A stretch of 40,284 nucleotides of DNA. Origin: a virus. The position numbers and the translations under genes are program-made. Positions 1 through 40,284 of this stretch are shown one piece after another (position 1 is the first letter of the stretch; each line of letters begins with the position of its first letter). The DNA lies in the IMG/VR virus record IMGVR_UViG_3300027509_000008, positions 1 to 40,284 of that record; one strand, given 5' to 3'. Under the pieces are notes generated by a model. The model did no database searches and was not told where the DNA came from. It worked only from the letters and a program-made list of their open reading frames with translations.

Positions 1-127
1 AGTGCCAAAAATGTAAACGTTCCAGATAGTGCTTATGGTGAAACTGTTAGATATGCCGTAACAGAAAGTTCTACGATGGATGAAATTCTTGATTTATTTG
101 TTGCAGGATTTAATGGTTTTTGGAGGA
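1..127. repeat. Terminal overlap: bases 1-127 are identical to 40158-40284 (circular closure, assembly overlap or terminal redundancy)
   Basis: Read directly. agtgccaaaaatgtaaacgttcc...ggtttttggagga occurs at both window ends in the same orientation. Confidence 0.95.
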
Positions 128-600
128 CTGATCAAAAAGGCAAACTTGAACTAGTGGTTCCTGATGCAGATTCATCTCCAGCACTAGTATTTAATTCCGA
201 CTCTATTGTTGATGGCAGTGTACAAGAAGTAGAAGTATTTTCAGCCTTTCAAACCGTCACATTGGTTTCGAAGCAAAAGTATGAAGAAGATAATGTTGCA
301 AATGCTGCATACAGAATATCAGAAAGTACTGAAGCATTAACTGGACACTTCAACGAGGAAAAAATAATTGAAGTTGCAACAACAGATTTAACTAAGCTGG
401 CTGAACTATCGCAAATCTATACAAAACGTTATGGAGTACCTAGAAAATTATATTCAGTAGATGTGATTGATCTTGGTGCGGTAGCCGTAGTTGGAGAATA
501 TGCCATTCTCACGTCAAATTTAATAAATACTCAAGGCATTATAGAAAAGATAACGCGATCTGGTCTTTCAAGTGTCGATACAATTGAGATATTAATTTAA
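1..600 (+). CDS. Tail protein, 3' portion of the ORF that opens at 39147 (joined through the terminal overlap; about 536 aa in total)
   Basis: Frame 1 is open from base 1. The ORF-track entry 76..600 is in the same frame as the hand-translated ORF 39147..40284. The stop TAA at 598-600 overlaps the next ATG. Confidence 0.8.
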   Translation, partial: SAKNVNVPDSAYGETVRYAVTESSTMDEILDLFVAGFNGFWRTDQKGKLELVVPDADSSPALVFNSDSIVDGSVQEVEVFSAFQTVTLVSKQKYEEDNVANAAYRISESTEALTGHFNEEKIIEVATTDLTKLAELSQIYTKRYGVPRKLYSVDVIDLGAVAVVGEYAILTSNLINTQGIIEKITRSGLSSVDTIEILI

Positions 601-2051
601 TGGCACACTCACAACAAGACAACATTTATTTTTCTAGTTCTAATGTAATTGAAGATTCGTCACTTACCGTTAATGAAGATTCAAGTACACCACTTGATTG
701 GATAAAGAATTCCACACGAAGCCGTTTCACACGTTGGACCAATCCGGATGGCATATTCACAGTTAAGGCTGACCTAAAACAAAAAAGTAAAATAGCCTAT
801 TGCTGCATAGCTGGCCATGATTTGCCCCCAACTGCAAAAGTACGATTCTTGATTTACAATGAAAATGGGGATTTGCTCCATAACAGTACTTACACTGAAG
901 TTGGAGATTTAATTCCTGCTGGCGAATTTATAGCAGGGCAAGATCGCTGGAATTATGTTGGTGATGCACTCCAGAATATTCATTTTCACAAGCTTGATGT
1001 ACCGGTATTAGATGCTACAAAAGTTTGGACACAGATTGATCACGGTTATACGTATGAGCCACCACCAGAGCCGGTCACAAATGAGACAACTACTATAACG
1101 GTAGAATCGGACGGGGTATTAAGACAGTCAGATGTTACTGGTATCGTTTCAGTCGAAGCAGAGAATTGTGAAAGAACTAATGCGGGTTCAGATGCATGGG
1201 TTGAGCAAACTGATACTGATGCTTCTAATGATATTCGAATGTATAAGAACAGCAATATCTTCTATCCACAAACAGGAACCGGACCGAGTTTAAAATTTGT
1301 TTTTAATGCTGTTGATTCTGGGACTCACAAGATATGGTTACGTACTAAGTCTGAAGCCAATCAAGGTAATTCACTTTATACAGTGTTTGATGGCGATAGT
1401 TCTATAAACGTGTTCGTGCCGTATGCAGATTTTACGGATGGGAATTTTCAATGGCACAACACTAAGACTGTAAACCTTGTGGCTAATACGCTCCACTCCG
1501 TAGAAATATTCGCTCGGGATAGATTTCTCAGCGTCGATAAAATTTTAATACTTCCTAATGGCGATGCACCTCCAGCAGATAATAATGAAGGTCCAGCAGA
1601 ATCGGAGTTTGGAACGATCACTACAACCACCACTGATGGTGTAACAACTGTAGAAGAACAAATCTTTAAAAATTACGTAAATATCAGAACTATTATGGCT
1701 GGTGATTTAGTTCAGTTATTTGAAAACCCTGAACATGGCTTATCAATAAGCTACACCGATGATCCTTCAAATATAAAAACAGAAAGTGGATATTTCGTTT
1801 CTGATAAATCACAGAACAAAGTTAGAGAAGTGACTTTTGATTTGGCCGTGTTAGAAGCTCGTGATCGTCGAGTTATGGTAGAGCTAGCAAAGAAGTATAG
1901 GGGTAAACCATTCTTGGTTAATATCTATCCTACAACTGGAGGTGTTATTACAGCTCAACATCTTTTCTTGTGCAAAATAATAAACAGATTGAATTTTAGT
2001 TATGACTTACCTGATATTCACTCTACAACCGTGACATTAGGGGAGATTTAA
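600..2051 (+). CDS. Tail tip/baseplate protein with an inserted lectin/CBM-like beta-sandwich domain (aa 181-320)
   Basis: 483-aa ORF, coupled by TAATG to the upstream tail gene and lying downstream of the tape measure. The insert is flanked by Pro/Thr-rich linkers (YEPPPEPVTNETTTI and GDAPPADNNEGP...TITTTTTDG). Confidence 0.65.
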   Translation: MAHSQQDNIYFSSSNVIEDSSLTVNEDSSTPLDWIKNSTRSRFTRWTNPDGIFTVKADLKQKSKIAYCCIAGHDLPPTAKVRFLIYNENGDLLHNSTYTEVGDLIPAGEFIAGQDRWNYVGDALQNIHFHKLDVPVLDATKVWTQIDHGYTYEPPPEPVTNETTTITVESDGVLRQSDVTGIVSVEAENCERTNAGSDAWVEQTDTDASNDIRMYKNSNIFYPQTGTGPSLKFVFNAVDSGTHKIWLRTKSEANQGNSLYTVFDGDSSINVFVPYADFTDGNFQWHNTKTVNLVANTLHSVEIFARDRFLSVDKILILPNGDAPPADNNEGPAESEFGTITTTTTDGVTTVEEQIFKNYVNIRTIMAGDLVQLFENPEHGLSISYTDDPSNIKTESGYFVSDKSQNKVREVTFDLAVLEARDRRVMVELAKKYRGKPFLVNIYPTTGGVITAQHLFLCKIINRLNFSYDLPDIHSTTVTLGEI

Positions 2052-2053
2052 TA

Positions 2054-3592
2054 ATGGCTCAAATAACACCGATACCTATTCTTGATTTAACTCAGCAACG
2101 CATAAACGATGGCGATACTGACTTACTAATTTCGAAAGTAAACGAGATGCAAAACAAATTTGAAAATTGGAGTAACGCTGCTAACACATTTAGATCTGAA
2201 GTATTCGGAAGTGTCGGGCTACCTTTGGCTGGTGGTACATTGTCGGGCAATATCGTAATTGAAAAAACCAACAACGCAACAATAAATTTAGATTCTGTTG
2301 TTGGTGGTTCTAGTAATCTAAAATTCCTGAGACAAGGAATTGATGAAACTTCAATTAATAGCGGAATTGTAAGAACTCTAATAAATCGCACTGTTGGCAG
2401 TGATGCAGTAAATTTGTCGATATACAATACCTATTTTCAAGTTGATGCACCTTTATATGGAGCGCATACAACTAGCGGTGATCTAAACACAACACTATCA
2501 AGCAAATCATATGTGGATACGAAATTAGATTTGGCTGGCGGTTCAATGACTGGAAATCTGACCATTAACCATACGCTTGGAAATGCAACTTTGGTTTTAA
2601 ATTCTGCTGCTCCACATTCAGGTTTTTCTACCATCTTGTATCGTAGAGATGGAAGTAATACCTCTCTGATGCAAAGTACACATACTAGATTGTTGTCCAG
2701 ATGGGTACATTCTTCTGGTGGAACGGATACCGATTTTTCACTTTACAATTCAAGAGGTGAAATCAACAAAGAAATTCGCGGTGTTTCTACCTTGAGTAGT
2801 GATCATGCAACAACCCTCACAACAAAAGATTATGTTGATTCTGTTGCTGGAGTGCCAACGTCTGGTGGTGAGTTCACCGGTGATGTGACATTTTCTAATG
2901 GTACTAGTGACGTTGGAAAAATACTTTTACAAGAAAAGGGATCTAATGGTTCGAATACATTTCATTTTAAAGCGGCTAATTCAATGGGTGCTTCATACGG
3001 TTTAAAATTCCCTGCAAATGACCCACTTGATAACAGTTCTGATTGGGTTTTAAAAGCTAGTGGCCCTGCTGATGGTAGTGGAGATGTAGAACTATATTGG
3101 AATAGAGCTGTTATGTCGGCTGGTGGAGAATTTACTGGCCCAGTAACATTTTCAAATGGAGCTAATGATGCAGGTAAAATATTATTCAAGGAGGAAAGTA
3201 GTAATGGTACGGCATATGTTGCTTTGAAGGCAGCGCCTAATATATTTAATGGTTCTTATACTATGACTTTACCTGAGGAAAAACCTTTTACTGATTCGCG
3301 GCTGCATACTTCTGAAGTTACAGATTCTAACGGCGATTATATATCCTTTTGGGCTGATAATGAACGTGCACATACAAGGAAATTTATATTAGATGGTGAT
3401 TCATTAACACCTGATAGTGCTGAAATTGAATTTCGTACTTCTTCACTTAATTCTCTTACCTTAAAGGCAAACGTATCAAATACTGATAATTACACAATAG
3501 TATTTCCAGCAGGCAAACCATCGGTAAATCAAGTACTAAAAGTTGGTTCAATAAGTGGTGAAACGGTTAATATGATTTGGGCTGCAAATTAA
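2054..3592 (+). CDS. Tail fibre protein
   Basis: 512-aa ORF after the tail-tip genes. It has repeated (L/S)AGGxxxG modules, two 85-aa tandem repeats, and YxxxxP...W modules typical of phage fibre proteins. Confidence 0.7.
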   Translation: MAQITPIPILDLTQQRINDGDTDLLISKVNEMQNKFENWSNAANTFRSEVFGSVGLPLAGGTLSGNIVIEKTNNATINLDSVVGGSSNLKFLRQGIDETSINSGIVRTLINRTVGSDAVNLSIYNTYFQVDAPLYGAHTTSGDLNTTLSSKSYVDTKLDLAGGSMTGNLTINHTLGNATLVLNSAAPHSGFSTILYRRDGSNTSLMQSTHTRLLSRWVHSSGGTDTDFSLYNSRGEINKEIRGVSTLSSDHATTLTTKDYVDSVAGVPTSGGEFTGDVTFSNGTSDVGKILLQEKGSNGSNTFHFKAANSMGASYGLKFPANDPLDNSSDWVLKASGPADGSGDVELYWNRAVMSAGGEFTGPVTFSNGANDAGKILFKEESSNGTAYVALKAAPNIFNGSYTMTLPEEKPFTDSRLHTSEVTDSNGDYISFWADNERAHTRKFILDGDSLTPDSAEIEFRTSSLNSLTLKANVSNTDNYTIVFPAGKPSVNQVLKVGSISGETVNMIWAAN

Positions 3593-3595
3593 TAA

Positions 3596-3613
3596 CTATG
3601 TTTAAGAACATAG
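3596..3613 (+). terminator. Hairpin after the tail fibre gene (ctatgtt-taag-aacatag) with no clear T-run
   Basis: 7-bp perfect inverted repeat read in the sequence. It could be a weak terminator or a processing site. Confidence 0.3.
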
Positions 3614-3623
3614 AGAAATAATA

Positions 3624-4073
3624 ATGGAATATTTTGCAGTACTTTTTAAATACAGTTGGATGATGCTTATAGTTGTCGCGGGTGCGATAGTTAATTTATT
3701 GAAGCACTTACTGGAATCTAAACAAGATGAAGAAAACGATAATGCTTTTTCTTTGTTGCAGGGTGCATATATAACTCTTGGTAGTTTGTTCTCTGGTTCT
3801 TGTGTCGGTTTAATCTCAACTCACTTTATAGATAGCACATTAGTAATTGGTGGCTTGGCTGGTCTTGCAGGTTATCTTGGTGTTCGTGGCCTTGAAGAAG
3901 CTTTTGATATGGTTGTTGATTGGATGAATGCCATGATCAAGTCAAAAAATTCAGAAGATCGTAAAGTAAACATTAACGTAAATAATAATCGAAGAAATAG
4001 GAAAAAAACAAAACGGGCTGAAACAGAGTCTGATGATTGGGGAGTAATAGACAATGACAACGATAAAAACTAA
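3624..4073 (+). CDS. Holin-like protein (three predicted TM segments and a highly charged C-terminus)
   Basis: 149 aa. Hydrophobic segments are WMMLIVVAGAIVNLL, ITLGSLFSGSCVGLISTHFI and LVIGGLAGLAGYLGV, followed by an R/K/D/E-rich tail. It sits after the tail genes. Confidence 0.5.
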   Translation: MEYFAVLFKYSWMMLIVVAGAIVNLLKHLLESKQDEENDNAFSLLQGAYITLGSLFSGSCVGLISTHFIDSTLVIGGLAGLAGYLGVRGLEEAFDMVVDWMNAMIKSKNSEDRKVNINVNNNRRNRKKTKRAETESDDWGVIDNDNDKN

Positions 4074-4599
4074 AAACCAACGAGCAAGAAAAGCTGCTGG
4101 TTTAAGTCTAAAAGGACTATCAAAAGCTTGTTTTATTATGGGTATTATCATGTTATCAACAATCTACGCGCAGTCTCTTTTTCCTGTTGTAGCGTTTGAA
4201 GATTATGAAATAATTTCTGCAACCGATGATGAAATTATATTAAATGTCTCATTAGTGAAGTTATTAGATGAAACCAGACTTTCCGAAACAGAAATTTGGT
4301 TCGGGCGTAGTGAATTCGGACGGTATTTTCAAATTGAGGGAGAATATATCAGGGAGAATAATCCAGATTATATTGAAGGTTCTCGACCAAAAAGTTATTT
4401 AAGACAGCGCTTAGGCCAAGTAGCTTTCTACGATACCAACGATGTCATTAAAGAGCCGATTCATGAAGTAATGTTCATCCTTCAACACTCTGATGATAAC
4501 GATTTGGAATATGATTCTGAAAAACCAAAAGGCAATAGGTTCTACCAAGAGGGCGATATCAGGTTTACCGTTGTTGGTCCTTTCGATGTGACTAAATGA
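4054..4599 (+). CDS. N-terminally membrane-anchored protein of unknown function (spanin or SAR-endolysin position, but no muralytic motif seen)
   Basis: 181-aa ORF overlapping the holin-like gene by 20 nt. Basic N-terminus followed by the TM segment ACFIMGIIMLSTIYAQSLFPVV. Confidence 0.55.
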   Translation: MTTIKTKNQRARKAAGLSLKGLSKACFIMGIIMLSTIYAQSLFPVVAFEDYEIISATDDEIILNVSLVKLLDETRLSETEIWFGRSEFGRYFQIEGEYIRENNPDYIEGSRPKSYLRQRLGQVAFYDTNDVIKEPIHEVMFILQHSDDNDLEYDSEKPKGNRFYQEGDIRFTVVGPFDVTK

Positions 4600-4688
4600 A
4601 TAGAAATCAGCGTAATAAAATAAAAATGCACTTAATAATAATCGTCTTTATTATTTTAATCACTTATTCACTTGCTACAGGACTCTAA
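4596..4688 (+). CDS. Small (30 aa) single-TM protein
   Basis: ATGA overlap with the stop of the upstream ORF. Translation is MNRNQRNKIKMHLIIIVFIILITYSLATGL. It is below the length cutoff of the ORF track. Confidence 0.35.
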   Translation: MNRNQRNKIKMHLIIIVFIILITYSLATGL

Positions 4689-4693
4689 TTTTT

Positions 4694-4916
4694 ATGGCAG
4701 TAAACAAAGACAAGCTGGCTACGTGTCAGATTCAGGTAGAAGCTAGAATTAATTTATTACTTGATCATATTCAAAGAAAAACATGATCAAGGTGTTTATA
4801 TAGAATCAAAATGGTTTTTACTATTAAATAATTTAATGCAAATTGATGATGCTGCAAATAGAATGATAGGAGCTGAGGCCGGTGCTGACGGTGCTGACGC
4901 AACAGTGGGCGTTTAA
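4694..4916 (+). pseudogene. Small ORF interrupted at an A5 run. The 4694..4786 frame stops, and the +1 frame continues to 4916
   Basis: Hand translation gives MAVNKDKLATCQIQVEARINLLLDHIQRKT*. The +1 frame reads ...KHDQGVYIESKWFLLLNNLMQIDDAANRMIGAEAGADGADATVGV*. This may be a frameshift, an indel or two tiny ORFs. Confidence 0.3.
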
Positions 4917-5095
4917 GAAACTCTCTTTTTGTACTTCAATCTTTGAATTTTGGTTTGGAACATTTTCTCGGTCTTTTTTTGGTTCATGAATTTTATCAAC
5001 TGAGATATCTTCTCAGGGTCAGATAATTCGTTCCCCGAAGTTATAATTGGTCTTGTGTATGGCTTCTTTCTTGACATTATTAAGTATTTAGCCAT
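4913..5095 (-). CDS. Hypothetical small basic protein
   Basis: 60-aa ORF in the track, K/R-rich, convergent with the upstream + strand ORF (4-nt overlap TTAA). Confidence 0.45.
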   Translation of the reverse strand: MAKYLIMSRKKPYTRPIITSGNELSDPEKISQLIKFMNQKKTEKMFQTKIQRLKYKKRVS

Positions 5096-5145
5096 AGCGT
5101 TAATTCAATACAACTAAATACTAAAACACACACGAGGATTTTATT

Positions 5146-5310
5146 ATGTGGTTTTGGATATCATTATTTTTATTCGTATTTTTTATTCGCGCTTGCTATT
5201 TGATCGGTGTCTATAAAAAAGAAAACGAAAAACTAGAAGCTAATAACAAAGATATACGCGAAAAAAACAAACAGTTGATTGTTCTGAAAAATACGAAACA
5301 GTGGAAGTGA
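5146..5310 (+). CDS. Small (54 aa) membrane protein with one N-terminal TM segment and a K/E-rich tail
   Basis: ATG is preceded by GAGGA 8 nt upstream. Translation is MWFWISLFLFVFFIRACYLIGVYKKENEKLEANNKDIREKNKQLIVLKNTKQWK. Below the ORF-track cutoff. Confidence 0.5.
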   Translation: MWFWISLFLFVFFIRACYLIGVYKKENEKLEANNKDIREKNKQLIVLKNTKQWK

Positions 5311-5313
5311 AAA

Positions 5314-5808
5314 TTAACGCGCTCCATACCTAACAATAAATTCTTCTCTAGACGTTAATTGTCTATTGATGATTTGTTCAGCCTTTTTCTTTTTAGCTTG
5401 AAAAATTATATCTAAATTATTCTGTTGATCATCCAAACACTCTTTGTGAAGACTCTTGGTATCATCTTTCTTTTGAATTATTATTATCTGTTGTTGTGCA
5501 ACTGCTTTTTCTTTTGCTAATTTTTCAGCCTTTATTTTTGCGTAGTATTCTCTATTAGCAATTGCTTTTTTATGTTTATCACTTTTTCTATAAGATTCTT
5601 TTCGTTTTTCTCTGAAATAATTAGGATGCTTTAATTTATAATTAGCTGTTGCAAGTTTTGAGCATTCAGCACAACATCCATTGGCAGTGTAGCGGATTGT
5701 TTTATGTTGATCTTTACGAATACATTCAGTGCCGATATAGAAACGTGAATTAGTATCTATGGCAGTCTGTCTGTCAAACGGTATTTCTTCTTCTGTAAAT
5801 TCTTTCAT
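5314..5808 (-). CDS. Zn-knuckle protein, an HNH-less paralogue of the two HNH endonucleases
   Basis: The N-terminus (DRQTAIDTNSRFYIGTECIRKDQHKTIRYTANGCCAECSK) aligns with the N-termini of 6127..6660 and 8225..8944. The C-terminus is K/E-rich and has no DH...N...N motif. Confidence 0.65.
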   Translation of the reverse strand: MKEFTEEEIPFDRQTAIDTNSRFYIGTECIRKDQHKTIRYTANGCCAECSKLATANYKLKHPNYFREKRKESYRKSDKHKKAIANREYYAKIKAEKLAKEKAVAQQQIIIIQKKDDTKSLHKECLDDQQNNLDIIFQAKKKKAEQIINRQLTSREEFIVRYGAR

Positions 5809-5821
5809 TTTTGTTCTCCTA

Positions 5822-6145
5822 TTAAATTAGTTCTAATGCGTCTAGTGCATCAGATATTTGTTTAGTGTCTGTTTCGAATTTATTCATGGACATACAAGTA
5901 AGCAGTAGATCATGTATATCAACTTCTTCTGGGCCGGTTATATCCACCAGTTCAGAGTAGTGTTCACAATAATCAGTGTGTTTAGATTCTGAAACATTTA
6001 AGAAATAGTTATTGATTTCTTTGTATGCAGTTTCAGTCAGTGCTGATTTATTGTGTAGCCAAATATTTCTGAAGTAACTCCAACTTTCATCAGAAATAAA
6101 AAGAATCTTTTCTTCTAGGATGCTGTTCATACTGCTTTCAACCAT
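5822..6145 (-). CDS. Hypothetical protein (weak paralogue of 8931..9269 and 9774..10073)
   Basis: 107-aa ORF lying between the two Zn-knuckle genes in the same minus-strand operon. Confidence 0.6.
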   Translation of the reverse strand: MVESSMNSILEEKILFISDESWSYFRNIWLHNKSALTETAYKEINNYFLNVSESKHTDYCEHYSELVDITGPEEVDIHDLLLTCMSMNKFETDTKQISDALDALELI

Positions 6146-6660
6146 TTGATAATTTCACAATCATCTGGATTTATGATTTGTTCATCAATCTGATTAGGAT
6201 GAACCCAAGCTTCATCTTTGGTTCCTTTCTGGCAGTTCTGAGTCTTGGTGATTAGTTGCAGGTTATCTTCATGGTGTAAACCGCCATTGTGGAGAGATAT
6301 AACATGGTCCGTCTGGATTTCAGAATCATATATGGAATTTAATTCACTGGCTACGCGATAGAACTCTGCAATTTTATCTTCGTCAGCGTCTATAGGTGTT
6401 TGTAGTTTTTTTAGTGCTCTACGTTTTGCAGTGTAACCAGCACACTTATCTTTATTTGCTTGGTTCCATGCCTTTATTATTGCAGCCTGATATTCTGTAT
6501 TATCATTTCTGTATTTTGCACTTCGTTCTTTACCACACTCGACACAACAACCACTTTTAGTTCTACGTTCAGATGTATGGCCATGAATGCATGGTTTTTT
6601 CGTATTATATAATGGTGCTTTAATTCTTATAGCTTCAGCTCGATTGTTTGGATAGTTCAT
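6127..6660 (-). CDS. HNH endonuclease with an N-terminal Zn-knuckle
   Basis: The motif TDHVISLHNGGLHHEDNLQLITKTQNCQKG matches the HNH pattern (DH..x..GG..x..NL..x..N..K). The N-terminus carries PCIHGHTSERRTKSGCCVECGK. Confidence 0.85.
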   Translation of the reverse strand: MNYPNNRAEAIRIKAPLYNTKKPCIHGHTSERRTKSGCCVECGKERSAKYRNDNTEYQAAIIKAWNQANKDKCAGYTAKRRALKKLQTPIDADEDKIAEFYRVASELNSIYDSEIQTDHVISLHNGGLHHEDNLQLITKTQNCQKGTKDEAWVHPNQIDEQIINPDDCEIIKWLKAV

Positions 6661-6706
6661 TTTCTATTTCCTTTTATTATTATTGTTTTTCTGTTCCTCT
6701 TATTTC

Positions 6707-6714
6707 TATTTATG
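6707..6714 (-). promoter_or_regulatory. CATAAATA -10-like motif upstream of the minus-strand operon 6660..5314
   Basis: The reverse complement reads agCATAAATAgaaataagaggaac...ATG. Confidence 0.35.
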
Positions 6715-6762
6715 CTGGAAGCACTCCAGGAAATCTTTTTTTGAATTAATTGTTAGTGCTTG

Positions 6763-6770
6763 CATAAATA
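6763..6770 (+). promoter_or_regulatory. CATAAATA -10-like motif upstream of 6793..7056 (member of a divergent promoter pair)
   Basis: gcttgCATAAATAaaataacaattGGAGaattaaaATG. Confidence 0.35.
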
Positions 6771-6792
6771 AAATAACAATTGGAGAATTAAA

Positions 6793-7056
6793 ATGAATAT
6801 TAAAAATAGAATTAAAAGTGTTAGAACAGAAGTAATGGTTTCACTGCATCATGCGCTGAAGTGGGATAGTTTGTTATTCATGGCAGTAGTGTTTTTTGCG
6901 TTATCGTTTATTCCAGCCGTTAAAGAAGACAGTCTAGAATTATTGAATATGATAATAACTTTCTTTATTTTATATGTGATTGTTTTTACTTTGACACTGG
7001 TAAAACAGTTGGTGGTGGAACAATGGAAAAAGAGAAAGCCTAAAGCTATAATTTAA
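6793..7056 (+). CDS. Small membrane protein (two TM segments)
   Basis: 87 aa. Hydrophobic segments are LLFMAVVFFALSFIPAV and MIITFFILYVIVFTLTLV. A GGAG lies 8 nt upstream of the ATG. Confidence 0.6.
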   Translation: MNIKNRIKSVRTEVMVSLHHALKWDSLLFMAVVFFALSFIPAVKEDSLELLNMIITFFILYVIVFTLTLVKQLVVEQWKKRKPKAII

Positions 7057-7079
7057 TTATAGTGTGTGGAGTGCTGGGT

Positions 7080-7925
7080 TTATAACTTCAGGCTTTGCAT
7101 CATTTCTATGTGGTCCATATTTTCATACGGATTTGATTGTTTTGTTAGTAGTTGATTGTTTGCTGCTAATGCAACCAGCTTGGTTATCTCAGACGCTGTG
7201 ATAGCGTCTGTATCGAACTTTTCAGCATGGAAGATAAAGGCTTCAGGTCTATGAGCAATCATTGAATACTGGAGCTTGGCTTTGGAGTCAGGTAGGTTTT
7301 TAGCTTTTAGTGCAAAGAACTGTTTAAATTGCTGGCAAATTAATTCTTGATTCTCTTTTGATGGTAATTCTGATGGCCAAACATATCTATTCTTAGCTTT
7401 CTTATAAGTTGATCGTTTCGCTCTTTCTTTTAATTCTTTACGCTTCTGTTTGAATTCTTCTATATCTGCACAGTTACCAAGCTCCTGAATATCGTTCTTT
7501 GGATTTGTTAGACCCGCTACAAGGTTTGTTAGTGGATGGCCCTCTGATGCTAAGAGTGAAACAAAGAAGTCTTCAAACTCAGTTACAGGCTCTCCTATTG
7601 GAAAAGATTTTAATACTTGAGTTTCAAAATCAATCTCATATTCCCAAAGTAGTCTTATAAAAGCTCTACTTGCATAGTCGAATTCGATGCTTGATTTTGT
7701 TTTAGCGTGATATCTATGTTCCTTTTCTCTAGGAGATTGTTCTTCATTATTAGAGTGTCTTTGTGTCTCTCCCACGTAGAACATTATCGTACTGTCTGAA
7801 GGTAGCGTTGAACCATAGACTCTGATGCTATTCATCTTATTAATAAATGCAGGCTTGTCTCCATCTGATATTTCATCAAGATTAAAGCAAAGTGCATATA
7901 CGGTATGTAGTTGTTTATCTTCCAT
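7080..7925 (-). CDS. GIY-YIG-like nuclease domain protein (putative free-standing homing endonuclease)
   Basis: TVYAL...MFYVGETQRH...REKEHRYH...EFEDFFVSLLASEGHPLTNL resembles the GIY / YIG / R / H / E / N motif series of I-TevI-type enzymes. The spacer between the GIY and YIG elements is unusually long. Confidence 0.5.
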   Translation of the reverse strand: MEDKQLHTVYALCFNLDEISDGDKPAFINKMNSIRVYGSTLPSDSTIMFYVGETQRHSNNEEQSPREKEHRYHAKTKSSIEFDYASRAFIRLLWEYEIDFETQVLKSFPIGEPVTEFEDFFVSLLASEGHPLTNLVAGLTNPKNDIQELGNCADIEEFKQKRKELKERAKRSTYKKAKNRYVWPSELPSKENQELICQQFKQFFALKAKNLPDSKAKLQYSMIAHRPEAFIFHAEKFDTDAITASEITKLVALAANNQLLTKQSNPYENMDHIEMMQSLKL

Positions 7926-7933
7926 TGTTAATT

Positions 7934-7941
7934 TATTTATA
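7934..7941 (-). promoter_or_regulatory. TATAAATA motif 8 nt upstream of the ATG of 7080..7925
   Basis: The reverse complement reads tttTATAAATAaattaacaATG, which would give a nearly leaderless mRNA. Confidence 0.35.
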
Positions 7942-7997
7942 AAGAATGATTAATTTTCTGGATAAAAACAAAAAAGATATTTTATTGGAGCGATTCC

Positions 7998-8005
7998 TAT
8001 AAATA
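7998..8005 (+). promoter_or_regulatory. TATAAATA motif followed by a CA-rich leader, upstream of 8040
   Basis: ccTATAAATAgaaatacacaaacaataaaatagg...ATG. Confidence 0.4.
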
Positions 8006-8039
8006 GAAATACACAAACAATAAAATAGGTTTAATTAAA

Positions 8040-8225
8040 ATGAATGATTCAGAAATAGCAAAAAATCAAGGCCGCTCTGAAGCTGGTCTAAAAGAACATA
8101 GACAACAATCAAAGCGTAGGTCTAAAGTAAAAACATTAATTATGAAATACGTGAAGGATAAGCATCCAACTGTTTTCTATAAGGCTAAAGCTGCTGCTGA
8201 AAAAGAGTTAGACGGTAAAGGATAA
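8040..8225 (+). CDS. Small basic protein, HPExF family paralogue 1
   Basis: 61 aa. KRRSKVKTLIMKYVKDKHPTVFYKAK aligns with 11055..11249 and 9599..9772. It is the first gene after a promoter-like motif. Confidence 0.6.
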   Translation: MNDSEIAKNQGRSEAGLKEHRQQSKRRSKVKTLIMKYVKDKHPTVFYKAKAAAEKELDGKG

Positions 8226-8944
8226 TGATTTATTTTCCATCTGATAGATCGACTGCAAAGCTGTATGGTTTTAAATATTATTTTACTAATGTTGCATGTA
8301 AGAATAAGCATATATCTATTCGTAATACTAAAAGTGGTGGTTGTTTGGCTTGTTTCAGGATGAGGGAGGCCAATAGAAGAAAAACTAATCCCGAATATTA
8401 CATAGAAAAAAGAAAGAGAGATAAAGAGTATCACCTTGAATATTCTAAAAAACATAGAGAAGAAAATAGAGAAGAAATAAATTTGAAAGGAAGGGTTAGA
8501 TATCATAAAAATATACACAAGCAGAGAGAAAGAAATAGACAGTATACAAAGAATAATCCTGATAAAGCTAATGCACGAACTGCTCTCAGACGCGCTCGTA
8601 TATCTAAAGCTACACCACTATGGGTAGCTCCACCATACAAACAAGAAGAAACACCAGAACAAAAGACAAAATTTAAAGATATTCGAAAACAGATGCAAAG
8701 TGAAATTCGTGAATTTTATACTGAAGCAGTTCGTTTAACTGATAAAACTGGAATTAAGCACGTTGTAGATCATTACTGGCCAATTACTCACGATGATCAA
8801 AGTGGTTTGCACGTACCAGACAATCTAAGAGTTATTCCAGAATCCGATAACATAGCCAAGTCAAACAAACTTCCAAACGACCCAAACGGCTGGCACATGC
8901 ACCCCGATAATCCTAATAGGACCACTGAATATGATCGACTATAG
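8225..8944 (+). CDS. HNH endonuclease with an N-terminal Zn-knuckle
   Basis: VVDHYWPITHDDQSGLHVPDNLRVIPESDNIAKSNK is an HNH motif. The N-terminus carries ACKNKHISIRNTKSGGCLACF. Confidence 0.85.
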   Translation: MIYFPSDRSTAKLYGFKYYFTNVACKNKHISIRNTKSGGCLACFRMREANRRKTNPEYYIEKRKRDKEYHLEYSKKHREENREEINLKGRVRYHKNIHKQRERNRQYTKNNPDKANARTALRRARISKATPLWVAPPYKQEETPEQKTKFKDIRKQMQSEIREFYTEAVRLTDKTGIKHVVDHYWPITHDDQSGLHVPDNLRVIPESDNIAKSNKLPNDPNGWHMHPDNPNRTTEYDRL

Positions 8945-9269
8945 ATTATTCAAAACTAATGGCCATCTTGCAGATTATCAAATTGAGTCTATCGCTGATG
9001 TTAGCTATAGAGAGTGGTTTAACTACTACCATGCATATCCAGTAGATAATGATTATTTTAGAAAGTCATTAGAGGATTATTTTGGTATGAATACTTTTAA
9101 TGATCATTTGAAAAACATAAAGGCAGCTAAAAACGAGATAACAACATTACTTCTTCAGGGCAGCTCTGATGATGTTCTTGGAATTTTGCATATCGTTGCC
9201 TATAAATATTTGCAGTTGATTATAAAAAATAGAATTAATGAAGGAGTTCAGGAGTTACAAACGATATGA
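8931..9269 (+). CDS. Hypothetical protein, paralogue X1
   Basis: 112 aa. ADYQIESIA...HLKNIKAAKNEITTLLLQGSSDD aligns with 9774..10073 (DEYQLKIIA...HFKNVVHCKRQIEEYLTINGDD). Confidence 0.6.
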   Translation: MIDYRLFKTNGHLADYQIESIADVSYREWFNYYHAYPVDNDYFRKSLEDYFGMNTFNDHLKNIKAAKNEITTLLLQGSSDDVLGILHIVAYKYLQLIIKNRINEGVQELQTI

Positions 9270-9460
9270 ATAACGATTTGGAATACATAAGACTCATAGA
9301 AGCATTACACGTTGTTGGCGCTAGTACCAAAACAGTTGAGCTGGCTATGCAGCAATTGAAACAGAACTTTAGGGATATGACAGTAACACTAACTCCAGTG
9401 TTAATAATATCAGATAGAAAGAAATTGATTGAAGATATGGAAGCTTTGGATGATATCTAA
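9266..9460 (+). CDS. Hypothetical protein
   Basis: 64-aa ORF with ATGA coupling to the upstream gene. Confidence 0.55.
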   Translation: MNNDLEYIRLIEALHVVGASTKTVELAMQQLKQNFRDMTVTLTPVLIISDRKKLIEDMEALDDI

Positions 9461-9535
9461 AATTAATTTAACGGCTGCAAGTGGATGATTAAGAACGTTT
9501 AAATTATTTAATTCTTTGATTGGTTCAAAAAAGGG

Positions 9536-9563
9536 TAACACGAACAGTTCTCCATCATAAATA
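9536..9563 (+). promoter_or_regulatory. Conserved 28-bp promoter-like element, copy 1 (taacacgaacagttctccATCATAAATA)
   Basis: The three copies share the same two-part motif with the same 18-bp offset. The others are at 10971..10998 and 15683..15710. Confidence 0.45.
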
Positions 9564-9598
9564 ACTTTATTAACAATAACTTTATTTGGAGAATTGAT

Positions 9599-9772
9599 AT
9601 GAGTAAGAAAAGTGAAACCCCTAAGATTGATCAGACTGCATTACCTACCTACGCTTATAAGCTCAAACGAGCCAACATTGAATCTCGTGTTCTTAAGACA
9701 CTGCGAGAAGAACACTCTGAACTTTATAAAACGATACGTGAAAATGTAGTAGCTCAGATGGGTGGTGAATAA
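9599..9772 (+). CDS. Small basic protein, HPExF family paralogue 2 (57 aa)
   Basis: Hand-translated as MSKKSETPKIDQTALPTYAYKLKRANIESRVLKTLREEHSELYKTIRENVVAQMGGE. A GGAG lies 7 nt upstream. Below the ORF-track cutoff. Confidence 0.55.
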   Translation: MSKKSETPKIDQTALPTYAYKLKRANIESRVLKTLREEHSELYKTIRENVVAQMGGE

Positions 9773-9773
9773 G

Positions 9774-10073
9774 ATGATTGAACCAATATTTGAACTTGAC
9801 GAATATCAATTAAAAATAATCGCTAAAGAGACTTGGAATGTATTAGCAAACAAAACATACCATGTACATCTTTCGAATTATTTGCATAGGACAACTAAAG
9901 AAAGACACTTTAAAAATGTGGTTCATTGCAAACGCCAGATAGAAGAATATTTAACTATCAACGGTGACGATAGATATATTCAAAACGATGAAATCACAGA
10001 AATGATTGTGAATAAGTTTGATCAGGTAAGAAAAGAAGTAGCACAAACAGTTAATAACTTGGAGAAAATATAA
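9774..10073 (+). CDS. Hypothetical protein, paralogue X2
   Basis: The ORF track starts at 9762. The in-frame ATG at 9774 follows the stop of 9599..9772 and a GGTGGTGA Shine-Dalgarno-like sequence, so it is the preferred start. Confidence 0.6.
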   Translation: MIEPIFELDEYQLKIIAKETWNVLANKTYHVHLSNYLHRTTKERHFKNVVHCKRQIEEYLTINGDDRYIQNDEITEMIVNKFDQVRKEVAQTVNNLEKI

Positions 10074-10315
10074 TGGAGCATAAAATCAAATTACAACAAA
10101 AAGAAAGTGTCAACGATCAGCTTAATCGTTGGTGCAACGCACCCTTCATGCAACGAATTAAGGCATCAAAGCCTGAGATGTTTGAGTCTATGAAAGTAAA
10201 GTTCAAAGATAAGATTATGAAGGACCGTATGAAAGCTGATCTTCTGGCTGGTATGAGTGGTGAAGAACTTCAGAGGTTCTATGAACAAGAGCGAATAGAG
10301 ATTGAAGGACAATGA
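10073..10315 (+). CDS. Hypothetical small protein (partial HPExF-like motif KPEMFESM)
   Basis: 80-aa ORF with TAATG coupling. Confidence 0.55.
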   Translation: MEHKIKLQQKESVNDQLNRWCNAPFMQRIKASKPEMFESMKVKFKDKIMKDRMKADLLAGMSGEELQRFYEQERIEIEGQ

Positions 10316-10470
10316 ACTATAAAAGCATAGACAAGTATCTAGTAATGGATGTTAGGACAATTGGCGGTGGAACTAAAGTTATAAAAATTCCGAACCCTGC
10401 CTACTATGAAGTTGATGAAGAACGATTAAAGCGATATGAAAAAACAGTAAAAGCATTGGAGAAAATATAA
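10312..10470 (+). CDS. Hypothetical small protein (52 aa)
   Basis: ATGA overlap with the upstream stop. Translation is MNYKSIDKYLVMDVRTIGGGTKVIKIPNPAYYEVDEERLKRYEKTVKALEKI. Confidence 0.45.
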   Translation: MNYKSIDKYLVMDVRTIGGGTKVIKIPNPAYYEVDEERLKRYEKTVKALEKI

Positions 10471-10472
10471 AG

Positions 10473-10847
10473 ATGATGTTCCTATTAAAAAATAAATTGC
10501 TTATCTACCTCCATAGAATTAGATATCTTAAATGGTATTTGAAGTACGGTGTAACACCTTCATACTTTGATGAAAATATTAGATTTGCATGGACTGTGTT
10601 AAATCAATGGGAAAAAATGATTTCAACTAGTCCAGAAGATCAAAAAAGAATTGATGGCTTAAAACATTTTTTTTCTTCAACAACTGAAGCTGGATTTTAT
10701 GAACTCTATATTCCATTTTATAAAAGTCTAGATAAAAATAATCAAGGTATGTTTGAGCCGTTATTTTATTTTGCTGAATATACTAAGAAACAATTAGCAA
10801 AATCAGTACGATTAGAAAAAGATGTACTGCTTATGGATGATATTTGA
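10473..10847 (+). CDS. Hypothetical protein
   Basis: 124-aa ORF. A GGAG embedded in the upstream LEKI* codons serves as its Shine-Dalgarno sequence. Confidence 0.55.
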   Translation: MMFLLKNKLLIYLHRIRYLKWYLKYGVTPSYFDENIRFAWTVLNQWEKMISTSPEDQKRIDGLKHFFSSTTEAGFYELYIPFYKSLDKNNQGMFEPLFYFAEYTKKQLAKSVRLEKDVLLMDDI

Positions 10848-10860
10848 CAGTTGCGGGGCA

Positions 10861-10930
10861 GTGGTTAGGGATGATTTGGATTATTAGGACTGTTTAGGGA
10901 TGGTTGGAGATGGTTGGAGATGGTGGAAGG
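10861..10930 (+). repeat. G-rich, almost C-free tract with tandem TGGTTGGAGA repeats
   Basis: By hand count, the 70 nt contain 31 G and one C. The unit tggttggaga occurs twice, followed by tggtggaagg, and ttaggga occurs twice. Confidence 0.7.
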
Positions 10931-10970
10931 AATTTAATTATTATTGATTTCAAGGAGTTATAAAAAAAGT

Positions 10971-10998
10971 AAACATAAACGATCTTCGATCATAAATA
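10971..10998 (+). promoter_or_regulatory. Conserved 28-bp promoter-like element, copy 2 (aaacataaacgatcttcgATCATAAATA)
   Basis: See copies 1 and 3. It lies 57 nt upstream of the first gene of the replication operon (11055). Confidence 0.45.
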
Positions 10999-11054
10999 AA
11001 AGAAAGAGCTAATTAATGTTCTTTTTAATTTACTAATTTAAACGGAGAAATAAA

Positions 11055-11249
11055 ATGGGACTACAAAGAACCTACACACTAAAAGACGAAACCGTATTAG
11101 CTCAACGAGCCTACGCAAAAAGAAAATCTCAAGCAAAACAATTCTTATGGAAGCAGCTCAAGCTTCAACACCCAGAAATATTTGAATCATTGGTCGGCGA
11201 ATTTAATGCAAGATACGATTCAAAAATAACAGAGCGGGGTGATATCTAA
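11055..11249 (+). CDS. Small basic protein, HPExF family paralogue 3
   Basis: 64 aa containing AKRKSQAKQFLWKQLKLQHPEIFESL. A GGAG lies 7 nt upstream. Confidence 0.6.
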   Translation: MGLQRTYTLKDETVLAQRAYAKRKSQAKQFLWKQLKLQHPEIFESLVGEFNARYDSKITERGDI

Positions 11250-11824
11250 TGGAAACTTATACATTTGAAGATGATCATCAATTTGATTCTTTATACGACT
11301 ACGATTCTGATATTGATATGGACGCTGATTATAGAGAAGAACAGCTTATTGACATAGTAATTGGAGAATATAGCAAATTCGATCAATGTGATTACGATCA
11401 TATTAATTTTAAAACTATGCTCTATGGTTTGAATTTTATAAAAGTGAAATTTCCATTTGGTGGATTTTCAAACATACAGGAAATTATAGATGTAGTTGCT
11501 TTTGATGATGGTATCTATGGCGCTCATCAAACATACATAGCCATGTTAAACCGCGAATATGAAGTTGAGTGTGACTCTAATTGTGCTGGTTGTAGTGGTT
11601 ATGGTTCTCCTAATGATTGTTATCGTAATCATAATTTTTTTAAACAAATTAAGAAAGTATTAGAACCAACAGATAGATTTTATAGTCCTCTACTTCCAAG
11701 TATATATGTTGAAAACCTATATCAAGCAATGAGAGAAGCACACTCAATAATGGAGGATGACTTTGATATTTATGAAGCAATAAGTCCACTTTTAAACACT
11801 GTATTAGAAATGGAGAAAATCTAA
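11249..11824 (+). CDS. Hypothetical protein with a very acidic N-terminus and a Cys-rich segment
   Basis: 191-aa ORF with TAATG coupling. About 14 of the first 35 residues are D/E. It also carries CDSNCAGCSGYGSPNDC. Confidence 0.6.
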   Translation: METYTFEDDHQFDSLYDYDSDIDMDADYREEQLIDIVIGEYSKFDQCDYDHINFKTMLYGLNFIKVKFPFGGFSNIQEIIDVVAFDDGIYGAHQTYIAMLNREYEVECDSNCAGCSGYGSPNDCYRNHNFFKQIKKVLEPTDRFYSPLLPSIYVENLYQAMREAHSIMEDDFDIYEAISPLLNTVLEMEKI

Positions 11825-12369
11825 TGGAAAACCAATTAATAGACAATGCAACTAAGTTGCCTAGAAAAAAATCAGATAAGTTTGTTCATATTAGAGGACA
11901 TAAAATTAATACAACTGGCCCTCGTGGTTGGTTGACAATAATTGATGATGATTTAAAACGTCAAATGAAACCGTATGGCATGTTCAACTATATGATGAAT
12001 GAATTAGAAGATACTAGATTAACACTTGAACAAAAAGAAAATCTATCTGCATTATTTGTGAAGACTTTGATTTCTAGTGATGATGTTTGTTTTGGTCAAG
12101 TTGGTCTAAAACGTTCTATTAGATATCAAGTAGATTTCTTTCCACATTACGATACTGATTCTGGTCGTGGTGTTCATATAGATATAAAAAGCAGAATTCA
12201 TTCTCTTGAGTATAGAGAGGAAAAGATATTCATGAAGGAAATATATATTCCATACTCATTTTTTGAATTTGGATTCATGGATCAATATGGTGATCATACT
12301 TATGGTGATCGAATTATGAAAAAGTACGATAGACCAAATCTTTTATTTCATGGAGGTTTTAGACTATGA
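11824..12369 (+). CDS. Hypothetical protein
   Basis: 181-aa ORF with TAATG coupling. Confidence 0.6.
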   Translation: MENQLIDNATKLPRKKSDKFVHIRGHKINTTGPRGWLTIIDDDLKRQMKPYGMFNYMMNELEDTRLTLEQKENLSALFVKTLISSDDVCFGQVGLKRSIRYQVDFFPHYDTDSGRGVHIDIKSRIHSLEYREEKIFMKEIYIPYSFFEFGFMDQYGDHTYGDRIMKKYDRPNLLFHGGFRL

Positions 12370-13508
12370 AATTTACTCTATTACATTGGGACGTACCCAA
12401 CTGGAAAACAAACAACTTAGTTAATCAGAATGTTGTTCATGATGAATACCTTTATGAATCATCTTTCAGAGAGCTTTATCAACATATGGAATCTTCTGTT
12501 CAGGAGATTACTTGTAAAGAAGCTGGTTGGTTATTAATACCTGCTGCATTTAAAGATGTATCTGATGAATCATATGATGGTGCTTATAAAATTGATTATG
12601 ACACTGGAGAGATGATACCCAAATACAGAGAAGATGGTTTGTTGCATGTTCAAAGAGCCTACACCAATATCACTACAGTTGAATTTCTAGTAGTTGATTA
12701 TGATGGTGGAGTAACTTTAGAAGATGCCGCAGAGCACTGGACTGGATATGAATTCTTTCTATATACAACATTTAATCATTTAGTTGATAAAGATAATGGT
12801 GAAGGTGCTGTTGATCGTTTTAGAGTTGTTGTAAAGATTAAAGAGCCTGTATCTATAGATGATTATTACAAACGGTCAGATTCATTATTGGTTCTTGCTG
12901 GTGGTAATTGTGATGAAACTACTTTTTCTCGCGGTAGAGCTTTCTACTGGCCATGCAAATCAAAAGAAAATTCTGATGATTTCATTATGGCGTATTCTGA
13001 AGGAAAGTCTGTAGACGTTCTTGGTTTAGCTGAAAACGTAGTAATTAAACGTACTGCTAAAACTGCAACTACATCTAAATATAAGAACGATAATCCTGAA
13101 GATAATCGTGCTGAAATTGCTCAAGAATTAATGCAGTGTAATTTCCCTTCTTATAATCAGTGGTTTCAGATGGTTGAAGCAATGTGTATTGCTGGTTATT
13201 CAGAAGATGAAATCTATGCAGTAACTCTTGATAATCCAAATCATGCAACAACAACTTCTGGAACACCAGATTATACAAGGTGTAGAGGCCACTATATTAG
13301 ATTTGCTAATAAGATGGGTGATGAAGGTGATGCTGTAGGAAAACTAGTTAAATGGATTCAATATTATGGCAATAATAAATTCAGAACTAAAGGATATAAG
13401 AAAGACAAAGCTATTAACGAACAAGACCAAGAAATAAAAAGGTTAGAAGACTTGATAGCAAATATGAATAAAAAAAAGTTAGATAATAATAAGACCGTGG
13501 AGGTATAA
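12366..13508 (+). CDS. Putative DNA primase (AEP-like catalytic core plus a PriCT-like C-terminal domain)
   Basis: It has LVVDYDGG (DxD), TTFNH (xxH) and RFRVVVKI, then SYNQWFQMVEAMCIAGYSEDEIYAVT, which resembles PriCT. It sits immediately upstream of the SF3 helicase. Confidence 0.55.
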   Translation: MKFTLLHWDVPNWKTNNLVNQNVVHDEYLYESSFRELYQHMESSVQEITCKEAGWLLIPAAFKDVSDESYDGAYKIDYDTGEMIPKYREDGLLHVQRAYTNITTVEFLVVDYDGGVTLEDAAEHWTGYEFFLYTTFNHLVDKDNGEGAVDRFRVVVKIKEPVSIDDYYKRSDSLLVLAGGNCDETTFSRGRAFYWPCKSKENSDDFIMAYSEGKSVDVLGLAENVVIKRTAKTATTSKYKNDNPEDNRAEIAQELMQCNFPSYNQWFQMVEAMCIAGYSEDEIYAVTLDNPNHATTTSGTPDYTRCRGHYIRFANKMGDEGDAVGKLVKWIQYYGNNKFRTKGYKKDKAINEQDQEIKRLEDLIANMNKKKLDNNKTVEV

Positions 13509-13511
13509 CAA

Positions 13512-15230
13512 ATGGATACTAACAATAATAATAACGAAAGTGAAGTGCTAGCAGAAACAGATTTAACTGAAGAACAAGAAGCACAAGCACAGCTTGATGA
13601 AGCAAAAGCTAAAAAGGCAGAGCTGGAAGCAACAAAAGAGATTGATGAAATAATTGAAGAACTTAATTTCATGGATAAAGACTTTGATGAATTATTATCA
13701 GAGACTGGAAACGCTGTAGCTTTTGTTAAATCGTTTGATGATCAGGTTCGATTTGTCAATGAGTTAAATACTTGGGCTTACTGGGCTAATCAGAAATGGA
13801 ATCTAAATGATGATTCTGAAATTCAACGTAAGTATAAAGTTGTTGTAGATACAGTCAAACAATATCGAGATGATTTAGAAGCTTTGAATCTTTTAATACC
13901 AGCAGTGGATAAAAAAGATGAATCAGCACTGGCAGCAAAACAACGTATTGGAAAGAGTCTAATTCAATCTAATATGAAACGGGTTCGTTCTTGGATTACC
14001 CAAAGCAATCAGAAAACAAGTAAAGATAGAAGTATTTCTATTGCTGCAACTCTTGATGGAATACCAGTGAAATATTCTGAATTCGATAAGAAGGGACAAT
14101 TCTTTGGTGTGGCTAATGGTGTAATTGATTTGAGAGATGGTTCTTTAATTAAAGATAAGCCTGAATACATGCTTTTGAAATCATCTGAAATTGAATATGA
14201 AGAAGAAGCTGATTGCCCAGTTTGGAGAAAGGTTATATTAGAAATCATGGATGGTGATGAATCTAAGGTTGATCTATTGCAACAGATTGCAGGTTCTTGC
14301 ATGGTTGGTAACTCAAAAGAGAAGATGTTTTTCTTTAACGGTGAAGGTTCAAACGGTAAATCAACTTTTGTTCAAACCATTGAAAAGATAGTTGGTGTTG
14401 CTAAGCATGGCGGTTATAAAGCTATGGCTAATCCAGATATGATTACAGGAGCCAGCAATTCAGAAAAATCATATGCACTTGCAGAATTAAAAGGTGTTCG
14501 AATGATCTGTATGAACGAACTAGGTTCTTCTGATAATAATAGAAATGATAATTTACTTGACCATACGATTGTTAAAAGAATGGTTGATTCAGATGAAGGA
14601 TTAAATGCAAGACCAATTCGCGGTATACCGTTTGAATATAGTTGTGTGGCTACCATGATTGTTAATACAAATAACATTCCATCAGTTTCAACAGTTGAAT
14701 GGGCAATCTGGCGTCGATTAATTATGATTCATTTTAATCGTATGTTTAGTGAAGCAGAAAAAGACCGTGATTTGGTTGACGGTAAGCTTCAAGCAGAGCT
14801 ATCAGGTATTCTTAACTGGTGCATAGAAGGAGCTGTGAAGTACTTTGCCAATGGTGAGAAGTTCGATATACCAGAAGTAGTACAGGCTGATACAGATGAT
14901 TGGAGAGCCAGTGAAGATAAGCTTGGTGGATTTCTTGATGCCAATGTTATGGAAGATTCTAAATCAACTATTAAATTAACAGAGTTCTTGGAGATTTATA
15001 CTGATTGGTGTACTCGTAGAGGAATGTATGCTGGTGGTGAGAAGGAATTAAAGAAGCAATTAATTCAAAGAAAGTATGAAGTATCGAATGCTTTTAGTGG
15101 CGGCACAAACAGAGTGGTGGGCTATAAGATTAAAGATATTTCAGATGCCATACTGGATAATGCAAATGATAAACAGATGCTCAGAAAAGATGATTTAGAT
15201 GATTCTGGAGATAATGTTTTGCGATTTTGA
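13512..15230 (+). CDS. P4/D5-family SF3 replicative helicase (primase-associated NTPase)
   Basis: Walker A FFFNGEGSNGKSTF, MICMNELG, and a D5_N-like segment (GNAVAFV...RFVNELNTWAYWANQKW). Confidence 0.8.
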   Translation: MDTNNNNNESEVLAETDLTEEQEAQAQLDEAKAKKAELEATKEIDEIIEELNFMDKDFDELLSETGNAVAFVKSFDDQVRFVNELNTWAYWANQKWNLNDDSEIQRKYKVVVDTVKQYRDDLEALNLLIPAVDKKDESALAAKQRIGKSLIQSNMKRVRSWITQSNQKTSKDRSISIAATLDGIPVKYSEFDKKGQFFGVANGVIDLRDGSLIKDKPEYMLLKSSEIEYEEEADCPVWRKVILEIMDGDESKVDLLQQIAGSCMVGNSKEKMFFFNGEGSNGKSTFVQTIEKIVGVAKHGGYKAMANPDMITGASNSEKSYALAELKGVRMICMNELGSSDNNRNDNLLDHTIVKRMVDSDEGLNARPIRGIPFEYSCVATMIVNTNNIPSVSTVEWAIWRRLIMIHFNRMFSEAEKDRDLVDGKLQAELSGILNWCIEGAVKYFANGEKFDIPEVVQADTDDWRASEDKLGGFLDANVMEDSKSTIKLTEFLEIYTDWCTRRGMYAGGEKELKKQLIQRKYEVSNAFSGGTNRVVGYKIKDISDAILDNANDKQMLRKDDLDDSGDNVLRF

Positions 15231-15262
15231 TTGATTTTATAAATTAATTATTAAGACATACA

Positions 15263-15284
15263 AGCCGCTGAAATGCGGTTTTTG
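15263..15284 (+). terminator. Rho-independent terminator after the helicase gene
   Basis: agccgc-tgaaat-gcggtt hairpin followed by a T-run. Confidence 0.7.
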
Positions 15285-15300
15285 TCTTTATGCTGATGAA

Positions 15301-15592
15301 AAACTTTCTGATTACCCCCATTTACTCTATTGTTGATTTTGTTGAAGGTTTAAGAAATAACTTTCTGAATACCCCCATTTGCTCTATCGTAGTTTTGTTG
15401 AACGAAATTACTTTCTGAACACCCCCATTACATACATTATAAGGATAGACAAAATAGAGAAAATGGGGTTTTTTAGGTTTGATAAGTTCTATTACAAATA
15501 TTGTTTTTATATATATTATATTATATTGTTTTTTTCTATAGGTAAGACTATATAGAAGCGAAAACCCCCATTTTGTACATTATCCCCATTAT
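15301..15592. repeat. Iteron array (CTTTCTGAnnACCCCCATT, three direct copies plus inverted and extra CCCC(C)ATT cores) flanking an AT-rich core; candidate origin of replication
   Basis: Direct copies start at 15304, 15361 and 15411. An inverted core is at 15461-15470 and forward cores are at 15565-15572 and 15584-15591. The stretch 15480-15555 is almost pure A/T. Confidence 0.6.
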
Positions 15593-15682
15593 GATTGATT
15601 AAATGATTAATTTTAGATAATTAATTAATTGTTATTGATTTTCATGCACTAGCACTATTGAAATCCACATGGCGAAAAAATC

Positions 15683-15710
15683 AAACATAAACGGCTATCT
15701 ATCATAAATA
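15683..15710 (+). promoter_or_regulatory. Conserved 28-bp promoter-like element, copy 3 (aaacataaacggctatctATCATAAATA)
   Basis: It matches copy 2 at 24 of 28 positions by eye. No ORF follows it. Confidence 0.45.
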
Positions 15711-15868
15711 CTTTTGAGTTCAGAAATGTATTTTATAGTTTTCCATTTTTGTTATTCATTGATTGATTTTGTTAATAACTTGATTTCATAATTTGCTTTA
15801 TTAATATTATTAATTTGTATTTCATTTTTACCAACCTCCATAGATAGCCCAATTAATTTTGGGCTTTT
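15711..15868 (+). ncRNA. Candidate small non-coding transcript (promoter-like element to terminator, no ORF)
   Basis: Bounded by ATCATAAATA (15701-15710) and the terminator at 15846-15868. The longest ATG ORF in sense is only a few codons. Confidence 0.3.
15846..15868 (+). terminator. Rho-independent terminator (agcccaa-ttaatt-ttgggct + TTTT)
   Basis: Hairpin plus T-run. Its 18-nt core is identical to the terminator after the integrase gene (19961). Confidence 0.65.
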
Positions 15869-15972
15869 CTTATTCCACTTTTAATAAATTAATCATTGAA
15901 CTAATCACAACCATTATGTTCTTACCTTTATTGCAAGAATTCTATTTCCTATTCTTGCATAATTTACTATTG

Positions 15973-16003
15973 GAGCTGGTCAGATTAGTCAGCTCTTTTT
16001 TTT
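15973..16003 (+). terminator. Rho-independent terminator (gagctg...cagctc + T8), preceded by a 9-bp-stem hairpin at 15932-15959
   Basis: Stems and the T8 run were read directly. No ORF of 60 aa or longer lies upstream, so this is a possible second non-coding unit. Confidence 0.6.
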
Positions 16004-16023
16004 GTGTTACGTAAAATACAACA

Positions 16024-16033
16024 ATCATAAATA
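16024..16033 (+). promoter_or_regulatory. ATCATAAATA motif with a CA-containing leader upstream of 16060
   Basis: acaATCATAAATAtcttatacacacttGGAGaagtaacaATG. Confidence 0.4.
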
Positions 16034-16059
16034 TCTTATACACACTTGGAGAAGTAACA

Positions 16060-16404
16060 ATGAATAATAAAGTACAAAAACTATCAGAATCAATAAACAA
16101 CATTGAAGAAGCTGTTAAAACAGTAGCTGAAATTAATTACAAATTTGAATATGACGAATCAAAACGAATAAACCCAGACAGCAATTTTGATATTGAAACA
16201 GTATTAAAACGATCAATAGAATTAACTGAATATCATGAAGATCTATTTAATTCAACAAAAACAGAAACGGTATTAGATTATAAACACGGTGAGATTGTAT
16301 CTCTTTTGAAAAACCTTAAACCAAGAGTAGTGACTCTACTGGAAATATTTGAAACCAAAGTATTAGAAAATCTAAGTACTGAATTAAAACAAGCAAATCA
16401 ATAA
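16060..16404 (+). CDS. Hypothetical protein (stand-alone unit)
   Basis: 114-aa ORF with a good Shine-Dalgarno sequence, its own promoter-like motif and a downstream terminator. Confidence 0.6.
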   Translation: MNNKVQKLSESINNIEEAVKTVAEINYKFEYDESKRINPDSNFDIETVLKRSIELTEYHEDLFNSTKTETVLDYKHGEIVSLLKNLKPRVVTLLEIFETKVLENLSTELKQANQ

Positions 16405-16431
16405 TCAATAATAACTAACCAACACAATTTA

Positions 16432-16457
16432 AGGCTCATTAATAATGGGCCTTTTTT
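16432..16457 (+). terminator. Rho-independent terminator
   Basis: aggctcatt-aat-aatgggcct (9-bp stem with one G-U pair) followed by TTTTT. Confidence 0.65.
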
Positions 16458-16505
16458 GTTTATGGCATATACAAAATTAATAATCGAATTAAATGTAAAT
16501 ACTTA

Positions 16506-16772
16506 ATGAAGAAAAACAAACCAACCAACTTCGATAACCTAGATGAAAAGATAGATCATCTCCAGTATCAACATGACACGCTCTTAGAGTCTTTAGGAAT
16601 AGCTGCATACAATCTAGATAAGTTTCTATTTGACGTGCTGATGCTCCGTATAGAGCGCATTGAGAGGCAATTACTATCTCTCGAACACTTCCGTGAAGAT
16701 ATTAAATTAACTATCACATATGACAACGACCTAGAAGGAATTAGTTTCGACTCATGGCAAAAAATATCATAA
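16506..16772 (+). CDS. Hypothetical protein
   Basis: 88-aa ORF with no obvious Shine-Dalgarno sequence. Confidence 0.5.
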   Translation: MKKNKPTNFDNLDEKIDHLQYQHDTLLESLGIAAYNLDKFLFDVLMLRIERIERQLLSLEHFREDIKLTITYDNDLEGISFDSWQKIS

Positions 16773-16874
16773 GCCGTTTTTCTCTAATATGGTTTTCAGT
16801 TTTTCGTTTTTGCACTTTTTCAATTCCGTTATTAATAAATACTCATATCAACTAATCAACGGACCTAATCACCA

Positions 16875-17327
16875 ATGAATGATCAAGAACTAGAAGAACT
16901 AATGTTTCAAAACCTCTCACAAGATGCCAAACAACAATTCATTAAATTAAATGATACTGGAGCAACGCTAGACAGTCTTGGTGCTGATGCAAACATGAAA
17001 GCTAAAATCACTGATCTTCAAAGTCAAATCATATTAAAAGATCTATTAATGAAAAAAGAAAAAATAGATATGGCAATCCAACACGTTTCTAAACACTTCA
17101 AAACTACTGAAACAAAAATTAAAAATGCTATTAAGAAAAATGAAGAAGCAGAAACAGAACGCAAGATAGCTCTTAGATTAGAACGTGAAGAAAAGGAAAA
17201 GGCAGAAGATGCTGAACGTAGAGAACAATTAGCTAAAGAACAAGATGCTGAAATTGAAGCTAAGGAAAAAGAGAAAACAGAAAACGAGAAATTAGAAAAA
17301 GAAGAATCTGAAACTGAAGAAAAGTAA
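16875..17327 (+). CDS. Hypothetical K/E-rich coiled-coil-like protein
   Basis: 150-aa ORF. The C-terminal half is almost entirely E/K/A (EREEKEKAEDAERREQLAKEQDAEIEAKEKEK). An AATAAATA motif lies at 16834-16841. Confidence 0.55.
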   Translation: MNDQELEELMFQNLSQDAKQQFIKLNDTGATLDSLGADANMKAKITDLQSQIILKDLLMKKEKIDMAIQHVSKHFKTTETKIKNAIKKNEEAETERKIALRLEREEKEKAEDAERREQLAKEQDAEIEAKEKEKTENEKLEKEESETEEK

Positions 17328-17903
17328 TTACTTAATCAGTCTCCAAGTCTCTCTTACCTTATCTAGCTGATCTTCTAAACCCAACTCTATCAAAAGCTTC
17401 TCTGACTCCTTACCATAATTCAAAGAGCGCACATGACAAGACGATGAATACCTTCTGTGCTCAGGCTGTCTAGTATCAGGAGTTAGAGTAGTCTTTAATA
17501 TCCAGCCACGATTATAGAACCTCTGATATATATGAGTGGGAGATAAAGAAACAGCAGTTGCAATTTCTCCAACAGTAAATGTCAATTGTGGTAATGGCGG
17601 TAATCTATTGTCAGTCTCTGACTGTTCCCAAGCAACAACATAAACACAATGTCTATTAACATCTTCAAACCACTTATGATCACTGTTATAAGGTCTAACT
17701 GGTCTAACCTGTAACTCTACAGTCTTAGTAAGATCATCTGTTATAGCTATCAACTCTTTACGATCATCTAGTGCTAGTGTCTTAACCTTCTTCTCAAGCT
17801 CTACTAATAGATTAGAAATATGTTTGATACGAGCAGCAGCACCACTATGTGGTCTATAAGATAGCGCGGAAGCTTTTAGCTTTTCCTTAATCTTTCTTTT
17901 CAT
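17328..17903 (-). CDS. HTH DNA-binding protein (MerR/excisionase-type helix-turn-helix); candidate lysogeny regulator or excisionase
   Basis: FTVGEIATAVSLSPTHIYQRFYNRGWI fits the Xis/AlpA-type HTH pattern. The gene is divergent from the integrase across a long non-coding region. Confidence 0.45.
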   Translation of the reverse strand: MKRKIKEKLKASALSYRPHSGAAARIKHISNLLVELEKKVKTLALDDRKELIAITDDLTKTVELQVRPVRPYNSDHKWFEDVNRHCVYVVAWEQSETDNRLPPLPQLTFTVGEIATAVSLSPTHIYQRFYNRGWILKTTLTPDTRQPEHRRYSSSCHVRSLNYGKESEKLLIELGLEDQLDKVRETWRLIK

Positions 17904-17941
17904 ATTTTTGAATTGTGTGTGTTTGAGATTTGTATATTTAA

Positions 17942-17948
17942 TATTTAT
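17942..17948 (-). promoter_or_regulatory. ATAAATA motif plus an ACACACAC leader upstream of 17903 (minus strand)
   Basis: The reverse complement reads gATAAATAttaaatatacaaatctcaaacacacacaattcaaaaatATG. Confidence 0.35.
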
Positions 17949-18222
17949 CTTTTCATGATTTTAAATTATAAGTTTTATAGATTTTGATATATCCAGTTCT
18001 TGAATTTACATCTCCATTAATCCCAAACAACAACTACAGAATACTGAATAGGTAAACATGCACCTCTTAGATCGTGCGTGTGCTGCTCTGAACCTGAGAA
18101 TTAATTTTATCTATTCCAAAATCAATCAACATCCAAAACAAATCATTAAACAATCACTACTATCTAGCTGTTATCATGGCGTTTCACCCGCTATTAATTA
18201 GTATTATTGTTAGTATGTAAAT

Positions 18223-18234
18223 GTTAGTACTAAC
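18223..18234. promoter_or_regulatory. Perfect 12-bp palindrome GTTAGTACTAAC with an upstream half-site GTTAGTA (18210-18216); operator candidate
   Basis: Read directly. Located in the 0.78-kb non-coding region between the HTH gene and the integrase. Confidence 0.3.
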
Positions 18235-18695
18235 AGGAGAACCAATAACCGTATATAAATCGTATAGTTACGGCAGATAAATTAAATTAATTATTGGTGA
18301 TAGTTATCTTATGTAAATGACTGGCCATGTTTTAGACCATTATTTGTACATTTCTTGAACAATTATTTAATTATTTGATTAATTTTTGAACGATTAAAAA
18401 GCATTTTAATTCTGATTGTTTTCAGTTTAGTTAGTAGTTTTGGGACCAACGATTTCTGATAACCAGTTATATCGTACATCTTAGCTAATGGGTCGAAATT
18501 GAAATGCACTTTTTAATAATTAATTAATTTCTTAAATCAATCATCACCTCCACTAAACGATCTTCATACGGTTTCTCTAAATCATCCTACTAATTATTTT
18601 AATAGTTAATTTGCGGCCAGCTTCATCTAAAAAATGAACGCGTAAGTTTAGGATTACTAAATAAAGATACACATAAAGTTTTGGAGAACTTAAAA

Positions 18696-19928
18696 ATGAA
18701 TAATAAAAAATTAATTAATAAAAATGACGTTATAGATTACCCATCATTAAAACCGTACAAGAAACCTACTTCAAAATACTTCTACGTTAGCTTCCATATT
18801 AATGGCAGGCTCCAGTCTAAGAGTACAAGAGAAGAACATTGCCCTGACCGCGCACACACTAAAGCTCGTGACATTTACAAAGAGGCTTTTGAAGGTAGTA
18901 AGACAGAATTAAAAGGTAAGGTCATATCATTAAAAGATGCTACGGATAATTTTATTCAATGCAGACAGAACCAAAAACGACTTGATAACAATAAGTCTAA
19001 AACGATAGCCAACTACATTAGCCTTGTTCATAGAATGAATGGATATAGGGTAATTAATAATAAAACAATAAAAGTCACTGGTTTGGTTCATCCAGATACA
19101 TTAATTCATGACATTACACAATCTGATGTGGATAAATTCATTTTCTCAATTGAAAACAGTGTTGCACCATCAACTGCGAAAGCCATGTGTCAAAAGCTCC
19201 GTATTATTTTTGATTTTTTCCTATTCGAAGATACAAACATAAGAAAAACGTTATACGCATTTAATAATTTAACGATACCAACTAATAAAGCCAGTCCAGC
19301 CACTGGTAAGAAGAAGTTTAAAGCTCCACCAAAGAAAGAATTAACGGTAACACCAGAACAGAAAGAAGGAATATTGGATTATTTAATTAATTCACCAAAT
19401 CCTGAAAATTATGTAGCAGCTCTTGGATTAATGGTTTTACCCCTGCGGATTGGAGAGTGGTTTTCATGTACTTGGGATTCTATCAACCTAGAAACTAAAA
19501 AGATTCAAACTAATCGAAGTAAGGGGTCTGAGGATGGCACAGTGACGATACCAGAGCGTTTAGTGAAAGCGCTAAAGCAACAGTACAAAAAGACTGGGAA
19601 CACGCCATACGTCTTCTACACGCCCAGATCAGCCACTGGATATAAATCACACTCAAATAATCGTTGGTTTAGAAAAGCAGTTGAAAGCTTACCTGATAAT
19701 CCAAATAATCCAAAGCTGGTGGAAAAGAGAAAAGGCAAACAAAAAGTAACACCACATACACTGAGACATACGCTAGCTACAGAGTTAGCTGAAATATTAA
19801 CTCCTGTTGAATTAACCCTGCATTTTGGCTGGTCCAGTGTCCAAATGGCAGAGCGTTATACACATAATAAGAAAAAGGATGTAACAGCAGATAAGGCTGC
19901 ACAGCATATGGATAATATAATGAAATAA
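18696..19928 (+). CDS. int: Tyrosine recombinase / phage integrase
   Basis: Catalytic signature LPLRIGEW (R), TPHTLRHTLAT (HxxR) and MAERYTH (Y). The ATG at 18696 has a GGAG 9 nt upstream and is preferred over the TTG at 18681 used by the ORF track. Confidence 0.9.
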   Translation: MNNKKLINKNDVIDYPSLKPYKKPTSKYFYVSFHINGRLQSKSTREEHCPDRAHTKARDIYKEAFEGSKTELKGKVISLKDATDNFIQCRQNQKRLDNNKSKTIANYISLVHRMNGYRVINNKTIKVTGLVHPDTLIHDITQSDVDKFIFSIENSVAPSTAKAMCQKLRIIFDFFLFEDTNIRKTLYAFNNLTIPTNKASPATGKKKFKAPPKKELTVTPEQKEGILDYLINSPNPENYVAALGLMVLPLRIGEWFSCTWDSINLETKKIQTNRSKGSEDGTVTIPERLVKALKQQYKKTGNTPYVFYTPRSATGYKSHSNNRWFRKAVESLPDNPNNPKLVEKRKGKQKVTPHTLRHTLATELAEILTPVELTLHFGWSSVQMAERYTHNKKKDVTADKAAQHMDNIMK

Positions 19929-19960
19929 TTAATTAAAAATAAATTCGTAAAAAACAATCA

Positions 19961-19986
19961 AGCCCAATTAATTTTGGGTTTTTTTG
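19961..19986 (+). terminator. Rho-independent terminator after int
   Basis: agcccaa-ttaatt-ttgggt followed by a T-run. It shares an 18-nt core with the 15846 terminator. Confidence 0.7.
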
Positions 19987-20087
19987 TGGGCGATATAAAG
20001 ATATATAATTTAATAAATGCAATTAATTTTTCAACATGATCCAATAAGCATAAATACTGTTATGTAAACGAACGGTAGGAATTAATT

Positions 20088-20255
20088 ATGGAATTAAGCA
20101 AGCAAGACAAAATAAGAAAGCAAGCTAGAGAACGTCAAAGAAAGTTCAGAGAAATTCATAGAGAGCGTTTGAACAAAGAGCAAAGGGAGAAGTACCAAAA
20201 TACTAGAGACAGACTTGCAGAACTTGAAGCAAGATTTAATAGTGAAGGAGAATAA
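20088..20255 (+). CDS. Small highly basic protein (55 aa)
   Basis: AGGA lies 7 nt upstream. Translation is MELSKQDKIRKQARERQRKFREIHRERLNKEQREKYQNTRDRLAELEARFNSEGE. A CATAAATA motif lies at 20049-20056. Confidence 0.5.
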   Translation: MELSKQDKIRKQARERQRKFREIHRERLNKEQREKYQNTRDRLAELEARFNSEGE

Positions 20256-20257
20256 CA

Positions 20258-20875
20258 ATGTATTTTAATGGCGGTTTAACACAGGATAAAAATAGACGTT
20301 TTTGGTATGTTCGATTTTATGAAGGTTTTAAAGTATCAAAACAATATCGGTTTGATAAGTTTCAAATAATCCGCTATCTAGCCGACCCACAGCACTGGGA
20401 AACACAAATTGAAAGTGTATCTGATCACTCAAGGCTTGGACCAGAACATGATGCAAAGGTTTTAGCTGAAGAAGAAGAAAGAGAAAAACGGTTTCATGAT
20501 AATTTTATGTCTGATCATCAAAAAGGATGGTCCGATAAGAAAATAAAGAAGGCTGATAAGAAATATAAAAAGTGGTCAATTAAAAATAGAATTAAAAATG
20601 AAGAACACTATGAAGCCTATAAAGCTACTCCATTTGGCAAGCTAGATATCACCTTGCACGAATGGAACAACACGCTACAAGATAATCACTTGATTTTAGC
20701 CAAGTCATATACAGATGATGAATTTGATGATTTATTGTCTGATAAAAAAATAACATGGCAAGAAGATGTAGCCCGATTCAAAGAAACGGTTTTACCAGCA
20801 TCATCAGAGCGCGGAAGACCGTATGAAACGATTAATGTTGAAGAAGTAGAACGATATAAAAATGAAGGAGAGTAA
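20258..20875 (+). CDS. Hypothetical protein
   Basis: 205-aa ORF. An AAGGAG embedded in the upstream stop region serves as its Shine-Dalgarno sequence. Confidence 0.6.
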   Translation: MYFNGGLTQDKNRRFWYVRFYEGFKVSKQYRFDKFQIIRYLADPQHWETQIESVSDHSRLGPEHDAKVLAEEEEREKRFHDNFMSDHQKGWSDKKIKKADKKYKKWSIKNRIKNEEHYEAYKATPFGKLDITLHEWNNTLQDNHLILAKSYTDDEFDDLLSDKKITWQEDVARFKETVLPASSERGRPYETINVEEVERYKNEGE

Positions 20876-20878
20876 ATT

Positions 20879-21919
20879 ATGACAAATAGAATAACACCAG
20901 AAGAATATGTAAAACGATTAGCAACAGTAAATCCAGATGTTATTGTTTTAGAAAATTATGTAAACCAAAAAACCAAAAGATGGTTTAAATGCAAAAAATG
21001 CCATGAAAAATTTGAAGCTTGGCCCGGAAATTTGATTAGAACACATCACCCTGCTACAGCTTGTCCAGAATGTGCAGAAATACAAAGACGAATATCTAAA
21101 TCACAAACGCATGAACATTTTATAAAACTGTTATCAAAATATAATCCAAGAGTAGAAGCTATTGGAACATATGTTAAAAATTATCTAAAAGTAAAAGTAA
21201 AATGTAAAGATTGTGGTAATGAGTGGGAAGCAACACCATCAAATTTAACTAAATCTAAAAATGCTAGAGGCTGTGATATATGTAGTAGAAAAAGAGCCAA
21301 AAATCTAAAAACAATAACTCAAAAAGAATTTGAAAGGCTTAGTAAATTAAATAGTCCATATATAACGATATTAGGAAAATATGTAAGAGCTATTGACCCA
21401 GTAAAAGTACAGTGCGCTTTATGTGGGCATATTTGGAGTCCCCCAGCACGTAATGTAATGCATGGTAGAAATGGATGCCCTCCTTGTAATAACTTTGAAA
21501 CTGTTTCTGAAAATATGCTTTTTGCTTATATGAAAGAAGCGTTTAAGAGATTAAAAATAAATCAAGGTGCAGAACCTGAACACCTTTATAACGAAGATAC
21601 GAAATTCTATCAACACTATGATATATATTTTTTCAGGCATAAAATAGCTTTAGAGTATCAAGGTCACTATCATCATGGCGTAATAAAAGGAAAATCTAAT
21701 ATTATAAAATATATAGGTAGCAAAATAAGAGATTCCCGTAAAAGACACAAATCATTTAATAATGGTGTCATACAAATTGATATTCATCATAAAGATTTCT
21801 GTCATATACACAATAAAAAAAGACGTGAAGAATTCATAAAAAATCTTACAGCTTTCATTAAAGAGTTGATAAAGAATAGAGTTGATGGTCAAGGAGGACA
21901 CGTTCTCTATAAACCGTAA
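20879..21919 (+). CDS. Triple zinc-ribbon protein with a C-terminal PD-(D/E)XK (Vsr/DUF559-like) nuclease motif; homing-endonuclease-like
   Basis: It has three CxxC...(F/W)xxxPxN(L/V)...CxxC repeats (KCKKC..CPEC, KCKDC..CDIC, QCALC..CPPC), followed by HYDIYFFRHKIALEYQGHYHH (a D...ExQ motif). Confidence 0.6.
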   Translation: MTNRITPEEYVKRLATVNPDVIVLENYVNQKTKRWFKCKKCHEKFEAWPGNLIRTHHPATACPECAEIQRRISKSQTHEHFIKLLSKYNPRVEAIGTYVKNYLKVKVKCKDCGNEWEATPSNLTKSKNARGCDICSRKRAKNLKTITQKEFERLSKLNSPYITILGKYVRAIDPVKVQCALCGHIWSPPARNVMHGRNGCPPCNNFETVSENMLFAYMKEAFKRLKINQGAEPEHLYNEDTKFYQHYDIYFFRHKIALEYQGHYHHGVIKGKSNIIKYIGSKIRDSRKRHKSFNNGVIQIDIHHKDFCHIHNKKRREEFIKNLTAFIKELIKNRVDGQGGHVLYKP

Positions 21920-21971
21920 AATTAAATATGGCTCTGAGTGTAAATAGTAATACACCCAGAGATTATATTTC

Positions 21972-22247
21972 ATGCCGCAAAAAACACCAGAAATTTTATA
22001 TTATTTTAAGAGTAAAAACTGCGCTCCCTGCAAATCAAGTTCCAAAACCGTAGATGAATACGTTTCAAATTCATTAAGCCTAAAAACAGTTGTAATTGAT
22101 ATAGAAGATATTGATGCTTTTGAATATTCTGCAATGTTTAGAGTACGCTCGTTACCCTGCATAATCGTAGTGGACAAACAGAACGAAGTTATTAACCGTT
22201 TTGACTCTGTTTCAGAAATAAATATTAAGAATTTACTAGCTCTTTAA
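21972..22247 (+). CDS. Thioredoxin/glutaredoxin-fold protein (CAPC active site)
   Basis: ILYYFKSKNCAPCK...VVIDIED...RVRSLPCIIVVDKQNEVINRF shows a CxxC motif plus a cis-Pro-like LPC at thioredoxin-like spacing. Confidence 0.55.
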   Translation: MPQKTPEILYYFKSKNCAPCKSSSKTVDEYVSNSLSLKTVVIDIEDIDAFEYSAMFRVRSLPCIIVVDKQNEVINRFDSVSEINIKNLLAL

Positions 22248-22276
22248 CCAGAATTTATAAAACTTCCAGTTTTTTT

Positions 22277-22284
22277 TATAAATA
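22277..22284 (+). promoter_or_regulatory. T-run + TATAAATA + CA-repeat leader upstream of the packaging genes
   Basis: agtttttttTATAAATAactcatatcacacacaaatt. Confidence 0.4.
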
Positions 22285-22304
22285 ACTCATATCACACACA
22301 AATT

Positions 22305-22322
22305 AGAAGTCATGTGACTTTC
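22305..22322 (+). promoter_or_regulatory. 18-nt inverted repeat AGAAGTCA-TG-TGACTTCT in the leader of the terminase operon
   Basis: 8-bp perfect arms. It has the same architecture and the same ATGT centre as 28288-28305. Confidence 0.35.
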
Positions 22323-22354
22323 TAATATATTCAATGACATGGGTTTAAGAATAG

Positions 22355-22825
22355 ATGGCTACACCAAAGAAAGTTGGACCAAGAGTTTCCACCAGCACGA
22401 AAAAAGCACCTACTCCAAAATATCAGAATCAACCAAAGAACATTATCTATGAACCAAAACTAGATGCTGTATTGGCAGTTGAAAAAGAGATTGAAGGTCT
22501 TTTACCTCATGATCTTTTAAGAAGAACGGCACTTGGAAAACCAAACGTAATTACATATCCAACTGAACGCTATCATGAAAATGGTACTGACTACGATCTA
22601 ATTTATGTTAGCGAAATTATATATCCAACACAGTCAGAAATTCAAAAAAGCCAAATTGAGAGCGCTGGCTATTTCCAACCCAAACTTTCTGCCATTGCAA
22701 CCCAGAAGGTAGAGAAGAAAGTTATATCTGTTATGGAAGTTCCTCACATTGAAGCAGATGAATGGGAAGCAAAGGCTATTAAACAGGCAGAAGCTTTAGA
22801 AGAAAAGGCTCGCCAAATTGTCTAA
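22355..22825 (+). CDS. Small terminase subunit candidate (by position only)
   Basis: 156-aa ORF immediately upstream of TerL, overlapping it by 8 nt. Basic N-terminus. No motif recognised. Confidence 0.4.
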   Translation: MATPKKVGPRVSTSTKKAPTPKYQNQPKNIIYEPKLDAVLAVEKEIEGLLPHDLLRRTALGKPNVITYPTERYHENGTDYDLIYVSEIIYPTQSEIQKSQIESAGYFQPKLSAIATQKVEKKVISVMEVPHIEADEWEAKAIKQAEALEEKARQIV

Positions 22826-24776
22826 TACTATCCCAGCAACCACACAACAAGTTTCCGACCCAGAATTTAAAGTAGTTTTTAAACCATTAGCCGGTGCTCA
22901 AGAATTGATGCTCACTTGCCCAGCACAAAGACAATTATTTGTAGGAACAAGAGGTAGCGGAAAAACCGAAGTCACCCTAGCGCATTTCAGAAAATATGTT
23001 GGACTAGGATACGGAGCTAGTTTGACTGGAGTATATATTGCCCTGAGCTACAAGGCACTAGACGATATTATTAAAAAAAGTAGAAAGCTTTTTGGAAGCT
23101 TTGGAGATAACGCTCGTTTCTTATCTGCAAAAGGCTCATATCAGTGGGTATTCGCAGACGGAGCAACTTTAGCCTTACGTGTTGTTACAAACCAAACTCA
23201 ATATGATGAAAATATTCACGGAATTGAATACTCGCATATTTACTTCAACGAGCTTAGCACTTGGCCTAACTTAGAAATCTATGATATGTGCCACTCATCT
23301 AATCGCCATAGCTTTGTTCCAGAACGTGATTCTCCAATAGATGAAAATGGAGTCATGCAAATTCTTCCACCACTACCAACTGTTTCTATAGCAACAACAA
23401 ATCCCTCGGGCGCGTGTGCAAAAGAGATTAAAGCTCGTTTCGTTGATGTTGCCCCATACGGCTCCATTGTTAAAAGAGAAATGGAAGTATTCAATCCTAA
23501 AACAAACAAGATAGAAACAATGAGCAAAACTCAGTGTGCCATGTTTTCTTCTTGGATAGAAAATCCGTACTTGCCTCCAGAATATGGAATGGAGTTATAC
23601 GATATAAGTGACCCTGCTAAAAGGCTTGCTTGGTTGACTGGCCAATTCTCAGAAAATGATGATTCTCTAATTTTTGGTGACTGCTGGGATTCAAAATTCA
23701 ATGTGGTTAAAGATTTTATTCCACCACAAAACTTTCGTATATTCAGAATGTTTGATTGGGGTAGTAGTAAACCGTTTAGTGTTCAATGGGTAGCTATATC
23801 GGACGGTTCAGACGTAACTATAAATGGAAAGACTAGAAGAACAGTTAAGAATGATTGTTTCATCTTCAGTGAAATTTACGGCTGGAATGGTAAACCCGAT
23901 CAAGGTCTTAGAATGTTAGCTACTCAAATAGCGCAACTTATTATACAGCGAGAACTTGATTTAGGAATTTATAACAAAGTAAAAGCTGGCTATGCTGATA
24001 GTTCGATTTTTAATTCTGAAAACGGTTCTTGCATTGCAGACGATATGGCAGAACCAGTTTTTATTAAAGGAAAAAAATATAGTGGTGTCAAATTTATACC
24101 AGCCGACAAGTCACCTAACACGAGGCCACTGGGCTTTGAGAGATTGAGAACGGCGTTTGCAAATGCTAGAGAGTTTGAAGGTGTTATAAGAGAGAAACCA
24201 GCAATATTTGTTTGTGAAGGATGCTCTGAAGGTGTACTAAGAACAGTTCCTTCACTACCACGCGATCCTAAAAAAGATTTAGATAGTTTGAAATCGAGTG
24301 AGGACCACTGTTTTTCTGGAGACACTAAAGTTCTTCTAACTGATGGAACAACTCCAACTATTGAATCTTTGATTGGCACTAATGGATTAATACAAACTTC
24401 AAAAGGTTCACAACAATATAGAAATGCAAGACTAATTAAAAACAATCAAAGAACAATCGTTTTAAAGTTCTCTGATAATTCTAAAGTTGAATGCACTCCT
24501 GATCATATGTTTCATCTTAAAAATGGTAAAACAATCAGAGCAGACAAACTAAAACAATCAGATGATCTACTAACCAGTAACAATAAAAATATTAACTTCA
24601 TTGATATTGTAGAAGTTAGAAACAACGATGTTTATTGTTTAACAGTGCCAGCAACAGGCAACTTCGCATTAGCAAATGGATTAATAGTTTCAAATTGTGC
24701 AGATGTACTTCGATATCTAGCAAACGGTATGAAATCATCTTTTACAACCACTGGCCGACAATCAGGATATTTCTAA
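22818..24776 (+). CDS. terL: Large terminase subunit, interrupted by a mini-intein
   Basis: Walker A VGTRGSGKT, Walker B-like HIYFNELS, and nuclease-domain acidic motifs (FDWGSS, YADSSIF, EDH-[intein]-CADVLRY). The start is probably the TTG at 22818, because Walker A lies upstream of the first ATG. Confidence 0.9.
   Translation: MSNTIPATTQQVSDPEFKVVFKPLAGAQELMLTCPAQRQLFVGTRGSGKTEVTLAHFRKYVGLGYGASLTGVYIALSYKALDDIIKKSRKLFGSFGDNARFLSAKGSYQWVFADGATLALRVVTNQTQYDENIHGIEYSHIYFNELSTWPNLEIYDMCHSSNRHSFVPERDSPIDENGVMQILPPLPTVSIATTNPSGACAKEIKARFVDVAPYGSIVKREMEVFNPKTNKIETMSKTQCAMFSSWIENPYLPPEYGMELYDISDPAKRLAWLTGQFSENDDSLIFGDCWDSKFNVVKDFIPPQNFRIFRMFDWGSSKPFSVQWVAISDGSDVTINGKTRRTVKNDCFIFSEIYGWNGKPDQGLRMLATQIAQLIIQRELDLGIYNKVKAGYADSSIFNSENGSCIADDMAEPVFIKGKKYSGVKFIPADKSPNTRPLGFERLRTAFANAREFEGVIREKPAIFVCEGCSEGVLRTVPSLPRDPKKDLDSLKSSEDHCFSGDTKVLLTDGTTPTIESLIGTNGLIQTSKGSQQYRNARLIKNNQRTIVLKFSDNSKVECTPDHMFHLKNGKTIRADKLKQSDDLLTSNNKNINFIDIVEVRNNDVYCLTVPATGNFALANGLIVSNCADVLRYLANGMKSSFTTTGRQSGYF
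24309..24695 (+). mobile_element. Mini-intein (129 aa) within TerL
   Basis: Cys1 (CFSGDTKVLLTDG), block B TPDH, block F/G VYCLTVPATGNFALANGLIVSN, terminal Asn followed by a +1 Cys. There is no room for a homing endonuclease domain. Confidence 0.85.
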
Positions 24777-24794
24777 GTATCTAGAGCCAATTTT

Positions 24795-24802
24795 TATAAA
24801 TA
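24795..24802 (+). promoter_or_regulatory. TATAAATA motif plus a CA-rich leader upstream of the portal gene
   Basis: caatttttTATAAATAaaggagcacaccaacaaacag. Confidence 0.35.
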
Positions 24803-24836
24803 AAGGAGCACACCAACAAACAGAAGAACCAATCAT

Positions 24837-26237
24837 ATGTCTTTAAAAAATCTGCATCCACAATTCGAAGATATCTCAGATGAGTACGAAAAAATTAATG
24901 ATGTTCTTGGTGGAAGCCGTGTTGTTAAAAATAAAGGCGTTCACTATCTTCCCGCTACGTCTGGTCAAGTTGTTGATGGCTACGGTAAAGCTGGAACTCT
25001 TGGACAACAGAACTACGAATCCTACATTACGAGAGCTATCTTTCCATCCACTTATGAAACAGCTCTTAGACGTATCTTAGGAATTCTGCATAGAAATCCT
25101 GCAAACATCAAACTTCCAGACAGTATGAAAGCTTTATACACAGATGCAGATGGCGCTGGTACTTCAATATATGATCTTCTCAAAAAAATCAACGAATATC
25201 AACTTGGGATTGGCCGCTGTGGAGTGCTTGGTGATATTAAGGTTCTTAGTAACAATAAAATTCTTCCTGTATTAAAAATCTATTCTGGAACAGCAATTCC
25301 TAATTGGTCTGAAGACTGTCATAGCGCTGCTGAATTTGTATTACTTAATGAAACAGGGCAAAAGATGAATCCAGAATCTTTTAAGTATGAAGAAATCAAA
25401 CAATATAGAGTAATTAGAGTAATTAAAAATGCAGAAGGTGAATCAACTTACGTCACTGCTACAACCAATAATGAATCAGATGAAATTAGCGAATTAACAT
25501 ACATTTCTCCTAATGCACAAGGCGCGACACTAGAAGAACTACCTTTCAGCTTTATTAATGCTGGTGATACTAAATGCTGCATTAGTATGCCGCCTATGAG
25601 CGGTCTGGCCGATATGTGCATTTCTATCTATCGTAGTAGTGCAGATTTAGAGCAAGCACTTTTCAATACTTCTTCAGATACTCTTGTTATCACTCGTACT
25701 CAAAGTATTGCAGATGATGAAGACGAAACAATCCGCACAGGAGCTGGCAGTGTAATTAAACTTGGAAAAGACGACAATGCAAAGTTCATAGGGGTGAACT
25801 CTAAAAGTATTCCATCTCAAAGACAGAACATTGAATATAAACATGAAATGGCTTCACAGTTAGCTTCACAGCTTGCCATAGAAAGTAAGTCAAGTAGAAC
25901 AAGTCAGGAAGCTTTGGCCACTCGTTTGGAATCCGCTACGGCAGCATATTCAGCACTAGCTCTAGCTGGAGCAGCAGGTCTTGAAAATAGTCTAAGAAAA
26001 CTAGCTCCATTGTTTGGCGTTCAAAATCCAACTGAAGAAATCGTTGTAACTCCAAATCTTGAGTTTGCTGCGGCTGTTCTTGATAGTGATACTTTTGTTG
26101 ATCTTCAATCAGCTAAGAATAACGGTTTACCACTGTCTAACAAGTCACTTCATAAGAACCTTGTTAAAAGAGGTGTAACTGAAATGACATATGAAGAAGA
26201 ACAAGCAGCTATAGCAGCAGAAGAAACGTTGCTTTAA
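24837..26237 (+). CDS. Portal protein
   Basis: 466-aa ORF directly after TerL and before the Mu-F-like head morphogenesis gene. Called from position and size. Confidence 0.75.
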   Translation: MSLKNLHPQFEDISDEYEKINDVLGGSRVVKNKGVHYLPATSGQVVDGYGKAGTLGQQNYESYITRAIFPSTYETALRRILGILHRNPANIKLPDSMKALYTDADGAGTSIYDLLKKINEYQLGIGRCGVLGDIKVLSNNKILPVLKIYSGTAIPNWSEDCHSAAEFVLLNETGQKMNPESFKYEEIKQYRVIRVIKNAEGESTYVTATTNNESDEISELTYISPNAQGATLEELPFSFINAGDTKCCISMPPMSGLADMCISIYRSSADLEQALFNTSSDTLVITRTQSIADDEDETIRTGAGSVIKLGKDDNAKFIGVNSKSIPSQRQNIEYKHEMASQLASQLAIESKSSRTSQEALATRLESATAAYSALALAGAAGLENSLRKLAPLFGVQNPTEEIVVTPNLEFAAAVLDSDTFVDLQSAKNNGLPLSNKSLHKNLVKRGVTEMTYEEEQAAIAAEETLL

Positions 26238-26240
26238 TGA

Positions 26241-27392
26241 ATGCCTACTTCAAACGATTTAATATTTGAATCCTTTATTCGTCGCCAAATATATCTGACG
26301 AAATACGCGAATGGATTAGTTAAAGACTCTGTAAAACTTTTATCTAACTCTGAAGATGAATTATCAAAGAACCTTCTTTTCTACGCTGATAAATTATCTA
26401 ATACCAAACCAGCAACAGCAGCATATAAACGGACTAAAGACCAGCTTGTAAAAGAGCTTACAAAAATCCGTAAACCAGTGTATTCAACTCTACGAAATAC
26501 AATTCTAGATGAAATGATAGAGCTTGCAGTTATGGAAGCTGATTTTGCTGCAAAGACTATTAATGCATCTGTTCCAACAGATAAGCCTAATGATTTTGTT
26601 AAACCTACTAGAACAGAATTAAAAGCATCTTTAAGTGCAGTGCTTCTCCCTGAAGGGAAGAACTTACCAGAAATGTTAGATGCAATTGAAACAGCAGATA
26701 TTTCTCGTATGACTGGACAACTAACAAATGCATTGAACACAGGCTCCACACCAGCGCAAGCTACAAAGATTGTAAAAGATGGAGCTATAAAAAGAAGTAA
26801 AGAAGTAGCTGCAACCATTGTTAGAACTGCAACAAATTCTACAAGCGCACAAGCTAAAAACGATTTATACGATAAGAATAAAAAGTTCGTCGAGAAAGAA
26901 ATCTATCGTGCAACATTAGACTCAAAAACCACACCCCGATGTTCATCACTAGATGGCAAGATTTACAATATTGGTGATGGTATTTTCCCTCCACAACATT
27001 GGAATTGTCGTAGTGTTCGAGTGCCTTACATAGACAGAGACAACTCTTTTTGGAACCGCGCATTTGACCCTTCAACAGAAAAAACATTGCTTAAAGATTA
27101 CGCAAAACAGAACAAACTTACAGGTATTAGAACTAGAGCTGATCTTCCACATGGCACTAAACAATCATTTGATAAATTTGCCAGAAAAAGAAGACGTGAA
27201 TTAATTGGACGCGCTCCAGACAAAGTTAATTATTCTGAATTTCTAAGAAAGCAGAGTAATGACTTTCAAGAGGAAATATTAGGAATTGAGAGAGCAAAAA
27301 TCTTTAGGGAATCAGGTAAAGATATTGGAGCGTTTGTTAATCCTAAAGGTGATTTCTATACATTGGCAGAATTAAAGAACAAAAAGCTATAA
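26241..27392 (+). CDS. Head morphogenesis protein (Mu gpF / SPP1 gp7 family)
   Basis: LDSKTTPRCSSLDGKIYNIGDGIFPPQHWNCRSVRVPY matches the conserved D..T...C..LdG......PP.H.nCRc motif of this family. Confidence 0.8.
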   Translation: MPTSNDLIFESFIRRQIYLTKYANGLVKDSVKLLSNSEDELSKNLLFYADKLSNTKPATAAYKRTKDQLVKELTKIRKPVYSTLRNTILDEMIELAVMEADFAAKTINASVPTDKPNDFVKPTRTELKASLSAVLLPEGKNLPEMLDAIETADISRMTGQLTNALNTGSTPAQATKIVKDGAIKRSKEVAATIVRTATNSTSAQAKNDLYDKNKKFVEKEIYRATLDSKTTPRCSSLDGKIYNIGDGIFPPQHWNCRSVRVPYIDRDNSFWNRAFDPSTEKTLLKDYAKQNKLTGIRTRADLPHGTKQSFDKFARKRRRELIGRAPDKVNYSEFLRKQSNDFQEEILGIERAKIFRESGKDIGAFVNPKGDFYTLAELKNKKL

Positions 27393-27433
27393 ACGCATAA
27401 ATATATAACACACACTTTTTAAAGGACACACAC

Positions 27434-28231
27434 ATGCTTGAAGAAAAATACGAAGATCAGGAATCAATCCCTACAGGGTTTGAACACCTGTATGTACAAG
27501 GTGAAGAAGGTGAAGGTTTTTCACTACGAGCACCCGATCAAATTAAAACGGTAGACGATACGCAAGCTCTACAAAATGCATTAGCAAAAGAGCGCAATGA
27601 TCATAAAGCAGTCAAGACACAGCTTAATAGTTTTGATGGACTAGACCCTACTGAAGTAAGAACTCAATTAGATGAAATTGAAGTACTTCGCGCTGAAGCT
27701 AAACAAAATCAGAATGGCGATGTTGATGAGCTTGTAACAGCTCGTTTAAATGCAAAGACTGCACCTCTCCAGCGAACCATAGACCAACTAACAAAAGACC
27801 TTGATGAAAAATCAGAAGTGATTAATGGGTTCAAGACAACTGCAACCAAATCAAAAATTAATAATGAAGTTACAACTGCTCTGACAGAATCAAAAGTTCG
27901 TAGTGAAGCACTAGCCGAATTACAAACAAGTGCAGAGTATATCTTTGAATTGAATGAAGATAATTTAGTAGTCACAAAAGATGGTCTTGCAAATGTTCCA
28001 GTAGGTCTTACTCCTGATCAATGGGTAAATCAAAAAAGAGAAACTTCTCCGTTCTACTGGCCAGAGAGTCAAGGTGCTGATGCAACTGGTTCAACTACAA
28101 CCTATCCTAGCAACGCTAACCCGTTTGATGAAAAGGGAGGCACTTTCAATATGACTGAAGCCAGTAAATTAATCAAAACTAACCCAACTAAAGCTAAACG
28201 TCTAGCTGATGCTGTTGGATACAAAATATAA
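27434..28231 (+). CDS. Scaffolding protein
   Basis: 265 aa, acidic and helical, lying between the head morphogenesis and major capsid genes. Confidence 0.6.
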   Translation: MLEEKYEDQESIPTGFEHLYVQGEEGEGFSLRAPDQIKTVDDTQALQNALAKERNDHKAVKTQLNSFDGLDPTEVRTQLDEIEVLRAEAKQNQNGDVDELVTARLNAKTAPLQRTIDQLTKDLDEKSEVINGFKTTATKSKINNEVTTALTESKVRSEALAELQTSAEYIFELNEDNLVVTKDGLANVPVGLTPDQWVNQKRETSPFYWPESQGADATGSTTTYPSNANPFDEKGGTFNMTEASKLIKTNPTKAKRLADAVGYKI

Positions 28232-28287
28232 ATTATAAATATTTTAAGTAAATAGATATAAATAAAGATTAGACAGAACTTTTTTAA

Positions 28288-28305
28288 TCAATGAATGTTC
28301 ATTGA
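28288..28305 (+). promoter_or_regulatory. 18-nt inverted repeat TCAATGAA-TG-TTCATTGA upstream of the capsid gene
   Basis: 8-bp perfect arms. It is a twin of 22305-22322. Confidence 0.35.
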
Positions 28306-28357
28306 ACCAAAGATTTTGTAAACACAACAAGAGTAGTAACAGAATTCAAACAGGGAT

Positions 28358-28393
28358 GGCCCCGCTCGAATTTTGTCGATATAAATCGGGGCC
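28358..28393 (+). promoter_or_regulatory. GC-rich inverted repeat GGCCCCG...CGGGGCC bracketing a TATAAAT motif, 67 nt upstream of the major capsid ATG
   Basis: 7-bp G/C arms separated by 22 nt (ctcgaattttgtcgatataaat). It is the most GC-rich stem I saw in the intergenic DNA I read. Confidence 0.4.
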
Positions 28394-28459
28394 GAATTTC
28401 GTCTGAATATTAGGTTCGATTAAAAATAATTTAATTAACCATAAACAGAGGAATTCTCA

Positions 28460-29446
28460 ATGGCTGAAGTAAGACTAAGTGACATAATCGACCCTACGAT
28501 TTTTGCCCAACGCGCTCAGGTTCTAACCGAGCAAAAAACCAACGTATTAAACAGTGCTGCTGTTTCACGCTCCCCACAACTAGATGCATTTTTGGCTGGC
28601 GGCGGTAGTGAAGTGGAAGTACACAGCTTTAAAGATCTAGATGATTCTGATGAAAATATCAGCAGCGATGATCCGGCTGTAAAATCTGATAGCTCTAAAA
28701 TCACTGCACAAACCGAAGCAGCTAAACGTCTATCTAGAAACAAATCATGGTCAACTATGGATTTAGCGCGTGATATTAGCGCTATGACTGAAGATCCTGC
28801 TGATGCAATTGCTAACCGTGTTGCAGCTTACTGGGCACGCCGAATCCAAGCAGTCATGATGGCCCAACTAAAAGGTGTATTTGCACAAAACCTAGCCAAT
28901 GAGAACGATATGATTCTGGATATATCTGGTTCTGCTTATAGTGCTGGTGTAACTAATATCACAACTGGTGCAATTGTTGATGCTGTAACTGGTATGGGAA
29001 CGTCACAGGCTAATTTGTCTTCTATCGTTCTACATCCGGTCGTTAAGGCCACTTTGAAAAAGGATAAGTTAGTTGAACTAATTCGCGATCCTTCTACTGA
29101 TCAAGAATTCGAACGAGTGCTTGGTCTAACCGTAATTAACGATGAAACTGTTCCTTTCGATACTGGGGTTTATTCCACATATATCGTCGGCGCAAATTCG
29201 GTGCAATGGGGCATGGCATCGCCTACAACTCCTGTTGAATTTGATCGAGATGCGAAAGCAGGCAATGGGGGTGGGATGGAAACTCTCACAAATCGTGTTG
29301 AGCTTTGTTCTCATATAACTGGTTATACATTTTCTGGTGTGAACAACCCCAGCAATGCTGTACTTGAAGATGCGGCTTCATATTCTCGCGTATATGACGA
29401 AAGAAAACAGTTGAACCTAGTCGAATTAATTACTCGGGAGAGCTAA
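28460..29446 (+). CDS. Major capsid protein
   Basis: 328-aa ORF with a strong Shine-Dalgarno sequence (AGAGGA), lying after the scaffold gene and followed by a strong terminator. Confidence 0.75.
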   Translation: MAEVRLSDIIDPTIFAQRAQVLTEQKTNVLNSAAVSRSPQLDAFLAGGGSEVEVHSFKDLDDSDENISSDDPAVKSDSSKITAQTEAAKRLSRNKSWSTMDLARDISAMTEDPADAIANRVAAYWARRIQAVMMAQLKGVFAQNLANENDMILDISGSAYSAGVTNITTGAIVDAVTGMGTSQANLSSIVLHPVVKATLKKDKLVELIRDPSTDQEFERVLGLTVINDETVPFDTGVYSTYIVGANSVQWGMASPTTPVEFDRDAKAGNGGGMETLTNRVELCSHITGYTFSGVNNPSNAVLEDAASYSRVYDERKQLNLVELITRES

Positions 29447-29486
29447 GAAAAAACTTTTAAACGTAAGTTTAAAGAGTGTGTGGAAT

Positions 29487-29524
29487 GTTGGGACTGCATT
29501 AGTGCAGTCTCAGCTTCTTTTTTT
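29487..29524 (+). terminator. Rho-independent terminator after the capsid gene
   Basis: gttgggactgca-ttag-tgcagtctcagc (about 13 bp including G-U pairs) followed by a T-run. Confidence 0.7.
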
Positions 29525-29531
29525 ATAAATA
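29524..29531 (+). promoter_or_regulatory. TATAAATA plus a long CA-repeat leader
   Basis: cttttttTATAAATAcatacacaaacacacaacacttcaaagag...ATG. Confidence 0.4.
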
Positions 29532-29569
29532 CATACACAAACACACAACACTTCAAAGAGTAATTAATT

Positions 29570-29920
29570 ATGTCAGAAGATAACGAACAAGAACAACAAG
29601 AACAACTAGATCAAGAAGACGATCAAGAACAAATCAAAACTAAAGCTAAAGCAAAATCAAAAAAAGTCTCTAAGCCTAAAGACCCTATGAAAAAGGTTAA
29701 TGAAGACGCTGCTGAAGCTCTAGCCGCTAAACAAAAAGCTGATGCTGATTATGAAGAAGCTCGCCAAGCACGTTTCAAAGTATTAAATGATGAAGCTAAG
29801 GCAACTGATAAGCAAGCTCTAATGCTTGATGAAGTTAGACGCTATCAACAATCAGCAATTAAACAACGTGCTAAAGAAGCAGAACTAAAAGCAGCACTAG
29901 CAACCAAGTTATTGAAGTAA
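29570..29920 (+). CDS. Hypothetical K/A/E-rich protein (head-associated by position)
   Basis: 116-aa ORF with an acidic Q/E-rich N-terminus followed by a Lys/Ala-rich helical region. Confidence 0.5.
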   Translation: MSEDNEQEQQEQLDQEDDQEQIKTKAKAKSKKVSKPKDPMKKVNEDAAEALAAKQKADADYEEARQARFKVLNDEAKATDKQALMLDEVRRYQQSAIKQRAKEAELKAALATKLLK

Positions 29921-29924
29921 TCCA

Positions 29925-30428
29925 ATGGCTATCATTGTTGAAGACGGTAGTGGTATTGAAAATGCAAATTCATATGTTTCGAAAGAAGATATGGTTGCAT
30001 TTCTAGCTGCACGTAATTTAGAAATTGAAGCCGATAATCAGAGTGCTTCATTATTCCTTGCAATGAGTATCTTAGAAGCAGAAAGCTTTAAAGGTTCCAA
30101 AGAAGAATCATCACAAGCACTCTCTTTTCCACGATCACAAATCACTGATAAAGAAGGTAACGATATTGCAGAGAACACAATTCCTAGTAGTGTCGTTAAT
30201 GCTTTGTGCTTTTTAGCTTATTACCTAGATCAAGATGAAGACTTTATTGGACAAGCAGAGCCAGCAGTAAAAGAACGAATGATTGATATATTAAAAGTTA
30301 AATTTGCTGTCGGGGAGGATTTAGTAGCGCAAAAAAATAATATCAAAAGTCTTCCGTTAGTTTATAACCAGATTAAGCATCTTCTAAAGAATAGCTCTAG
30401 CAATTCTGGACGTACTATTCGTGGCTAA
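29925..30428 (+). CDS. Head-tail adaptor (gp6/DnaT-like connector family)
   Basis: The N-terminus MAIIVEDGSGIENANSYVSKEDMVAFLAARN matches the typical G.G...aNSYvs..ea..yl..R start of these adaptors. Confidence 0.6.
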   Translation: MAIIVEDGSGIENANSYVSKEDMVAFLAARNLEIEADNQSASLFLAMSILEAESFKGSKEESSQALSFPRSQITDKEGNDIAENTIPSSVVNALCFLAYYLDQDEDFIGQAEPAVKERMIDILKVKFAVGEDLVAQKNNIKSLPLVYNQIKHLLKNSSSNSGRTIRG

Positions 30429-30810
30429 TTTTCTAAAAGATCAGCGTAGCGCGACTAAAGATATAAAAGAGAACGGAAGACTCGTAACCCTATTATCTCC
30501 TAAAGCATCTACTCCAACAGCGTCTAAAAGATCAAGTCATGGTTTTAATCAAGACTATTCTTCAGGTGCACCTAGTTCTGATGGTTTGTATGATGAAACC
30601 CAAATCAGTGTAGTTCAGACTAGCTTCGATAGTGAAATGGTTGATGGTGTAAAGATCAGACAGACAGACTTACGCTTATTAGCATCTGGTGCATTAACAA
30701 TTTCAAGCTCACACAAAATCAAAGATGGTAATCGAACATACGATATTTTAAATATTGAAACAGTTCGTCCAAGCAATATCATAATTTTGTACAAATTACA
30801 GGTTAGATAA
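30421..30810 (+). CDS. Head closure / neck protein (by position)
   Basis: 129-aa ORF with a GTG start that overlaps the upstream gene by 8 nt. Confidence 0.4.
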   Translation: MANFLKDQRSATKDIKENGRLVTLLSPKASTPTASKRSSHGFNQDYSSGAPSSDGLYDETQISVVQTSFDSEMVDGVKIRQTDLRLLASGALTISSSHKIKDGNRTYDILNIETVRPSNIIILYKLQVR

Positions 30811-30812
30811 TC

Positions 30813-31199
30813 ATGAGTGTTGATATTAATGCAGTAATTGCACAAATGTTTGAAGACACAACTGATGCATATCGCCTTACATGCGCTCTTACAAGCTCAG
30901 AGTGCGTAGATGAAACACCAGTACTATCGGGTTCACTACAAGCTTCATGGACGCCTAACGCTGGCCCTCCTAAGCCTGAGAACATTGATACAAGAGGTGA
31001 GAACTCTAAACGCCATGACATTTCAGGAGTAATAAATGAACTAGAGCTGGATGATGAATATTCTTTATCTAATGCACAGCCTTATGCACTTATTACAGAG
31101 TTTGAAAATCATTCAGCTAAAGGTGATCTTATGCTGACTAAAGCAACAGAACGATTTTCTGCATTTGCAGATCAAGCAATGAAAAAGCACATGAAATAA
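30813..31199 (+). CDS. Neck / tail completion protein (by position)
   Basis: 128-aa ORF in the connector cluster. Confidence 0.4.
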   Translation: MSVDINAVIAQMFEDTTDAYRLTCALTSSECVDETPVLSGSLQASWTPNAGPPKPENIDTRGENSKRHDISGVINELELDDEYSLSNAQPYALITEFENHSAKGDLMLTKATERFSAFADQAMKKHMK

Positions 31200-31201
31200 A
31201 T

Positions 31202-31660
31202 ATGGAATTTTTACTCAGACAGACATATTACAACGCTCTTGAATCATTTGCTTCAACTAACAACGTGGATATCATATTTCCACAAACTGATAATGCACAA
31301 GAGACTGAAGACAACGAATCAAACCTAATACCAGATGATTTTGAGAATAATGAAATCTTCTATAAATGCAAAATTCGCTCAGTAGTACCAGACACTATAG
31401 GCATTAGATACGGTCTTGCATATTATAAATGGATTGTTCAGTGCTCAATTTATACCAAAGCTGGCATCACAGAATCACTAGCTTCTTATCATGCAGACCT
31501 ACTTAAAGAAGAATTTAAATTTGGTGCCAAAAAAGAAGCGTCCGACACTAAATACACATACAAGTTTAAACAAGAAACGAATATACGATTAGCAAGCCCG
31601 ATTAAGGTAGCCAATTTTGTTGCACTTCCCTGTTTATTCACTGTTGCAACAGTAAGATAA
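31202..31660 (+). CDS. Tail terminator candidate (by position)
   Basis: 152-aa ORF immediately upstream of the tail tube gene. Confidence 0.4.
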   Translation: MEFLLRQTYYNALESFASTNNVDIIFPQTDNAQETEDNESNLIPDDFENNEIFYKCKIRSVVPDTIGIRYGLAYYKWIVQCSIYTKAGITESLASYHADLLKEEFKFGAKKEASDTKYTYKFKQETNIRLASPIKVANFVALPCLFTVATVR

Positions 31661-31709
31661 TTTTAACAATTTAATTTAACACTTTATATATAAAGAGGAT
31701 ATACAACAA

Positions 31710-32174
31710 ATGGCATCACAAGGAAAAACAGGAATAGGCAGTTACATTGAAGCAACAACTGATTTGGTTGACCCAGCACTAGCTAAAGATGAGACAAACT
31801 ATGCGGCCCTCACAAATTTTAAAGCCAGTAATGAAGAAATATCCGTTGGCAGCAACGGGAGCACGAACTCAATCGTGAGTTACACGACAATTCGCGACGG
31901 CCAAACTAACAAGAGGGTCAGCTTCTCTGATCAAGGCACCATGCAGCTTCAATTCGCGTGGAACGTAGAGGATGATTTACAGGTTTTACTTAAAGCTGCT
32001 GCTAAATCAAAAGCACGTATTACTGTACGTGAAAATCTTTCTGATGGAACAGTTTCATATTTTGAATGCTATGTTTCCAGCGCTACAAAAAACACTGGTG
32101 ATGGAAACTCTGTGATCATGTTTGACGCTACTGCCGAGATAACTACAGAGATACTAGAAATCTTGCCTGCTTAA
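31710..32174 (+). CDS. Major tail (tube) protein
   Basis: 154-aa ORF with Shine-Dalgarno AAGAGGA, followed by a strong terminator and then the chaperone and tape-measure genes. Confidence 0.6.
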   Translation: MASQGKTGIGSYIEATTDLVDPALAKDETNYAALTNFKASNEEISVGSNGSTNSIVSYTTIRDGQTNKRVSFSDQGTMQLQFAWNVEDDLQVLLKAAAKSKARITVRENLSDGTVSYFECYVSSATKNTGDGNSVIMFDATAEITTEILEILPA

Positions 32175-32201
32175 TTTTAAATAATTAAAGCTTAAAAACT
32201 C

Positions 32202-32237
32202 AAAGCCTGTCCCATTGATTTGGGATGGGCTTTTTTT
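32202..32237 (+). terminator. Rho-independent terminator after the tail tube gene
   Basis: aaagcctgtccca-ttgatt-tgggatgggcttt with a T7 run. Confidence 0.75.
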
Positions 32238-32261
32238 GTGTCTGTGTTTCGTGCTGATTCT

Positions 32262-32269
32262 TATAAATA
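32262..32269 (+). promoter_or_regulatory. TATAAATA (plus a second TATAAATT at 32276-32283) with a CA-repeat leader
   Basis: ttcTTATAAATAcaagtgattttataaattcacacacaaaggaaaacacacaATG. Confidence 0.4.
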
Positions 32270-32309
32270 CAAGTGATTTTATAAATTCACACACAAAGGA
32301 AAACACACA

Positions 32310-32720
32310 ATGAAATTATCAGCCTTAGCAGTAAACGAGACAACCACTTTAGAACTAATCAATCCAAATACAGAAGCTCCGCTTGGAATTTTTGTAGAAG
32401 TTCACACACCAGATTCAGCTAAGTGGAAACAGTTAGATAAGAAGTACAAAGATCATACAAAGAAGACTTCTATTTTAATTGGAAAGAAGGGCGAAAAAAA
32501 TGAATATCAAGTAGATCCCTCGGAGGCTGAAAGCCGTGAAAAGGTTTTAATCGCCGCTGTAATCGAAATTACAGGCATCGAAGACGATGATTTCAACGGT
32601 AAGGCTCAAGCAGATATTCAGAAGCTTTTAAAAGATGTTTCATACCGATGGATGCTTGAACAGATCGGAGAACATTGTTCGGAGCGTAGTAATTATTTTT
32701 CGCTTCTAAGCAGCGATTAA
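32310..32720 (+). CDS. Tail assembly chaperone (gpG-like)
   Basis: 136-aa ORF between the tail tube and tape-measure genes. Confidence 0.65.
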   Translation: MKLSALAVNETTTLELINPNTEAPLGIFVEVHTPDSAKWKQLDKKYKDHTKKTSILIGKKGEKNEYQVDPSEAESREKVLIAAVIEITGIEDDDFNGKAQADIQKLLKDVSYRWMLEQIGEHCSERSNYFSLLSSD

Positions 32721-33157
32721 TACTAGTCGCTGAAAGTTATGCATGGTTGGGCGCGGTGCAAGATCGTTCTAATATCGGAGTGGAAATTCCGGTATTAGAT
32801 TCATATGAGGAATTTATGTTCGAAACAGCAAAAGAAATAGGTTTATCAAGAAATGGAAAATCTGTTTCATTGACTGAAATCGAAAGTTATATTCGTTTAT
32901 CGGGTATTAAATTCACTTTGCCTGAAATTCATCTTCTTCAAGATATCTCTGCTGCGTTCGTTAATGGCTCTCATTACTATCAAGATGATAAGCGTAAAGA
33001 TGCTGAACCACCATTTAAAACAGAGCTGACTCTACAAGCACGTCAAGATGCTTATAACGAGCAACGTAAACAAGAACGTGCTGAACACAACGCAAATATT
33101 ACAGCTAAACGAGAAGCTGAAGAAGCTAAAGCACTAAAGAATAATGGTGCTAAGTAA
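32693..33157 (+). CDS. Tail assembly chaperone -1 frameshift extension (gpGT-like)
   Basis: The -1 frame opens at 32693, 28 nt before the gpG-like stop. There is no ATG or Shine-Dalgarno sequence (the ORF track uses the TTG at 32747). A T5 run lies at 32696-32700 in the overlap. Confidence 0.55.
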   Translation, partial: LFFASKQRLILVAESYAWLGAVQDRSNIGVEIPVLDSYEEFMFETAKEIGLSRNGKSVSLTEIESYIRLSGIKFTLPEIHLLQDISAAFVNGSHYYQDDKRKDAEPPFKTELTLQARQDAYNEQRKQERAEHNANITAKREAEEAKALKNNGAK

Positions 33158-36100
33158 TGGCGTATAAGAGTGAACTAGCTTTTATTGTAAAAGCTCAAGG
33201 TATAAATAAAACCAAAGCAGATTTGGCTGCAATGGGTACTACTGGTACTAAGTCTACCACTGCCATGACTGCTGGTTTTAATAGACTAAAGCTAGCCGTT
33301 GGTGGCATTGGATTAGCACTAGTTGCAAAAGAAGCTGTATCAATGGCTACAAGCTTTCAAGCATCAATGAATGATGTACAAGAGAAGTTAAACCTAACTG
33401 GTGATGCAATGGTAGAGGTTAAAAACTTTGCTCTTGATATGGGTGCAACTACAGCTTTTTCAGCTTCTGAAGCAGGTGATGCATTAAGTGATCTTGCAGC
33501 ATTGGGATTAGATGCTAGCGAATCAATGAAAGCTCTACCCGATGTACTAAATCTAGCAGCAAGTTCAGGACTTACTCTTGACGACGCTGCAAGAAAAACA
33601 GCAGTAACTCTTAAACAGTTTGGATTAGATGTTGATCAATCAACTCGTGTAGTTGATCTACTAGCTGGAGCGGCTGATTCTAGTGCTGCTAATGTTAGTT
33701 ATTTAACTGAAGTATTTGGTAAGGCAGGTCCAACTGCAACTGAGTTAGGTGTATCAATGGAAGAATTAGCATCTGCTGCTGGTGTTCTAGCGGATAAAGG
33801 TGTTAAGGCTGAAATTGCAGCAACAGGGCTAAAAAATATTATGCCTCAATTGATAACACCTTCAAATGCTGTTGCAGAAAAGCTTGGACTTTTAGGAATT
33901 AAGGTTGAAGACTTTGTAACTGTTGCTGCAAATGGAGAGAGACAGTTTATAGGACTAGGTGCAGCATTTGATCTGATAAAAGATTCTGGTGCAGATGTTC
34001 CTGCTGTAATGGAAATACTTGGCCGTGAGATGACAAGTTTACTACCTGTAGTGCGAGGTGGTTCAGAACTAATGCAGGGATATGCAGACGCTACAGACGC
34101 TGCTGCTAGTGCTTCAAAACAAGCACAAACACAAATGCAGGGACTTCCCGGAGCTTTCAAATTATTATCTTCAGCATGGCAAGCCGTAAACCTAGCAGTA
34201 ATAGGAAGTGGTGAGTTAATTGAAACTACTATTAGAGGATTAGCTAAGTTACTTATATGGTTGGCTCAAGTAGGAGTTCCAGCTATACAAGTAGTTTATG
34301 AAGCATTTAAATCTCTTTTTACAGTAGATATAGACCCAGTAACTGGCCAGATAACCAGAATGGGTACGGCAATGCAAATTCTTAAACCTATTGTCGATGG
34401 TCTTATTACAGGCTTTAAATTGGTTTGGGATTTAATTAAAACAATCGCAGAAGCTTTCATAGCTTTAAATAATGCGATACCAATTAGTGATGTAAAAATT
34501 CTCACTACTGTTTTAACTGCACTTGGTAAAACATTAGGTGTTCTTGCTCCAGCAATTGTTTTAATTGGTACTGGTTTAGTTGCAGCTAAAGTAGCCACTA
34601 TTGCATGGGGTAAAGCCGTAACCGTATATGCAACCATTGCTAAAACAATCACAACTATTACAACTGCTGTTAAGTTCTTAACAATAGCAATGGCTGCAAA
34701 TCCAATTTTAGCTCTTGTTACAGCTCTAGCACTTGCAGCAATCGTTCTTATAACTAATTGGGATAAGGTAGCACCATTTTTTAAGAAGATGTTTGATTCC
34801 GTTTCAGGTCTTTTTACAGGCTTTGTTAAATATAATACAGACCTTTTAAAGAAATTTATTCCAACTGATTTAATTTTTGCAGCATGGGATGGTGTTAAGA
34901 GTTATTTCTCTAATTTATTTTCAACTACCATAGAAATATTTTCAGAAGGTTTTCGATTAATTAAATCTGCAATATTTGATTATCATCCAGCCATTTTAAT
35001 TTACAAGCACTGGGATGATCTTCCACGATTCTTTCTAACGATACTTCCAAAAGCTCAGGTAGCAATCGTTGCAGGCTTTCAATCAATCAAAGTTGCCATA
35101 GCTACAAAATTAGATGAAACATTTGCAGCAATTTCAAAATGGGTTTCTGATGTTATTAAAATGTTCTCAGAAATGGGACCAAAAATAATCAAGGCTGTTA
35201 AAGATGGAATAGTTGATTTACCACAAACATTAGGCGAGCTTGGCGCAAAAGGAATTTTAGCTTTTATAGGTGCTACTGATGCTGCTAAAGATTTGGTTAC
35301 TGGTGCTGGTAAAGATACAGCTAATAGTTTTACTGAAGGTGCTGCAAGTCAATTAGACAGTATTGCTAACTTTGGAACTGCAACTACAAATGAATATGTT
35401 TCTGGTATTACTTCAAGTGCTGATGCTGTTGCTGAAGCTGGTCAAGAATTGTCTGATGCTGTAACAGTTCCATTAGAAGATGCTGTTGAAGTTGTAAAAA
35501 CAAAATTTCAAGAACTATCTGAAGCTGCTGATATTCAAAGAATCGCATTAACTAAAGGTGCTGATGCTGCTCGTATACATACATTATCTATGGAAGACAT
35601 GTCTATTGAAGAAGCTAAGGCTGTTGTGGCAAAAGAAAATTATAATAAGCAACTAGAAAAACAACAACAACTTCAAGAAAAATTAGATGGCATAGTTGAT
35701 CAAGCAAACCAAGATTTAGAATACTCAAACATACTTTTAAATGATGGTGTTGATGCTGCTTATGCATATGCTCTAGAACTTGAAGGTATGGAAAAAGGAC
35801 TTGCTGAATCTACGGTAGCAACTGAAAATCAAACACAAGCAAATATTGATGCATTTAGAACTCAGGAAGATGTTAAAGCCAGTATTGAAGAAGCAAATGA
35901 AGCACTAAAGATTTCTAAAATACGTCTTAATGAAGGTGAAGAAGCTGCACGATTATATACACTTGAAACACAAGGTCTATCAACTGCTAAAGCTGCTGAT
36001 GTTATAGCTACAGAAAATCAAACAAAAGCTAATGAAGATGCTATTGCCATAATTGGAGAATTATCCAATTCAATTGAAGACACTTTGATTTCTGTTCTTG

Positions 36101-39100
36101 ATGGTTCGAAGTCTGCAAAAGATGCTTTCTCTGATCTAGGTGATTGGCTCACTGATTGGCTAAAGAAGAAAATACTTGAGTTTGCATCTAATGCAATTCT
36201 AGTTTCTGTAGGTCTTGGTGATACTACTGCATTAACAGAAGGTCTAACTGCTCTTAAAGCTGTTGGTTCTAAAATAATAAGTGGTATTGGAAGTGTTTTT
36301 GGAGGCAGTGCTGCTGTAGCCGGTACTTCTGGTACTGCTGGTGGTCTTGGAGCTGCTGGTGCTAGTGCAGGGCTTCCTGCTGCATCTTCTATAGGCCCAG
36401 CAGTTGCTGCTGCTGCTCCTGTTGTGGCTGCTTTAGTAGTTGCTTATATTGGTAAGGAATTCTTATCAAGTGCTTTGGGTGGGGATGTAAAGGCAAGAGG
36501 AAATGGTGTAGAAGTAGGAGTTGGAGATAATGGTGCTTTAGAGGCTCAGAATTTTCAAGACTACTCAAAAAGAAAAGCTCTATGGTCGGGTACAAAACGA
36601 TGGACAGAATATGACGATGTAGACAGCGATGTATTTGCAGGTCTTAATACCGCTCTTTCTAGTGTTACAGATTCTGTTGTTAATCAATTTGAACAGATGG
36701 GTTCACAATCTAGTGATGCAATTTTAAGTGGATTTAATGTTGAGTCAGTTAAATTATATGCAGCTACTTTTGATGAAGATTTAGCTGAATGGTTAGCATC
36801 ATCACAAGAAGAAGCTTATAGAGTTGCCATAAACAATGCATCTCCAAAAATACAATCATTGATCAGTGATCAGGTAGGAGACATAACTGAAGCAACTGGT
36901 GAAGAATTAGCTCAAGCATCAACACTAGTATCAACAGCAATTGGTGTTATAGGTCCAGCATTTGAATCACTTGGTGTAGATTTTGGAAACGCTAGTGATA
37001 CCGTTATACATAATGTTAGTGGATTCGGTAGAGAATTAGAGCTTACTGGTGAAACCACTTATACAGCAGCAAACAATATGATTCTATTAACAGAAGCATT
37101 AGGTGGTGCTGATCTGGCTACTCAAAAACTTAATTACGTTATGCAAAACCTAGCTCCAGAAGCTATAGGAACTCAATTTACTATAGATAATATGGCTGGT
37201 TCTTTAACTGAATTTGATGCAGCTACGCAAGCAGCAGGATTTGGAACAATTCGAACTAAAGATGCATTGTATGAATTTATAACTAGCCAAGAAAAATTAG
37301 GTGAAGCTGGAATAGAAAATATTGCAATTGCAGTAGACAATGCAGCAGCAGTTATAGCTCTATCAGAAGCACTAGAAGCACAGCAAGCAAGAACCACTGC
37401 AATCACTGAAACGTTCTATGCATTAGGTGTAAGTATTGACCCATTAGCTCCAACATTTGGGCAGGCTTCAGAAGCCATTGTAGAGCTTATGGGAGGCTTT
37501 GATGCTTTCACAAGTCAGACTTCCAGCTACATAGATCAATACTACAGCGATTCGGAGAAAGAGTCTCTAGCACGTAATAACAATGCAGCCAGTATTTTAG
37601 CGTTAAACGAAACTCTTGGATTATCTCAAGGCTCTTATATCGACACAAAAGAAGAATTAAGAGCGTTTGTAGATAGCTTAGATAATTTGGACACAGACCC
37701 CGCACAACAGTCGATGTTCGCGTTAGCTATGAGCATGGCAGATGGTGTTGCAGAATTCGACGCTGGCGGGAAAACTCTAACAGAAGTTCTTGGTGGTATC
37801 TCACAAGAAGAATTCCCTAACTTTGAATATCAGCTAGGACAATCAAGAGAACAATTAAATCAGTTTGCTATTGATGCTGAAGCTGCTCGTAATCAAACGT
37901 CTGCTTTAAGTGAAGCATTTATTGAAAATGCACGATTAACAGCAGAATCTACAGCAGCAACTGAATATATCAATGTTGTTAATCAACAATTAACTGATGG
38001 TCTTATCACGCAGGCAGATGCAACAATTTTAATTGATAATCTAAAACAAGAAGCATCAGATAAAGAGCTTGCTGCAACACAAGTTCTTATAGATGCCGCT
38101 AACAATAAGACAACAATAGAAATTGATAACGCTAATGCAGTTGTAGATGCAACGGTTAATGCAGCCGCTGCAAAAGTAGAAGCAGAATTTAATGCTAATG
38201 ATGCCATTGCAGCAAACCAAGCTCAATATCATGCTGATCAATTAAGAGAAACACAGGTTTCTATTCTAAACAGAATACGCGCTGAAGCAGAAGCCAATGG
38301 AACACTTCTCACAATGTCTCAACAGATAAGAGAAGGTCTAGCAAAGAAACGTGCAGAAGCAGATGCAGCAGAGCTAGCAGATAAAGTAGTTCATGTTGCT
38401 TCTTTAAAGCTTGCTCAATTGAATGCTGATAAAGCTTCTTTGGATCTTAGTACTAAACATGGTGTTGAAAAAGCTAAATTACTAAGTCAGCAAATCACAG
38501 ATCAAGAAAGGAAATTATTATCTCTTAAAGATAATGCTATTCAAAAATTCCAAGAAATGAACACTGGTATTTTGGGTAAGACAGATACAATTAAAAATAC
38601 TGTTACTGGTGCATTTGGAGATATTTCAAATTCAGTTGCTGGTGTTCTATCTAGTATTTCTAAGTCTGCATTTGATGCTAAAAATGCTGCTGATCAAGCA
38701 AGACAAATTAGAGAATTCACTGCTAATCGTGCTGCTGATTTTGAACAGAAATATAGCACTGCTGAAATCATGGCAAACATTAATAAGAATAATGGTATCG
38801 ACGGTTCACATATGCTTGGTTTAGCAAAAGTTCCGTATGACGGATACATTGCAGAGACACATAAGGACGAGGCCATACTCACACCAGCACAAGCCGAAAA
38901 ATGGCGTAATGGTGAAGTTAATCGTGATATGCCTACTCCTGTTCGAACCAATAACAATAATTCAAATGTAGTTGTTTTGAACGATATTAAGAAAGAGTTA
39001 ATGAAGCAACGTGAGTCTAATGAAAAACTAATGGCAAGAAACAATCAGCTAACTGAAATGGTTGTTAATGGTTCATACAAGACTGCATCTAAAGTTGAAG

Positions 39101-39147
39101 ATTTAAATAATACAACTAAGCGAAATATACAACGGACAGACAAATAA
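33157..39147 (+). CDS. Tape measure protein (1996 aa)
   Basis: Supported by size, position, a TM-rich central segment, three tandem 63-aa repeats and a C-terminal GLAKVPYDGYIAETHKDEAILTP motif. Confidence 0.9.
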   Translation: MAYKSELAFIVKAQGINKTKADLAAMGTTGTKSTTAMTAGFNRLKLAVGGIGLALVAKEAVSMATSFQASMNDVQEKLNLTGDAMVEVKNFALDMGATTAFSASEAGDALSDLAALGLDASESMKALPDVLNLAASSGLTLDDAARKTAVTLKQFGLDVDQSTRVVDLLAGAADSSAANVSYLTEVFGKAGPTATELGVSMEELASAAGVLADKGVKAEIAATGLKNIMPQLITPSNAVAEKLGLLGIKVEDFVTVAANGERQFIGLGAAFDLIKDSGADVPAVMEILGREMTSLLPVVRGGSELMQGYADATDAAASASKQAQTQMQGLPGAFKLLSSAWQAVNLAVIGSGELIETTIRGLAKLLIWLAQVGVPAIQVVYEAFKSLFTVDIDPVTGQITRMGTAMQILKPIVDGLITGFKLVWDLIKTIAEAFIALNNAIPISDVKILTTVLTALGKTLGVLAPAIVLIGTGLVAAKVATIAWGKAVTVYATIAKTITTITTAVKFLTIAMAANPILALVTALALAAIVLITNWDKVAPFFKKMFDSVSGLFTGFVKYNTDLLKKFIPTDLIFAAWDGVKSYFSNLFSTTIEIFSEGFRLIKSAIFDYHPAILIYKHWDDLPRFFLTILPKAQVAIVAGFQSIKVAIATKLDETFAAISKWVSDVIKMFSEMGPKIIKAVKDGIVDLPQTLGELGAKGILAFIGATDAAKDLVTGAGKDTANSFTEGAASQLDSIANFGTATTNEYVSGITSSADAVAEAGQELSDAVTVPLEDAVEVVKTKFQELSEAADIQRIALTKGADAARIHTLSMEDMSIEEAKAVVAKENYNKQLEKQQQLQEKLDGIVDQANQDLEYSNILLNDGVDAAYAYALELEGMEKGLAESTVATENQTQANIDAFRTQEDVKASIEEANEALKISKIRLNEGEEAARLYTLETQGLSTAKAADVIATENQTKANEDAIAIIGELSNSIEDTLISVLDGSKSAKDAFSDLGDWLTDWLKKKILEFASNAILVSVGLGDTTALTEGLTALKAVGSKIISGIGSVFGGSAAVAGTSGTAGGLGAAGASAGLPAASSIGPAVAAAAPVVAALVVAYIGKEFLSSALGGDVKARGNGVEVGVGDNGALEAQNFQDYSKRKALWSGTKRWTEYDDVDSDVFAGLNTALSSVTDSVVNQFEQMGSQSSDAILSGFNVESVKLYAATFDEDLAEWLASSQEEAYRVAINNASPKIQSLISDQVGDITEATGEELAQASTLVSTAIGVIGPAFESLGVDFGNASDTVIHNVSGFGRELELTGETTYTAANNMILLTEALGGADLATQKLNYVMQNLAPEAIGTQFTIDNMAGSLTEFDAATQAAGFGTIRTKDALYEFITSQEKLGEAGIENIAIAVDNAAAVIALSEALEAQQARTTAITETFYALGVSIDPLAPTFGQASEAIVELMGGFDAFTSQTSSYIDQYYSDSEKESLARNNNAASILALNETLGLSQGSYIDTKEELRAFVDSLDNLDTDPAQQSMFALAMSMADGVAEFDAGGKTLTEVLGGISQEEFPNFEYQLGQSREQLNQFAIDAEAARNQTSALSEAFIENARLTAESTAATEYINVVNQQLTDGLITQADATILIDNLKQEASDKELAATQVLIDAANNKTTIEIDNANAVVDATVNAAAAKVEAEFNANDAIAANQAQYHADQLRETQVSILNRIRAEAEANGTLLTMSQQIREGLAKKRAEADAAELADKVVHVASLKLAQLNADKASLDLSTKHGVEKAKLLSQQITDQERKLLSLKDNAIQKFQEMNTGILGKTDTIKNTVTGAFGDISNSVAGVLSSISKSAFDAKNAADQARQIREFTANRAADFEQKYSTAEIMANINKNNGIDGSHMLGLAKVPYDGYIAETHKDEAILTPAQAEKWRNGEVNRDMPTPVRTNNNNSNVVVLNDIKKELMKQRESNEKLMARNNQLTEMVVNGSYKTASKVEDLNNTTKRNIQRTDK

Positions 39148-40284
39148 TGTCCTTTCAATTTGAAAAACACAGCTCTGGAGTAATTTTTTGTTCAGCTAAA
39201 AATGCAGACCGATTTGCTGGTGGGCTGGTTAAATGGGTAGAAACAGATGATGGATTACAACCATCTGGAAATAGCTGGACAGAATTTCAAGCAGCACGTT
39301 TACGTTTTAATTTCAAAGTTGATACAGCTGGTGATTATAAATTACATATTCGATTAAGAACATTTGATAGAGATGCTTATATTTGGTTATCACTAGATTC
39401 ATCCGTTGAATATCTTTTCAATAATGAAACCCGTAATTTTGGTCGAGCTAAATTTAATGAATCAATATTTCGAAATAAAAAAACTGATAATCCAAATTTC
39501 TATCTTTCTGCTGGCAAACATCATATAGATATCTGTTCTATTCATGAAAGTATCGAAATCACTCGTATTTCTATTTCTCCAGCCGCTAATAATTCAGTTC
39601 CTGATAACTCCACAGGTAATGGTGGTACTGATGTTAATACTGGAGGGGAAGCAATAATTTCTAATAAATCCTTTATTGACAGTCTCCATGATGAAACTAG
39701 AAAAAATATTCAAGGTACTTTATTTGAAATGTTCAATGCTGGTAGCGCGGTGCGTTTTGCTAATAAACCATTTTTATCTAAAGAGAATCTTGCATACGAT
39801 GATGGTCTAGTTGGTGATTCATTCATTGAAGAAAGCTTGTCAACTGGTGAAAAGATTGTTGGTGATATTACAGTTATAACTGAACCTGAAGCACAACCAA
39901 TTCCATTACATCAAATAGATTTTCGTGGCTACAATCTAGTGCAAAAAAACGGTGATTTAGAAACCGAAGATTTTCAGATAACAACTACGAACACAATTAA
40001 AAACTGTAAGAGAGAATCACAGAATCAATATAGATTCGAATTAGTCCCTAGCACTGATGTATACCAGAGAACTTTTTATAAAGGTGCTGATGTAATACGT
40101 GAAGGAACATTGGCCGATGAACTTGACTGGCTGCTAGATCAATTTGAGGGAGCTTCGAGTGCCAAAAATGTAAACGTTCCAGATAGTGCTTATGGTGAAA
40201 CTGTTAGATATGCCGTAACAGAAAGTTCTACGATGGATGAAATTCTTGATTTATTTGTTGCAGGATTTAATGGTTTTTGGAGGA
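39147..40284 (+). CDS. Tail protein (distal-tail position), 5' portion; runs off the window end and continues at 1..600
   Basis: TAATG coupling to the tape-measure stop. I translated it by hand from 39147 to 40284 and found no stop (MSFQFEKHSSGVIFCSAKNADRF...). The N-terminal 145 aa form a lectin/CBM-like domain. Confidence 0.8.
   Translation, partial: MSFQFEKHSSGVIFCSAKNADRFAGGLVKWVETDDGLQPSGNSWTEFQAARLRFNFKVDTAGDYKLHIRLRTFDRDAYIWLSLDSSVEYLFNNETRNFGRAKFNESIFRNKKTDNPNFYLSAGKHHIDICSIHESIEITRISISPAANNSVPDNSTGNGGTDVNTGGEAIISNKSFIDSLHDETRKNIQGTLFEMFNAGSAVRFANKPFLSKENLAYDDGLVGDSFIEESLSTGEKIVGDITVITEPEAQPIPLHQIDFRGYNLVQKNGDLETEDFQITTTNTIKNCKRESQNQYRFELVPSTDVYQRTFYKGADVIREGTLADELDWLLDQFEGASSAKNVNVPDSAYGETVRYAVTESSTMDEILDLFVAGFNGFWR
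40158..40284. repeat. Second copy of the terminal overlap (identical to 1-127)
   Basis: Direct comparison of both window ends. Confidence 0.95.

Follow-up and report, generated by a model that had tools for sequence, protein, structure and literature searches.

A predicted class-1 mini-intein parts two invariant residues of the nuclease motif in a phage large terminase

The window (i.e. the whole stretch of DNA analysed here, 40,284 nt, positions 1 to 40,284 of the IMG/VR virus record IMGVR_UViG_3300027509_000008) encodes a large terminase subunit (TerL) whose start overlaps the upstream ORF by 8 nt, in a genomic neighbourhood that looks intact (integrase, primase-helicase, portal, head morphogenesis, major capsid and tape measure proteins). 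The TerL ORF matched the profile of the terminase large subunit family phrog_2 (E 2e-22), its product retrieved 591 phage records by tblastn (the best being a Vibrio phage TerL, 47% identity), and a Foldseek comparison of its model with the PDB recovered the TerL of D6E (E 1e-15) together with T4 gp17, Sf6 gp2, HK97 TerL and the P22 nuclease domain. The protein has the expected architecture of an N-terminal P-loop ATPase followed by a C-terminal RNase H-like nuclease with conserved acidic/His ligands, and the part that precedes the insert described below was modelled with a pLDDT above 90 over most of its length in the full-precursor AlphaFold model. The candidate small terminase ORF yielded no match in the family search and has a counterpart (a 154-aa ORF) at the equivalent position in L003, an intein-less relative; an antisense ORF (23990-24445) was likewise without a match in the family search. 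The coordinates of all features are collected in Table 1.

Table 1. Terminase region of the window, with positions counted from its first nucleotide. A2, alignment of 37 TerL sequences with the spliced query; A3, alignment with same-site intein carriers added; A4, intein alignment of 35 sequences.
Feature	Position	Strand	Basis
Candidate small terminase, 156 aa	22355..22825	+	placed directly upstream of TerL; position only
TerL precursor gene	22818..24776	+	ORF list; 652 codons and stop; TTG start
N-extein, aa 1-497, comprising the ATPase domain and the greater part of the nuclease domain up to ...SSEDH	22818..24308	+	A2, A3
Walker A/P-loop GTRGSGKT, aa 43-50	22944..22967	+	G43, G46, G48 and K49 invariant in 37 TerL sequences
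Asp313 (in FDWGSS), candidate for the first acidic residue in the catalytic site of the RNase H-like nuclease	23754..23756	+	invariant in A2, A3
Asp394 (in YADSS), candidate for the second acidic residue of that site	23997..23999	+	invariant in A2, A3
First half of the nuclease motif, E495-D496-H497, with His497 at intein position -1	24300..24308	+	D496 and H497 invariant; E495 at least 90% conserved
Predicted class-1 mini-intein, 129 aa, 14.2 kDa, Cys1 to Asn129	24309..24695	+	profiles, HINT fold, relatives
Block A CFSGDTKVLL with the Cys1 nucleophile	24309..24338	+	Cys1 invariant in A4
Block B ECTPDHMFHL: Thr63 (B:7), His66 (B:10), Phe (Phe68) rather than Trp at B:12	24489..24518	+	Thr and His invariant in A4
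Block F DVYCLTVPATGNFAL: Cys110 at F:4, Gly117 at the 'HNF' His position	24627..24671	+	A4, residue mapping
Block G NGLIVSN: Val127 (G:5), penultimate Ser128, terminal Asn129	24675..24695	+	Asn invariant in A4
C-extein, 26 aa, CADVLRYLANGMKSSFTTTGRQSGYF, with the Cys+1 nucleophile	24696..24773	+	Asp (D629 in the precursor, D500 when spliced) and Tyr invariant
Portal protein gene	24837..26237	+	phrog_145 portal protein, E 4.9e-87

Within this gene, a TGT codon (Cys1) beginning at 24309 and an AAT codon (Asn129) ending at 24695 delimit an insert that is immediately followed by a second TGT (Cys+1, 24696-24698), the whole being in frame and free of stop codons. The junctions read ...SSEDH / CFSGDTKV...CTPDHMFH...NDVYCLTVPATGNFALANGLIVSN / CADVLRYLANG, and excision of the 129 residues shortens the 652-aa product to 523 aa. 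The original prediction, made from the letters alone, had placed an intein of this length at 24309-24695; its boundaries and lengths proved exact to the base and its quoted peptides exact, and the splicing signature that it had read (Cys1 with block A, a TxxH block B, a terminal Asn and a +1 Cys) is borne out on the DNA, with Cys1, the block B Thr and His, and the terminal Asn being invariant across the 35 intein relatives aligned.

The profile check that it had proposed was equally favourable: TIGR01445 (intein_Nterm) scored 30.9 bits against a curated cut-off of 24.5, TIGR01443 (intein_Cterm) 31.1 against 15.6, and PF14890 (Intein_splicing), searched with the isolated insert, 39.9 against 35.8. 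An exhaustive HMMER search with the intein returned 2531 relatives (at E<=1e-3), and a word-indexed protein search with the same 129 residues returned no match. When modelled by AlphaFold2 on its own with short flanks (on the 35-sequence alignment), the insert formed a single compact HINT domain (pLDDT 94.4, pTM 0.88); in the full-precursor model the same region was of low confidence (pLDDT 33-76). All of the top 12 PDB matches of the intein model by Foldseek were inteins (E around 1e-8, TM up to 0.85), the best being those of Npu and Ssp DnaB, Ssp and Npu DnaE (Npu DnaE at TM 0.83) and gp41-1. On the strength of these scores, relatives and fold the resemblance to inteins is not due to chance, and the insert is an intein as judged by curated profiles, predicted fold and boundary residues. 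It shows the canonical features of class 1 (HINT fold, Cys1, TxxH, a terminal Asn with Cys+1, and a colinear insertion), while three canonical assisting residues are absent, namely the penultimate His (Ser128), the F:4 Asp (Cys110) and the block F His (Gly117).

The position of the insert was established from alignments built with the spliced TerL or with same-site intein carriers added, since tblastn matches that seemed to reach residue 520 or 589 of the precursor had the C-extein of homologues misaligned onto the start of the intein. Across the 37 TerL sequences of alignment A2, E145, D313, D394, D496, H497 and D500 are invariant; the catalytic role of Asp313 is presumed from the TerL nuclease literature, and Asp394 is a candidate for its partner. 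The insert splits the invariant His497 from the invariant Asp500 (spliced numbering) of the C-terminal nuclease motif, and its removal restores E-D-H/C-A-D-x-x-R-Y, in which D496, H497, D500 and Y504 are invariant. The closest homologue (P0002, 524 aa, 60% identity) reads SSEDH-CSDVLRY without any insert and, like 35 other homologues, is contiguous across the site. These colinear intein-less sequences uphold the earlier expectation that excision would rejoin EDH to CADVLRY, and the suspicion that a nuclease Asp motif is interrupted agrees with a site lying between an invariant His and an invariant Asp, and with a likeness, at the level of the motif, to SPP1 G2P (DNH400-TI-D403-ATRY). In SPP1 G2P, His400 and Asp403 coordinate Mn, and both H400A and D403N disrupt nuclease activity (which D403N abolishes). 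By this motif comparison His497 and Asp500 appear to correspond to these two metal ligands; the profile match to D6E TerL over the motif segment had a domain i-E-value of 46, weak when taken alone, and in a comparison of the TerL profile with SPP1 G2P by hhalign, the alignment was confined to the ATPase domain (57% probability), short of the nuclease domain. As the insertion falls between the presumed counterparts of nuclease metal ligands, the unspliced precursor should not cut DNA and would thus be devoid of nuclease activity.

The original prediction had also held the insert to be too short for a homing endonuclease, and its designation as a mini-intein is confirmed. Many same-site relatives are 277-328 aa long and hold, in a middle region that the window's intein is without, a gene for an HNH endonuclease in a different frame; alignment with those of 309-325 aa showed that the middle region of about 190 aa is absent from it, and a search of the intein against families gave no endonuclease match. 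A free-standing HNH-like ORF in the window (20879-21919) might have supplied a homing endonuclease in trans, but this idea was set aside, as the ORF shows no resemblance to the HNH nested in the same-site inteins. With respect to composition, the intein has a GC content of 30.2% (versus 38.7% for the exteins), which we attribute to its richness in Asn, Lys, Ile and Thr. Its third-codon-position GC (16%) lies at the 25th percentile within the window, so that the intein is compositionally at home there, and a recent horizontal acquisition, to which the low overall GC might have pointed, was dropped as the third positions are no outlier.

The penultimate Ser had been regarded as a possible hindrance to Asn cyclisation, a concern that the relatives do not sustain: in the intein clade His occupies this position in only 34 of 77 modules and Ser in 22 of 77, Ser is likewise found in the Npu DnaE intein, and mycobacteriophage class-1 inteins often have Gly, Lys or Ser in place of the penultimate His (PMC5050341). 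Inteins without this His can splice (PMC5050341, PMC7664689). Two rarer residues, Cys for Asp at F:4 and Gly for His in 'HNF', had gone unmentioned in the original prediction. Changes of the Cys110, Gly117 and Ser128 type are common to dozens of relatives at many insertion sites (at least 32 distinct contexts), and because so many relatives at different sites have them, these non-canonical residues are probably tolerated. Furthermore, among 138 related modules the F:4 Cys is paired with a +1 Cys in 73 of 77 cases (versus 23 of 58 for an F:4 Asp) and is also associated with loss of the penultimate His (Fisher's exact p = 5e-5 and 3e-10 for these associations, computed on flank-deduplicated sets with kinship ignored).

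A cysteine at F:4 recalls the class-3 inteins (e.g. that of mycobacteriophage Bethlehem DnaB), which share it with the window's intein and are often found in the ATPase and terminase genes of phages (PMC2807308). Standard inteins mostly have Asp at F:4, whereas the WCT inteins have Cys there (Tori et al. 2010, PMC2807308), class 3 being defined by the absence of the N-terminal nucleophile together with a triplet of Trp (B:12), Cys (F:4) and Thr (G:5). Membership in class 3 was rejected, as residue 1 is Cys, B:12 is Phe68 and G:5 is Val127, so that Cys110 is the only match. The sole trait of wider mechanistic interest is the F:4 Cys in combination with Cys1. A literature search found no test of this combination, and we know of no splicing test for any member of the sub-clade that has it. 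We tentatively entertain, as a rather unlikely possibility, that the window's intein is one of a large, apparently undescribed sub-clade of class 1 whose members keep Cys1, have a second active-site cysteine at F:4 (the branch-point position of class 3) that is almost always paired with Cys+1, and have often lost the penultimate and block F histidines. Such inteins may splice through a Cys1->Cys(F:4)->Cys+1 thioester relay or be redox-gated by a disulfide among these cysteines, which would place them mechanistically between the two classes. If true, this would bear on the question of how class 3 is related to class 1, by divergence from it or by convergence (PMC7664689).

The same cysteines invite a reading in which the intein is conditional, with Cys1, Cys110 and Cys+1 acting as a redox gate or thioester relay, so that the nuclease activity of the terminase, and with it packaging, would be released only in a reducing cytoplasm, perhaps with the assistance of a phage thioredoxin-like protein. 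The reading would be in line with the location of the F:4 Cys between both splice junctions in class-3 inteins (PMC2807308, PMC7664689), with its covariation, across the 138 modules, with both Cys at +1 and a missing penultimate His, and with a 91-aa thioredoxin-like ORF (CAPC motif, 21972-22247) just upstream of the terminase genes, which is absent at that position in the intein-less L003. All of this is correlative, and the covariation may stem from the shared ancestry of one clade; moreover, the thioredoxin matches of the ORF fall below the Pfam cut-offs and no thioredoxin-like neighbour was flagged at three other loci with same-site TerL inteins. On the latter ground a thioredoxin-like gene was dropped as a general partner of these inteins, and we deem a conditional intein improbable, albeit the least so of the alternatives to simple splicing.

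Alternatively, the insert could be a decayed and inactive intein, leaving a dead TerL on a contig that represents a defective prophage or a non-viable variant. Decay would give just such a joint absence of the block F Asp, the block F His and the penultimate His, the integrase is compatible with a resident prophage, and a contig look-up found no exact copy of the window's TerL protein; against this, the TerL protein cluster is present on 3 contigs, the frame is intact through 652 codons, the four invariant splicing residues and both halves of the extein motif have been kept, and the recurrence of the 'non-canonical' residues in at least 32 insertion contexts (and of the penultimate Ser in Npu DnaE) argues for selection rather than decay, which makes this account very unlikely. 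Still more improbable, to the point of being barely credible, is a non-splicing HINT or bacterial intein-like (BIL) domain that stays in the terminase or merely cleaves it, the outcome being a permanent extra domain or a truncation. BIL structures (6y75, 2lwy) do occur among the fold matches and there are weak Pfam matches to PT-HINT and Vint, yet the latter lie below their cut-offs while the intein profiles lie above theirs. BIL domains are without a +1 nucleophile, mainly undergo cleavage and reside outside conserved catalytic motifs (PMC7664689), whereas the window's insert has the +1 Cys and the terminal Asn that are typically missing in them, and, in an essential enzyme whose intein-less orthologues are contiguous there, parts two invariant residues of the catalytic motif. 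Cleavage alone, moreover, would strip from TerL the invariant Asp, Arg and Tyr that lie on the 26-aa C-extein.

Taken together, these observations lead us to regard the insert (with a probability of roughly 85%) as a class-1 mini-intein that is capable of splicing and has become fixed in the TerL of a tailed, probably temperate, phage. TerL would be translated as a 72.8-kDa precursor in which the HINT domain parts His497 from Asp500; Cys1 would then undergo an N-S acyl shift (aided by Thr63 and His66 of block B), Cys+1 would accept the N-extein by trans-thioesterification, cyclisation of Asn129 would free the 14.2-kDa intein, and an S-N shift would remake the peptide bond, giving a 58.5-kDa TerL (...SSEDH-CADVLRY...). 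Splicing of this TerL is what its residues and relatives lead us to expect, and concatemeric DNA would be cut only by the spliced enzyme, so that in this phage both terminase nuclease activity and the genome packaging that relies on it should await splicing. As nuclease-active TerL would exist only after splicing, we argue that the locus ought to be annotated as one TerL gene with an intein, and not as a 652-aa 'novel' terminase. The mini-intein has no homing endonuclease; it most likely descends, by loss of the endonuclease, from larger same-site inteins carrying the HNH gene, and would now be vertically inherited. Its length of 129 aa and its Cys/Cys junctions could make it a small splicing tool, although many comparable mini-inteins exist already.

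An intein in the TerL nuclease motif is not new, as one was published in 2020 for Microcystis phage Mic1 and such inteins are common in metagenomes. Among 262 fetched proteins, 33 (the window's included) carry an intein in the motif, 30 of them at the same position and 3 one residue downstream, and the same site is occupied in the TerL of a GenBank viral genome (MW202478.1). The same-site inteins (e.g. those of P0121, P0135, P0154 and MW202478.1) have in common with that of the window the arrangement EDH/C...N/C-x-D-x-x-RY and the signature of the clade, DVYCLTVP...N/C, their splicing domains being 39-48% identical to it and their host TerLs about 27-37% identical to the window's TerL. In Brochothrix phage BL3 (gp2/gp3, NC_015254), whose TerL is close to SPP1 G2P, an intein is found at the exact site (EDKDNH/CVTGDT...IIHN/CIDATRYAFE); two stop codons lie within it and the gene is annotated as two, unlike the contiguous intein of the window, which makes the BL3 intein a candidate for either a split or a decayed one.

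The mini-intein of Mic1 TerL (PMC7156551; MN013189) likewise has Cys1, a penultimate Ser, a terminal Asn and Cys+1 (...QQDHL/CFVAGTQV...AVLVSN/CDALRYVLA), and differs in being inserted one residue downstream (DH-L/C-D versus DH/C-A-D) and in a block F that reads VYN instead of VYC; it is distant enough that tblastn with the window's intein did not recover it. Of the two inteins that Yang et al. 2020 (PMC7156551) report for Mic1 TerL, one is this nuclease-domain element and the other, which is large, lies in the ATPase domain; splicing of the Mic1 inteins is not demonstrated in the text consulted. The DnaE inteins of Npu and Ssp share Cys1 and Cys+1 with the window's, and Npu DnaE has a similar block G (NFALKNGFIASN versus NFALANGLIVSN) with a penultimate Ser (ending ...IASN), while being, unlike the window's, naturally split, equipped with an F:4 Asp and the His of HNF, and hosted by DNA polymerase III alpha. 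The mycobacteriophage TerL inteins (Kelley et al. 2016, PMC5050341) belong to the same host family and, as in the window, adjoin invariant catalytic residues; five of their representatives were shown to splice, most carry LAGLIDADG endonucleases, several are of class 3, and all seven of their insertion sites lie in the ATPase domain, whereas that of the window lies in the nuclease motif. The His-x-x-Asp motif of TerL emerges as a recurrent landing site for inteins (in SPP1-like, Mic1, T4-like and 9g/Vibrio-siphovirus-like lineages), which complements the picture from mycobacteriophages of TerL inteins in the ATPase domain.

The interrupted ORF is the large terminase (TerL) gene: it is matched by phrog_2 'terminase large subunit' (E 2e-22), has portal, head-morphogenesis and major capsid protein genes as neighbours, and in tblastn recovered 591 phage records, the best of which were TerL of Vibrio and Alteromonas siphoviruses (44-47% identity). 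Reading the DNA codon by codon, the insert starts with a Cys codon (TGT, from 24309) and ends with an Asn codon (AAT, to 24695), the next codon (TGT, at 24696) again specifying Cys. In the computed translation the frame is kept through 129 residues (CFSGDTKV...NGLIVSN) lying between ...DSLKSSEDH and CADVLRYLANG..., and their removal leaves a spliced TerL of 523 aa; the coordinates and peptide strings of the original prediction were thus exact. An antisense ORF overlapping this region (zero Pfam matches) is probably spurious.

Features of the window and of loci carrying same-site inteins
Feature	Record	Coordinates	Strand	Remarks
Tyrosine-integrase-like ORF	window	18681-19928	+	phrog_1, E 3.5e-36
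Zinc-finger/HNH-like ORF	window	20879-21919	+	346 aa; two genes upstream of TerL
Thioredoxin-like ORF	window	21972-22247	+	91 aa; CAPC motif; directly upstream of terminase genes
TerL precursor ORF	window	22818-24776	+	652 codons
Antisense ORF	window	23990-24445	-	151 aa; overlaps nuclease-domain end and first 137 nt of intein
Nested HNH gene	L008	1950-2648		+2 frame, inside intein 1768-2715
Nested HNH gene	L011	1156-1947		+2 frame, inside intein 1067-1993
Nested HNH gene	L012	1913-2755		+2 frame, inside intein 1845-2801

The insertion point was confirmed by alignment with 36 intein-less TerL homologues, all of which have a contiguous motif. The closest protein (P0002, 524 aa, 60% identity) reads ...LKSSEDHCSDVLRYL..., its empty site being GAT CAT / TGC TCA GAT in DNA (slashes denote intein junctions throughout). 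Across the spliced TerL and these homologues D496, H497, D500 and Y504 are invariant (E495 and R503 nearly so), and adding the same-site intein carriers left the same columns invariant (D496, H497, D629 and Y633 in precursor numbering); as both alignments agree, the intein lies within E-D-H-x-x-D-x-x-R-Y, separating its invariant His from its invariant Asp. Where the window's TerL has the +1 Cys, intein-less homologues have Ile, Val, Ala, Leu or Cys. Nine of them (including P0002 and P0004) already have Cys there (EDH-C-x-D), which may mark either a past loss of an intein or a landing site adapted in advance.

That the insert is an intein, as had been proposed pending profile searches, is borne out by curated profiles and predicted fold. 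When isolated, it scored above the cut-offs of TIGR01445 (N-terminal splicing region, 30.9 vs 24.5 bits), TIGR01443 (C-terminal splicing region, 31.1 vs 15.6 bits) and Pfam PF14890 Intein_splicing (39.9 vs 35.8 bits), while PT-HINT, Vint and Hom_end_hint all fell under theirs; a sequence search of the PDB with the intein part returned inteins only (Pho RadA, Npu DnaE and NrdJ-1). The AlphaFold2 model, built from an alignment of the window's intein with 34 complete mini-inteins excised with short flanks from homologous matches (Cys1, block B Thr and His, and terminal Asn being invariant), is an all-beta horseshoe (pLDDT 94.4, pTM 0.88) whose 12 best Foldseek hits among PDB entries are exclusively inteins (Npu/Ssp DnaB, Ssp/Npu DnaE with TM 0.83, NrdJ-1 and Mtu RecA), gp41-1 appearing at ranks 16 and 19 (TMt 0.84-0.85). 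HMMER, run exhaustively against 1.8 billion representative proteins, yielded 2531 proteins (E<=1e-3); since, among the matches listed and the window's own protein aside, none exceeded ~51% identity over the matched stretches, and the best full-length intein match reached 47%, this intein has no close sequenced relative.

A pattern search of 262 fetched proteins revealed inteins in the TerL nuclease motif of 33 (the window's own counted), 30 of them at the window's position ([DENGA]DH/C...N/C-x-D-x-x-RY) and three (P0188, P0243 and P0246) shifted one residue downstream. Eleven are 123-135 aa long, one 153, one 191 and twenty 276-328. In their splicing parts the large same-site inteins share 55-62 of 129 residues with the window's, and their extra ~190 residues lie between blocks B and F, the usual location of homing endonucleases in inteins. 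These middle regions had no Pfam match in the TerL frame; in three loci (L008, L011 and L012) they are crossed by a long +2-frame ORF whose product is an HNH endonuclease conserved among them (for L008, E 3.8e-17 to Pfam HNH_3), the TerL-frame translation of the same stretch forming a ~190-aa linker without family match. This arrangement agrees with the secondary ORFs discussed for actinobacteriophage inteins as a 'non-canonical architecture' (2025 survey). The claim of a mini-intein devoid of an endonuclease holds, as 129 aa leave no room for such an HNH gene, and loss of that gene from a larger ancestor would be the simplest origin of the window's intein. Its GC content is 30.2% (exteins 38.7%); its third-position GC, at the 25th percentile among the window's coding windows, does not stand out and therefore gives no sign of recent arrival. 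Other insertions were also observed: two inteins six residues apart in a 191-aa fragment (P0127, ...GVLSSN/TASEDH/CLSGDT...), several inteins in TerL homologues of ~1180 aa (P0133 and P0144; the former with a LAGLIDADG-containing insert, a Hint-like stretch matching Pfam Vint below cut-off and a nuclease-site mini-intein), P-loop inteins in P0088 and P0099, and an insert near Walker B in P0091.

The whole-precursor AlphaFold model (pLDDT >90 for most of residues 20-480, the intein region not being confident) was matched by Foldseek to D6E TerL (E 1e-15), T4 gp17, Sf6 gp2, HK97 TerL and the P22 nuclease domain. The TerL family profile places eDHiaDevrY over NDHQLDADRY of D6E TerL in the PDB (the segment alone being weak), and its hhalign alignment with SPP1 G2P stops short of the nuclease domain. 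The G2P sequence (...RLEDKDNH400-T-I-D403-A-T-R-Y-AFE) has D-x-H-x-x-D-x-x-R-Y in common with the window's TerL, at equal distance from the C-terminus. His400 and Asp403 of G2P coordinate Mn2+, H400A and D403N disrupt its nuclease activity, and His400 takes the place of T4 gp17 Asp542 (SPP1 G2P nuclease paper). Motif and literature together suggest that the intein comes between the two metal ligands of the nuclease, so that the precursor should lack nuclease activity.

The penultimate Ser128, previously regarded as a potential hindrance to Asn cyclisation, proved to be no warning sign. Within 138 related C-terminal modules (P0114-P0262 among the sources), the penultimate His is kept in 57/58 with Asp at block F position 4 (F:4) vs 34/77 with Cys at F:4, the latter otherwise having Ser (22), Lys (8), Ala (6) or Gly (5); moreover, the Npu DnaE intein ends in ...NGFIASN. 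In class-1 phage inteins this His is often replaced by Gly, Lys or Ser, and in one such intein more precursor accumulated once the His was restored (Kelley et al. 2016, PMC5050341). On these three grounds we consider Ser128 ordinary for this intein. More unusual is its Cys110 (VYC-LTV, codon 24636-24638) at F:4, a position usually occupied by Asp in standard inteins and by Cys in Trp-Cys-Thr (class 3) ones (Tori et al. 2010, PMC2807308), which a 2020 survey defines by an absent N-terminal Cys together with F:4 Cys. Class-3 membership was rejected because the window's intein has Cys1, B:12 Phe and G:5 Val. Cys+1 is present in 73/77 modules with F:4 Cys vs 23/58 with F:4 Asp; at sites other than the TerL nuclease, with distinct flanks, the figures are 28/32 vs 20/48 for Cys+1 and 13/32 vs 48/48 for penultimate His (Fisher's exact p 5e-5 and 3e-10, from counts that ignore shared ancestry). 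F:4 Cys likewise accompanies loss of the block F His, mostly to Gly, in the 138 modules (again ignoring shared ancestry). The association of F:4 Cys with Cys+1 and with loss of the penultimate His forms the basis of a possible redox or relay reading.

We predict, with a probability of roughly 0.85, that canonical class-1 splicing of the precursor would rebuild the His-x-x-Asp nuclease motif of TerL. A decayed, inactive intein is unlikely, given the intact reading frame and invariant residues and the clade-wide occurrence of the unusual ones. A +1 Cys and a terminal Asn, together with a location within a catalytic motif, rule out a HINT or BIL domain that does not splice. It is possible that splicing is conditional on redox state, as the cysteine pattern (Cys1, F:4 Cys and Cys+1) and the thioredoxin-like ORF would suggest, the latter being missing from that position in the intein-less relative L003, which has lysis-like genes there; against this, the ORF matches several Pfam thioredoxin families at 20-25 bits, every one below cut-off, and no such gene was seen beside three other same-site intein TerL genes. 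The zinc-finger/HNH-like ORF (phrog_559 'HNH endonuclease', E 4.6e-43; Pfam treble-clef zinc-finger domains) showed no similarity to the HNH genes nested in same-site inteins, and may be terminase-associated or a free-standing homing endonuclease. The integrase-like ORF suggests a temperate phage; no tRNA genes were found across the window.

In actinobacteriophages no protein hosts inteins more often than TerL (293 of 784 classified inteins, 497 being class 1 and 287 class 3; 2025 survey), and the seven sites known in mycobacteriophage TerL, five representatives of which splice, are all in the ATPase domain (Kelley et al. 2016, PMC5050341). A nuclease-domain mini-intein has been published for TerL of Microcystis phage Mic1 (Yang et al. 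2020, PMC7156551); its gene (...QQDHL/CFVAGTQV...LVSN/CDALRYVLA) shares with the window the nuclease motif and the penultimate Ser, but its insertion point is shifted by one residue. The environmental viral genome MW202478.1 (GenBank) encodes NDH/CFHGDT...IVHN/CMDAMRY, annotated only as 'large terminase protein'. In Brochothrix phage BL3 (L006, NC_015254, 727-2607), with TerL flanks that differ very little from those of SPP1, the intein directly follows the nuclease-motif His (EDKDNH/CVTGDT...IIHN/CIDATRYAFE); two stop codons mid-intein, and a TerL annotated as separate genes gp2 and gp3, make it a candidate for either a naturally split or a decayed intein. As Mic1 is already published, and MW202478.1 and others carry such inteins, an intein in the nuclease motif is in itself no discovery; we argue that the His-x-x-Asp motif should be counted among the general intein sites of TerL.
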